Source: Chlorokybus atmophyticus (lineage: Eukaryota; Plantae; Mesostigma and Chlorokybus algae). Taken from it: a stretch of DNA of 64,000 bases. The stretch covers positions 184,158-248,157 of the forward strand of contig RHPI01001428.1 of NCBI GenBank assembly GCA_009103225.1, written 5' to 3'. The position numbers were made by a program, and so were the translations under genes. The notes below the pieces were generated by a model, which was not told the DNA's origin, ran no database searches, and saw only the letters and a list, made by a program, of their open reading frames with translations. The first letter of the stretch is position 1; each line of letters begins with the position of its first letter. Positions 1 to 64,000 of this stretch are shown piece by piece.

Positions 1-36
1 TATATATATATATATATATATACATATATATATACA
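1..36. repeat. (TA)n microsatellite in a GBSS intron
   Basis: TATATA... run seen directly at the window start. Confidence 0.9.
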
Positions 37-1946
37 CACGAACCGTTGCTCTTCTCCGGTGTCATGATCTCTGCAGCATAGCCGGGGCTCACTGTAAGCA
101 GCTTGTCGCTGTTGAGAAAGCCTGCCTTGAGCCAGTTCAGCTTCCGTCCCTACTTGACCATGGTTGAAGTGTCAGGTAACACTCCAACAAGCAAGGTATG
201 CGCAACGGCAATGCGTGGCGCATACCCCTGCTGCAGGTTTAAACTCAAATGACGGAAAGGCACTTTGAGGCATGTTCAGGCGCTCGTACTTATCAGTGTC
301 ATACCTGTCTTGCCAACGCTCACTCAGAAATTGCGTTAATGGTTGGCAACGATTGCTGCACGGTGCATGATGTAGTGTTACATGAAAACACATCCACACC
401 TGCCCTGATAAGCAATGTTGTGGATGCAGAATGCGACCGGCGCATGCTTGAAGTGTCCCATCTGGTGCTGTATGTGCTTTATCATCACTGGTAGAGGTGC
501 AGTATGCCAGTCGTTGGCGACAAACACAACGTCTTCACCGTAGGTCTCACCCCCTCGACCACCGTGCGGGATCTTGATCGCAGCTGCTAAAGCTGCCTGC
601 ACGACCATTCGTGCGCAAGTTGAGTGGAGTCACATGCAACGAGTCCACAAGTGGAATGCTCCATTGGTGCACACCTGACAGATCAGTGAGAAGCGCAGGT
701 CGTTGTCTTCGTACTCCTTGCCATCATAGCCTACATATATCTTGTTCCCCGTCTTGCCTGCAAACCAGGACATAGACACTCTTAATCTGCTGCAGCACAG
801 CAACATGCCAGAATGATCTTCACAAAACACATGTGTAGCAACAAACGTTCAGGGCGCAGCCCTGTGGTGGCCGCTAAAGGCAGGACACACCAGTGCTTTA
901 GTAATCAGGGCATGGCTCACCCATGGGATTGCCGGGACTAGGCAGTATGCGCGCGCTGAAGCAAGGGTGGTCTACAAACACTCTATCAACACCATTATCA
1001 AACGTTTGGAAAAACCTGACCTGCACAACAAAGTCGTCATGCCACGATGCAGCAGCTACCGCTAGCGTGTAGTCACATGCATGCAAGCCCACCAACCTCC
1101 TCGTGATTGGGATCCGCAGGCATTGTCACTGATGGAGCGGAATGATGCCACTTAACAATGGTGCGGACCTCTGAGTCGGGAACATCCAGATAGTGATCAT
1201 ACCTGGCAAGTTATAGTTGATCAAGCGACTACACAATCAATTTCATCATGTTTGATGGGAACAATTCAAAGCATGACATGCCACAACCACATGTGCCTTA
1301 CGGACAGCTGTCTCTGCTGCTTCACCTGGGTGCGACTGTCATGACGTGGTGCCCGCGCTGCGCGAGCGCTATGGGCAGCGCGCCCAGCACATCCCCCAAC
1401 CCGCCTGTCTTGCTCCAAGGTGCAACCTCCATAGACACAAAGATAATCTTCAGCCCGGCTGTTATGGTCACAGGCGTCCTTCGCCCCTGGTGCATCAAAT
1501 GAATGTTGTGCAACCATCATTGATCACGGAAAGCATGCTGAGCACGTGCGTGCATGCGCAGTTGTGTGCATGAGTGGGTGCGGGTGTGCTTGGTTAGTTG
1601 GTTGGTTGGTGTGCATGTGCATGTGCGTGTGCGCGCCAGCGTGTGTCACGCGTGGAAAAGGAAGAAGGGGGGGGGGGAGGGGGGGCCACACAAGCATGTG
1701 CATGCCAGTTGCAAACGGTTGTTATGAGGCAGCAATGCTTGCCCATGACATTAAACTGATGCTGTGCGTTCAAACGGACCCACAGTGCGCAAGAGGAAAA
1801 GTTTGCCTTACCTGTCTGCGTACGCGCGAGGCTCTTGCCGACGACAACGCTGGTGCGGGTGCATGCTTGTTCCTTTGCAACGCAACAGAAGGCCGCAGCC
1901 CAGCGTAACATGGCATTGATCGCTGAGCGCTTAACGCAGTGGCCAT
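1..1946 (-). CDS. GBSS: Granule-bound starch synthase (GT5), 5' part; the gene runs off the window start
   Basis: Exon 1 (1946-1812) encodes a transit-peptide-like [45 protein letters not shown] and ends at a GTAAGG donor. Later exons encode [26 protein letters not shown] (KTGGL ADP-glucose motif), [39 protein letters not shown] and [27 protein letters not shown]. Confidence 0.93.
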
Positions 1947-3260
1947 TGCTTTCTTCCCAGCAGCCTACGCTCAACATTGCCAGCTGGTCAATAAGGGGCG
2001 ACAGTGGACCTATGTCGCCCAACAGTCACACGCATGCACACACAACATGCATGCGTGCTGCACACTGTCGCCAATGTCAAGAACCACTAGTACCTACAAA
2101 GGAGTACACGTATGCTCAAGACTGGCGTAACTGGTGGGACAAAAACAGTAGCATGCCTTACACTGACAGTATAGTTGTGCTTGCAGAAGGTACAACCAAA
2201 TCAAGCCGGTGCTTGCACTGGCCAAACGAGCCAGCACCATTCTGCACGAACGAACTGACTCGGTAGTCCGGCAGTTCAGCAAGCAGCCATCCTAGTGCAT
2301 AAAACTGCGAGCAATTAACCGATAGCATCAACTCACCGCCGCCGAGTTGCAGTTCCTGCTGCTGCGCAACCTACCACAACGCCCCGCTCAGCACTCACTC
2401 TCGCAGAGAGCTGCCATGCCGGCTCCTTAGAGCAGCAGGCAGCAAGCTACAAAGACAACCTTGCAATAAACACCCTCAAACGACCATGCAGTTAACCCTG
2501 CACGCCTGCTCCTTCTAAGCGACGACAATGAAGACAGCAACACGGACAGCAGCAGTAAACCTGACGCCACACTCAACGCCCAAACCACAGGCACGTCGCT
2601 TTGGCTGATATCGACGCTTTGCGCTTTATATCAATGCTGCAACAATTGATATTGTACTCATCTGAGGCAACATTGTCTCATCTGACGGTTGAAATGCCAC
2701 GAGCTCATAGACATCCGTTTGCTTCGGAGTTGCATTTGGATTGACAGTGACTTCGGCAGTGAAGTGGTCTCGATATCGCCCTGTCTTGTCCTGCAATAGG
2801 CATCCGCGGCGGCGGCGGCGGCGGACGGCGAGAAGGACAGATTGGCGGCATGAAGCTGCTGGGTATGCTGTAGTCGTTGCAAGTCTGTGCTAATGTTGTG
2901 TAGCGCGGTTGTGCGCTGTTGTGTTGTGCTGTTCTCAAGGCGTGCGATGCTTGCTCGCCTCACTGAGATCCCATCTCAACTGCATGCATGCGCTGTGCTT
3001 GCTAAAGCATGAGCCTAGCTTGCGCAGCAGCAGTTACTGATCCCGATCTTTACAACGTCTCAGTAAAGTTTTTGCGCGAAACGTTGCCAACACCCACTTG
3101 CTTGCAAACTGTTCATGCCCAGCTAGATGTGCTCGCTGCGTGCGCGCGCAACGCAGCTGTCTTGAGGAGGAGTCTTGCGGGAACGGCCATCACATTTTCA
3201 ATGAGCGGTTCTAGTCGATAAAATCTCACGTGTCTGAATGCCTTTTGCATCTGTCTGGCC

Positions 3261-6175
3261 ATGCCTATCCGTGCTGCCAGCGACGGCAGAGCCATACTCT
3301 AATTGTTCCTGAGCCTCAGCGTTGCGTGTGTGTGTGCAGTGCGCGACGGCAGCGGCGCGAGCGTGTTGGACGGCCTGCCAGCGACGGCAGAGCCATACTC
3401 TAACCTGCAGAAGCTTCCTGCCGGAACGGACGCGCAGTTCGCCGCCGACGGCAAGGTGCTCGGCGTCCTGGGCGCGGAGGGCGTCAAGCTGTACGACAGC
3501 AGCACCGGCAAGCAGGTACACAGCCGCTTGCAGGTGCTCTGTTGGCTGCCATGCGTTACTATAGCATGCACATGCAATCACTTGTATTGCATGGAAAGGG
3601 GGATATCAGCTTAACCGCACATGCTGCTTATCATCATTGCAGCTAGCTCAAGTCATGGTATGGTTGTTTATCCATTCATGGCTGCATCAGTGAATGCAGC
3701 GAGTTACTCTCATCGCCTTTGCAAATTAGTACGGTTATGTCAACGGTTGAGGTGCTGCCTTTTGTGATTAACTAGGCTAGGCTTTGCGCAGACTGCTGCT
3801 CTTCCATCAGCGGGCGCGGTTGCCTTTGCGCTGTCTCCTGGAGGCAAGTATGTTCTCACTTTTCAGCGACATGTACCCGGCTCGACCGAAGGCAACCTGA
3901 TTGTCTGGGAGGCCGCCACCGCCAGCAAGGTTTTGCAAGTCTTTCAGAAGCAGTACCTCAAAGAGCTCTGGTGAGTGGTGCTGTGATGCAAGTATCCGGT
4001 GATGGCGGCACCACATTGAGCGATGCTCATGACATATATTTCAGGCCCTCAGTCAGTTGGAGCTCTGATACAGGGGTTGCGTGTAGATTGGTCACCAATG
4101 AGGTGCAATTTTACAATGCGTCCGACATGGCCGCTGGGCCGTCCAAGCGCTTTCACATTCAAGGTGTTGCCGCCGTCGGACTGTCCTCTGGTGACGACCC
4201 ATTCCTCGCCGCGTATGTGCCAGAGGTCAAGGTGCGCATGAAAGCTTGTCAACCTCACGGATGTGCATCTAAGCTCTTCAAGCACTTTCGAAGGCTTGGG
4301 GGCATGGTGCTTCGCGCCGGTGCCTCTCGAGTTCATATATAGTGCAATATCATCCGCGTGCACTTCTGCGGCCAGTCACCTGCGCAAGCTATGTTACTGG
4401 GTGTTCACTGTTGCACGAACATCTCTCAATGTATTGTTTGCATGTAGGGCGCTCCAGCCAACATCCGCATATACCAGTACTCTGCGATAAGCGATGATGC
4501 CCAGCCCGTCGCACGCCGCAGCTTCTTCAGGGTTTCCAGCGTGCGATTCCTCTGGAATGCAACGGCAACCGCGGTGCTAGTGCATGCAAGTTCAGATGTA
4601 GACAAAACCAACCAGAGTTACTACGGAGAAAGTCACCTGCACTTCTTGCGAAGTGATGGCAAGAACGACTGTGCTGTCCCTCTCAGTACGTGGTTAATCT
4701 GAGCACTGCACTATTGCGTTTAGCATGTCATGGATTGCTAAATGCGTTTGGAGTGTTAAGTGCATTACTAATGCCACAAGTTGCCTGTGCAGGTAAGGAA
4801 GGTCCCATTCACGATGTCCAGTGGTCACCTTCTGGGAAGGAGTTCATCGCTGTCTATGGATGTATCCACTTCACTTGACTTGCTTTGGAGCAGTTCTTGC
4901 TTGTCACGGTTGTCGGTATATCTGTAACATCAGCTGCTTCCACAATATGACCTTGACAAACTGGCAGTCATGCCCGCCAAGGCGACGCTCTTTGATGAAC
5001 ACTGCAAGCCTGTCTTCGAGTTTGGCAGCGGCCCGAGAAACGTCGTGCGCTGGAACCCGCATGGCCGATGTAAGTGCGTTCGCTCGCCCACATCATTGCC
5101 AACCTCCCTAGCATACTGAACTGTTTGCATGTGGTGCAGTTGTCGTTCTAGCTGGTTTTGGAAACCTTCCAGGTGACATGGTGAGCACTCGCCTACCCTT
5201 GCGTGCCTGCTGACTGTCAACATTTGCAAAGTGCCTTCATACCTGGACTGAGCAAACCGTGCAGGAGTTTTGGACACGAGACCGCACTAAGCTGCTGGGC
5301 AAAACCAAAGTGAGAGACACGGTGATGTGTCAATGGTCGCCAGACGGGCGGCACTTGATGACGTGCACGCTATCACCAAGGTTGCGAGTCGACAACGGGT
5401 TCAAGCTGTTCACCTACTACGGAGAGCAGTTACCTACCGAACGCAAGTACGAGTCTCTGTACCAAGCAGAGTGGGTGCCCGAGCCCGCGTCCGCGCATCC
5501 AGACAGGCCGCCGTCACCCGGCAGACGAGAGTATGTCGAAACGAATGCTCCGACCGCAGCGAAACCCGCAAGCTATCGTCCGCCACATGCCGGCAGTTCA
5601 TCGCAGCTCAACCTGAATGATCCAGGCGATGATGAAGCGCCGCACCGCGTGAAGCCTGGCGCGGCAGGTCCACCCGGCGCGACAGTCAGCAAAGCGGCAC
5701 TGAAGAACCAGAAGAGGAGAGAAAAGAAAAAGGAGGGTGGTGCAGGTAAACTACCAGACCAACATATGCTAATCCGTCTCCTGGGGGCATAGATTGTACT
5801 GTTCGCATAAGCAGACCAGCTGGCACCCTGAATTGAGCAGGTGCAATCTCATCCAGACATGCACTTTTGTAAGGTGGTGTCCTGATTTTTATTGTCTTGT
5901 GTGCAGGCGAGGTTCAAGAACAAGTTGCTGCCACTACATCTGCCATGCAAGAGTTGGAGCCGCCTTCCGCATCATCACAGCCTGAGGCATCAGCATCGGC
6001 TGATGGTGATGGCGACGCGGGCAAGCGCATCCGCGCGCTGCAGAAGAAGCTGCGCCAGATTGAGCAGCTGAAGGAGAAGCAGGCTGCTGGTGGAAAGATG
6101 ACCAATCCTGAGGTCACTAAGATTGCCACAGAAACTGCGTTGCTAGCAGAATTGAAGGAACTAGAAGGGGCCTGA
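3261..6175 (+). CDS. EIF2A: Eukaryotic translation initiation factor 2A (WD40 beta-propeller), multi-exon; exact start codon uncertain
   Basis: Spliced exons give VRDGSGASVLDG, RLVTNEVQFY, VDKTNQSYYGESHLHF, EGPIHDVQWSPSGKEFIAVYG, MPAKATLFDEHCKPVFEFGSGPRN, LAGFGNLPGDM, WSPDGRHLMTCTLSPRLRVDNGFK and a C-terminal KRIRALQKKLRQIEQLKEKQ helix. Stop is TGA 6173-6175. Confidence 0.93.
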
Positions 6176-6310
6176 TGCGTGCCTAGTCTTCCCAGCAATG
6201 GAAATGTCCACAAGAAAATAAAGTGACCATGGTTGCGCATTGGTGCTGGCTATGTTTTGCAACACTAACTGACTGTGGCACCTGCGATGAGGTCGCAGCC
6301 AATGCATTTC

Positions 6311-6315
6311 TGTAA
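6311..6315 (+). terminator. TGTAA polyadenylation-signal-like motif after EIF2A; similar motifs at 13220/13231 (PRP22), 38743 (DDI1), 46491 (RPS16), 62488 (TGD2) and TTACA at 43251 (RPL13, minus strand)
   Basis: The motif occurs within a few hundred nt downstream of the stop codon in the gene's sense orientation. UGUAA is the established poly(A) signal of Chlamydomonas and other green algae. Confidence 0.55.
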
Positions 6316-7014
6316 TGTGCTCTGCTTATATACAGGTAGTGTTGTACCATACCAAGCGACTCGTGCAGTGTGATGATATGATTGCATGGAGTAGAGAGAC
6401 CAATCACAGCAGGTACTGCGCACTAGACAATGTTTCAATGTTCAAATAACCTTTGAAGTTGCAGATTATGCAATTGTACTATGTAAAACGAACTCTTGGC
6501 GCACCAGGGCGAGCATACTGCACTGCGTAGCATGCATTGGACTTCCCTCCCCACCAGCACGCCCTCAGCTAACTTCACACAGATGCCTGACTGAGTAGAA
6601 GCCAGTCAGTCCATAGATACTTGCTTGTGTGTGATCTGTCTTGGCTTGCGTTGCAAGTGACATACTGCATCTTGTCATGCGACTGTGTGTTTAATGTGTG
6701 CTGTATGCTGTACTTGATGCCGCATACAGATTGGACAAAGATTACAGGAGGGCACAGTCCAGAAGACATACAGGTTGGAGTACAGCACGACCAAAGTGTT
6801 GAATATCTGGTGCACTTCGCACTGCAGGTGCATGGTGCGCAAGCACATCCATTCGTCCATCTGGTGCCCTACGGTATCATTCCGTTATGAATACCATATT
6901 ATAGAGACGCTTGCCCGTGCTCACTCAGCGTCGGCTGAGCACAAAATGCACATACGCAGCCCTCACTGCTGTACAGCTGTACATACACTACTGTACACAA
7001 GTTGAGAAGCATGA

Positions 7015-8694
7015 CTACGGTATTAACCAACCCTCTTGCCCCTGCCCTCTGGACTCTACTTTCCGCTTGGCGTGGTTTTCATCACCTTCAGTGCGCCCGC
7101 CAGCAGCCTTCTGCTTCCTGATGATCTCATGAGCGGTGTTGAACACGCCGCCCGTAGGCTTGTTGCAAGCCGCACACTTGCCAGATTTTGCGTTGTGCTT
7201 CAAGCAGAAGACAGAGAAGTGTAGTATAAGCGCCATGCATACATTGGAAACCTCCAACAACAGACACTGATTGCATTCAGAAAATATCTAGGTGACATAA
7301 GCAGCGGGCAACGATGAAATGTGAAACGCATGCAACTGATCGCGTTGAGCTGTCAATGCCCGTATAGTTACAGCACAGACACGCTTGACAATGGATACAA
7401 TGCGTTTCGCATACCTTTAGTGCGCAGTGCTCGCAGAAATAGTGCTTGCACTTGGTGACGACGGGGTCGGTAAACGGTTCTCTGCATATAAAGCACGCGA
7501 AGGGTATTCCATCCTCGTCCTCGTCGCTGTCAGGGTTAACTCTATAATCAATCTCTCCCTCAGCTTCCTCGCCTTGCATCCGTTTCTTGCGCGCCTTCTC
7601 TTTGTCATCCCACTCGCGGTCAAGCTGCCACCCCGACTTGTAGTCTCCGCGGTCGTGCATGAACTTGCACGCGTCCCCGAAGCCGCAGTACCCCGTCTCT
7701 TTGTAGTCTTTACATAGATCTGGTTGGTAGTCGAAGCGTGCGGATATGCGTATGTGCGTGGACGCGCGCAAAGGCCCGTGCGCCCCTCCAGCTTTCTCAC
7801 TTGCAATCGTATGCTCGCGTCTGAACCCCGCCTTGTAGTCCTTGTACGCGTTGAGACCCTTGTATGTCTTGTCGTCGGGGCCACCGTCTTCACCTTCTTC
7901 AGCGCTCTGCTTGAGGATCCGCTCTCTTATCGCACGCGCGTCCTTGTCGTGCTCAGTCTCAGTCTCAAGCGTGGCCGTGGCTTTGCTGTCGCCCGACACT
8001 TGCACGCGCCGGTCTGACGTGAATGTGAAGCGCTCATGCCTAGCACCATCATCATCAGCCTTCCTGCTCGCTTCCAGCCCTCTTTCGCCAACTTTCTTGG
8101 CTTTGCTCGCCCTGACAACTGCACTTCCTCCTCCCCCTCCACCCCCACTGCCGTCATCGCCGTCCTCAGCGTCCTCTTCGGTCAAAGTGCGCTTCCGCAC
8201 GTTGCTCTTCCCGCTTCGCCTCTTGAAAAAACTGCACACGCCTGGCAATTTGACACATGGACGCTCAGTTGAATGCAGCGCTGGCATGAGCAACGCTGCT
8301 GAATAAGGCAGACACACATGTCGACGAAACACGTAAGTCACTTGCGCACCCACTTAGAATGCAACCCAAGTTAATGAAAACACAAGCGCATAATTGCATA
8401 ACGACGCTGTGTAACAACATTGTGGGCTTGTTAAGCAACATGCAGTTGAACACCCAAAACCCACAGCGCTCGTGCTAGCAGCCCACTAAATTGTCACCAG
8501 GAGACTGCATGCGAGTCGCCGGCGCAAACAAGCAAGACATCTGCGCGTACACACAAGTTGTGGTTGTTGTCATCCCGACCCAGATTACCTGCTGCAAGAG
8601 CAGCAGTAGCCGCCTCCTCCTCCTCCGCTGCCGCTGGCACCTCCTCGCCGGCTGCGGAAGTGGAGGCCTGACGATCTTCACCGTCCTCCGCCAT
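7015..8694 (-). CDS. CWC24: CCCH zinc finger plus RING spliceosomal protein Cwc24/RNF113A, 3 exons
   Basis: Exon 1 is [13 protein letters not shown]..., joined to [18 protein letters not shown]. It contains [39 protein letters not shown] (CCCH) and the [34 protein letters not shown]|[20 protein letters not shown]. Confidence 0.95.
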
Positions 8695-8890
8695 ACCAAC
8701 AAAAGCGCACCTTTTTAACACTCCTCCAACCCAACCCCTCCCTGCTGCTGCTCCACCTGCGCTCCTACTCCTCGCCGCCGCCGCCCAAAGATCCCGACCA
8801 GCGCCACGCAGAGGTCCTCAACCACTGCTCACTGACCTGTCCCAAACAGAGTCAGGCACCTTCCAGAACATTCTTGCAATAGGACAACTG

Positions 8891-8898
8891 AAACCCTA
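8891..8898 (+). promoter_or_regulatory. Telo-box (AAACCCTA) in the CWC24/PRP22 divergent intergenic region
   Basis: Exact AAACCCTA between the two start codons. Confidence 0.55.
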
Positions 8899-9649
8899 AT
8901 CCCTGCACAGAGCCGCGGCTGCAAGCGGCGACAACGGCGGCGGCGGCGGCGGAAGAGGAGCGGAGGGAGAACATATAATTTGTTGGTGGTGGAAGAAGCA
9001 GGTGTTTCCTGGCATGGTGATGACGTGTTGTTTGTCAAATTGAGGCCTGCACTGGCTGAGGCAACGCTGGCTGCCGGTATGTCGGTGGCTCTGCGTTGCT
9101 GGTGAGCTTGTAACGAACTGTTGAGCGGGAAGCTCTCTTGGGCTTATACGGACGGTGGGGAGGGTCTCCTCGCTTTGTATCAAGAAGTCATTACCGAAGG
9201 TAAGGTGTTGCTTCCGGTGCAAGCTAATTGTATTCAGTACCATGTTAGCATTCAGCATCGTGTCAATAAAAGCATGTCATTCCGTTTGTTTGCACGCTAG
9301 TATTCTCATGAGAAAGAAACATTGCACAATGCTTTTGTAACAACTTCACATTCAGTATTGGGCATGCACACAACTTCCGAGGTTGTGGTTGCAGCTCGGC
9401 AGACACCTCGGTTGCTTAGCAACTGTCAGTCGTTGGCTTCATTTCTCGTATAGAATTCATGAGCATTCATACACAATCTGTGCTCCTCTCCTTCTTTTCT
9501 TCATTTTTACTCTTTCAGTACCTGTTACTTTATCTGTTACCTACAGCTGTTCGCAGTTCGTTGTTGTTTGTGTGTCGTGTTATATGTGTCACATTCAAAC
9601 TGCTGATTGCCACTCTGCAGACTATCATCAGCACTACAAGCACACAACC

Positions 9650-12600
9650 ATGGCGGAGTTAGCAAAGTTGCAGCAGTTGGCTTTGGTCTCCAAGGTGTGC
9701 ACTGAGCTGGAGACACATCTTGGCATGGGCGACAAAACGCTTGCAGAGTTTGTCATTGACCTTGCGAAGGAAAAGGATACGCCCGTGTCATTCTCAAAGA
9801 CACTCGCCAGTCAGGGTGCCGAGCTCCCGTTGTCCCTCGCCACAACACTCCTCACCATCATCCAGCGCATGCGGCCGTCCGACTCCACAAAGCCTAAGTC
9901 TGAAGCTCCCAAGCCTGCTTCAGCATACCCTGGCCTCGCCGTGCCAGATGACCGCGAGCGCGTCAAGGCACTGCTTGATATTGATGCTGAAGTGGCTAAG
10001 ATGACCAATGGCAGAGGCAACGGACACTCTGCTGACAAGCGCGACAGCCGCGACAGGTCTGCAAGAGATGATGATCGTAGGGGAGGAGCGGACAAGTCTG
10101 ACCGGGACAGAGGCAGGCGAAGAGGTGATCACAACGGTGCAGATTATGATAAGGGGAGCAGCAGGGATCGCGACAGAGATAGAGGGCGCCGAAGGAGTGT
10201 TAGCCCGGAGCCAAGGTCGCACAACAGAGGCGGCAGCGGCAGTCCCGGGCCTGCCACGCGTATGCCGGATGAGCCTGAGCTGTATGCTGTATACAAGGGC
10301 CGCGTGACGTCCGTACAGGACTTTGGGTGCTTCGTGCAACTTGAAGGGTTCAGGGAGAAGCGCGAAGGCCTCGTGCATGCGTCTCAGATGAGCAATAAAC
10401 GCATCGCCAACGCCAAGGACGTGGTGTCCAGGGGGCAGAGCGTCTGGGTGAAAGTCATGGCACGTGCTGGCTCCAAATTGAGCCTCTCCATGCGGGATGT
10501 TGACCAGGAAACCGGCAGAGATCTGACTCCAATTGCACGACCGCCGGCCGGTGAAGAGTTTCGCTCAAACCCCCGGGCAGGTGCTGATGGTATGGCCGCA
10601 CCTTTCCGTGGCCTGTCTGGTGTTCCGATTGTTCATGACGATGATGACGACCGCGCAAGGAGACCTTTCAAGAGGTTGTCGTCACCGGAGAAGTGGGAAG
10701 CCAAGCAGCTAATTGCATCTGGCGTGCTGGACGTGAGGGAGTATCCCATGTATGATGAAGAAGGGCAGGGTATGCTGAATGTTGAGGAAGACGTGGAGGA
10801 CGACCTGGAGGTTGAGATTAACGATGAGGAGCCTCCCTTCTTGAAAGGGCAGACAAGCCAGAGCATTGATGTGTCGCCAATCAAGATTGTCAAGAACCCA
10901 GATGGGTCTCTGCAGCGTTCGGCCATGACTCAGTCGGCACTGTCAAAGGAACGGCGGGAGCTTCGTGATCAACAGCAGCGCACCATGCTGGACTCAATAC
11001 CAAAGGATCTGAACAGGCCATGGGAAGACCCTTTGCCCGAGTCTGGTGAGCGGCATCTGGCTCAGGAGCTGCGTGGCATTGGTATGAGCGCATACGAGCT
11101 GCCTGAGTGGAAGAAGGATGCATTTGGCAAGGCGCCCACCTTTGGTATTCGTAGCAACATGGGCATACGCGAGCAGAGGCAGAGCCTGCCCATATTCAAG
11201 CTGCGCGATCAATTGGTGCAAGCCGTGCATGACAACCAAGTGCTGGTTGTCATTGGTGAGACAGGGTCAGGAAAGACGACACAGATGACACAATACCTTG
11301 CAGAGGCCGGGTACACAACCAGGGGCAAGATTGGTTGCACTCAGCCCCGACGAGTGGCTGCAATGTCTGTGGCCAAGCGAGTGGCTGAAGAGTTTGGCTG
11401 CAGGCTAGGTGAAGAAGTGGGGTACGCTATTCGTTTCGAGGACTGCACAAGCCCTGAGACTGTCATCAAGTACATGACAGACGGCATGCTTCTGCGAGAG
11501 TGTCTGCTCGATGATCAGCTCAGCCAGTACAGTGTCATTATCCTTGATGAAGCTCACGAGCGCACCATCAACACGGATGTCATGTTCGGGTTGCTGAAGG
11601 ACGTGGTGAAGAATCGCAAGGAGCTCAAACTCATCGTCACATCTGCTACCCTTGATGCCGAGAAGTTTGCATCGTACTTCTTCAACTGCCCTATCTTCAC
11701 AATCCCTGGCCGCACTTTCCCTGTGGAGATATTGTACACAAAGCAACCCGAGAGTGATTACATGGACGCGGCGCTCATCACGGTGATGCAGATACATCTC
11801 ACGGAACCTGAGGGAGACGTGCTGCTCTTCTTGACTGGTCAGGAAGAGATTGACACTGCTTGTCAGATCCTATACGAGCGCATGAAGCAGTTGGGGCCCA
11901 ACGTGCCAGAGCTACACATTCTACCAGTGTACTCATCGCTGCCGAGTGAGATGCAAACCCGCATTTTCGATCCCGCTCCTGCTGGCTCTCGCAAGTGCGT
12001 CATCGCCACCAACATTGCAGAAGCATCCTTGACGATTGACGGCATTTACTATGTGGTGGACCCTGGCTTTGCCAAGCAGAAGGTCTTCAACCCCAAGTCG
12101 GGGATGGACGCTCTCGTGGTCACTCCCATCTCCCAAGCATCCGCCAGGCAACGTGCTGGGCGCGCAGGGCGAACAGGGCCTGGCAAGTGCTACAGACTCT
12201 ACACTGAGAGCGCCTACAAGAATGAAATGTTGCCTACATCTGTGCCTGAAATTCAGCGCACCAGTCTTGGAATGACTGTGCTGACGCTGAAGGCTCTGGG
12301 CATCAACGACTTGCTGAACTTTGACTTCATGGATCCCCCGCCTCCTCAAACTCTCATTCTTGCGCTGGAGCAGCTGTACAACCTGGGCGCGCTGGATGAA
12401 GAAGGCTTGCTCACAAGGCTCGGGCGCAAGATGGCAGAGTTTCCTTTGGAGCCGCCCATGTCGAAGATGCTGATTGCAAGTGTCGATCTAGGATGCAGCG
12501 AGGAGATATTGACCGTTGTGGCGATGCTTTCAGCGCAGAACGTGTTCTATCGACCCCGTGAGAAGCAGGCGCAGGCAGATCAGAAGAAAGCCAAGTTCTT

Positions 12601-13150
12601 CCAGCCTGAGGGCGACCACCTCACGCTGCTAACGGTGTATGAGTCCTGGAAGGCGAACAAGTTCTCTAACCCTTGGTGTTTTGAGAACTTTATCCAGGCG
12701 CGGTCTCTGAGGCGGGCGCAGGACGTGCGCAAGCAGCTCATGACCATCATGGACCGGTACAAGCTGGACATCGTGAGCGCGGGCAAGAACTTCAACAAGA
12801 TCCGTCGCGCCATCTGCAGCGGGTTTTTCTTCCACGCCGCGCGTAAGGACCCGCAGGAGGGTTACAAGACCCTCGTTGAGGGCCAGCAGGTGTACATCCA
12901 TCCCTCCAGCGCCCTGTTCCAGGCCCAACCCGACTGGGTGATCTACTTTGAACTCGTGCTCACCACCAAGGAGTACATGCGGGAGGTCTGCGCCATTGAC
13001 CCCAAGTGGCTCGTCGAGTTGGCTCCCAGGTTCTTCAAGCTGGCGGACCCCACCAAGCTCAGCAAGCGCAAGCGCCAGGAGCGTATCGAGCCGCTGTACG
13101 ATCGCTATGCTGAGCCCAACTCCTGGCGGCTCAGCAAGCGCCGAGGTTAA
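9650..13150 (+). CDS. PRP22: DEAH-box pre-mRNA splicing helicase Prp22/DHX8 (S1 domain plus helicase), intronless CDS of 1166 aa
   Basis: One uninterrupted frame from ATG 9650 ([17 protein letters not shown]). It contains an RS-like region, an S1 domain ([18 protein letters not shown]), [29 protein letters not shown] and a C-terminal [16 protein letters not shown]. Confidence 0.98.
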
Positions 13151-13736
13151 AAGTAGTAGCAGGTTGCTTACAGAGGCAGACCTGCATCAAAACGCTTGGA
13201 CTGCAGCTGTGTATTCTATTGTAATTACATTGTAATTACATCAGCTATGTTGTATTGTGTCATTGAAACTGTTGCGTACCGAGTGTGCCAATTGCAGCTC
13301 CTCCAGCGGAGGAGCCGTATTGTAGAGGTGCGTGTGCTTTCTACGGCCTAGTGAATGGACCAACTCTTCATGGTTGTGAGCTGTGGTCCTGCTCTGATGC
13401 AGCTCCATGCTTCATGTTAATCATGTTGAACCACAGGCTCTCTGATTGATGGATAGCAGCTCGCGATGAGGCACAAGCATCAACATTGATTGGATTGGAG
13501 CAACTTACTGGCCGTGTCTGACGATCAATCACAATTGCTCACGTTGCATGATGCCTGTCACTGACCAAGCATCACCCTGCTTGATCAAGCATGACACGTC
13601 CCTTGGGTACCTGGGTAGCTGCGCCACACCATGCATGAATTGATGCCTGGCACCACATCGGCATGCATCTGCGGCGGTGTGTGCGCTCCGCACCGTCCCA
13701 CACCAAGTGGTGCCAGCCAGTGACTTTGTGTTGGTG

Positions 13737-15850
13737 ATGATGAGAACCTTGATGTCCCTGCCAGGGAGCACGCTGATATTGGCCCTGGTCTTCTTGCTGC
13801 TGGGCGCTGTCGCTGCATCAGCGCCCTCGGACCTGCATCGCCAGCTCTTTGAGGTAAATAGGGATGAGCCCTTTAGGCTTATTCTTTCTTTGCTGTGGCT
13901 TGCTGGTATACGACGTCGACCTAGCACACATCTTGACCAAGAAAGTAACACATCAATCAGCTTCTGGGGCCATCATCTGGGCTGCATGAGACCATGCTTG
14001 TTTGTTGCGCTGGTGTTGCTATCTGTAGTAGTCTTGGGTTGCAGTCAACAAGGCATGCATGCGACATCTGTAGCCAAAAAGCAGCGTTGGGCATTGAGTT
14101 GTGTGACGCTTGCTGGCGGGCCAGGCGTTCGCCTTTAAGCAGTCCTTTATGCACGCCTTCAGTGTCTGTTGCCGTGCATGCATACACGCCTGTCAGCGCC
14201 TGCCTGCCTGCTTGCATGTGCGTGCCTGTCTGTAAGCAGGCGTGCATGCGTGCACAAAAACATGTTCCATGCATGCATGCAAAACTGCTAATCACGTGAA
14301 TACCTGTATGCACACATGCATGCATACGCACACGCATTTGCACGCATGCGAGTGTGCTACGCGCGTACGCAACCATAGATGGTGCACGTAGATGCACCCA
14401 CGCACACGCAAGCGCGCGCACATATGCATGCGCTCACTTGTGCAAACGCACACACATCACATGCACTGTGCGCCGCAGAGCGCCTGTCCAGTCTGCCCCA
14501 CCCCGGAGGCCCTCAACGAAACCAATGTCGAGTATCTTCTCCAAGTCTCAAACCTCACCGCGCTTCACGACAACTCTATGCTCTGCCCTTCCAACCTCAT
14601 CATCGTGACCTTCATCACCAACGCAACCTCACCTCAAGAAAGTTCACTCGTCACTGACACCGTGCTGGTGGACGAACTCGTTGTCGACAACGTGCCCGCA
14701 GGCGCGACGGTGCAGTGCGTTGGCTCGCGCACGATCTTTGTGTTGCAAGTGAATGAGACTGCTGCGAATGCAACGATGCAGCAGAGCGTTAAGAGAAACC
14801 TAGCAGAGTCAGTAGCTGCGAGGATGAGTGTAGCTGCGGAGACGAATACTAAGGTACGCGTGTATGCGACGGCAAATATCAACGCTTGCATCAACACAAC
14901 AAGATATGGGCGCTCAGATCAGTGTGCATGCGTGCAGCAGTTGGGCCGGTACAGACGATCTTTGTTTGCATATAACCGCGCACGCATTGTGCCCAGGTAT
15001 AATGGCTGGCCTCTTAAGAGATCAATGACTTGACATGCGTTCGTCTCCTCACAGGCATGTCCGGAGGGGCTGGGAGCCACGACTCTATGCGACTTCGTCA
15101 CTTCCGAGAGTCCCGTCAGAGTGCCGGTGTTTGACTTGAGACCCAACTCTGACATAATCACGTCGTTCGACGGGCCGATCCAGCTAGTGTAAGCTTGCCT
15201 GCTTTGCCATGAAGGAAGGAAGGAAGTCAACTTGGCTGTTGCTCTATGGTGTTGATGTTGACGAGATGAGATGAGATGAGATGTTGTTCTATGCTAATGC
15301 TGCTGAAGCTCCACTCTGCTGCTGGCACAACAGAACTCTGCAAACTGGAGCAGTGAATCAGACTGTCTCGTCCGCCACGGCTGGAGGCTTCTTTTTCATT
15401 CAGGGGAAAGTCAACGACACACAGCTGTACGTATGTGTCCACCAACACATAGCGTAACGTGGTTGGCATGAATGAAGCAGCAGGTGCCAACGGTGTGCTT
15501 TACAGTGTGCAGGGATCGCCATCAGACCAGTTCGTGATCGACAGCGACAACAGGGTCCAAGCGCTTCCTTTTCAGGTGTACTTTTGTGTGCTTGTGTAGT
15601 AGTAGAAGCCTCATCACACAAGCTGCCAAACCTGTCTACAATGTGCTGTGGCTGACTCCGCAGACCTCTCTTATCACTAATACAGAAATGGTGCGTCCAT
15701 GCTATTTAGGCGAACACGGTGGGGGACTACGTGAACCTCCTGCTGCAGCTCAGCATCATAGAGGTTGGATCGCTCACTCTTGTCCCAGGAGACAACTGCA
15801 TGGAGATTACTGAAGGCCGCCGATGCGTGGTGTTCTCAACCGCAACTTGA
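13737..15850 (+). CDS. Putative secreted glycoprotein of unknown function (about 5 exons, about 280 aa)
   Basis: Signal-peptide-like MSLPGSTLILALVFLLLGAVAASA. Phase-compatible GT-AG exons at 13737-13853, 14479-14853, 15055-15188, 15506-15575 and 15710-15850. It has several N-x-S/T sequons (NET, NLT, NAT) and paired Cys. I recognised no family. Confidence 0.6.
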
Positions 15851-16350
15851 TTGATCATTTACCTTGGGATGATACCGATGCAACAGGAATGCTCGGTTGC
15901 GCAGTTTATGTGAAAAGCTTGGTGGTCAATGTGAAGCGTGGCTGCGGTCACCGTAGGAACTGCAACAGTGTTTATAAGAGATTGTACGCTAGTGCATGAC
16001 TAGGCAAGCAACGAGCAACGAGCGAACATATGCTGTGAATGCCGTAGAATTCACTTTACACAGAGCCCGTGTGGGCAGGTACTAACTCAATGCATGCTTG
16101 TATGTCTAACGGGGCGGGCTAGCATTGGTATAGTGTAGCAGCCATAGACAGAGAGCCCGGTGGTTAAATTTGATGTGTAAAGCGTGTGTATGCTTGTGCT
16201 GATGCATGCCATTCGCATTGTGCACACCATGCATGCTGCCACCGTACCATACCCCTTATATACACTCACAATTGTGGCAGCAATCATGCAACTAAGCAAT
16301 CAGCAGCGCAGCGATAGCAGTGCTGAAATGTGTGACGACCACAACCATGG

Positions 16351-19300
16351 TCAATATCGCCTCAAGTACGTGTACGAACGAAGACATCGCTCGTAGTTCT
16401 GCAGTAGCAGTTGCGACTGTGACGGTTCCAAGCAGCCCGTCCGCACGGCTTCCGCCGCGTCCGCAGCGAGCAGAGCCAGCATGTCATCGCCGTCATGGTT
16501 TGCTGTTTTCATGACCTCGCCCATGGCCTGGCCTTGAACCACGTGTGTAAACTCAAAGGCAGGCTGGTCTGGCTCAGGGGTCTGGACCAGCTGCACGTGC
16601 ACTGCGTTGGTGGAGCCAAACATGTTGTGCAGACTTCCCATAGTCTCCTGCAATCATCATGGTCAATCTAGTTGAAGAACATGCGATGAACTCGAGCACT
16701 ACAACAACACTGCTGCGCACCTGGTAGACACCTCCCATGAACAGGCCAAGCAGATACGTCTGGCCCTGCACCAGTGGGTGAACTGGCAGCAGCTCTTCTA
16801 TCTCAGAGTTACTACGATCTCGGCCTATGAATTGATCAATTTTGCCATCGCTGTCGCAGGTTAGATCTGCCAATGTGGCCATAACGACAGGCTTCTCTGT
16901 GAGCCGATGAATAGGCATAATTGGAAACAGCTGTTGGATGGCCCACGAATCAGGTGCTGAGCGGAAAATAGACAGGTTTGCATAGTACACAGATGCCAGC
17001 GCCTTTTCCAAGCCTTGAAGGTAGTCTGGTACTCCGCCAACCATGCGTGCAGCGTCTAACACACGCACTGCAGTCGCCCAGAACAGCGATTCAGCCTCAG
17101 CTCTGTCCAGCAAGCTCAGGCATCCCAACCTGAACAAGCTTTCTGCTTCCTTTTTGAACTGGACGGCATCATTGTATGCTTCCTGCATGCAAATGCGCAT
17201 GAGTACCACCACAACGCCTACGTACGGGTTGATCCATAGACTGCAACAAGTGCAATTACCTGAAAGTTGCTGGTAGATGTTGTGGTCAGCACATGACGGA
17301 AGGTCGCCAGCAAGACATGGCCCGGTGATTGTTGCTGCTTGCCCGCAGCTGCAACTTCTTGCTTCCAGGCAGGCAGGTTGGCAGTGGATGGATCCTGCAC
17401 TGCAGCAAGAACGCGCGCGGTGCTGGCGGCTGTTGCGGGGGAGGCTGCAGCAAGAATATCAAAGACCAGTATAGACTGATGAGAGGCCAATGCACGTCCA
17501 CTCTCGCTTGTCACCACCGGAGGAGCAACCCCCCTTATGGCACAGGCGTCTTGAATGGCTGCGACAATGTCGTTGGCATAGTTCTAAAGAACAACCAGGA
17601 GAATATGTTACAATGCTGTACTTGGTTTGAGCCAAGCAAGGACCATCGGGAGTTGGTAAGCATCTGCCATGATTGGTGTAAGTTGAATACCACCTGTATG
17701 CTGTAGTTTGTGGATGAGGAGCGTTCCAGTTTGGAGCCATCGTAGTCAACTCCCAAGCCGCCACCAACATCCAAGTAACCCTAATATGGGTAGCTTCAGA
17801 TACACAGCGGTTGGACAGGCACGGCTGGCATACAAACTGGAAATGCAATGAATTATACCATAGCAGCGCCCATGCCAGCCAGCTCGCAATACATATAAGA
17901 GGCCTCTCGCATTGCATCTTTGATTATGCTAATGGAAGGAATCTGCGAGCCAATGTGGAAGTGCAGCAATCGCAGGCAGTCCAGCATGTCCACCTGCAAG
18001 TATGAGATGTACATAACCTTGTTTGCTTGGTGATGCAAACTAACAACCACCAGGCATCACACCGAAGCACAAAATTACTTGGCGCAGTTGTTCCAGCACA
18101 TCCACAATCTCTGCTGCGCGCAGGCCAAACTTTGCAGTGTCACCAGACGTAGATCCCCAGTAACCAGAATGCCTGATACCAAGCTTCGCACGCACGCCTA
18201 GCACAGGTGCCACGTTCAGCCGCTTGCTGACCTTCAGCACAATGGGGAGCTCCTCTGCCTGCAAGCCTTGAAGTAAGCACGGATAGCACAAAAACTCAAC
18301 ATAATGAGCAACTTCCGGCAACTTGCTTACCTGCTCAAGAACAATAACTGCATTGACACCTAGCTGACGGCTTAGCAATACGGTTTCAATGTACTCTTCA
18401 TCCTGCCAAACCAATAGAGGGTTACGTCAACTGCTTCAAATCATGCACTCCAAGAGGTGGTGGAATGACAAGATGCTTGTAGAAAGTTTGCAAGCAACTG
18501 CCGAGATGCAGCTCACTGTGGTCATCCAACAAGAACGAGCACCTTGTAGCCATTGCAAACAAGCAGAGCTTTGGAACCATGTCGCCTCAGGGTAGCCATG
18601 CCAATGAGCACTTCGGGCTTGGAACCCGCTTCAAGACCAAACGCAAAGCTGCCGCTGTTTCCATACTGCACGATGTTGTCCAGCAGGTGCCGATCATGGT
18701 TTGACTTTACGGGAAAGACACCTTCGTAACGCCCCTGCCGCCGATTGCGCAGTGAGCCCGCACTGACCATACCTGGGTTGAGTGAAAGCTGCTTATAGCG
18801 GACAACATGCTTGGCAAGCTTTACATGAAGGCGTGGGCGTGTTAACAAACTCATCACACTTGCGAGTGAGTATCTGTCCGAGAAGGGCTAACCACACCGC
18901 TTATGGACGGCCCTTACCTTGTAACCATACATTTCGATGGCCGTTTGAAAAGCATGCTGCAGCTGGTGCATTCGATGTTGAAGGATTTGCGGAAAGCGCA
19001 GGATCAGCGGCGTGTGGAGTTGCAGCCTCCTGGCGGCATCCATTACTTGCATAACATCGAGTTCTTCTGCACAAGGCAGCATGCTTCAGCCGTAAGTTAC
19101 CAGCTGTGAGCACACGGGGAGAAATTGCAACTGCAATAAATGACTGACATATGATTGGGTCACTGCTCTGTAGTAAGCAGTGCAAAGGTGCGAGGTGCAT
19201 TGGTAGACTTGCAAGCGGTAACCAGGCGTGACAGGGCATACTGTTGTTACTCCATGCAGGAACGGTGCTAAGCTCTTCAGGACAAACAGTGTCAACAACA

Positions 19301-19867
19301 ACAATGAATTGAAGAACCACAGGCTGTACAATTGACAACAGACCAGCTTGCGAAGACAGTCTACTTGCAAACTCAACAACAGCAGCGGTGCGTTCTCACT
19401 GGTGCTGCTAGCACATGTACAAACGCTTTGATTGAACTGCAAACATTAGGGCTGCACTGCTCACCATTGTACTCGCCGCATGGCTTCACAGTCAAATTGC
19501 CCTTCGAGTTGATGCCAAAGTACGGCGCACCCCAGCCATCAACTCTGTACAGCTCGGCGGACTGCCTCGCACTCCAGTCATGCACCTCTCTGTCGTAATA
19601 ATTTGTGTCATCAACACGTCGCTGCGGCTCTCTCGCATGCGGCTGTAGCTGCTGCGCAAACACACCCCTGCCCACACGGTTTCGGCAGATTGCTTGTTGC
19701 GGCCTGAATGCAGAACGTCGTCGCCCAGGCCTTTCTCGGTGATGCCAATTCAGTACTGTCTTGTCCACTTCAGACCGGGCGCATACCAGCACACCGTGCC
19801 TCAACCCCGCCCATGACGACGACGAAGTGCCACAGCACACCGTCGCCGCCGCCGCCGCCGCCGCCAT
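16351..19867 (-). CDS. ADC: Biosynthetic arginine decarboxylase (SpeA/ADC, PLP-dependent), multi-exon, with a transit-peptide-like N-terminus
   Basis: Exons give [54 protein letters not shown] (PLP lysine), [96 protein letters not shown] and [11 protein letters not shown]. Confidence 0.95.
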
Positions 19868-20040
19868 GCTGTTGCGGTAATTTCCCGCCAGAATACGCTT
19901 GACGTTACTTGTTGATTACGTTTCCGCATTCAAATTGCGATTACACCAAGGCATTCGCGACGTGGCACTGTCAGCTCATAACTTGGCTGCAAGCTGCTAA
20001 CTAGCTTGCTAAGGATTGGCAAGAAGCTTTGGCTTCCGGC

Positions 20041-20048
20041 TAGGGTTT
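20041..20048 (-). promoter_or_regulatory. Telo-box (TAGGGTTT) in the 241-bp ADC/HUA2-like divergent promoter
   Basis: Exact reverse complement of AAACCCTA, 61 nt before the HUA2-like ATG. Confidence 0.55.
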
Positions 20049-20108
20049 GTGTGCCAAAGGCGCTCGCAGCTAGCGAAGAGGCGTCACTGACGTGCTACGT
20101 CAGGCCAC

Positions 20109-23100
20109 ATGGGTAAGCCGGCGGCGGCGGCGGATGCCGCGGCCCAGGCCCCGGTTGTAGAGGAGCAGGCTAAGGACTTGAAAGATGTCAAGGACGGCAG
20201 CAGTGAGTGGACTGTGGGGAAGCTCTGTTTTGCCAAGGTGTCAGGGCACCCCAGCTGGCCTGCAAGGCTTGTGGAGCCGGCTGAGTATGGTCGCCGGTTG
20301 CGGGCAGGACAGCGCTTGGTGCTGTTTTTCGGCACCCAAGAAATGTGAGTGGTTTGTTGCGCTTTTTTTTTCCAGTGTTTGTGTGTCGTGCATGCAATTG
20401 TGTGACCACACGTTGTCATTGTTGCCCCTGCAATTCCCATCCGCTTCTTAGCGCTAGTGTTGAAAGTACTGTGGATCAATCAGAGTTAATTCCTACCGTG
20501 GCTTGGCATGCGTGAAGCAAGAATGGATGCGCAGTGCACGTTGCTTATATGTCGTCTTGCAACATTGTGACGAGAGAGCACAGGCCGTCTGTGCTGGCGC
20601 TCCTGGTTCACCGCTGATGTGTTCTGATGCAGTGTTTTTGGCTCTCTTGGATTTGAATCATGAAGCAGTTTAAAGTGTCTTGGTTTTCAACCTGTACAGA
20701 ACTTCTTAACACGCTCTGTGTTGATGGTGTTGCAGCGGTGTGTGCTCGCTGTCCGCTTTGTCCGAGTTCACCGATGAAAACAAAGCCAAGTATCTTGCGG
20801 CAAAGCGAACCGACCCCAATGCTTTGGAGGAAGTAGAAACCTATCTACATCGTGCAGTTAATTCAGAGGTGAGAGCTCTCAATCCCTGTGTGCCTATTGG
20901 TCTGTGTGGTTACTACACACCCGTATCATACCAGGCTTTGTGCGAGTCGTTCAGGAAGTCAACTAATCACATAGTTGACAACTGCACTGTAGCATGCCTG
21001 GCATCTGTGTGCCTGGCCGCGTGACACGTCGCATGGGTGCGCTGCCTCATCGGGGTGGAGGCTGCAGGGCAGGGAGAGTGCGCGGCAACGCGTAGGGAGT
21101 TTGTGCAGGAGTGTTGTGTGTGGTGTGTGGGTGTGGGTGTGGGGTGTGGGTGTTGGTGGGTGGGGGTGGGGGGGTGGGGGGGGGTCAGCCAGAGCTTATC
21201 ATCTACAACCACAGGTAGATGAGATGCACGAGATGTTGACAGAGCATCAGGACACAGCCAAGCGTAAAGCCGAAGCTGGTATGGAGCAGGTAACGATGCA
21301 GGTGCAGATCGTTAGGCTCCAAAAAGCATATCAGTCTTGTAGGCACATCCGTAGCCAAGCAGCTCATCACCAGTTTCTTTCTTGAAATTTTGTGGCTTAA
21401 TGACTCTGTTGGCGTCAGGATTCGCTTGGGCCGCCTTCAAAACGTACTAAGCTGAAAACAGCAGTGGCCTCCGTTGGTGGTATACCAGATCAGACAGGGC
21501 CCGAAGTGGCAGCACAGCTTGGCAGTCTCACAGCCGTCGATAAAGGTCGGCGCTTACGCTTCTTGGACCCAGAGTCAAGTACGTGGTGCTGTGGAGTGTT
21601 TCAGAAGCAGGATTTGAGGAAGAAGCACACAGCCCCTCACATGGTTCTTGTCGATGGGGAGACCAAAGCGCGTTGGCTAGAGCTCAGCAAGCTGGAGTGG
21701 TCCTGGCTTGAGCCTGATAAAGGTATGGACATCAATGCCTCATGCCCCATGCCGGCAGCTGGTTTGGCAGAAGTCACAGAGGAGTGTCCAAAGTCAGAGC
21801 AAGCCACGCAGAGCTCAGACGTAACTCAGCGTCTTGGTCACCGTCTGCGCGTTTACTGGGCCGACGACAAAGCATGGTATACCGGACGTCTCACCAAGGT
21901 TGTCAGCAGTCGGAAAAAACCGCATCACATACTATATGATGATGGCGAGGATGAGTGGGTTCAGCTTGAGCAAGAGAAAGTGAAATGGCTTGATCCAGCA
22001 CCGGCGAGTGCGCGAAAAGCGGGTCAAACAGTGCTTGCTTCTAGCCGCACTGTGCAGAAGCAGAGTCAGAACCCCGACCAAGTGGAGCCGAACATAGGAG
22101 GCCGCAAAGCACGTGATGCAGCGATTGCACCTGTTCAGGCGGCGACCCTGTCAGCCAGTGCTAAGCAGATCAGAAAGAACCTGCAGCCTTCCACATTGTC
22201 GCCAGTTGTACCTGGACCGACTGATGCCATCGCTTCAGAACCAGAAGCACTTGCTGGTGAACAGAGCGCTGCAACCGCTGCAATCACTGCAGTTAGCACT
22301 GCCAGCAAAGGTGCAGACTCGAGTTGCTTGCTGGTAATTAGTTGTTCATGCCACGGTATTGCATCTGTGATGTTTGCGCAGTGGTTAGGATGTTACTATT
22401 ACTCTAGACACTTTTATTGATGTCTCCGCTGCTTGCGCAGAGCCACCATTAGGTGACACCACACTTGCCTTGGCTGCAACAGCGGTGACAAGGGATGTCA
22501 AGGAGAGCATACAGAAGCTTAAAACCTCGTAAGCGCTACATTGTATTTTGTTGCTGTTGCTCATCCGGTTTGCACCATCAGTGTTTGTGCTGCCGCTAAA
22601 CCAGGTCTTATTGCAGATATGCAAATGCAACCAAAAAGCGGAATGCGGTTCTCCTAGCTGACACGGACAGGGTGAACGTAGCTGGAACCAACAAGTCACA
22701 TCCAGGGTTTGACAGTGCATCGCACCAGCCACAGTTGCAACCTGCAGTGAAGTCTGTGACTGCTCGTCCAGCACTGGTATTCAGTGGTAGTGGCCCGAGC
22801 ATCCCCGTGAAGACCGCATGCCCTGCAAGCTCTTTGGCTGTACAAGCTGTTGTCGAAGCGCACAATTCAACATCCGGTGGACCTCCCGCGTCTACAACAG
22901 CAGCGAAAGCTACTGAATTGCAGCTGGCACCACCTATGTCACTGGGTGTGCCCCCTGTTGTGACGAAAGTGACGAATATAACGCGGCTTCCTCCCAGATT
23001 GGTCTCAACTGCTTTTTCGTCACACCTAGCGGGTGATTCGCTGGATGGGCTATCACCAACAACTGCAGCAGAGGTTGACACACGCAATGGCAATGGTGCC

Positions 23101-25057
23101 CATGGCCAACCGCTTCAGTGGCGTAGACCAGTTCACACAACGCAAGCAGGCGCCCCGGCTGCCCCTCCCCATGCAGCTGAGCTTGATAGCACGCTAAGCT
23201 CCCTGCACAGCATGATCGACACCCTTTCCAAAGCTCGTGACAGCATCGATGCTGCTGCGCGGTGTGCATTCCGCGCAGCTGGGCTTGGTGCAGCAGAGCA
23301 GGTAACAGATTTTACAGCAGTTGCAGTTTCAGCACTGCACGCTTTCTGCAGTACAGCAGCTGTAAACTGGTGAGGGCAATTTGACAGCTTCGTTGTATGT
23401 TCCAGGTATTGCGTATGATATGCAAGCGTATGGAAAGGCAACCGAACGTTGAGAATCGACTTGCGCTCTTCTACCTTGTGGACTGCATCTCACAAACATG
23501 CAACACAAGAGGTAGTGCTTTGTTAACCTTTGCCTGCTTTGCACGCTTGTAGCTTCATTTCCAGTTAGCAACAAGCACTCATTCAGACACACAGGTGAGG
23601 AGGTATCCGTAGCAGTCAGGAAAGCGGTGTGCAAGCAGCTCGGTAGCATGTTGGCCTTTGTAGCACCACCAGGAAAGGTGGGACGTGAGAACCGCCGCCA
23701 ATGCACAAAGGTACGGGTTGCATTCAGGTCATATGCTTTGGCAAGCGCCATGCATGCACGCATAGGCTGTTATTGTTCTAAACTTGCCTTATGAGTGCCA
23801 TGTATGTGTATGTGCACAGATTTTGGCATTGTGGAAGGAGCGGACTGTGCTACCTGTATCTGAAATCAACCACCACTTGTCAGAGCTACAAAAACGAATA
23901 AGCGAGGACTCCTTGTCTTCTGCACCTGATCGTACACAGCAGCAGGCGCATACCAACAGTTTGCAGGGTGAAGATATGCTAAGCAACGAGTATGGCACGT
24001 GAGTGGCCAACTGCAGTTGAAGACATCAGCTTGTGCGCTTACAGTCCAGCCTGTCTGTACTCACCAGTCTCACCAGTCTCATGTTGTGCGCAGTTTCCAA
24101 GTACCTGGCTTGAGATTGGCTAGACTTGATGATGACCTGGACGGTCCAGATTCACCTTCACAGGCGCATGACCATCAGCCTGCTGCCCTCAACATTAGCT
24201 CTATGCCGCCTACCCAAACGCCATCACCTGAGCCAACGGCTAGATGTCTGGCGGCTGTTGATACAGAGGTCGAGATGGAAGTTGAAGGTGATGATGCACG
24301 CACAGATGACTCCACACCTGGTCAACTACACTCCCCTCCTCCGCTGCCGGATGCTGCACCTCCACCCTTGCCTCCCATGCCTGATGAGCCGCCTCCTCCA
24401 CCGCCTCCATTTCCCGACACGCATGCGCTGCACTGGCCACCTGGACAACCTGGCATGCAGTACCCACCACAGGCACAGCCCGTATCCGTGCAACCAGGCT
24501 TGTATCCGACAGGGGTGCAATTACCCCCCAGTCGTCTCATTCTTACTGGCAGGGTGCACGTGCTTCGTCCTCCAGCAGGGCACGTCCGGCCTATGATTTA
24601 TGCACAGCAGCCTCGCGCAAGTCTTGTACCGTCAGTTGGACACGCTGTTGCGCAGTTTCCAGCCCCTGTACAGGTCACACCAACAGGGCTCCGTCCTGTT
24701 CGACCCAGTAGGTGGCAACCGCTAGCGCCACCGCCAGGTCAGAACAGTTGTCTGCTCGCAAAGGGTCTGCCCAAGGTGTTCATGAACGTAAGATGTGACT
24801 ATTTGCTGCAGGTTACCCTCCAGGCTCAATCAGACCGCAACATCCACAAGACCATGCTCAATTGCAGGCAGCAACGGTGTTGCCAAAGTAAGCAACAACC
24901 AGTTGCTCGTGTTCAGCAATTTGGTGTAACCATGCTTGGTGTCATGCGCACATGTATAGGGCATGCGCCTTGTAACTTACCTCAGTTTGTCGGCTACTGC
25001 TGGAGGCAAAGTACAGTGTTGCCCAAGGCAACCGACCCACCTGCAGCTGCTTATTGA
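20109..25057 (+). CDS. HUA2-like: HUA2/HULK-like protein: PWWP, two Tudor-like repeats, CID/RPR domain and Pro-rich tail; 3' end approximate
   Basis: PWWP: GKLCFAKVSGHPSWPAR...LVLFFGT. Tudor-like: RLRVYWADDKAWYTG...ILYDDGEDEWVQL. CID exons MIDTLSKARDSIDAAAR, RLALFYLVDCISQ, APPGKVGRENRRQCTK|ILALWKERTVLP and MLSNEYG resemble plant HUA2 motifs. The tail contains PPPLPPMPDEPPPPPPP. Confidence 0.8.
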
Positions 25058-25888
25058 GCACACGACGATACTGTAAGTCTTGCTTGGCGTCATCCTCATG
25101 TGCGTGCGCTCATCATCACCTGGTGTTGCTGTCTACATGCACGCAGTTTGCTCTGTTGCTTATGCCTTCGGCTACTTTCTGCTGAGAGCACCACATTGCA
25201 CCCAATGTCAGTGTATGTAATATGCCTCGGTCCAAGGTATGCCGTTGCAGCATGTCATTGGATTTGCTGTGCGCCAGGGTGTCCTTGCAAGTCCTGCTGT
25301 CAGTGCTCATTGTCTGCCGCTATGTTGTTGTTATCAAGTATTATCAAGTATTGCTCGCTATAACCATTGCTAGAGAGTCATTGCTATCGTACACTGGTCT
25401 GTGGCAGTGTGCTGCTGGTCTATCATGTGGTGCAACAGCTGACCTCAGCTAGTTGCACTGGCACTTGGTGATGGCTATTGCAATAGCCCTCTTGGTATGA
25501 TGCGATAGCCTCAACTGCCAGGTCGAAATGACCCATCCGCTGGTCTGCCGAAGTGCATGTTGATTTTTCCTTAGTATAATATGACTAGCAGGTTGTCACA
25601 ACACAATATGTTGTCGGTTGAGTCCTGTCAAGTTTGTGTGATGTGCAGCTATGGGTAATATGTGGCATTATGTCACTGTCACAATGCATGTAACCTGTGC
25701 AGCCACTGGTGGCCTTGATGTTGAGGCCCTTGAGTGCATGCAGCTTGTGGAATTCACCGAGCACATAGAATAGGTACAATGCTTTATACACGCCATGCTT
25801 AGTCCTCTGGACTCAACAAGCTACGCTTGTATACCAGGCTGTGCACCTTGACTGCGCAAATTGTGAATGCGCCGCTTAATTGTCACCT

Positions 25889-27871
25889 CTACTCTTGCAA
25901 CCTGCAGGTGCACGTCCGATGTGGTGGTAAGCAATGGCCACAATTAGTGCGAGGCATGAGGGCAGCACTGAGGTAAGCAGGCAACTGAGGTAAGAACAGT
26001 GATACTGTCTGTGTGACTGCTGCAACACTGACAACTGCTGCTTAAGCTTGTGTACCTCCATGCGCAGCGCATCTTTTGCAGGCCCTCGGTCCAGGCTTTG
26101 TACACTTAGTGCATTCTGTAGATCACAGATAGATATCAGCAGATGCAGTGGCTAGCTGCTAACAAGCTGCGTTAGCAATGAATGGCCTGAAATGTACCTT
26201 GTGTAAACTTGTATTGGGTTGCTTGCTTGCTCTTAGTACCTCCACCTGCACAGCACCATCACAGTAGCCATCAGTAGCCAAGATCACAACTCTTACCAAC
26301 GCAAGGCAAGTTTTCTGGCTGCATACATGTCGCCGAAGGCGTGCGTCGAGATCTTGCAGTGCCTCCATCCGTTCGCTCTTGTTGCCATCCCAAGTGCGAG
26401 CCCGCAGCAAGCCCACTTGTGCACGCGCACCACTCCTGTCCAACAACACAAGCTCACTCTCAATACCACGACTAATTCCCGCGCACACGACGTCAACATG
26501 TTCTACGCACGTGCTGGCCTCAGCCTCCACAGCGCCTCCATTAACACTACGGCTTTGCGCCTCAGCATTGACTGGACTTCGCGCCCGACTCAATGTCCTC
26601 GTCAAGGTTAACGTCTTCGCATTTGTGCTGTGCGTGGGCGAGTACGCAGTGGACTGGCCCTCGCCCTCATCACTCTCCAGCTCCGCCCTGATATCGCTGC
26701 TGCTGGCCGTGTTGTACCTCGACAGCGAGGTGTTGTTGTCGTCATGGTACTCGATCTCGCCCTCATTGCTGGTGGTGGCTGTCTCAATGGAGAACCTCTC
26801 CTCGCGGAACTTGGGTGAGGGCGTGAAGAGCGGGTTGTTTGTAACGGAACGCCGTGCGAAACAATGATGGGAGTTGACATTAGGATCCTCATCATGGTTG
26901 CTCTGTGGTTGAGGAGGATGCACTCAGTGAGGCACGTATCATGTGGTTCCATACAAGAGGGATGCTTGAGACAAAGGCTGACACTGAAAAGCATGAATCC
27001 ATACACATGCTGCTGTTATATGCGCACACCAATGCTTAATAGCTGCTTCCACGCACGGACTACATTCTCTCACGGCAGTTGCATTTGCACTCCCTTGTAA
27101 CCTTATGCAAACCCAACACGAGCTGGGCCCACCACAATGCACAATACCAACCGTGCTTGTTGGTAAACACAATTCCGTCGCGCCTTGTTTGTACAATCTG
27201 CATACTTCATTGCTACGAACCAATGCGAACCCACCTGATACTCGAGTACTTTGAGCGGCGTGACCACGCGCACTTTGGCGCTGGGGCTCTCGGCTGCGCT
27301 CCCAACCCCTCCACCGGCCGCTCTCTTCCGGTCCTCCCTGCCAGTACCCGCACCCGCCACGACATCCCTGACTACTACTACTTCCCTGCCCACACCCTCG
27401 CCCACAACGACTACACCTCCGCCGCCGCTGATGCTACTGCTGCTGCTGCTGGCTAGCTTCTGCGCCAACTGCACCAGCCTGCGCTTGTGGCCTGGCAGAA
27501 TGAGCGTCTTGGTGAAGGCCTGACAGAGATAGATAACACAGTTAGGGGGCGGGGCGGGGGATCAGTGTTATACTACAGCAACTACCAACCTTCTTGACCT
27601 CAATTCCAACAACAACACGAGTAATATGATAGCAGCTACCACTGACCTCAATTTGGATAAGGTCTGCTGTGGAGAGTGCGGAGAGTGTGTCCTGGTCGTC
27701 ATATCCTGCAGCAATAAAGGCGGCAGCGTACTGAGGCAGCCCCGCGGCTGCCAGCCAGGCCGCCGCGGCACTCCGACCCTGCTTCTCCTCGTTGCTCTCC
27801 GCTCTCCCCCTCTCCTCCTCCGACTTCTCCGCCGCCCCCGCCGCCGCCTGCTTGGACCCCCGGCAACCCAT
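25889..27871 (-). CDS. SAM-domain protein with an N-terminal MGCxxSK acylation motif and a C-terminal coiled coil; function unknown
   Basis: MGCRGSKQ start. SAM-like WLAAAGLPQYAAAFIAAGYDDQDTLSALSTADLIQIE|AFTKTLILPGHKRRLVQLAQKL. Phase-compatible downstream exons (SNHDEDPNV...; DALRMEVHKLKQQLSVLQ). Confidence 0.62.
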
Positions 27872-28367
27872 CAGCGCACACGTGGCCGCGCAGGAGCAGG
27901 AGTTAACGTTAACAGGAGAGAGAGAGCCAGAGAGAGAGACGGGACTCACGTGATTTTGTCACACGGAAGGGAAGAAACGTGTAAGGAGTCCGGAAGTTTT
28001 CCAGTTGAGGAACTTCCGGCGGCAAACCCTGAGTGTGCTGTGGCGGAGGCGGCGGTGGGGTTGGTGTGGACGGCGTTTCTCGCCGTGCTCAACGTTGGCA
28101 GGGTATGCGCAGTACACAACGAGATTTGGGCAGCTGCCGGCTCAACGGTGCGTTGCTTGCTGTGTTCTAGAAGCTTATGCATTCTGGTTTCCTTGCATGA
28201 CTGCATGAAGTTGCTGGTCGGCACTTGGCTTGCTCTCCGCCTCCTGGTTCTCTGGTCGTCCTCCTCAATTCCCCCCATTTCTGCCTCCTCCTGCTGTGCT
28301 GACTCTTCCTGCCAACTTCAGCCGCACACTGGGCAGTGCCTGGCTGGCTTGCTTGAGCCAGAGACGC

Positions 28368-31300
28368 ATGTTGTCCGCCGCCGCCGCCGCCGCCGCCATC
28401 CTGCCCTGTGCCGCAGCGACAGCCACCGCTCCCATCGCCGCCGCCGCGAACGCCGTCTGTCCGGGCGGCGCCGCCTGCCCGGGCGGCGCCGCCTGCTTGA
28501 GCACCAGCCTGGCTCACCGAGCGCTCCTGTCCCACCCACCCTGGCGACAGCCACTACTCCTCGTCCTCTGCGGCATTCAGGTTGTTGGCGGTGTCCTTGT
28601 CGTTGTGCATGCGCGTTGGTGCTTGCTTGCATGTGTGCGGGCTTGTGTATGCGTGGGTCGGCGCAGGCCTGCCTACCTGTGCATAAGGAGTTCATTGGGA
28701 CACCATGCATAAACCATAGCAAACAAGAGACAGCGTGGGCAGGCAGTGAAGGAAACGGAATGTGACTACCAGGGGCCTCTCAGCCGTTGGGCTGAGAGGC
28801 CCCTGGTAGTCACATTCCGTTTCAACTATGCTTTCTGTGTGCAATGCGTGTGCTCGTGCGTATGTGTGCGCCAATGCGCATGCATGCGCGCCCCTCTCCC
28901 CCTCTCCCCCTCTCCCCTTCCCTCTCCCTCTCCCCCTCTCTCCCTCTCCCCCTCCCTCTCCCCCTCTCTCTCTCTCCTCCTCTCTCCCCCTCCCTCTCTC
29001 CCCCTCTCTCCCCCTCCCTCTCTCCCCCTCTCTCTCCCCCTCCCTCCCCCTNNNNNNNNNNNNNNNNNNNNNNNNNNNNNNNNNNNNNNNNNNNNNNNNN
29101 NNNNNNNNNNNNNNNNNNNNNNNNNNNNNNNNNNNNNNNNNNNNNNNNNNNNNNNNNNNNNNNNNNNNNNNNNNNNNNNNNNNNNNNNNNNNNNNNNNNN
29201 NNNNNNNNNNNNNNNNNNNNNNNNNNNNNNNNNNNNNNNNNNNNNNNNNNNNNNNNNNNNNNNNNNNNNNNNNNNNNNNNNNNNNNNNNNNNNNNNNNNN
29301 NNNNNNNNNNNNNNNNNNNNNNNNNNNNNNNNNNNNNNNNNNNNNNNNNNNNNNNNNNNNNNNNNNNNNNNNNNNNNNNNNNNNNNNNNNNNNNNNNNNN
29401 NNNNNNNNNNNNNNNNNNNNNNNNNNNNNNNNNNNNNNNNNNNNNNNNNNNNNNNNNNNNNNNNNNNNNNNNNNNNNNNNNNNNNNNNNNNNNNNNNNNN
29501 NNNNNNNNNNNNNNNNNNNNNNNNNNNNNNNNNNNNNNNNNNNNNNNNNNNNNNNNNNNNNNNNNNNNNNNNNNNNNNNNNNNNNNNNNNNNNNNNNNNN
29601 NNNNNNNNNNNNNNNNNNNNNNNNNNNNNNNNNNNNNNNNNNNNNNNNNNNNNNNNNNNNNNNNNNNNNNNNNNNNNNNNNNNNNNNNNNNNNNNNNNNN
29701 NNNNNNNNNNNNNNNNNNNNNNNNNNNNNNNNNCTCGCTCTCGCTCTCGCTCGCTCTCGCTCTCGCTCGCTCTCGCTCTCGCTCGCTCTCGCTCTCGCTC
29801 TCGCTCGCGCTCGCTCGCGCTCGCTCTCTCGCTCGCTCTCTCGCTCGCTCTCTCATGTGGTCGTTGCGTCACTGAATTTCAATAATCTCCGCGCAGGGCA
29901 GTGGCAAGTCGACGTTTTGCCGGCGTCTGCTCGAGCTAGACCCAACTTGGGAGCACGTCTGCCAGGTGGGAAGAGCAAACACATGCCGATCACAACCCAG
30001 TCACCACATGTAGCAATGCGCTGTTTCTGCGTCAACACCAACTCACTCCCGCGCCCAGGACACGGTTGGGGGGCGGGGTAGGCGCGGCACCCGCGCGCAG
30101 TGCTTGTCGCGCGTGTCGGCTGCGCTCGCTGTAGGTCGCAGCGTCGTGGTGGACCGCACCAACGCCGACCCCGAACAGCGCGCCGACTTCATCCACGCGG
30201 GGGTGATCGCGGGCGCGGCCGCACACGCCCTCTGGCTACAGGCAAGCGTCGGGTTGGGTTGGGTTGGGTTGGATTGGAGTGGTAGTGATAGCTCACCTGT
30301 GTGTGGGTGTGACACCCAACATCGTCCTCGTCCAGGTGCCTGCGAAAGAGTGCCTTGAGCGCGTGCGCAACCGCGTCGGCCATGAGGGCGGTGTCGACGG
30401 CAGCAACGCCAAGGCGGCGATGATCGTCCACAGTACCAGCCGCCGCCTTCAGGCACGCATCGCAGCTTGTCACTATACACACGCATGCACGCACGCTTAT
30501 ACAAGTGTCTCACTTCTTTTGCATTATGCCAGCCTCCTACACGATCGGAAGGGTTTGAGCGGGTCTTCCGTGCATCTCGCGACGCCGACATCAACTGCGC
30601 ATTGCGACTGTACTCTGCATCATCAAGGTGTGGGTTGAACGCAGCTGCAGCCATGACAATGCACCCCTCACCCTCCGCACCACCAACAAGCTCACAACCA
30701 AGCGCGCAGCACGTAGCCACCATCACAACCACAACCATACCCAGCACCACCACCACCATCATCACATCATCGACAACAACAACAAGTGCACCCACACCCG
30801 CAGCACCGCGCAACGCGTTTCAAGAGATGATGAACGCGGCCCGGCGACACGCACAACAAGCGTGCGCGCACGTGCCGGCAAAAAGGAAGGGTGCTGAGGC
30901 CGATGTTGGATGTAAAGAGTATGTTGGTATACATGCGCTTCTGAATTACGTGAATGCGCCGGAACGACACCCACAGGTTGTGCTGTATCACGACGAGGAC
31001 GTCGTGGTCGTTACAGACAAATATCCGAAGGTCGGAAACGGCAGAGTGTCTCTTGACACGCACATACACACGCCCCACGCATGCGCACACACGCACACAA
31101 AGACACATTCATGCACACACACACACATGCACGCACCCACACGCACGCGCACGTATACGCACACACGCATGCACGCACGCATAACACAACTCGCTCTCTC
31201 GTGCAGGCTCGCTTCCACGTGCTGGTGATAGCACGGGACACCAAGCTGACCTCCGTATCCGCCTTGACAAAGGCCGATCTCCCGCTCGTGAGGCACATGC

Positions 31301-31758
31301 ACGAGACGGGACTCAGGATCGCCCGGGAACAGTGCGCTCACAAAGCAGACGGACTGCTACTCGGCTTCCACGCAGTAAGGAGTAGCTGTCACATCGTGAT
31401 GCTGGTGTAAGCGTGATATGCTGTGTTTACGTGTTTTGTCCTCCTCCACCAGGTTCCTTCGATGCGTCCGTTGCACCTCCACGTCCTCTCCGCCGACCTC
31501 CTCTCCCCCCACCTCAAGCACCGCAAGCACTGGCGCTCCTTCGCCTCGCCCTTCCTCCTGGACATCACACAGTGTATCGCCGCCCTCGAGTCCGACGGGT
31601 TGGTAAACGTCGACACCGAGGACGCGGAGAGGCTGCTCAAGGGACCGATGGAGTGCCATAGGTGCGGAACGGCGATGAGGAACGTGCCGGAGTTGAAACG
31701 GCACGTGGAGGGGTGCAGGGAAGGTGTTAGGATACCGCATGTGGTGGATTTGCTGTGA
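28368..31758 (+). CDS. APTX: Aprataxin-like fusion protein: AAA_33/P-loop kinase, Thr-rich linker, HIT domain and zinc finger
   Basis: Exon 1 ends LLLVLCGIQ (28580) and exon 2 starts GSGKSTF (29897), which reconstitutes the Walker A motif. Also seen: SVVVDRTNADPEQRADF, PPTRSEGFERVF, the HIT region DKYPK|ARFHVLVI, GFHA|VPSMRPLHLHVLS, KHWRSF, and CHRC...LKRHVEGC. Confidence 0.9.
28752..28823. repeat. Perfect inverted repeat (34-bp arms, 4-nt loop) in APTX intron 1
   Basis: GAAACGGAATGTGACTACCAGGGGCCTCTCAGCC-GTTG-GGCTGAGAGGCCCCTGGTAGTCACATTCCGTTTC, checked base by base. Confidence 0.95.
28890..29854. repeat. Polypyrimidine (CT-rich) tract, assembly gap (N 29052-29733) and (CTCG)n tract
   Basis: Low-complexity sequence seen directly on both sides of the N-run. 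Confidence 0.95.
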
Positions 31759-32380
31759 GGGGATGTGGGGTTGATGGTTTCAACTGGGTGTGTGGGTTTT
31801 GTGGACGTGTGGTTGTGTGTGCAGTTAGCAGTCGTGTGCGTGTACAGCAGTCAGCTCAGCTATAGGGTGGCATTGTGTGTTATAGCAATGCCATATGGCA
31901 GCTTAACTTATCCTTCATAACAGCGTGCCAAACTGTTGTCTATCTGACTACGTCAGTTGGAAGAAGTCTCTGTCTTTGTTTGCGAGGCTGTTGGGATCAT
32001 ACGGCACTATATACGCCGTCCTTCCTCTCCACACGACCGATCCCGCCACTTCCAAGAAACACCCAGCCGGGTGTCGGCAGTTGCAGGCCCACTGCTCGTC
32101 GCGCGCGTGACCCGATCGCATCATCGAAGGCGACGATGAGTCCCCGCCAGTCGTCAGTATCACTAATGCACCCGCGGGCTCGCAGCGACCGCGCTGGTGG
32201 AGGACGTACGGCTTCTGAGCCGAACCGGCACCACCTGCGGGGAGGGGTGGGTGGAGTGGGGTGGGTGTGAGTGGGTCACAGGGTCCCAGTGTCAAAGCCA
32301 TAGCGCTAACACAACAACACAAATCCAAAACAACCACGACGCGAAGACACATCACAATACAACCATCAGCTGCGTAGGCC

Positions 32381-35300
32381 TCACGCCAAGAGCACAACTG
32401 AGTGTGCTTGTGGAGGAAAGTGAGGCAAATGTGGCTTCTGTGACCGTGGAGTACTTTTCACCAGTGCAGTTGTGTGCAAATCTTGTGCGACACAGTGGTA
32501 CTGTTGCATCACACTGCACGAGTTGGCCTGGCGACACGCGCATGCACACAGTCGCACGCACGCAAGTATCAACAAGCGCACTTGTGTTACAGTGCGCATG
32601 CGCGCACACGCACACTGTGACAGCTCACACTGAGAGACAAGCAAACTCCTCACCATTTGCTGCGATGCATATCATTCCTTCCCCTTCCATGGCCGTCCCA
32701 ACGTCGCCCCACCTCGGCAGTGAGAGCGTGGCAGTGGCAGCCAGCGCTTTAGGCGGACAACACGCAGAGCTGTCCGTCGCCGCCGGTTCCGATGCGACGG
32801 CCGTGAGAGAGCGTCGACGGGCGAGGGGGGGACGGGGGGAAACGCCGTACGCCTTGCGGGTGTGGTCGGGGGCTGGAGGGGGGGGGAGGAGATGTGCGTG
32901 TGCGTGTGCGAGCGCGTGCACTTGCATGCAAGCGTGCATGCGTGCGTGCGTGCGTGCACTCGTGCGCGAGAGTGCCTCATCATCATGTGTTGTCTACTTG
33001 TTGATGTATTATGGTGACATCCTACCTTCGCGTGCTGTGGACTTGTGCTTGTTTGGGATGCCCGCATAGAACGGCGCAACGGCATGCGTGTTACGAGTTG
33101 TTGGGTTGGTGTTGGCGCCATGGTTCTTGTGACTGTCATTATCGCCGTCATCGCTGGAAGACTCCTCTTCGACCGCTGCCGTGTTGGTTTCTTCTCTTGC
33201 TTGCGGGGCCGAAGCGCTTGTTGTTGTTGTTGAGACTACGAGGACATTACAACTACAACTGCTTTGTCGCTGCAGCTGGAGGGACTGAGACAAACACCTC
33301 TCTTGCAGCGTCCTGCGTTATGGCACTTGTAATTGTAAATCTTCTATAGTATTGCAGGTAGTAATGTAATACTGTATCAATGTATCTACCTGATGACTTT
33401 CTCGTAAGAGGCTTCCGACTCTGCCGCAGCCTTCTTCTGCGCCGCCAACGCCTCGCTTTGGGTCTTCAGAAGCGTCTGTGCGCACATGCGCAACGTGAGA
33501 TAGCGTGTCCTACAGTGGACAGACACACATTGAGCACACAATGAGACTTGTTCATACCTCTTTGGTTCTGAGGTCTGATGCCAGCTGCGTCACCTCCCCT
33601 TCTTTCTGCTTAACCCCTGCCAGATACATAATTGTCACACTGACACAACGCAACGCAACACAACATCAACTGCATGCACATCTCTACGCTTTCTTACTTC
33701 TCTCAGCTTCAGCGAGCTTGTCAAAGCGCACGCGTGCCTTCTGATTCGCCGCCTGCACGGCCCCGTCGCTCTGCGCAAGCAAAGAACCTCCGTAAACCGT
33801 GTAGCCATTCGTTTTGGTGGAGAGACACGCAAGTGATACATCCTAGTGCCTGTCTGCCACAGCAACACCTCACCTGTTTGAGGAGGGCGGTCAAGGCCAG
33901 CAACTGGTCCTGAAGCTCCTTAAGGCTCTTCTCCAGCATCGCAATGCGCCCCTGCACATACACATTTCTGGCGATGATGTCGATGATGATGATGATAATG
34001 ATGATGATGTTGTCGACAGTGATGGTGATGCGTGCCTCGGCAGACATGAGTTCGAGGCTTCGAGCGGCGAGCCTCTCCTTTGCCGCACGAAGCTGAGCCG
34101 ACTGCATGCGTCGGTGTGGGGATGCATCCCAAGTCAGCGTGTCAACAATGGGACGACACTCACAGCACCACTCAAGCGAGACGCCAGCCAGCAGCCTGCC
34201 TTACCTGCTGTGCGTTGGTCTCTTGCTCCGCCTGCAGCTTCAACTGCAGATCCATCTCTTTCTGCATAACAGCCAATCGTCACCATCGGCGACAACAGTA
34301 ACAGTAACAGCAACGATAGCAACCAACACGACGATAGCAGCAGCAGCGGCCACAACAACAACCATGACGACAACAACGACGACAACAATGACAAAACCAA
34401 GGACACCACAACCACAACCACAACACCTCTTACTTGGGCTTGGGACTGGAGCGAAGCCAAAGGAGGAGCTCCATTCCCATCTCCATCCTCGCTGCTGCCG
34501 CCGCTCAGCGAGTCGTGCAGATGGTGATGATGCACATGATGCTGCCACTGCTGCTGCTGCTGGTTCTGTTGGTTGTGGTTTTGTTGAGACTGTTGGTGCG
34601 GGTGGTGCTGTTGGTGTTGGAAAGTGGCGGATGGGGAAGACAACGGCTGTGCGTGCTGCTTGTTGTTGGTGGTGGTGGAGAGGACCTTCTGCAGACGCGG
34701 ACGAGCTTGCCGCTCAGATACAACCTGTTGGCGTTGTGACACAGAGATGACTACAGCAGCAGCAGCAGAAGCAGCAGCAGCACCATCATCAACAACAACA
34801 ACAACCAGCGACAGCGACAGCGACAGCGACAAACACAACCACCACCACCACAACAACACCCACCGTGCGGTCCCGTGCCGGGGAAGACGCTCTTTCCCCA
34901 CTCCTATCTCCATCCTTCCCTCCTCCCCCTCCTGCATCCCCCTCCCCCTCTTCCCTTCCCCCTCCCCCTCCCCCTCCCCCCNNNNNNNNNNNNNNNNNNN
35001 NNNNNNNNNNNNNNNNNNNNNNNNNNNNNNNNNNNNNNNNNNNNNNNNNNNNNNNNNNNNNNNNNNNNNNNNNNNNNNNNNNNNNNNNNNNNNNNNNNNN
35101 NNNNNNNNNNNNNNNNNNNNNNNNNNNNNNNNNNNNNNNNNNNNNNNNNNNNNNNNNNGGTCTGTCTCCCCCTCCCCCCTCACCCGCCGCCCTCCCCAGC
35201 TTGGCGCACACGGCGTCCACGAGGCCGCGCACCCGCTGCATGTACTGCAAGGCCTCCCAGAAGTCGGGGGATTCGGAGGTGGGGGTGGCGGAGGAGGGGC

Positions 35301-35900
35301 GGGTGGAGGGGTGCTGTTGGGGTTTGAGGAGAAGTTCGGCGCAGACGAGGTCGATGCGGGCGAACTCGTGGGGGGCGTGCCAACGCTCCAACACCTGGGA
35401 GGTGCAGATATTGGGGGCGGTGTTGTGGGGGTGGTTGTGGCGTGTTGTTGCAAGTGTGAATTTGCCCGAGTGAGTATGTGTCATGAGTCACAAGTGTGCA
35501 TCTAGTACGTGCCAGTTCAGAGATGTACGTAGTCAACACAAGTGCAGCACAACAGCCTCAGTCATATAGTATCAATGTGGTGACCATCATCAAAACCATA
35601 ACCATGGATAGGATCGCAACCGCGCATGAGCGGTTACTAGCCAGTACCACGGATGCGAGTACTTCTCTCCTAACCCAAACCATGAGTCCAAACACTGCCA
35701 CTGTGCTTACTCACGTCCGCAGTCTGTCGGTCTATGGCCGTGAGCTGGTGCGCCAACGCGGCAGACGCCCGTCTCCCTCCCATTCCCCCTCCGGCGCTCT
35801 TCGTCGGGTACGTCCCCCCGGAGTGGAGACTGAGGATGCTGCCGGCCGATCTGGGCAGTGGCGCCGCGGCAGACATCCCGTGGGCTGAAGTGTTTGGGGT
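32381..35900 (-). CDS. Hypothetical coiled-coil protein with Q/H-rich low complexity; both ends uncertain; interrupted by the second gap (N 34982-35158)
   Basis: Phase-compatible GT-AG exons read KEMDLQLKLQAEQETNAQQ|SAQLRAAKERLAARSLELMSAE, GRIAMLEKSLKELQDQLLALTALLKQ|SDGAVQAANQKARVRFDKLAEAE, RVKQKEGEVTQLASDLRTKE|TLLKTQSEALAAQKKAAAESEASYEKV. An upstream exon reads VLERWHAPHEFARIDLVCAELL. I recognised no family. Confidence 0.45.
34300..35190. repeat. Trinucleotide microsatellite mosaic (CAA/GCA/GAC) and C/T-only tracts flanking the second assembly gap
   Basis: Repeats and N-run (34982-35158) seen directly. Confidence 0.85.
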
Positions 35901-36629
35901 CTCTGGCTGGCTAGCTGGCTAGGGTATGGTGGCCACACTGTCTATCTATGCTATATCCTGATGCTGCTCACAATAACCTGGGAGAGAGGACGACTATGAG
36001 CACACCTCAGTGACTGAACAACTCAAGGGGATACACATGTGTAAGGGGCAAAGCTGCTTCTCGGAGTGCAGAAGCTACTCCAGCAACAACTGCTGAAGTA
36101 CTGCCTGGGTGCGCGTGCGCGCGCAAGGATGCGTGCGTGAGCAACCTGCAATGATGGGCGAGCACATCATCAGCTGCACGTTTTGTTCTCCACCCTCATC
36201 AATCCAGAGATCTACCTAGCGAACGACGTCCATCACATCCTTGTTTGTTGTTGTCTCCCGCACGACAACAACAAGAACTCAGCGATTTTGTACATCATCC
36301 AACGTAGACCTAAAGCACCAAGTGACACCGTCATCACGTGACCACCGTGCGGACCCCGATCGGACTAGCCCCGCACGCGCCCGGTTCACATCCCGATCCG
36401 ACACGTCAATCCGCCGGAGGCTGCTCGAACCGGAACGATCCAGAAGCCGACGGCGTGTGTGGGACACGTCTCGCATCATGCGTGTCCCGGACACGCCGCC
36501 ACTGGCAGGTGCAAATGATATGGTTGTTGGCAATATTGGTGTTGTTGACAACAACTTGTTGTCGGCGGGGGTGTAGGCAGCGGAGGGCGTCGTTGCTTCC
36601 AGGAAGGAGGGGTGACTGTGTCAGCGACC

Positions 36630-38692
36630 ATGAGGGTGACGGTGAGCGTCGCGGATGATGAGCGCGTGGTGGCCCTTGACGTGGATGGCAGCACTGTCGC
36701 CGACGACGTCAAGGCGATCCTGGAGGCGGAGGTGGGTTGTCCTTGTCATTGTGGTCGTCGTTGTTGTTGTTATCTGGGACGGCGTACTCAACGGGCATGC
36801 CCCCCACGTAGACGGACATACCTATGGCGCAGCAGCGGCTTGTGTTCAACGGGAGGGAGGTGAGGGACGGCGCGACGATGGCGGCGGCGGGCGTCGGGGA
36901 AGGAGATCTCATACTCCTCGTCAGACAGCAGCAGCAGCAGCAACAGTGAGTGAGCAGAAATGTTTTTTTACGCAATTGTTTCATTCACCTTGCATGGCGT
37001 AGCAAGCATGAAGGTGTGGTGTTGAGTGAGGCGAACAAGGCCGTTGCTGTGGGAAGGAAGGCTTCTGCATGCTGAAATCTTATTTCCGCCTATGTGCTTG
37101 AACCAATGTGACTGTGCAGCATTCCTTAACATGATATGCAAGGAATCTCATGCGCATAGTGTGCGGCAGCCTTGTGAACTGGCATGATTGGAGCAGTTGT
37201 GTTATGCCACCCGTGTGTATCTTCTGACATGACACCGAGTTCAGTCTTCAGAGTATTCAATACGTGACATTACATCAGTGTCTGTTGTTTTGCCTTGTGA
37301 CCTTCAGTGCTTACGCACTGCGGCTTTGTTTGTTTGGCTACAGAGCTTCTCAACAGCCCGCGAATAACCCCACTGCCATCAATGCCGACGGCTCTGCCGT
37401 CAACCCCGCCGCCTTCCAACAGTTTCTGCACTCACAGCCCCAGCTGATGGCCCAACTAAGACAGGTACAAATCCATAAAAGAGGATTGTTGTTCTACACA
37501 CCCATCATCATCCTCATCCGTGCGCATGGGTGTTGTTTGTGCAGAATGCGCCAGAGTTGGCGGATGCGGTGACAGCTGGCAACTTGGACTCGATGCAACG
37601 TCTGTTGCGGCTTGCGCACGAGCAGCGTAACCGGCGTGCTCAGCTCGAACGTGAGCTTCTGACGGCGGACCCTTTCGACGTGGAGGCGCAGCGGCGGATA
37701 GAGCAGCAGATCCAGCAGCAGAACATCGAGGAGAATTTATCGGCGGCGTACGAGCACACGCCCGAGGCGTTTGCGTCCGTGCACATGCTGTACGTCGACA
37801 TCGAGGTCAACGGACGCCCACTCAAGGCGTTTGTGGACTCAGGCGCCCAGATGACCATCATGTCCGAGACGTGTGCTGAGAAGTGTGGCGTCATGCGCCT
37901 GGTGGATAAACGCTTCCAAGTATGTGGACATTGTATTTCGGACGGGTGGCACTGCACGCACACGTGCACACGCAGCAGTGACTGTGCATGCAAGCACGCT
38001 CACTCCTAGTCTCAGTTACATGCATACACACTCACTCCTAGTCTCAGTTACACACACTCTCTCTCCCACACACGCGCACAGACTCGCGCGCATGCTCACA
38101 CGTGCACTCTCAGCACACGCGAACTGCGGTGCACATTATCAACGTTCTGGTCGTTGCTGCACAGGGTGTCGCGGTTGGGGTGGGCACATCCAAGATAGTC
38201 GGGCGCGTGCATCTGGCGCAAGTGAAGATCGGCAGTCTGCACATCCCCTGCTCCTTCACCGTTCTCGAGGGCGACCAGCCCGAGTTCCTCTTTGGTCTAG
38301 ACATGCTCAAGAAGCACCAGTGCAGCATCGACCTTAAGCAGAACCTCCTCATTATCCAGTCCGGGGACGGCGTGGTCGTGCCATTCCTCGGCGAGGGTGA
38401 GATCCCCAAGTCCATCCGAAACCACATCCCGGACCCCGCCAGCGATGCACAGAAGGCTGCCGCCTCGAGTCAAGGACAGATCGCTCCCGCACCAGCATCA
38501 ATACCCAACGTGCCGTCCGCGCCGCCGACACAACCACAGCAACAACAAGCGTCGTCGTCGAATCAGGAATATGAGAAGATTGCCAGATTGATGGCGCTCG
38601 GGTTCGATAGAGGGGCTGCACAGCAAGCGCTCCGTGCGTGTAATGGCAATGAAGAACATGCCGCTAGTTTGTTGTTTGACGGGGGATGTTAG
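36630..38692 (+). CDS. DDI1: DNA damage-inducible 1 (UBL, retroviral-like aspartyl protease, UBA)
   Basis: UBL MRVTVSVADDERVVALDVDG. ADPFDVEAQRRIE and HTPEAFASVHMLYVDIEVNGRPLKAFVDSGAQMTIMS (catalytic DSGA). FLFGLDMLKKHQCSIDL. UBA IARLMALGFDRGAAQQALRACNGNEEHAASLLF. Confidence 0.97.
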
Positions 38693-40552
38693 GGTGTGAG
38701 ACCGCGCATTGCTGGCTGGGCTGTACTGTTTGGCGTATCTCTTGTAAATGCTCTCTTTCCTCTCCTACTCAGCGAGTGCGTGCAGGTATGCATTACGTGT
38801 GCATGCTTGTGGCGCAGGTGCTGTCGTCGCATTGTATGGAGTACGTATAGAGTTATCTTGCCACAAGCGAGAATGACGTTTATGAAGTTCTCGATTGTGG
38901 TAGTGTGCACAATGATCACATTGAGGTGAATGTTGAAGCAATGAATACACTCCATTGTATCCAACAAACATTGCATAATCGCTGTCATGATTCTTGTGTG
39001 TAACCAATAGCAATCGCTTTAAATACCATAAGTTGTTGAATGATTGGTAGTGCATTTATTGCTCAACAAAAGTACCACTAAAATGACGTGCTGAAAGATG
39101 GGCGTGCTTAAATAAACATTGCTTGATACTCGAGTAAATAATGTATGTTTTACGCTAGTATACGCTAGCCTGCTATACAAATGAGTGAATATTGCATGCG
39201 CATGCAAATAATTCTTTAAATAAGTACGAGCTTGTATGTAATTGGAGAAGTGTTTGTGAACTGTAGTTTACAAATTGTGGTTTATAATTCCACTGGATAA
39301 TTTCCCGCGGTATGGTATATGATATAGGTACTTGATACGAAGTAGGTATTTAATTGCCCGGATCGTTTGATAATGCTACAAGAGAATCTAAAAAGGTTGT
39401 AAAACATGCAAAACCTGATACTGGTAAACACGCATATGCATCTCAAATTCACCAAGTCTACGCTATCGTCGTCCACAACTAAGGCATGACATCATCATGT
39501 ATTAATTGTGGACACGTTGGCAATCATCAAAGTTCTTTTACTGTTACTGCTCTTCATAATTTATTGTGATTAATCATGAGTAACCTAAATGGCCATGTTT
39601 ATTCATGATCAATCATGTGCATATATAATATATCTGAATTTTAAGATATATTACATGCAAAACTCATATGGGTTTGGCACATACTATATTTTCGATATTA
39701 CAAAAGTTGTTCCCCATCGATACTCGATTGAAACTACCTTCAGCTTCTGTTGAGATTTAGTGCAATGGTGGTGCCATGAATATACACACTGGCTATCATA
39801 AATGGCACAACTTGATATGTGTCCATGACATCATATCAATTTGCCATGTCTTGCTTTTTTAAGTACCAGACAGAAGATAGTATGAAACCTTTATCAGCGG
39901 AAGCGCATGCATGCGGTTCGCTGACAGGGTCCAATTTGAAGTTGGACAAGCACAAGTTCAAGACCATCAATTTCATCGAAGCTGATGCGGTCCGCTTCAA
40001 TGAGCACACAGCGTGATCGTTGATAGCACGGTCCCGCATCGTCATCATGGACCGTGCTGATTCATTGGCAGCATATGCCTGCCTGCAGCCCCCTGAAAAC
40101 TCCCCGAAAAGGCCCGGTACAGCCGGTCTGTTTCAATGATGCCATGCATCGCATCACCAGAGGCCCCTTTTGGAAGATGTGGTTGGGTTGAACCGACTCA
40201 ATTCGCTCATCACACTGGTAAAAGCATGCAACCATGGTGACAAACGCTCATGAACCTTTTTGTCTGGTGGGTTCAGATTCTCTCTCATTTCCTCGCTGTC
40301 CGGACCGGACCAGGCCTATCAACGTGCAGTACGTGTATCGGTCAGTTGCTTACGTACGGGCAAGCTGTTGTCTGACGTTGTGTGTGCACTGAAGAAGCAG
40401 TCAACAATGCCGCCTTGCTTGGCATAGTGTATCAGTTACTGACCAGCAGTAGTAGCTGTGTGTAGGTTGGCCAACACTCTTAGCACTCACATCCACAAAG
40501 CAAGAGTAGCACGCAGTCTGCCACATTTGGCGGAGGTACTGTGACCGTAACC

Positions 40553-42178
40553 ATGGCGAGCTTCTCTCTGTGCATGCTGCTGTGCATGTCCCTCTCGGCA
40601 TTGCTAGCGTCCTCGTCCCTCACCGCCGCCCACGACACTTGCGGCAACTACTCCGTCCCCGCGCACAGGCGCCAGGTCACCATCGACTACCCGCGCCTGT
40701 ACCCGGAGTCGGTGGAGTGGGACAGATGCAGAGGACGGTGGATTGTGGGATCAGTGCGAACACCAGCAATCTACCAGGTGAGACATGCCTGGTGTTGCGG
40801 GTATGTGTGGAGTATGTTTGGAGTATGTGCATGCGTGCACATGCGCGTGCATGTCTATTTGTGTGGCGGGTGGTTGTGCTGTGATTATGTGCATGCGCGT
40901 GCAATACTTGTGCACGCGAATGTTCTTCTGTGTGGTGTGTCACACATCACACGGTGTTGCTGTCACTTGGCAGCATTGTGTTGTTTACAGCTGGCATTGC
41001 TGAGTGCATGCGTGGTGAACAAACAGGTGAACCCGAGGACGGGTGCGGTGAAGGTGTGGGCTCGCTTCCCTGATCACCTGGTGAAGGCGGGCGCCACGGG
41101 CAGCTTCGGCATCCAGCTGGACACCTATTACAACCGCCTCATAGTCACCACCGCCAACACAACCGGCCCATCAGTGAGTTAAAGAGGGTGAGGACACATG
41201 CATGTGAGATGATACTTCTCACCAACCCAATGCAACCCTTTCTGCAGCTGGAGTTTGTGCTCAAAGTTGGCGTTTACACCGGCCTTGCTGCTTTTGACCT
41301 GAAGACCAGGCGTTTCTTGTGGTCTGTTGACTTGCGTACTACTTTAAGCGAAGATCAGAAGGTCGGTCTCCACGCCGTCAACGACGTGGTGGTGGCCCCC
41401 GACGGCGCCTCGTACGTCACCGACACGGTCGGCGGACTCATCTGGCGCGTGGGTAAGGACGGCAATGACGCCGAGGTGTTTGTGGTGGACCAGGAAACAC
41501 TCGGGGGATTGCCCATCTTTGGAGCTAATGGAATTGAGTATTACGACGGTAGCATCATCGTGGGCAATGCGGCCAAAAGCAGTGCAGTGAAGGTCAGCGG
41601 GGGTCTAGCTGTTGTTCATGCATCATGCTGTTGTTGCAATAGATGCTGATGGAGTGCTTTGTTGCTGACAGATTCGCCTTAGTGATAAGCAAGTGACCCC
41701 AATCAGCATCACTCCACCACTGGAGGGGCCAGACGGCATTCGGTTTGTGGATGGCCAGCTGGTTGCCGTGCAATCTCAGAATCAGGTAAGGACGCAATGC
41801 ACCCACCGACGCAAGCATATTGTGTATACATACAATGCACTCACAGATATGCACACATGCGCATGCGTGCGCGCACGCACGCACGCACTGGCAAGTGCGC
41901 AGTTGCAGGCATACATGCGCACGCGTGCAGGCACTCAGTGTCTCACTCGCACTTTCACACTCCCTCCACAGCTTGTGGTTGTGTTGGAGTCCGCGGACGG
42001 GTGGGACACCGCTCGTCGCGTGGCCTCATACGAGCTCGTCGGGTTTGAACCTGGTCAGGCGACTGCAAGCGCAGTCAACAGCAAGGGTCAGCTGTGGGTT
42101 GTTGAAGCGTTTGTCGGCGACAACGCCCTCCCCGAGCAGACGCGGCAGGTGTTCGGGCTGACACGCGTTGGGTTCTAG
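40553..42178 (+). CDS. Secreted SMP-30/gluconolactonase (SGL)/NHL-type six-bladed beta-propeller protein
   Basis: Signal peptide MASFSLCMLLCMSLSALLA. Blade motifs LYPESVEWD, SFGIQLD, AVNDVVVAPDGASYVTD, GANGIEY, LEGPDGIRF and LESADGW. Five GT-AG exons. Confidence 0.8.
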
Positions 42179-43280
42179 CGTGTCATCGGAAATATAGGCA
42201 GTATTCTTTGCTGAAGTAGATGTTTGGTATCTTGGAGTACAAACAAATTTTGTATGTTAGAGTGCTAAGGATCACAGAAGAATGCAGCAATCTGTTGCTG
42301 TTGGCATTGTAGGCCGATTGTATCTGGGGTGGAGGGCTTGTGCCTGTGCACTCAGAGGACATGTCAACTGTACACCTGCTCGAGCTTGCATGCGCATCCG
42401 CGTGTACAAGAGATAGTATGCCGCATGCATGGGGTGTTGACGACAGCAAGTACATGCATGAAATTCAACCATGCACCTGTGTGAGCGCTCATGCCTATGT
42501 GGAGGCATGCGCGCTCCACACTGTAGTCAACTTGGGATCAGCAAGAATAGCGTAGGGTATAGCACAGCATGTACATTCCCTTCCACATGCAATTGAGGCT
42601 GACAATCATAGTTCAAGTACCTGAGCTTGCCCTGAGATTGAGGCGACATTTGCACCAGGTGCTCTGGACGCAATACCCACACCTTGAATGAAAACCAGCT
42701 CCACCAGAAAATTCCCGAGTCTCTATATATACACAACGCTGGTGCTACACAAGGACATGTTTTCTACACGTGTTATCCGCATAGAGTTGGTAAGGTTGCT
42801 GTGCAACAAAAGTTCATGCAAATCTCGACTTGCTTTCCCTCTGTGGCAGATATACCACCTGAGACTCTACTGCCCAATGACAGAGTAGGGTGTCGCTGAT
42901 TGTGAGCACGACATTCACAGTTCAAACTACTCCATATACACATGGTATGTCAAACGTAACATGTGACAACAAGGGCGTATATCCATTATGTACCATATTC
43001 GTTGGTATGGAAGCAAGATACCAGAGCCGTGAACTGCTTGCCTTGTGAGCAAAACAACAGTGCAGTCCAGAACACTGGTGGCATAATCTACATGCGTGAG
43101 CAACAATCACTGGTGTGCAACGCAGATTGGAGTCCTGCACTGCTAGAGCCAGGATATGCAAAATCAGCATGCACCAATGCCGCAAGCTGAAACTGCCAAA
43201 GAAAAGGCACGCTCTCAGGGGACCAAAAGCACAAGGAAACCGCAATTCAATTACAAATGTTCACGCTGCATATAGGCAAT

Positions 43281-44413
43281 CTAAGGCTTCTCAGCCTCAG
43301 CTGCCTCCTCCTTGGCCTTCTTCGCGCGTTGGCCAGCACGGCGCACGTTCATGCGCTCCAAGCGCATCTTGCCGTACGCTGAGGCCTCCTTCATGGCATC
43401 TGTGATAGTCACCAGCTCCACCTTGGCTGCGGCAGTCTTGACGGCCATCAGCGGGCCAGTCAACTGGGAGGCAGTTGCCAGCTCCTCAGGAGCAGAGTCA
43501 CCAGCCTGTGACACAATAATCACTCAGCATTCTGCCAAATCAATAACTTGCAACCTGCATCCAACAATGTCCACAATCTCTCTTACCTTCGGCTTGTTGG
43601 TGCGTCGTGGGAACACAATGAGCTTGGATCGGTAAGCCTTCAACCTCTGCACATTCTCCTGCAGGCCTTCCAGCGAGCGGTTCTTGCGGCGGTGGTCAAC
43701 AGCGATACCAATGGTTGGTGCAAGCTTCCTGGGGATGCCTGCCTCCTGCCATGCGCAAAACGGATGCTGACTACACAGCACTGACGAAACGCCAACCACA
43801 CCGCGCAATCAGACAAAGCCAAGTCATGGGTAACCATTTGGCGACAGACTGCTAGTATATACCAGTGCGACATTTGCTCATGATGGCATTGTAGTGCTGG
43901 GCACGTGGCTGCGATGGACGTCTGTTGACTTGAAGTCGTGTCATCATATGCAGTAGTGCAATGCCACTGATTTGTTGAACAATTTGATAGCTTCCTAAAA
44001 TAAAATAAGCATGCGCCCGTTGCACCCTGGGTTTCAATGAAGCTACCCGCAGAACTGGCCACATATAGCGGGCCATGGTGAAGTCTTGCATATTTACCAC
44101 AGCGCAGTCAGCCAACCTGACGCTTCTAATGAAAACAAACGGCGCCAAAAAAATCTATAACAACACTGACCTTGAGCTCCTCCAGTGTGAAGCCGCGTCC
44201 AGCCCGAACCTTGGAGTTGTACTTGACGGTCTGACCATGCACAACCGGACGCAGCGCACCGGCAGTGGGGCGGGGGAAAACGCGAACGGCCTTCTTTTGC
44301 CTGGCAACTCTCCGCCTCAGCTTGCGCGCAGGCTGGTTGAACCAGGTCCTCACGTAATCCTGCCAGTTCTTCTTGAAATGCTGGTTGGGGATGACATTGT
44401 TGTGCCGCACCAT
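43281..44413 (-). CDS. RPL13: 60S ribosomal protein L13 (eL13), 3 coding exons
   Basis: [31 protein letters not shown]...[12 protein letters not shown]|[48 protein letters not shown]. Confidence 0.98.
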
Positions 44414-45206
44414 TGTGACCTGTCACCGCCTGCTACACAAACAACGCGTACATCACCTTCTGCAGTAAGTGATCAGTGACTTGACTAAATCATCTGAGGT
44501 AAAACAGGCTTAAATGCTAGTGTAGAAGCAGCTCAAGCGGGCACTGTTTCCTGCGCAAACCCTAAAGTCCGCAACTTGCATGAACTGCTAGCATAACGCC
44601 TACATAACATGCAGCCAGCAGATCTGCACATTGGTACTGAGGGCGAGCTAAATTGAAATCCGGTGGATTTTAACCTAAGCGACAACCTAAGCGACAACTG
44701 TTCAGCCCACGCAACTTCGGCCCCACCCAGCCCTGGTCCAGCCCGCATACATACAAACCCCGCAGCAAACACAGGCCAACCATGAGAAGCACAGCGCCAC
44801 GACTACACAAAGCCACAAGCCAGCATTCGCAGTTAAGCCCCACAAACGCACCTGCTCCTACGCCCCAACCGGCGGCGGCGGCGGCGTCCGCGGCAAAGAG
44901 GCCGTCCAGAGCGCCCAACCCAACCCTAAGTGCAGCCCTGCCGGCGGCGCTGCCACAAGCGCCCGTACGCCGCTCCGACTGCTTCGATTTCACAATATCT
45001 AAACCCTAGAATGCAGGAGCGTCGTTCGATCTCACCAGGGCTTGTGATCTAACCGTTGACTGCGCCGATATCCGTGGTCGCGTTTGCTCTTGGTCTGCGG
45101 GCGGCAATTTGATTGTCCTCTTTCTGGCCGCCGTCGTCACCGCCGCCGCCGGTGTGGTCAGGGTCGTCACCGTCGTCAACCGGCGTCCGTGGCTGGTGCT
45201 GCAGCT
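44414..45206. promoter_or_regulatory. Bidirectional promoter and 5'UTR region shared by RPL13 and RPS16, with telo-boxes
   Basis: AAACCCTA at 44556 and 45001, CAACCCTAA at 44921 and a tandem AACCTAAGCGAC x2 at 44672. The flanking ATGs are divergent. Confidence 0.7.
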
Positions 45207-46246
45207 ATGGAGGTGAGTGGTTGTGGTGTTGTCTTTGCCGCCGCTATGGCGGCGGGTGTATGTCGTTGGAGTGTGTGCGGCGGGGTGGGCTTGCTGTGGC
45301 CTGGGCGATTGTGAGGTTGGTTGCTGGCTGATTGCTTGTGTGATGGCTTGTTGATGTGTGAATGCGGTTGTGTATGTGCAGTCGGTTCAGACCTTTGGTC
45401 GTAAGAAGACGGCGGTGGCCGTCGCATACGTCAAGCGCGGGCGCGGTCTGGTTAAGATCAATGGTGAGCGCATGCACTTACGTTGGCTAGGAACGGTGCG
45501 TGCTGATGTTGTAGTGGAGTAGCGTATTTGCCATCTGCCCTACGAGTTACTGTGACAGATTCAGTGCTGATTACAGTTATCTGGACAATGCAGATAGCTA
45601 GCAGAGCTGTGTTAACAGCAGCGCATGTTTGCAGTCACTTGCCTTGTTGCGGAGGAGTAGTTTTTAAACGGCGAGCTTTTTTCACTGTTGCTCATGAGCA
45701 TATGCCCCGCAGGGTGCCCAATTGAGCTTGTGCAGCCCGACACATTGAGATACAAGGCTATGGAGCCCATCCTGCTGCTGGGCAAGCAGAGGTTTGGCGA
45801 TGTGGACATCCGCATTCGCGTAAACGGTGGTGGTCACACTTCTCAGATCTATGGTGAGACTTACGAGGTGTTGTTATCATCAACGTATGGGTTTTCAGAA
45901 CAGGAGTGGGGTCTAACACCGGTAATGCTTATGCAGCCATTCGGCAGTCCATTGCGAAGGGCCTCGTGGCGTTCTACCAGAAATGTATGAGCCATGCAGT
46001 TTGTTGAGTCATTGTTGGGTGCACTCCATGGCGATCATAGATGCGTGAGCATCTTGCATTCTGGCGTGTGTTAATCTATTGTTGTGTTGTGGTGCTTCAG
46101 TCGTTGACGAGCAGTCCAAAAAAGACATCAAAGATATTCTGCTGCAATACGACCGCACGCTTCTCGTGGCTGACCCCAGGCGTTGCGAGCCCAAGAAGTT
46201 TGGTGGTCGTGGTGCTCGTGCTCGCTTCCAGAAGTCTTACCGGTAG
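45207..46246 (+). CDS. RPS16: 40S ribosomal protein S16 (uS9), 5 exons
   Basis: ME|[28 protein letters not shown]|CPIELVQP...[14 protein letters not shown]|[16 protein letters not shown]|...[31 protein letters not shown]. Confidence 0.98.
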
Positions 46247-46966
46247 AGGCAAAAATGTTTACATTAGCAAGGCTTCACGGTCGCACTTTTGTTGTATTCA
46301 GCAATTGTACCCGGGTTCTGTGCGCTTGTGTGTGTGTTGGTTGGAAAGCTGCGCACAGTACGCCAGGTAAGGAGATCCAAGCATGCAGACTTATATGTGG
46401 CAAGCTGGTAGATGCCGGGCATCGCTGTTTGCGGCAGCAGTTCATCTGTTCATGTGCAGAATAGTGATGCTCCGGAGAATCTGAGAACAGTGTAATCAGT
46501 GACTGCTTGTTACTACTTGCGACTAACACAGTGATGGCGTAGAAAACAAATTCTTTGCATTGGTGTGCCATCATCCGTAATGGCGCTTATGTCATGCAAG
46601 AATGCGTGACGATGGCCTCGACAGATCTGTGGCGACAGTGTTACATTGCATGTCTCAATTTCTGTGCACATGCATGTGCTATGCTCGTAATTCTTGTCAA
46701 TATGGCCACATTGCGTCTTTTGTACACATGTGCTCATTTTAGCTCACCATCTCTTGTGCACCCTGCGGCTATGCACTTTGTGATATGACACATACAACAC
46801 AGTCGCAACTTGGTGAATCGTTGTGGGCGAGGGCACATCCTTGATCAAGGTTCATCTACAATGATTGTGCACAAGATAGGAATTCGGCCATATGCACACA
46901 CAGGAGACACACAGAGAGGGATAAGGTGCAGCAAGCTAAATCATTAGTGCAACACAGCAGCAGTCA

Positions 46967-47033
46967 GCAATTGTGGCAATTGCATGCATGTGCTTGCAAG
47001 TGCATAGTACATGCATGCAATTGCCACAATTGC
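46967..47033. repeat. Perfect inverted repeat (25-bp arms, 17-nt loop) between the convergent RPS16 and LptF/G 3' ends
   Basis: GCAATTGTGGCAATTGCATGCATGT ... ACATGCATGCAATTGCCACAATTGC. Confidence 0.9.
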
Positions 47034-47237
47034 ATGCATGTATTGTAATTGCATGCCATAAGTGCATAGTACATACTGCATGATGCTGAACAGCATCGCG
47101 CAACTACCAGCCATGAATCACAACTGCGCCACTTTTCAGACATCTATGCGTGCCTCTTGCTATAAGCGCAATCAATGTTACAGCTACACAAAGCTGACCG
47201 TGCTCGATTATGGCTTTATACGCCAGCACCTTCTGCA

Positions 47238-50200
47238 TCACCGGCGCAGCAAAAACAGCAGAACCATGCAGCCGCAACCATTGGGCAGCCAGGCTGCAAT
47301 TGCTGGAGATACTGCGCCAAGCTGTGCACAAACAGCACTGTTACAGGACTTTTCGCCTCTAAGCAAGGACTATGCTTGAGCACATACCTGGCCCAAGACA
47401 GACCCTGCGACAGACGCCGCGTAGTACGCAAACATGATGGCCAGGGCTACAGCGACGCCCGCCTGCAGGTTGACATGGCCTCTACTGTCAGCATATGATA
47501 ATATGTGCGCTTGGTAGCGACCTTTCATTGTACCTTGTGGAAGTGTGGCGGCAGCACCACGCTGAGGCTTGCTCCCAATGCGCCAAACACTGCACACGCA
47601 AAGGGCAGTGCCACTCGCTGATGGTACTTGACCTTGCAACTCAATAGCAAGATCAGCACTGCATGCACTATCACATGGGCTTGATCGAGGCAACGTGAAG
47701 TCCTCTCGGCATTGTTCTGAACTCACCCATATTCGGCGCGCTTGCTTCAAGTTATGGCTGGCTGAATGCAGGTTGGCCAACTGTTTTACCTGCAGACACA
47801 GGACCCATTGGCAGTTGCAGTCGAGAAATCTGTCTCGCTTACAACTGACACTCTTCCATCAGCAGACGTACAACGAAACGTGCATACCAGCTTACCTCTT
47901 GCAGAGTCAAGCTGTCAAACTCTGCTTTGCTGCGTGTAGCAAGGTCCAAGGGTATGCGTCCCACGCTGGAGACAGCTGCGCATGCACAAGGAATCACCTG
48001 TTTAATCCTCCGCACACATGGGTACGTAGTAACATCCAATATGCACTCACCCAAGGTGTCAAACGGTGTCAATGCTCTCAGCGCAACAGACTGGTCCGCA
48101 CCACGTGCCGCGAGCTCATACACGCAGCCACTCTGGAACATCCAGTGACTGCTTGCTTCGCTCCATTGTGCTGAGGATGCCATTACTATGCTGTGAGGCC
48201 GCATGATCTCAGTCAAGTCTGCAGAGCAACAGACTATTCATTCCCACAATGCTTGATCACTCAAGCGCAATGGTATGGTAGTAGACTGCAATTGTATTGT
48301 CTCCCTCAACATCCCCAGCGACTGTGAACATGCATACGGTCAGTAACTGTAAGGTTACCTGCTATGTTGGGGTGCTTCGGTGCACTCATGACGCCTCTGT
48401 TACGACTCGCAGTTGGAGGCACTTGTGGCGATTGCGCACTTGACTCCTGGCGTATTATACATTGGTGAGCTGCATGTTCCGTCACTCTCACCACCAGTGT
48501 CCAGGCAGCCTATCCATGCTAGTGACCATCACCATGTACAGGTCGCTCAACTTCGCACACATCGGTGAGTGCAACTATGTGGAACAGGTGGCAGAAAGAC
48601 ACGCAGCAACAGGGGATACTCGATGCACGTTGAAGAGTGCATTAGGTATCCCGAGATTGATGGTACTTCGATGTTCGTTTGGTGGGCACCCTGACGGCAA
48701 CCACAGCCAGCTTGCTGACATGACTCACACGGTTTACACCCAACTTGCAAATGGTGGCTGCCTACCATCTCCACCAGTGCCACATCCAGCATGTTTTGCC
48801 CGTCAAACCCAGCGGCGTAGAACATGTTGCGCAAACCTTTGCCGCCCTCCCTGCGCATCAATTGCACTCAAATTTGAACCAGCTGGCAGGTCGCTGTTGC
48901 TGTTCGATTTGCACCCGCGAGCAAATGGCTAGACTGAAATTGGAAGGTACCTATATTGCAGGTAGAGGACTGGATCTGGCATGACAACCTATGAACAAAG
49001 CCAGAAAGACATGATACCAATGCTGCAGCCGTAAACACATCACCGTAACCATTACATTCCAACCTGCCTGATGATGCACGCCTACTGTTGTCATTGCCTC
49101 CAATGACTGGCTTGCGCGTGGCGCCAGTACCTGTCACGATTGCGATATTATGCTAGGCATTGGTATCTACATCGAGTTGACTGCTAGCATAAGTACAGCA
49201 AGCGTCTTGCCTCTCCAAAAAGGAAGTGCGCAGAGGTTGCAAGTAAGAAGATGAATGCAGCGGGAAGAACTATGCGACGTGGGCTGACGCCGCTGGTCTG
49301 CATGGCTGTTGTGCATAGCAAGTTGTCAACAAGTGCAACAACCATTTCCACCAGGATCTGCACAGCTGCAATACTAACGCCACAGCAACCCCATGCACAA
49401 CATAGCCTGTGCAGTTGTTCAGGCAGCCGCTGCATGCGGCACGGAGCACATATGTGACTCACCAAGCAGTTCATTATTAGTGCTGAGCCGCCCAAAAGCC
49501 AGCAACGGCGCCAGCAAGGACGCCATTGGTAGTGCGAGCGCCATATAGTGCTGCAGGTGTCCATGAGGATGAGTTGTTTGTTGACTTGCAAGACAAGTCA
49601 ACTACAAACCAATGGTCTGTACCGGCGTGCGCAAAGCAACGGCTGTGGCAGCGGCAAGAAGCCATTGCCACTGGTTGGTTGCGCGTGCCCCGAGCTTAAG
49701 GACATCAGCGGCACTGCCTGTGCACAAGGCATGACGTCAAGCCTGCTAATGCACAAGCCTGGCTCAACACATGTGCACAAGCAACCAACCTATTGACAAG
49801 GCGATCCCAGTGAATGCAGCGACTCCCAGTAGAAGCGGCCCAATCAGCTCACGACAGATATACCAATCAAGCACGGTCGGCCTCTGCATGCAAACAAAAC
49901 CGTCTTTTCGGAACTGTGTGCCCAAGCGATTGTGAATGGCATAAGTCTTGATGGCAAGAGTGCGGGACAGCGAAGAATGAGTCATATAAGATCAGCTTAC
50001 GGGCAGAGCAAGCCTAGAGTGAGCCCGCACTTGGCCAGCGGAGACGCAGGATGGTATACATGTGCGCCCGGTACGAAATGTTGATATTGTAAAGCGTCCA
50101 ACTAGCCAAACTGAAGAGCCTGAAGGTTTGTCATGTTACGAAAGATTTGAATGAAGAAAAGCTTGCTTCGCGTAGGCATGCAGCAAGCCACGTTCAGCCA

Positions 50201-50863
50201 CGGAGCTAGTACTGCTACTCGTTCAGGCATGACAGGGGGAGGGGTACTACCATGGCACGACACTGTGAAGCATAACTGTTTAAGATGGTTCATGCATACA
50301 CAACACTGTTGTGCAATGCCAATCAACTTCGTGCTGGTGAAGGAGTTGGCAGAACACAGCAAGGCTTAAATGCAACATCCAGAGCGGCACAGCCAGCATA
50401 TAGCTTCACTGCATCATGCATACAGTTCACTAAATGCCAGTGTTCACTCAGCGATTTATAAGTGTTACAGTGAAACTAATCCATGCATAACGAAAGCGTC
50501 AGCATGACAAACACAGTGAAGACTAGCACATGGGTAAGTTTAGTAGGAGTGAGTTGCTGACCGATCAGCAACGACTGCGTTTCATGCGGACACATGGTGC
50601 ACGCTGTTTGTCAGTGTTGGGCCTGCTGCTGGATATGCGCATTACTGAACTGCAAGCCTAGCTGCAATGCACGTGCCTGCTGAGCTGGTGTGGCTGCTGC
50701 GGTGGGCCGGCAGTTGGCGCAGAGTCCGGCGCGCTGACAAGCTGCCGCAACAGCGTGAGGACGCTTGCGATCGCACCAGGAGCGTCGGACCCGAAGACAA
50801 TGCGACAGAAGACGCAGCGGTGGTGGCCGCTGCCGCCAACAGCACCCCGGCCGACGGCGGCAT
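47238..50863 (-). CDS. lptF/lptG-like: LptF/LptG (YjgP/YjgQ) family permease, cyanobacterial type, intron-rich; conserved part 47238-49883, 5' transit-peptide exon tentative
   Basis: Exons splice to RPTVLDWYICRELIGPLLLGVAAFTGIALSI|GSAADVLKLG...ALRTP|HYMALALPMASLLAPLLAFGRLSTNNELL|AMQTSGVSPRRIVLP...; LRNMFYAAGFDGQNM; IVMASSAQWSEASSHWMFQSG; VKYHQRVALPFACAVFGALGASL; AVALAIMFAYYAASVAGSVLGQ|LGAVSPAIAAWLPNGCG. These are family hallmarks. A Ser/Ala/Arg-rich, acid-free frame from ATG 50863 may be the transit peptide. Confidence 0.85.
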
Positions 50864-51183
50864 GAACGCCGCCACCACGCGCGCAATGCACGAAGTCACT
50901 GACGCAGCCAAATTGCAAATGCTGCTGGCGGAGGCACAGCTTTGGCAAAAGCGTATGCGTTGGAAGCTTGGGTTGGCTTTGCTGAGCCTGTTTTATAATA
51001 AGGTCACTCGCGGCTTGACAGTATAGGTGGTGTTGAGCATTAGGCGCTAACATTGAGACCTGCCTTAGGGCACTGCTTGCGCAACCTATCCCGCTTGACT
51101 CGCAACATGCGTACTACTATGTCGGCTGACATGGTCGGCCAGCCCCAATCAATCAGGCTGTTTGTATGTGTGCAGGCTTGTGT

Positions 51184-51371
51184 GGCTTTAGCTTCATTGA
51201 TATTTGAACACGGATGCACAGTGTACAAGAGATGGTATGCCACAGTAAGAACATGCGCGACATCACCATTCTGACTGTATGGCTTCAGCTTCATCGATAT
51301 TTGACCACGGATGCACAGTGTACAAGAGATGGTATGCTACAGTAAGAACATGCGCGACACCACCATTCTGA
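51184..51371. repeat. Two-copy tandem duplication, period about 97 bp, with few mismatches
   Basis: GGCTT(T/C)AGCTTCAT(T/C)GATATTTGA(A/C)CACGGATGCACAGTGTACAAGAGATGGTATGC...CACCATTCTGA starts at 51184 and again at 51281. Confidence 0.9.
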
Positions 51372-51585
51372 TACCGAAGTGTCGTGGTCGGGATGAATTG
51401 TCCATGGCTATGCCACCCGCGCATGCACAACTGCAGAATTGCAAGCGTGCAACGCAAGAACAATAGGTCACGACTGTATGAACCTCAAGAGCACCATCGC
51501 AATCCTCGAATATGGCTTCCACTCAATGAGAGCAACGCAACTGTTGTATACAATAACCTACACTTACGAAGCGAGCACCACCCGC

Positions 51586-53260
51586 CTACAACTTGAAAGA
51601 CGCAACAAGCTGCAGAGAAGAGGATCAGTATGACATTGTGGCCGCAGAACACGCACCTTTGGTGAAAACAAACCTTAGCAAACAGTGGGCTGTACTTTTC
51701 CTTGTCCTCCTCTTTATACTGCGCATGACTTCTGGTGAGATAGATGCACAAGCCATGCACATGTTAAAGTGCTTGAGTTCTTTGTCTGTTAAGTCAGTCT
51801 GTTCAGTTCACAAACCTGCCCCGTGACAGTGTACAAACGGTTGTAACGGCCGTTGAATCCTATGGTCACAGCGGACTGAAAGTGCCGGGAATACTTGCCA
51901 GGCTGCGCAACTGTGTACTCGATATAATATATCCCTGTCGGCCAACTTGCATTGGTTGATGTCCCAGGCAGAGAACGACATAACAATTCGCTGCAAAGGA
52001 CCATTACCGCCAGATTGGAAGGCATCAACTAACTTTGCGGCCTGCTCCGATTTGTTTCGCCAACTGCGGTCCAGTCCACCTACCTGTCAAGACCGGAGCC
52101 GTCACGACACATGCCAATGCGGCCGTATCGTACCAAGAGTAGCTCAGCTGTCGGAACACGCAGAACCAGTAGTCACACAAGATTTGTGCTCACCAGTGCA
52201 GAGCCAAAGCCATACGCTGTGCCAAAGCTGCCCATGTTTTGGAAGTCTGCGCCGACCCCAGTGACAATGATGTTTACTGCAGCCGTGAGCAAATTCAGCT
52301 GACTGAAATTTCAACCGTCCAGTGCGTTGAATACCAAGAAACATGCAGCCGACACAATCACTGGAACCATCAAAACAATGGCCACCTACACAGCCCAGAC
52401 AACTTACTATTGGTGTCCATGTCACCCGGGGGGTAAAACGCCAGCACCCGCCGTTGACCTGAAGCAAAACCCTGCCCCTGCTCCCAATCTGTACACAAAA
52501 GTAAGCAATGTTACGTCCGCATGCGTGAGAAGCTAGACGCAAACCCTGTAGAGCAAAGCGTTCAGTGAAAGGCTCACAATAGTTTGCAAATTGAGAACAC
52601 ATGCAGCTGTCTGTCTGTCAATGCCAGCGTCTGCAAATATTTCCAGAACAAAGCACTTGCAATGACCACAACATGCCGTCAACAGTCGTGCTATTGGTTG
52701 CACGTTTGGCCAAGTGTATGTCATGCAACCATGCATCATCCTGAGCCAACGTACCTGCCGGCACCAGCAACGAAAACTTGTCCGACTCGTCTACGTACTC
52801 TTTCAGTGTTGCGTCTGTCCCACACGGACAGCATGTCACCACATACATGGAAACAAGAAACCAACAATCGTGACATGGGCTACCTGCAACAGCTGCTCGA
52901 GCAGGTAGAGCACCCCCAGCTGTCTCTGCGACAGCTGCCAGAATGGCAGCCTGCGACAAAAACTGTCTCCTACTAAAAGCTGCTTCGCTCAAATCTTTAA
53001 TTTGACTGTGTCATAAGATACAGACAGTCATTCAACGAGGTCCAAAACACAAGAGCTCATGTGCTGCATGGCCACGGTCACCACCTTTCCGCATGCAGCC
53101 CACCCGAGGGCGCCTGCGGCCTCGGGCACTTCTGTGCTCCGGCCGGCACTCCTCTGACACTACGCTCGTGCTTCAACCGCAAGCCTGATAAGCTTGGCCT
53201 GCCCAGGCATGCCCCCACAGACGCCCCGACGCTGAGCGCCGCTGCCGCAGTGGACGCCAT
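51586..53260 (-). CDS. PPD3: PsbP domain-containing protein 3-like (thylakoid lumen)
   Basis: Bipartite targeting sequence: MASTAAAALSVGASVG..., twin-Arg-like SRRQFL and ARAA cleavage. Then KEYVDESDKFSLLVP, YYIEYTVAQPGKYSRHFQSAVTIGFNGRYNRLYTVTGQ (characteristic of PPD3) and LVASFKL*. Confidence 0.85.
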
Positions 53261-53695
53261 GCTCGCCTACAAGCAGTCCATGCTGTGTCCGAAACGCAGG
53301 AAGTAGTAGTAGTAAAGCTCATGGATATCTCCCGCATCGAGCAAGGAAGCGCGATTTCGTCCAGGTTGACGATATCAATCATGTTGTAGGAGCATGCACC
53401 GAGGCGGAGCGAAGCAGGCAGCAGCGGCGGCGGCAGCGGCGGCGGTGGTGGTGGTAACCGCGGCAGTCAGTGCCGTAGGTGCGGGAGTGGGCGCAGTGAA
53501 CGAAGGCCAAGGCAACTTTTGTAGACACAAGCACTCAGGCAGAGGGGTCTTGAGGGGCGCTCTCGGTGCCGTCGGGTAGGCGGTACTGCGGACGCAGGTG
53601 GTGGACTTACCTGCTGAGGGCGGTGTGAGTGCAGCTAGGGTTGTGTAGCGAGCATCTGAAGGGTGTTGGGTGTCTCGGAGGGTTACACTTGCATC

Positions 53696-55372
53696 ATGGG
53701 AAAGGCCAAGAAGACACGCAAGTTTGCGGAAGTGAAGCGCATGCTGAATCCCAAGGAGCTTAGGGAGTGCGTGACTTTTTACTTGCCGACTGTGCACGGC
53801 TTTATTACATCCGCTCTATGGTTTATTTTTGTGTTGCTCTGTTTTTTTTTTTGGTGATAGCATGGATTCTGGTAGTAATAATTGCATGTGTTTGCTCGTA
53901 ACAGCCACAAAAAGCAGCTCGTACCGCGCAAAGCTGGAGACGAGAAACCTCAGAGTAAAGATGCTGAGCAGCCTCGGCACGTGCAGCAGGTGCATGGCGC
54001 TTGCAGTGGTTGTTTTCCCTCGACTCTCAAGACAGTGTGACCTAGTTTGCGTTCGCTGCAGGTATCATCAGCGCTATTCTTCAAGTACAACTCGGCTCTT
54101 GGACCGCCATATCAGGTGATCATGGACACCAACTTCATTAACTTCTCCGTCAAAAATAAGGTACGCGTGTGGATGTTGTTACGAAGTCACACCACTCGTA
54201 AACAGTTGCATACAGTCTTGGCACTCCTTCTGTTCAGCAACATTTCTCAATTCCACTCCACTTAACTCTTGCAACATGTATTTGCTTCAGTGCTTCCAGC
54301 TTGCATGTGCATTAATCCCATGTCAGGTTACAGGTCTGCTTGTAACTTGTAATATGTCAGTGTATCTATGTGCTATTGGCATCAGGTGTTGTGTAAAGCT
54401 TCTTCGTGGGTGAATGCCAGGTTTGGTGTACTTGTGAGCACAACACATGATAATAACACAACAAATGTCCAGCATAGGGTCGGATGCCAGCAGCAGCACT
54501 ATTATGGCATCAGCAGTGGTTGTCTGCACACAGCAATTGATCTTTTCATGTCTACTGTTACGTGACCTTGTAGCTCACCTCAAGTTTGCTATGCAGTTGG
54601 ACATCGTGCAAGCTATGGTGGATTGTCTCTATGCCAAATGTGAGTGCATGCTGTCCAGCGTTGTTGCATGTTGTAAGTTGCCTTGAGGTCTGCTGTTCAC
54701 CAGTTGCTTTACCAGGCACACCGTGCATCACTGACTGCGTGATGGCTGAGCTTGAAAAGCTTGGAGACAAGTATCGCGTCGCTCTAAGGTATGCATCCTT
54801 ATTTGGAAGATTGGTTTTTCGCAAGTGACTCCTCGTGCTTGACTGTGTATTGGATCTGGGCAGGCAAGCCAAAGACAAGCGAATTGAGCGGTTGCCATGC
54901 CTTCACAAGGGTACATACGCTGATGACTGCTTGGTCCAGCGCGTGCAGCAAGTAAGCATGCAAACGTTACAGAATTGTGCGATGCTGCTAGTAGTTGTGC
55001 GTGTCTTAAGGTGCTCGTGTGCTAGCTGCTGACCTGGCATTTCTGCAGCACAAGTGCTACATTGTTGCCACCTGCGATCGCGATTTGAAACGGAGGATAC
55101 GAAAGGTTTGTGATTGGTTGTGTGCATGCCGTTTGCAGTCCAATGCACTGGTTACCAGTCAGCTTACATGTCAAGGTCAAACTTCTGCAGATACCTGGAG
55201 TGCCCATTATGTACATATACCAGCACAGATACTCCATAGAGCGGCTTCCTGAAGCAACAATCGGAGGGGGTGAGTGCCGCTCACAAGATCTGGTTTCACT
55301 GCATGCTGTATCGTTGCTCTTAGTCCAAGCGTGGCACTAACCATACTCTCCTGCGCAGCCCCAAGGTTGTAG
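53696..55372 (+). CDS. FCF1: rRNA-processing PIN-domain nuclease Fcf1/Utp24
   Basis: [20 protein letters not shown]; [29 protein letters not shown]; [21 protein letters not shown]; [19 protein letters not shown]; [16 protein letters not shown]|IPGVPIMY. Confidence 0.96.
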
Positions 55373-56191
55373 TGGTGCTACGCGCAAGCTGTGTGGCGCT
55401 CGCTGGTATCAACCGGACGCTCATGCAGGCCATGACAGCAGTGAAGGTCGTTGGCTTATTATTCTTTGTATAGTACCCCACTAAGAGTATGTCCAAAGCT
55501 GATCAGCACTGGCCACATGCTGGAGTGTCGTGGTTTTGCCAAAGAATGGTGCGGTTGTGATGCTGTGCCCTATGACCACGATGTCTGTGTTGCGGCCGTG
55601 AAAGCAATGGTGGGATTTTGCTGCCCTACCACATGTATATGGGCTCGCTTTGTTGCTAGACATCAACAGGTCGGGTCTGTTGACATATTCGCAATACATG
55701 CTTGACATTGGAACCATTGGAAACTGTGCTGTGAACCAAAGCTTGTCGAAAACCACTCCAACTTCTCTAGCTCTGCCCCAAAATTGCAAGATTGTCCAAC
55801 AATGCTGCTAACCCTTGCAGCAGTCGCCGCCAAGCACAGCAGGTTTAACCCTACAACCACAGCAGTCAAGAGAACTGAGCACAAAGGTTGGCCAATGCCA
55901 TTGTATGTTGAACACTTTTGCTTGGCTTGATGACATGAATCTCAACATTGAGTTATCCGCCAGGAAGTGGATGTCTGCGGCGTAGACTCTGCATGCCAAT
56001 CAATGTGCAATGGTGTAATGGTGTAACACACAATGGCAACAACAACCAATAGCCAGATATATGAGCAATAAGAAGCTAGCGCCAAGGCTGGTGCACTAAG
56101 AGGTGCAGCGAAAGCAAGGTCACAACGGTGCGAGTACGTACCAACCAAATCAAGCCAGTACGGACTAGGTGCTGAAACCAACCGTGCAAGA

Positions 56192-57383
56192 TCATTCAAC
56201 TACCATAGGTTTCTTCTTCCTCTTCTTGTCCTGAATGGTGGGCATTGGTTCGGCAGCGGGTGAAGTGAGCGGGTTGCCATCCTGTGGCAGCAACACCGGT
56301 GCAGAGGCAGCTGGAGCGGCCGCAATGCTGGTATCATCAGCACCCTTCTTCTTCCTCTTTTTCTTCTTGCCAAAATCTTCCCCCGCACTCGACGGCGCAT
56401 TTACATCATCCTGCGCAGCTGTGGTATCATCGGGGATGCCTGTGTCATGTGCCAGTGGGTCCTCTGCAATGCCCAGATCGTCCGCAAGCTCCTCCTCCCC
56501 AAGCACCTCGGCCGCCTGCTGCACGGGCTCAGCGATGGGTACGCTCTGGTCTCGGTTGCGCCACAGCTGACTGATCTGCTTCATCACTTCCGGCATGGCC
56601 ATCTCTGGATGAGACCTGCGGTACGACGGCAGCTCCTTCCTCACAAAATTGTTGTACTCTGTCGGCAGCCGGCTCGGCCGCGGCTTCTTCTCCACCCCGT
56701 CCTCTCCCGCCTTGCCCTTCTTCTTGCCCTTCTTCCCTCCCGCAGCCGGCCCAGCACCCGCATGCAGCTCACCATCTGCGTCCTCCCCAGCCTTCCGCTT
56801 CCTCCCCGCAGAGGCATCAGCTGCAGAGTTCAACGATACACATGCAAAGGCAGCGTCATGAAGCTGTCAATTCCAAGCGAATACTTCTAGTTGCTAGCTG
56901 TGGCAAACGCTTCAACACTAAATGCTGAGTAGCAAGTGGGTGGCATGCAGGCATGTTTGCTGTGCAATAGGTGGAATGCAATGCTAAGCTAGGCAGCAGC
57001 AGGCAAGGACATGAACACTTCTCACCGAGTTGAGAGCCCAGCGCGCTGCATGTGTTCTGCAGCCAGCGGAGCCCTGAGAGGGGTAAATTGAGGAAACAAA
57101 CAGGGCCGCATGTCAAACAGCAGGAGTAAAGTGGGCAGCAACAAGCATGCAAAATGCACAAATATGCGATACTAGGCATACACGCATAGTCATGACAGCA
57201 GCAACACAAACGCACGCACATACCCACATGCATACAACACACACACAGCCGCACACCTTCCTCATTAGCCGGCGTGGCCGCTTCACCCGGAATGAGCAGC
57301 TCCAGCTGCTGCCCTATCCTCTGGAAGGCAGCCGACAGCTCGTTCGCTGCTATGCGCCCCATCAGCGCCCATGTCGCCTCCAT
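56192..57383 (-). CDS. HMG-box protein with a YABBY-type box and Lys-rich NLS-like tracts, 2 exons
   Basis: Exon 1 MEATWALMGR...ANEE joins in phase 1 to ADASAGRKRK. The box reads RLPTEYNNFVRKELPSYRRSHPEMAMPEVMKQISQLWRN. Confidence 0.72.
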
Positions 57384-59509
57384 GGTGCTGCGCACGGCCA
57401 CCGCCACCACTGCCGCCGCTGCAGCTGTTGCTGCTGCTCGTCTTCGACCGACCTCCCCAAAGCAGCCAGCGAGGACCCCTTTCACTCCGCCGCCGGTGAA
57501 TGGAATTCTCTCAGGGGTTTAGGGTTCGCTTCGCTTCGGTTTCCAGCGTGATTCACGACTCCTGATTCATTCGACTCACGGCGCGCCCGGCGCTGGGAAT
57601 ACGAAGGAGCGACATGGACCCCCACCTAACTTTTGCAGTGCATGATGTATATTACCAGATGGACCGTTCAGGTGGCCCAACAAATCGCAATGCCATTCAA
57701 GGGCCAATGGTTGGCCCCAACTTTGCCAAGGCTGGTCCAAGTTGGACCAACAAAGCTTAGGACTGTACACAATACGGTACGAACGCAATGTATGGAGGCA
57801 AGTTCATACTTGCATAACGATGATGGAAAGTTGAGCCACAAGCCGAGACGAATGGCCGAAATGCAAGGCTTACATCTGCTTTGCAAAACCTTCCGTAAAA
57901 TAACGCTTGCACAACAAAGTAGCTATTGAAGCTCTATCACACGTAGAGTAGAGCAACATTGTGGTTTTAACAGATGTTAGCACGGTTTATACCACATCAT
58001 GTTGCATTTGCGACCTCGTTATTCACACAAGCCATGTCAATAAAGCCATGTGGACTCCTGTGGAGTTGTTGGTATCACATATAAAAAGCGCATGGACATG
58101 AATGTTTTTATCCTTTTTGTATACATGCCATCGTGTGGCTGATTGTTGACATGACGTTCCACAATATTTTTGGGATGGTTGAAACAATTTATTGTTGCTT
58201 CAATAGCATTGTATGTTATGTACAGTCATGTGACCAATATCAAAACGAGAGAATTATGCGCGCGTGAAAGAGAGAGTGGAGTCTTGCTTTAAGCTAAGGA
58301 TGAACATTGGGATTGTACCTATAGTAAAATTATAAAACATGAAATTGAAGATGTGTATCTATATCTTGTATAATGCAAAAACTTGGCAACCTTTGCCACA
58401 AATGTCATAAATAGATTGTGTATGTATAGGATATGCGCAAGGCAGCTATCTGCATGCATAAGGCAAATAGCAGCACACAGACAAGCATGCAGAAATGTTG
58501 GTATGGAGCAACCTCTATGATGTTAGTACACACCACCCTCAGGTTAATACACGCTGCTAGTTCACACGTGATGCACTATGCAACACTACACTAGACCTCC
58601 TCGTTGGGCACGCATCCATCGCCTCTTGACACTAATTCACAGATTGGTTAAGTCATTCTCGGCTACTGCTGCATCACACTTGCATAGCACATAGTGCACT
58701 TTGTGTGGTGTAGAGTAGGTGAAGGCCCCAGGTGTAATTATTTTTTGTTATTGTTTGTTTGCCTTGTTGTGCCTCTGTATGCTGCGTGTTTGCACATTGA
58801 GAATGTGTGTGTAACCTTCAATGACTATGAAGTATACTCTTGACATCCTATACCCCATGCATACATGCGTATCAGTTGTCAATGTGTTGCAACACAACGA
58901 GACCCCACCATGTTGCACCACTATTATATGTTGTTAACATTATGCGCTATCCGACCCATGTACATGCACTACCTTTGAATACATATGTATATGGAGTTCG
59001 TGCATATGCTACAGTCCTAGTTGTTACAATTTCGGGCATGCCGTGAATCTAGCCATTGTCCATGCGCATGCTGTGAATCATAGCCGTATGCTTATTCCAC
59101 GCCATACTGATAGTTGGCTTGAACCAGTACAATTATACGCATAGCAGCTGCCCTTCTCTATGTCAACATGTGCACAACACATGCAACTCATACACCATAT
59201 GCACATACACTGCATGATATGCATGCCACAAGTTTACACTTGTCCATGACTCCGCACACTTCCACCTGCCAACGTCTATCAGCAACTACTCAGTGCAACT
59301 CAAAAAACTGACTGACACAATTACTTCTTGAATTGCTTTGTCGAAACAGGCAGCAGCACTGGCTGCATAACTCACCTTGCACAACTTTTTGACCTAGTCA
59401 CTATGGTCCAGGCTGAATGTTAAGAAATCTTCCTACTAAACAAGAGCGATGCTAGCAGCTAACGTCAGAAGCGCAAAAACACGCCAAATACACAACGCCT
59501 TTGTACAGC

Positions 59510-60187
59510 CTAAATCTCGCTGATGTCATCGAAGTCGAAGTAGTCATCGTTCTCTCCCTCCTCAGGACCAAAGGTATCCGTTTCATTCACACGGATGGAT
59601 TCTGGCAGCTCACCATAAGCCTTCAAACTCCGAGCCTCGTCTGCCATGTACTTCAGAATGACATCGGCCTTGTCATCCTGGAAATCCCTGAGTCCGACCA
59701 ATATGATGTCACCAGCGTTCACCCACACCTGCAGAAGCAAGGCAAAATGTTAGTTGCAACTCGGCCAGCCAACAGCCTTCTCTTGTAACTGACTATGACA
59801 GGGTGTTCTCAAACAGACATCAGGTTGTGAACACGACCCGAACAACTGACACAGGACAGCGCAGACCAACACCAGACTCAAAGCACACATGATCATTGAA
59901 ACTGGGCATACGACCGTAACACGCTTGCATCATGAGATCTGCATGCATAAAGAGAATTCTCAAGGCGGTAACAGAACAACTCGTACCTTTTTCCGCATTT
60001 TTCCTCTTATGTTACAGAGCCTTTTTGTGCCATCGATGCACTGCGCTTCTAGGCGACCGTTGCCAAGCATGCGGATGACCTGGGCGTACTCCTGCCCATC
60101 CTCCTTGAACACAAGCTCCCGCTTCTCCTCGTTGTCGTTCTTACCACGCCGCCTGTTCTTTCCTCCCTTTCCCTTATTCTTCGGCAT
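59510..60187 (-). CDS. EIF1A: Eukaryotic translation initiation factor 1A (exons 60187-59987 and 59728-59510; 139 aa)
   Basis: [17 protein letters not shown]...[20 protein letters not shown]...IRGKMRKK|[27 protein letters not shown]...DDI. Confidence 0.98.
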
Positions 60188-60260
60188 CCTGACGGCTCCT
60201 GCTGCCCCCGCTCTGCTCCTCCTGCACCACCCGCCTGTCCACCCGCCGCAAGCCTTCCAG

Positions 60261-60268
60261 AAACCCTA
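60261..60268 (+). promoter_or_regulatory. Telo-box (AAACCCTA) in the EIF1A/TGD2 divergent promoter; second variant AACCCTAA at 60554
   Basis: Exact motif 74 nt upstream of the EIF1A ATG. Confidence 0.55.
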
Positions 60269-60645
60269 GAGCCCTGCCGGTCAGGCGCTGTGTGGGACGC
60301 TTTTGTCCGCTGCTCCTCAACAGCTGCTATGCCCGGCGACGCCGACGCCCAACAAGCCTCCGCTCGACGCCAAGTCTACACAAGCGACCTCACCGCCGCC
60401 GCCAACAGCGACAACCACCCGCGCCGCAGCAACCACCTTAACACTATCGCTGCCGCCGCCTCGCTTTTTGACGTGGCAGCTGCTGGAACTTTACACGCAC
60501 AGCAAGTGCGAAAGCGCACAAGCTTTGTGCGTTTTGAAATGAAATAAGGTCCCAACCCTAAGTCTAAAGGCGCCAATGGCTTGCCACGTGGCGGGCGGCG
60601 GTAGCGGCGGCGGTTGTTGGGTGTGGGTTTAGGCCCAAAGCCGTC

Positions 60646-62383
60646 ATGGCGGCGGCCGGGGCGCCGCCGCCTCCTTCATCAGGGCCGTGGTGGTTGACAG
60701 CGTCAGAGTTCCGTCCGCTGCCGCCTATTCTCCGTACGCAGGGGCTGCGAGCAAGGAGAAGGCTGCAGCAGCGGTGGTCATCGTCGTCAAGGGGCGGGAA
60801 GGTGGGGGCGTCAGCGGCAGCCGGGGCAGGGGCGAGCAGCAGCAGCAGTGTCGTCGCAGAAAGTAGCACCAGCAGTGCCGCGGCATTGCTGTGGAAGCGC
60901 ATCGTGCAGCCGCTGCGGAATTTCGGGTTTGGGCGGAGGACCGTTTGGGAGGGTGGTGTGGGCTTGTTCCTGGCAGCAGGCGTAGCTGTTAGTATCATTG
61001 TAGCTTCATGGGTCAAAGGCAGCAAAGTCCTTTCCCGCAACAGGGCGCATCCTTCTTACCAGGTTTGCACATGCACTGCGTTGGACATGCAATGCCTGAT
61101 GAATGACAATGCTGTAGCTAATGCTGCGGGCTTTTTTGCATTATTCACTTCGTTTCCAGCAGTAATCTTGTCTGCTGTTCGTCATTGCCACCGTTGTGTT
61201 GTTCAGAATATGCTGCTGCATGTTTGTCAACTTACAAACATGCAGCAGCACATTCTGAACAACACATATGGCTTGCATGGTTGCCTGCATGCAAGCCAGA
61301 TTATTACATCTGTCAACGTACATTGGTTGTCGGCTTACAATGTGGCTTGCCAACTGACGTTAATTGCTAACTTACATGAGCTATTGACTCACATTGTGGC
61401 TTGCATGCAGGCCATCATTGAGTTTGCTAATGCGTGTGGCATCACTGTGGGGACACCCGTCCGAGTGCGCGGTGTTGATGTTGGTGCAGTGGTCGGGGTT
61501 CGGCCCAGCCTGGATCGCATTGATGTGCATGTGGAGATAGGCGACTCCGCTGTTGTCATTCCTCGAGGCTCTGAAGTTGTTGTCAACCAGTCGGGGCTGA
61601 TTGCGGAGACGCTTATTGATATTACACCTTGCACGCTCCCTAAGGCAGTTGACAAAATTGCGGACCCGCTCGATCCTGCTTGCAAGGAAGAGGGCGTGAT
61701 TGTTTGTGATCGCGAGCGCATACGGGGAGAGCAGGGCGTCAGTCTAGACGAGTTGGTTAGCATCTGCACCAAGTTGGCCCATCAGATTGATCGCAACGGC
61801 CTAGACAACGTGTTCAAAGCAGCTCAAACAGCCAGCGAAGCCATTGAAAGCGCACGGCCTCTGCTAGTCCAAGCGGAGGCTGTTGCTGCAGAGGTATGCT
61901 GGTTTGTGGGATCTGGTGTTGTTACACTTGTTTACACCATAGGGAATGATATGTGTACCCGCTGATTGATAATATGTTAGGTTAAGGAATGCACCAACAT
62001 GTTAGCTAACTATATTCCATGTTCAGGTGGCTCCCTTGTTACGAGAGCTGCGCAATGGCGAGTTGTTTACTCGACTGGAGGCCCTCACAGAGGTTGCAAC
62101 AAATGCAGCAAGGGATATTCAGCGGCTGAACAAGGCAGTGCTTACCGACGACAACGCCGAACGTCTCCGCGAGTCTGTCACAACACTGACCAAGACACTG
62201 AAGCATATCGAGGTACGCAGCTACTCTTGCTTGTGTGGCTTCAGGTTCTAATGATGGTGTTAACATTTGTGTGTCTTGTATCAGAGCATTAGCAAGGACA
62301 TGAGCGGTGTGACAGGTGATCCAAAAACCAATCGTCATCTGCGCCAGCTCATACAATCGCTCAGCCGTATGGTGGCGGATTGA
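60646..62383 (+). CDS. TGD2: TGD2 (MlaD/MCE-domain substrate-binding subunit of the plastid lipid ABC transporter)
   Basis: Transit-peptide-like N-terminus. PLRNFGFGRRTVWEGGVGLFLAAG (transmembrane). MCE region ACGITVGTPVRVRGVDVG, VVNQSGLIAETLIDITP, CKEEGVIVCDRERIRGEQGVSLDELV. C-terminus LRQLIQSLSRMV. Confidence 0.95.
61195..61266. repeat. Near-perfect inverted repeat (33-bp arms, one mismatch, 6-nt loop) in TGD2 intron 1
   Basis: TGTGTTGTTCAGAATATGCTGCTGCATGTTTGT-CAACTT-ACAAACATGCAGCAGCACATTCTGAACAACACA. Confidence 0.93.
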
Positions 62384-62590
62384 GTGGGGTTTTGCCTTGA
62401 TGCTTCAAAGCGCTCGCGCAACATGTCTGCATACTGGTTCGTATCCAGTTGCAGGTTGTGTATTTCTCTTTGCTATGTTGTATACCGTGTAATCATGGGT
62501 ATTTTATGTCCTTTTGAACCCTTCATATGTGAACTACAAACTTTGCACGTCTGCTTAGCATGTTGCGTATAAGACCAGCATGCATGAGTC

Positions 62591-62750
62591 TGACATACAC
62601 GCTGAAAGATGTTGGCGCAGACCTAGACTGAGTATTGCACAATAGTGCAATCAAGGTTGCGTTGCGTTGAGTTTGACATACATGCTGAAGGATATTGGCG
62701 CAGACCTAGACTGAGTATGGCACAATACTGTAATGGAGGTTGCATTGGCA
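62591..62750. repeat. Two-copy diverged tandem duplication, period 83 bp, downstream of TGD2
   Basis: TGACATACA(C/T)GCTGAA(A/G)GAT(G/A)TTGGCGCAGACCTAGACTGAGTAT(T/G)GCACAATA starts at 62591 and again at 62674. Confidence 0.88.
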
Positions 62751-63380
62751 GCATACACAGAAATGGTTTGGTAGTGTCCACGCTCAGCACAGACGACAAC
62801 ACAGCATGCATGCATGCTTGCATGTGCATAATCTCCTACCGCTTGAAAATAATGACCACACGCGCCCCGCACACACGCACGCACGCGCATGCACGCATGC
62901 AGGCACGTGCGCGTGCGCACATACACAGAGCGACCTGTCGGCTAATAAAGTGCAACATGCCGTGTGTTGGGATGCATACTGCGCTCCGGTGGGTGTAATG
63001 GTAACTCCAATCTTAAGCGACGCAGTTGCGGCAAGGTTGACGGCACAGTGACGGCGGCGGCGGCAAGGGTGTGGGAAAGGGAGGTTGAGGGTCCATGTCC
63101 TTCCGTCTGCTATCCTGGCTGCTAGTGCCGATCGCTGATCGTTTGTGCTGCTGCAACTTGGTTGCTGGCCACGGCGCATGTGCAGGTACAAAGTGCACCG
63201 CATGCATGATCAACAGGGGGACAATAGAAGGTAGGTAGGCATGCGAGCGCATGGCTTGGCCCGGTGGTCATGTATGTAGCGTTAAGGTGAGTGAGTGATG
63301 AGGTGTTGCATGCGTGTTGTGACCTGCATGTGCAATTCCCTTCCGCAATGACAACACACACAGTCCTTGCATACTATATT

Positions 63381-63398
63381 ACACACACACACACACAC
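63381..63398. repeat. (AC)n microsatellite
   Basis: Seen directly. Confidence 0.85.
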
Positions 63399-64000
63399 GT
63401 TATCTCCCAAGCTCTAAACATTGGCGGTTAATATGTACCGGCTTGCATGCTCTAAGCAGAGACCTGCATTGGAGCCTCACCAAGTGCGACATGCTTTATG
63501 TAACTTTTATAGCAACCGTCATTTGTGATGCAATTGTAATACCGCGGCAAGCATTAATATTATCATACAACATATTGCATACAAAACGACACAAGTGTAC
63601 ATTTGCATTAATGGCGTAATCACTCATAACATGCAGTGCGCTTAGCAGCATGGTAGTTAGTTATGGTATTGGGTTTGCTTGCCTAGGGCCAACTTTGTAA
63701 TTACCAGGTGTAACATCAATCGGCACGGCAAGCCATTGTTACATGCATGTGGGTTGATCAAATGTGAGTTGAGGCAATGTCAGCGCTCAGAGCAGGGTTA
63801 AGTAAAGCAAGTAAACATCGAATACTGTAAAACTTAATCGGTTTACTCATAAATTAATGGATGTTGGGGCACGAAAGCGAGTTTGCAAGCTTCATGAAGG
63901 GTCACCAACCATTGTTGCATTTCACAAGTGATGACGCATGAACAAGCAACAAAGCCACATAAATACGACTTTGAGTTCGATGATGGAGCGCGTGGTACGC

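Follow-up and report, generated by a model that had tools for sequence, protein, structure and literature searches.

The LptB2FG complex extracts lipopolysaccharide from the inner membrane, and in E. coli its permease half is a heterodimer of LptF (b4261) and LptG (b4262). The prevailing view is that plastids gave up the lipopolysaccharide layer that their cyanobacterial ancestor possessed. The relics of the Lpt machinery discussed in plants are only outer-envelope relatives of LptD, TGD4 and LPTD1, which take part in glycerolipid traffic; two LptD orthologues are kept in the plastid outer envelope of Arabidopsis, and land plants are described with only these LptD-family relics and the Mla-derived TGD1-3 (PMC12096540). 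For plants, green algae and pea chloroplasts there are reports of lpx genes and of staining that is lipid-A-reactive; plants have so far yielded no canonical lipid A in isolated form, and their lpx genes are said not to be all of cyanobacterial origin (PMC3087551). An inner-envelope Lpt component is not described in the plant papers found. Likewise, the literature searched contained no description of LptF/G in plastids, plants or algae, in keeping with the initial annotation of the locus reported here, which named no characterised LptF/G in green plants.

A gene for an LptF/LptG-family permease was identified in Chlorokybus atmophyticus on the minus strand of a 64-kb stretch of DNA (the window, to which all positions refer), from 47238 to approximately 49985. 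The whole permease is encoded by 13–14 in-frame exons separated by approximately 12–13 introns (Table 1), with no stop codon or frameshift ahead of the terminal TGA (47238–47240). The introns are GT-AG throughout with a single GC-AG exception (donor at 49210), and all splice sites are usable. The initial annotation had proposed a spliced LptF/LptG homologue of about ten GT-AG exons; the in-frame joins and collinear family matches bear out the spliced homologue, and the intron class stands except for the one GC-AG intron, but the exon count was too low. The flanking genes are eukaryotic and encode a DEAH helicase, a CCCH/RING protein, Fcf1, an HMG-box protein and an MlaD/TGD2-like protein, the last at a separate locus approximately 10 kb away (60646–61965). 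Furthermore, the EukProt protein EP00898 Chlorokybus atmophyticus P004055 matches a piece of the gene at 99%. Given this match, the spliceosomal introns and the eukaryotic neighbors, the claim that this is no bacterial contamination is supported, and the gene is confirmed as a real, intact and integrated nuclear gene.

Table 1. Exons and candidate N-termini of the Chlorokybus LptF/LptG-family gene, in order of translation. Residues in parentheses are split by an intron; a slash marks a splice junction.
Feature	Position	Strand	Sequence	Content	Similarity and gene model
N-terminal candidate 1	49884..49985	-	MTHSSLSRTLAIKTYAIHNRLGTQFRKDGFVC	In-frame extension upstream of exon a	
N-terminal candidate 2	50653..50863	-		ATG at 50863; 70–71 codons	
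Exon a (core)	49790..49883	-	RPTVLDWYICRELIGPLLLGVAAFTGIALSI(G)	LptF/G N-terminus and TM1; donor gttggt	PF03739 1–25; in-frame junction; aligns with cyanobacterial LDRYI start
Exon b	49623..49717	-	(G)SAADVLKLGARATNQWQWLLAAATAVALRTP	Loop and beginning of TM2	
Exon c	49463..49550	-	HYMALALPMASLLAPLLAFGRLSTNNELL	TM2 and coupling helix with conserved Glu	PF03739 54–81 (23.6 bits); tblastn match with cyanobacterial proteins
Exon d	49211..49305	-	(A)MQTSGVSPRRIVLPAAFIFLLATSAHFLFGE	TM3; GC donor GAG/gcaaga, no in-phase GT donor available	PF03739 82–114
Exon e	49086..49130	-	VLAPRASQSLEAMTT	Beginning of soluble domain	
Exon f	48951..48988	-	VVMPDPVLYLQY(R)		
Exon g	48766..48850	-	(R)EGGKGLRNMFYAAGFDGQNMLDVALVEM	Jellyroll strands	tblastn match with cyanobacterial proteins; in P0001
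Exon j (optional)	48359..48446	-	ESSAQSPQVPPTASRNRGVMSAPKHPNIA	Low-complexity insertion; canonical sites ccag/ ... /gtaacc	In no bacterial homologue; in P0001
Exon l	48051..48218	-	(D)LTEIMRPHSIVMASSAQWSEASSHWMFQSGCVYELAARGADQSVALRALTPFDTL	Start 48218 (variant B) or 48207 (variant C)	
Exon m	47896..47975	-	(A)VSSVGRIPLDLATRSKAEFDSLTLQE		
Exon n	47727..47789	-	VKQLANLHSASHNLKQARRIW		Collinear with cyanobacterial ..LSG[ND]..KIRK..
Exon o	47534..47632	-	VKYHQRVALPFACAVFGALGASLSVVLPPHFHK	TM4	PF03739 268–295; 46–48% identity to cyanobacterial proteins (tblastn)
Exon p	47388..47462	-	AGVAVALAIMFAYYAASVAGSVLGQ	TM5	
Exon q	47238..47321	-	LGAVSPAIAAWLPNGCGCMVLLFLLRR	TM6 and family C-terminal motif; stop codon	PF03739 325–353

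The stretch from 48766 to 48218 allows more than one splice solution (variants B and C). Variant C, in which exon j is skipped, gives the best collinearity but requires a weak GAG acceptor. A further candidate, exon k (48261–48321), was dropped from the gene model because it needs a 37-nt intron and is missing in all homologues, as were candidate exons within 48740–48500, which are without homology. The public gene model, P0001 (203 aa), is a shortened version of the same gene: it begins within exon f and leaves out eight real exons, with exons n and o among those missing, and so lends nothing in favor of the 5′ half.

Two alternative N-termini were considered. Candidate 1 starts at an ATG at 49985, and a second ATG at 49889 (MQ-RPTVLD) marks the ancestral bacterial start position. 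The resulting presequence of 32 aa is basic, rich in Ser/Thr and poor in acidic residues, with an about neutral codon score; alternatively, a good acceptor (ttgtttgcatgcag/AGG at 49884/49883) would turn this extension into an intron. Candidate 2 is rich in Ala/Ser/Arg/Thr, lacks Asp and Glu, and could be joined from a possible phase-0 donor (GCA/gttcag) to the acceptor at 49883 across a 769-nt intron. Its coding score is −21.5 against +9.9 for an overlapping plus-strand ORF (50667–51023), on a codon-usage score trained on a soluble helicase and thus a weak judge of a transit peptide. For this upstream frame, which had been flagged as transit-peptide-like, the composition agrees with that description, but the frame is one of two possible N-termini and scores below the opposite strand.

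Membership of the family was examined with profile searches. Stop-free pieces of the gene match PF03739 collinearly, five exon pieces together contributing roughly 88 bits. The P0001 fragment alone exceeds the PF03739 threshold (43.2 vs 27.9 bits), as the annotation of the locus had led one to expect; the match lies in the C-terminus of this fragment, and its database record bears a precomputed PF03739.20 match. The spliced protein comes to 398 or 365 aa. The hydropathy peaks of the 398-aa model (13–31, 65–83, 104–122, 322–340, 347–365 and 378–396) give three plus three transmembrane (TM) helices, and the approximately 200 residues of soluble domain between TM3 and TM4 align with the jellyroll part of the proteins from cyanobacteria and E. 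coli. The topology originally proposed, three helices, a soluble domain and three more helices, is therefore recovered, and so are the motifs named with it: GRLSTNNELL/AMQTSGVS, which spans an intron, and AIAAWLPN close to the C-terminus. The models for LptF and LptG proper (NCBIfam TIGR04407 and TIGR04408) give 14–25 bits for the Chlorokybus pieces, and the cyanobacterial orthologues reach 176–179 bits against LptG (cutoff 240) and 151–159 bits against LptF (cutoff 230); the Chlorokybus protein is thus placed at family level only, where it appears slightly nearer to LptG. The plant TGD system also carries out bacterial-type lipid transport at the plastid envelope, as we infer for this protein. 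However, TGD1 is an MlaE-type permease of a different fold and family, and when all exon pieces and P0001 were scanned against Pfam, PF03739 came up with no match to the MlaE family.

Among bacterial proteins, those of cyanobacteria provide the closest comparison. The orthologues of Microcystis novacekii (L032:3934–5100), Calothrix (L111:3–1154) and Gomphosphaeria (L102:5101–6222) are collinear with the Chlorokybus protein at approximately 32% identity, and share with it the three TM helices on either side of a jellyroll, the coupling-helix SEL and the C-terminal P.[LIVMF]AAWLPN. The Microcystis orthologue scores 291 bits against PF03739, matches the solved LptG and LptF chains, and lies directly downstream of LptB (TIGR04406, 321 bits, cutoff 240) and an LptA/C-like gene. 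Clusters of the order lptA/C-like, lptB and lptF/G occur in Microcystis (L032), Calothrix (L111) and one uncultured cyanobacterium (L013), with an lptB–lptF/G pair at a further locus (L010). Unlike these genes, that of Chlorokybus is nuclear, contains 12–13 introns, encodes an N-terminal extension and does not adjoin lptB or lptA/C. Its product also differs in short deletions after TM3 and in a jellyroll insertion of 6 aa, to which one of 29 aa may be added.

The E. coli proteins belong to the same Pfam family, although their similarity to the Chlorokybus protein amounts to only 21–29 bits. Over the N-terminal 130 residues, the Chlorokybus ELLAMQTSG aligns with ELVVMQASG and GEVLAP with GEWVAP; the latter covers the junction of exons d and e (FGE/VLAP), which is also collinear with cyanobacterial FN[DE]..VAP. 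The Glu in RLSTNNELLAMQ occupies the column of E. coli LptG E88 and LptF E84 and of the Glu in all nine other bacterial rows of the alignment; in E. coli this coupling-helix residue contacts LptB. By contrast, neither Chlorokybus nor cyanobacteria conserve the basic TM1 residues LptG K34 and LptF R33, in a region of uncertain alignment, and the F/G heterodimer of E. coli has as its counterpart in the 64-kb window a single gene copy. At an overall identity of approximately 31%, Chlorokybus shares the residue at 35 of the 48 columns that do not vary among seven cyanobacterial orthologues. With these residues and the coupling-helix Glu retained, the gene looks constrained.

The initial annotation further suggested derivation from a cyanobacterium and proposed a phylogeny against cyanobacterial LptF/G. 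In phmmer comparisons, the spliced protein scored 112–180 bits against eight cyanobacterial proteins, 110 bits or less against all the remaining members of a set of 86 bacterial ORFs from approximately 17 phyla, with phyla other than cyanobacteria at no more than 99 bits, and 11–40 bits against alpha- and gammaproteobacterial LptF and LptG. A single end-to-end blastp HSP joined it to a cyanobacterial protein (31.8% identity, residues 3–355 vs 32–391, E 1e-60). The clade of Chlorokybus with the eight cyanobacteria received an SH-aLRT of 98 in an 86-row tree and UFBoot/SH-aLRT values of 99/99 in a 54-row tree, the bacterial sample having been chosen by one C-terminal motif, with lineages lacking it under-represented (120 bacterial loci were returned by a search for P.[LIVMF]AAWLPN). 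Within this clade, Chlorokybus is sister to the thinly sampled cyanobacteria rather than nested among them, on a long branch of 1.5–1.7 substitutions per site with odd composition. An AU test rejected a grouping of Chlorokybus with all Pseudomonadota, a set that forms no clade in any case. For Chlorokybus joined to just one alphaproteobacterium the test gave no rejection (p = 0.15), an outcome that is uninformative because that long branch can move beside the cyanobacteria. Best matches that are cyanobacterial by far and the 99/99 sister relationship thus uphold the earlier suggestion, and cyanobacterial descent of the gene is supported.

Partners and relatives were also searched for. Within the 64-kb window, no LptB, LptA/C, LptD or second LptF/G gene was found. 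A protein-database search with P0001 (subjects of 112–355 aa) recovered only P0001 itself, and no orthologue from another eukaryote was found among proteins of up to 355 aa. A profile-free search with exons l and m, translated straight across the intron between them, also found only P0001; this blank says nothing about other eukaryotes because the region is too poorly conserved even for cyanobacterial homologues. No related loci were found with P0001 in the genome and metagenome collections. When exons c and d were aligned with the LptG of a Pseudomonas veronii plasmid to form a query, Pseudomonas and enterobacterial LptG dominated the matches listed, and tblastn of E. coli LptG against plasmids returned no cyanobacteria.

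On balance, we consider it probable that this nuclear gene is functional, descends from the plastid's cyanobacterial ancestor and encodes the LptF/LptG permease of an extractor in the plastid envelope. The gene would have reached the nucleus by endosymbiotic gene transfer, and its product would form the transmembrane half of an LptB2FG-type ABC extractor. An N-terminal presequence may direct import into the plastid inner envelope, where the permease would form a dimer, either of two copies or with a paralogue, and join an LptB-like ATPase whose gene lies elsewhere. Such a complex could use ATP to pull an amphipathic glycolipid, perhaps lipid-A-like or else a plastid glycolipid put to a new use, from the outer leaflet of the inner envelope, and the jellyroll domain would pass it towards the outer envelope, the home of the plant LptD-family proteins TGD4 and LPTD1, in which an Lpt route would naturally end at that membrane (PMC12096540). 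The earlier designation of a candidate relic Lpt-type lipid transporter of the envelope can reasonably be drawn from ancestry and conserved residues. A bolder version, which we regard as possible though rather unlikely, is that the Chlorokybus plastid still runs the complete trans-envelope route, comprising LptB2(F/G)2, an LptC/A-like bridge and an LptD-family protein, and supplies the outer envelope with an exported glycolipid, lipid-A-like or other. This would be a second bridge beside TGD/Mla, later lost towards land plants, leaving TGD4 and LPTD1.

Alternatively, the Lpt pathway itself may be gone and the cyanobacterium-derived permease re-used, for example alongside a different ABC ATPase, or within the thylakoid or inner envelope, for a different lipid or hydrophobic molecule and without a trans-envelope bridge. 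The lack of any other Lpt component in the window, the restriction of land plants to LptD-family relics and TGD1-3 (PMC12096540), the fact that plants have yielded no isolated canonical lipid A (PMC3087551), and a jellyroll altered by short deletions and possibly the 29-aa low-complexity insertion are in line with such re-use. We nonetheless consider it unlikely, since the coupling-helix Glu, the jellyroll strands, the C-terminal motif and 35 of the 48 invariant residues are kept, as would follow were the ancestral mechanism and its partners still in place. It is more doubtful still that the locus represents a relic in decay, or a later lineage-specific horizontal transfer from a cyanobacterium, with little or no present function. 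The long branch and odd composition, the missing eukaryotic orthologue (in searches of proteins of up to 355 aa) and a public annotation that built only a fragment would fit this account; however, the exons are free of stops and frameshifts with every splice site usable, invariant residues are retained far above overall identity, the 13 or more spliceosomal introns argue for long residence, and Chlorokybus stands beside the sampled cyanobacteria, thin as the sampling is.

The location of the protein was also weighed. Most genes that came from the cyanobacterial endosymbiont have products that work for the plastid. In Arabidopsis the Lpx enzymes are mitochondrial. The Chlorokybus protein might be sent to mitochondria, either alone or in addition to the plastid, and serve the lipid-A-like pathway that has been reported for plants, with lpx genes of non-cyanobacterial origin. 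The short, basic 32-aa extension of candidate 1 could equally be a mitochondrial presequence. Green-algal transit peptides are themselves short and often resemble mitochondrial presequences, so that this extension does not discriminate between the two organelles. The mixed origin of plant lpx genes (PMC3087551) agrees with a mitochondrial role, which we nevertheless hold to be very improbable in view of a cyanobacterial ancestry, both in the phmmer scores relative to the alphaproteobacterial side and in the 99/99 clade.

Chlorokybus is one of the earliest-branching streptophyte algae. Its gene is a new eukaryotic member of the known LptF/LptG family, with a putative function read from the sequence. 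Because the public gene model is badly shortened, automated surveys of algae will arrive at too low a count for this family. The picture of LptD relatives as the only Lpt relics is altered by this gene: at least one green lineage would have carried the energy-using, inner-membrane half of the Lpt machine through its move into the nucleus, and the gene hints that some plastids may still run a bacterial-style glycolipid export machine. It offers a handle on whether chloroplast lipid-A-like molecules are real and how the outer envelope is reached, and on how plastid LptD-type proteins were originally fed.

Translation of the three minus-strand frames over 47000-51100 uncovered strings typical of the LptF/LptG family in short open stretches (PTVLDWYICRELIGPLLLG, LPMASLLAPLLAFGRLSTNNELL, AMQTSGVSPRRIVLPAAF, HQRVALPFACAVFGALG and SPAIAAWLPN). 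In a Pfam scan, five of the ten stop-free pieces matched PF03739 (LptF_LptG), collinearly along the profile (positions 1-25, 54-81, 82-114, 268-295 and 325-353). Joined at AG/GT sites, the pieces yielded one unbroken reading frame whose product carries six hydrophobic segments, three on either side of a soluble region of about 200 residues. Ordered profile matches, open joined frame and 3 + 3 hydropathy together confirm the spliced LptF/LptG gene that the initial annotation had proposed. Its description of the exons as GT-AG holds for every intron except the one after exon d (exons are lettered a-q, 5' to 3'), which has a GC donor (GAG/gcaaga); no in-phase GT donor was found near this junction, and the junction sequence FGE/VLAP is collinear with the cyanobacterial and E. 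coli sequences. Introns measure 66-157 nt, those flanking exon j excepted. Two models cover the region from exon g to exon l: variant B (398 aa) follows the public model in including exon j and splicing to the strong acceptor ctctgcag at 48218, while variant C (365 aa), spliced from g straight to 48207, gives the best collinearity with bacterial proteins but has a weak GAG acceptor. Exon k of the first model was dropped, as it would require a 37-nt intron.

When a query made of exons l and m with the in-frame intron between them was searched against 1.84 billion representative proteins, the sole real match was a 203-aa Chlorokybus protein, 99% identical (P0001; EukProt EP00898 Chlorokybus atmophyticus P004055 = JGI Chlat1 4650 = Chrsp3S09026), which identifies the window as nuclear DNA of Chlorokybus. 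P0001, at 47238-48988 on the minus strand, is mis-spliced and truncated, beginning within exon f and lacking exons a-e (transmembrane helices TM1-3) and exons n and o (TM4). It nevertheless passes the PF03739 threshold (43.2 against 27.9 bits), so that this public fragment and the ordered exon pieces both place the gene in the family, as anticipated. The neighboring genes are eukaryotic (table).

Features of the window and lpt loci of bacterial relatives
Feature	Position	Strand	Remarks
CCCH zinc-finger + RING protein	7277-8353	-	
DEAH-box helicase with S1 domain	9383-13150	+	PRP22/DHX8-like, apparently intronless
N runs (assembly gaps)	~28.9-29.8 kb, ~34.9-35.1 kb		flanks GA/CT-type low complexity, open in six frames
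Repeat-motif cluster	46960-47060		just 3' of LptF/G stop
LptF/G gene, stop codon	47238-47240	-	13-14 exons
Antisense ORF	50667-51026	+	119 aa from ATG
PsbP-reminiscent ORF	52618-52992	-	
Fcf1 exons	54.0-55.3 kb	+	
HMG-box protein	56192-56833	-	
MlaD/TGD2-like gene	60646-61965	+	439-aa ATG ORF; Pfam MlaD 56.5 bits at residues 258-328
lptA/C-like - lptB - lptF/G cluster	L032:2493-5100		
lptA/C-like - lptB - lptF/G cluster	L111:3-2814		
lptA/C-like - lptB - lptF/G cluster	L013:3959-7717		
lptB-lptF/G pair	L010:626-2618		uncultured rumen bacterium

To identify relatives, one genome for each bacterial species was scanned with a DNA pattern encoding the C-terminal motif P-x-[LIVMF]-A-A-W-L-P-N. The scan yielded at least 120 loci from many phyla; in 86 of those listed, the motif lies about 25 residues before the stop of a full ORF. 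Against these ORFs, the first-model protein scored highest in phmmer with cyanobacteria: Microcystis (L032, 164 bits), Calothrix (L111, 157), Gomphosphaeria (L102, 148), two further cyanobacteria (L071, 141; L013, 137.5), Pleurocapsa (L093, 135), Nostocaceae (L065, 131) and Xenococcaceae (L057, 100). An uncultured rumen bacterium (L010, 99 bits) is the next-closest relative among the matches listed; all other phyla reached 20-83 bits, E. coli LptG 29 and E. coli LptF 20. Variant C and the Microcystis protein align in one HSP (residues 3-355 against 32-391, 31.8% identity, E 1e-60).

Phylogenies (LG+C20+F+G4, PMSF), with rows limited to sequences sharing the C-terminal motif, united Chlorokybus with eight cyanobacteria both in a quick 86-row tree (SH-aLRT 98) and in a careful 54-row tree (UFBoot 99, SH-aLRT 99). 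Chlorokybus was placed sister to the eight, not within them, on a long branch (1.5-1.7) with deviating composition, and AU tests contributed little to this placement. An early-branching Synechococcus sequence (L072), which may be a paralogue, fell elsewhere. An alphaproteobacterial, that is mitochondrial, descent is unsupported: LptF and LptG proteins of three alphaproteobacteria (n = 6) scored 11-40 bits, versus 112-180 bits between variant C and cyanobacterial proteins. Because similarity ranking and tree agree, we take the cyanobacterial descent that the initial annotation had suggested to be well supported.

Against PF03739 the orthologue from Microcystis reaches 291 bits, and it also matches LptG and LptF chains in solved LptB2FG structures. 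Its gene lies directly downstream of an LptB (TIGR04406, 321 bits against a cutoff of 240) and of a gene encoding the LptA/LptD_N domain. This gene order is common to Microcystis, Calothrix and one uncultured cyanobacterium; the linkage is absent at four other cyanobacterial loci. As the clade matches both equivalog models of NCBIfam, that for LptF and that for LptG, below their cutoffs, its members belong to the family but are not assignable to F or G. A 2020 review stated that Synechocystis has no recognizable LptA/C and called its Lpt route poorly defined (PMC7133116); the clusters suggest that some cyanobacteria at least do have LptA/C.

All exons of the Chlorokybus gene are free of stops and frameshifts. 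The coupling-helix Glu is kept. Seven cyanobacterial orthologues share 48 invariant alignment columns, and Chlorokybus has the same residue in 35 of them, compared with an overall identity of about 31%. This is the pattern, though not proof, of a protein still selected for its ancestral mechanism. No LptB, LptA/C or second LptF/G was found within the 64-kb window.

Two N-termini are conceivable, both looking like organelle presequences. In one, the frame of exon a is open upstream to ATG 49985, adding 32 residues ahead of the ancestral bacterial start position (MQRPTVLD, ATG 49889). The other, proposed by the initial annotation, joins a good acceptor at 49883 to an upstream exon from ATG 50863 (71 residues, zero Asp/Glu); its codon-usage score was -21.5 versus +9.9 for the overlapping plus-strand ORF, from a scorer trained on a soluble helicase and a weak judge. 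That ORF lies opposite the putative transit-peptide exon, has no Pfam match and ends at GT (..LSLFYNK/gt); it may be a chance ORF or else the opening exon of a divergent neighbor.

Further observations concern the flanks. The next upstream gene on the same strand would be an ORF that begins MSEAAFSRRQFLSQAAILAAVAETAGG and has a twin-arginine-like signal followed by ..YVDESDKFSLLVP..; it recalls a PsbP-family protein of the thylakoid lumen, and its exon has no Pfam match. Beyond the stop codon, repeated and inverted caattgc/gcaattg...catgcatg motifs cluster (e.g. gcaattgtggcaattgcatgcatgtgc, catgcatgcaattgccacaattgcatgcatg) and may represent either a simple repeat or a 3' element able to form a hairpin. 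The MlaD/TGD2-like chloroplast lipid-transport gene lies about 10 kb from that for LptF/G; its N-terminus is rich in Ala/Ser/Arg, and the middle of its ORF resembles an intron that has been read through. That one 64-kb window holds two envelope lipid-transport genes of bacterial type may be coincidence.

The Arabidopsis plastid outer envelope has two LptD orthologues, TGD4 and LPTD1 (PMC12096540). Plants possess lpx genes, lipid-A reagents stain green algae and pea chloroplasts, and cyanobacteria have the first four lpx genes only and a simple lipid A (PMC3087551). Our full-text literature search turned up nothing that describes LptF or LptG from plastids, plants or algae, in line with the initial annotation, by which no characterized LptF/G is known in green plants. 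Our working model, which we consider most likely, is that the protein, for which we infer a transit peptide, would form part of an ABC extractor that acts on a glycolipid at the inner envelope.

Searches covering proteins of up to 355 aa and at least about 45% identical revealed no eukaryotic orthologue. InterPro lists some eukaryotic members of the LptF/LptG family, so the gene may not be restricted to Chlorokybus. Surveys using the public Chlorokybus proteome, in which P0001 lacks TM1-4, will under-call the family. The Chlorokybus gene is real, intact and nuclear, a eukaryotic LptF/LptG member new to the family and descended from cyanobacteria.
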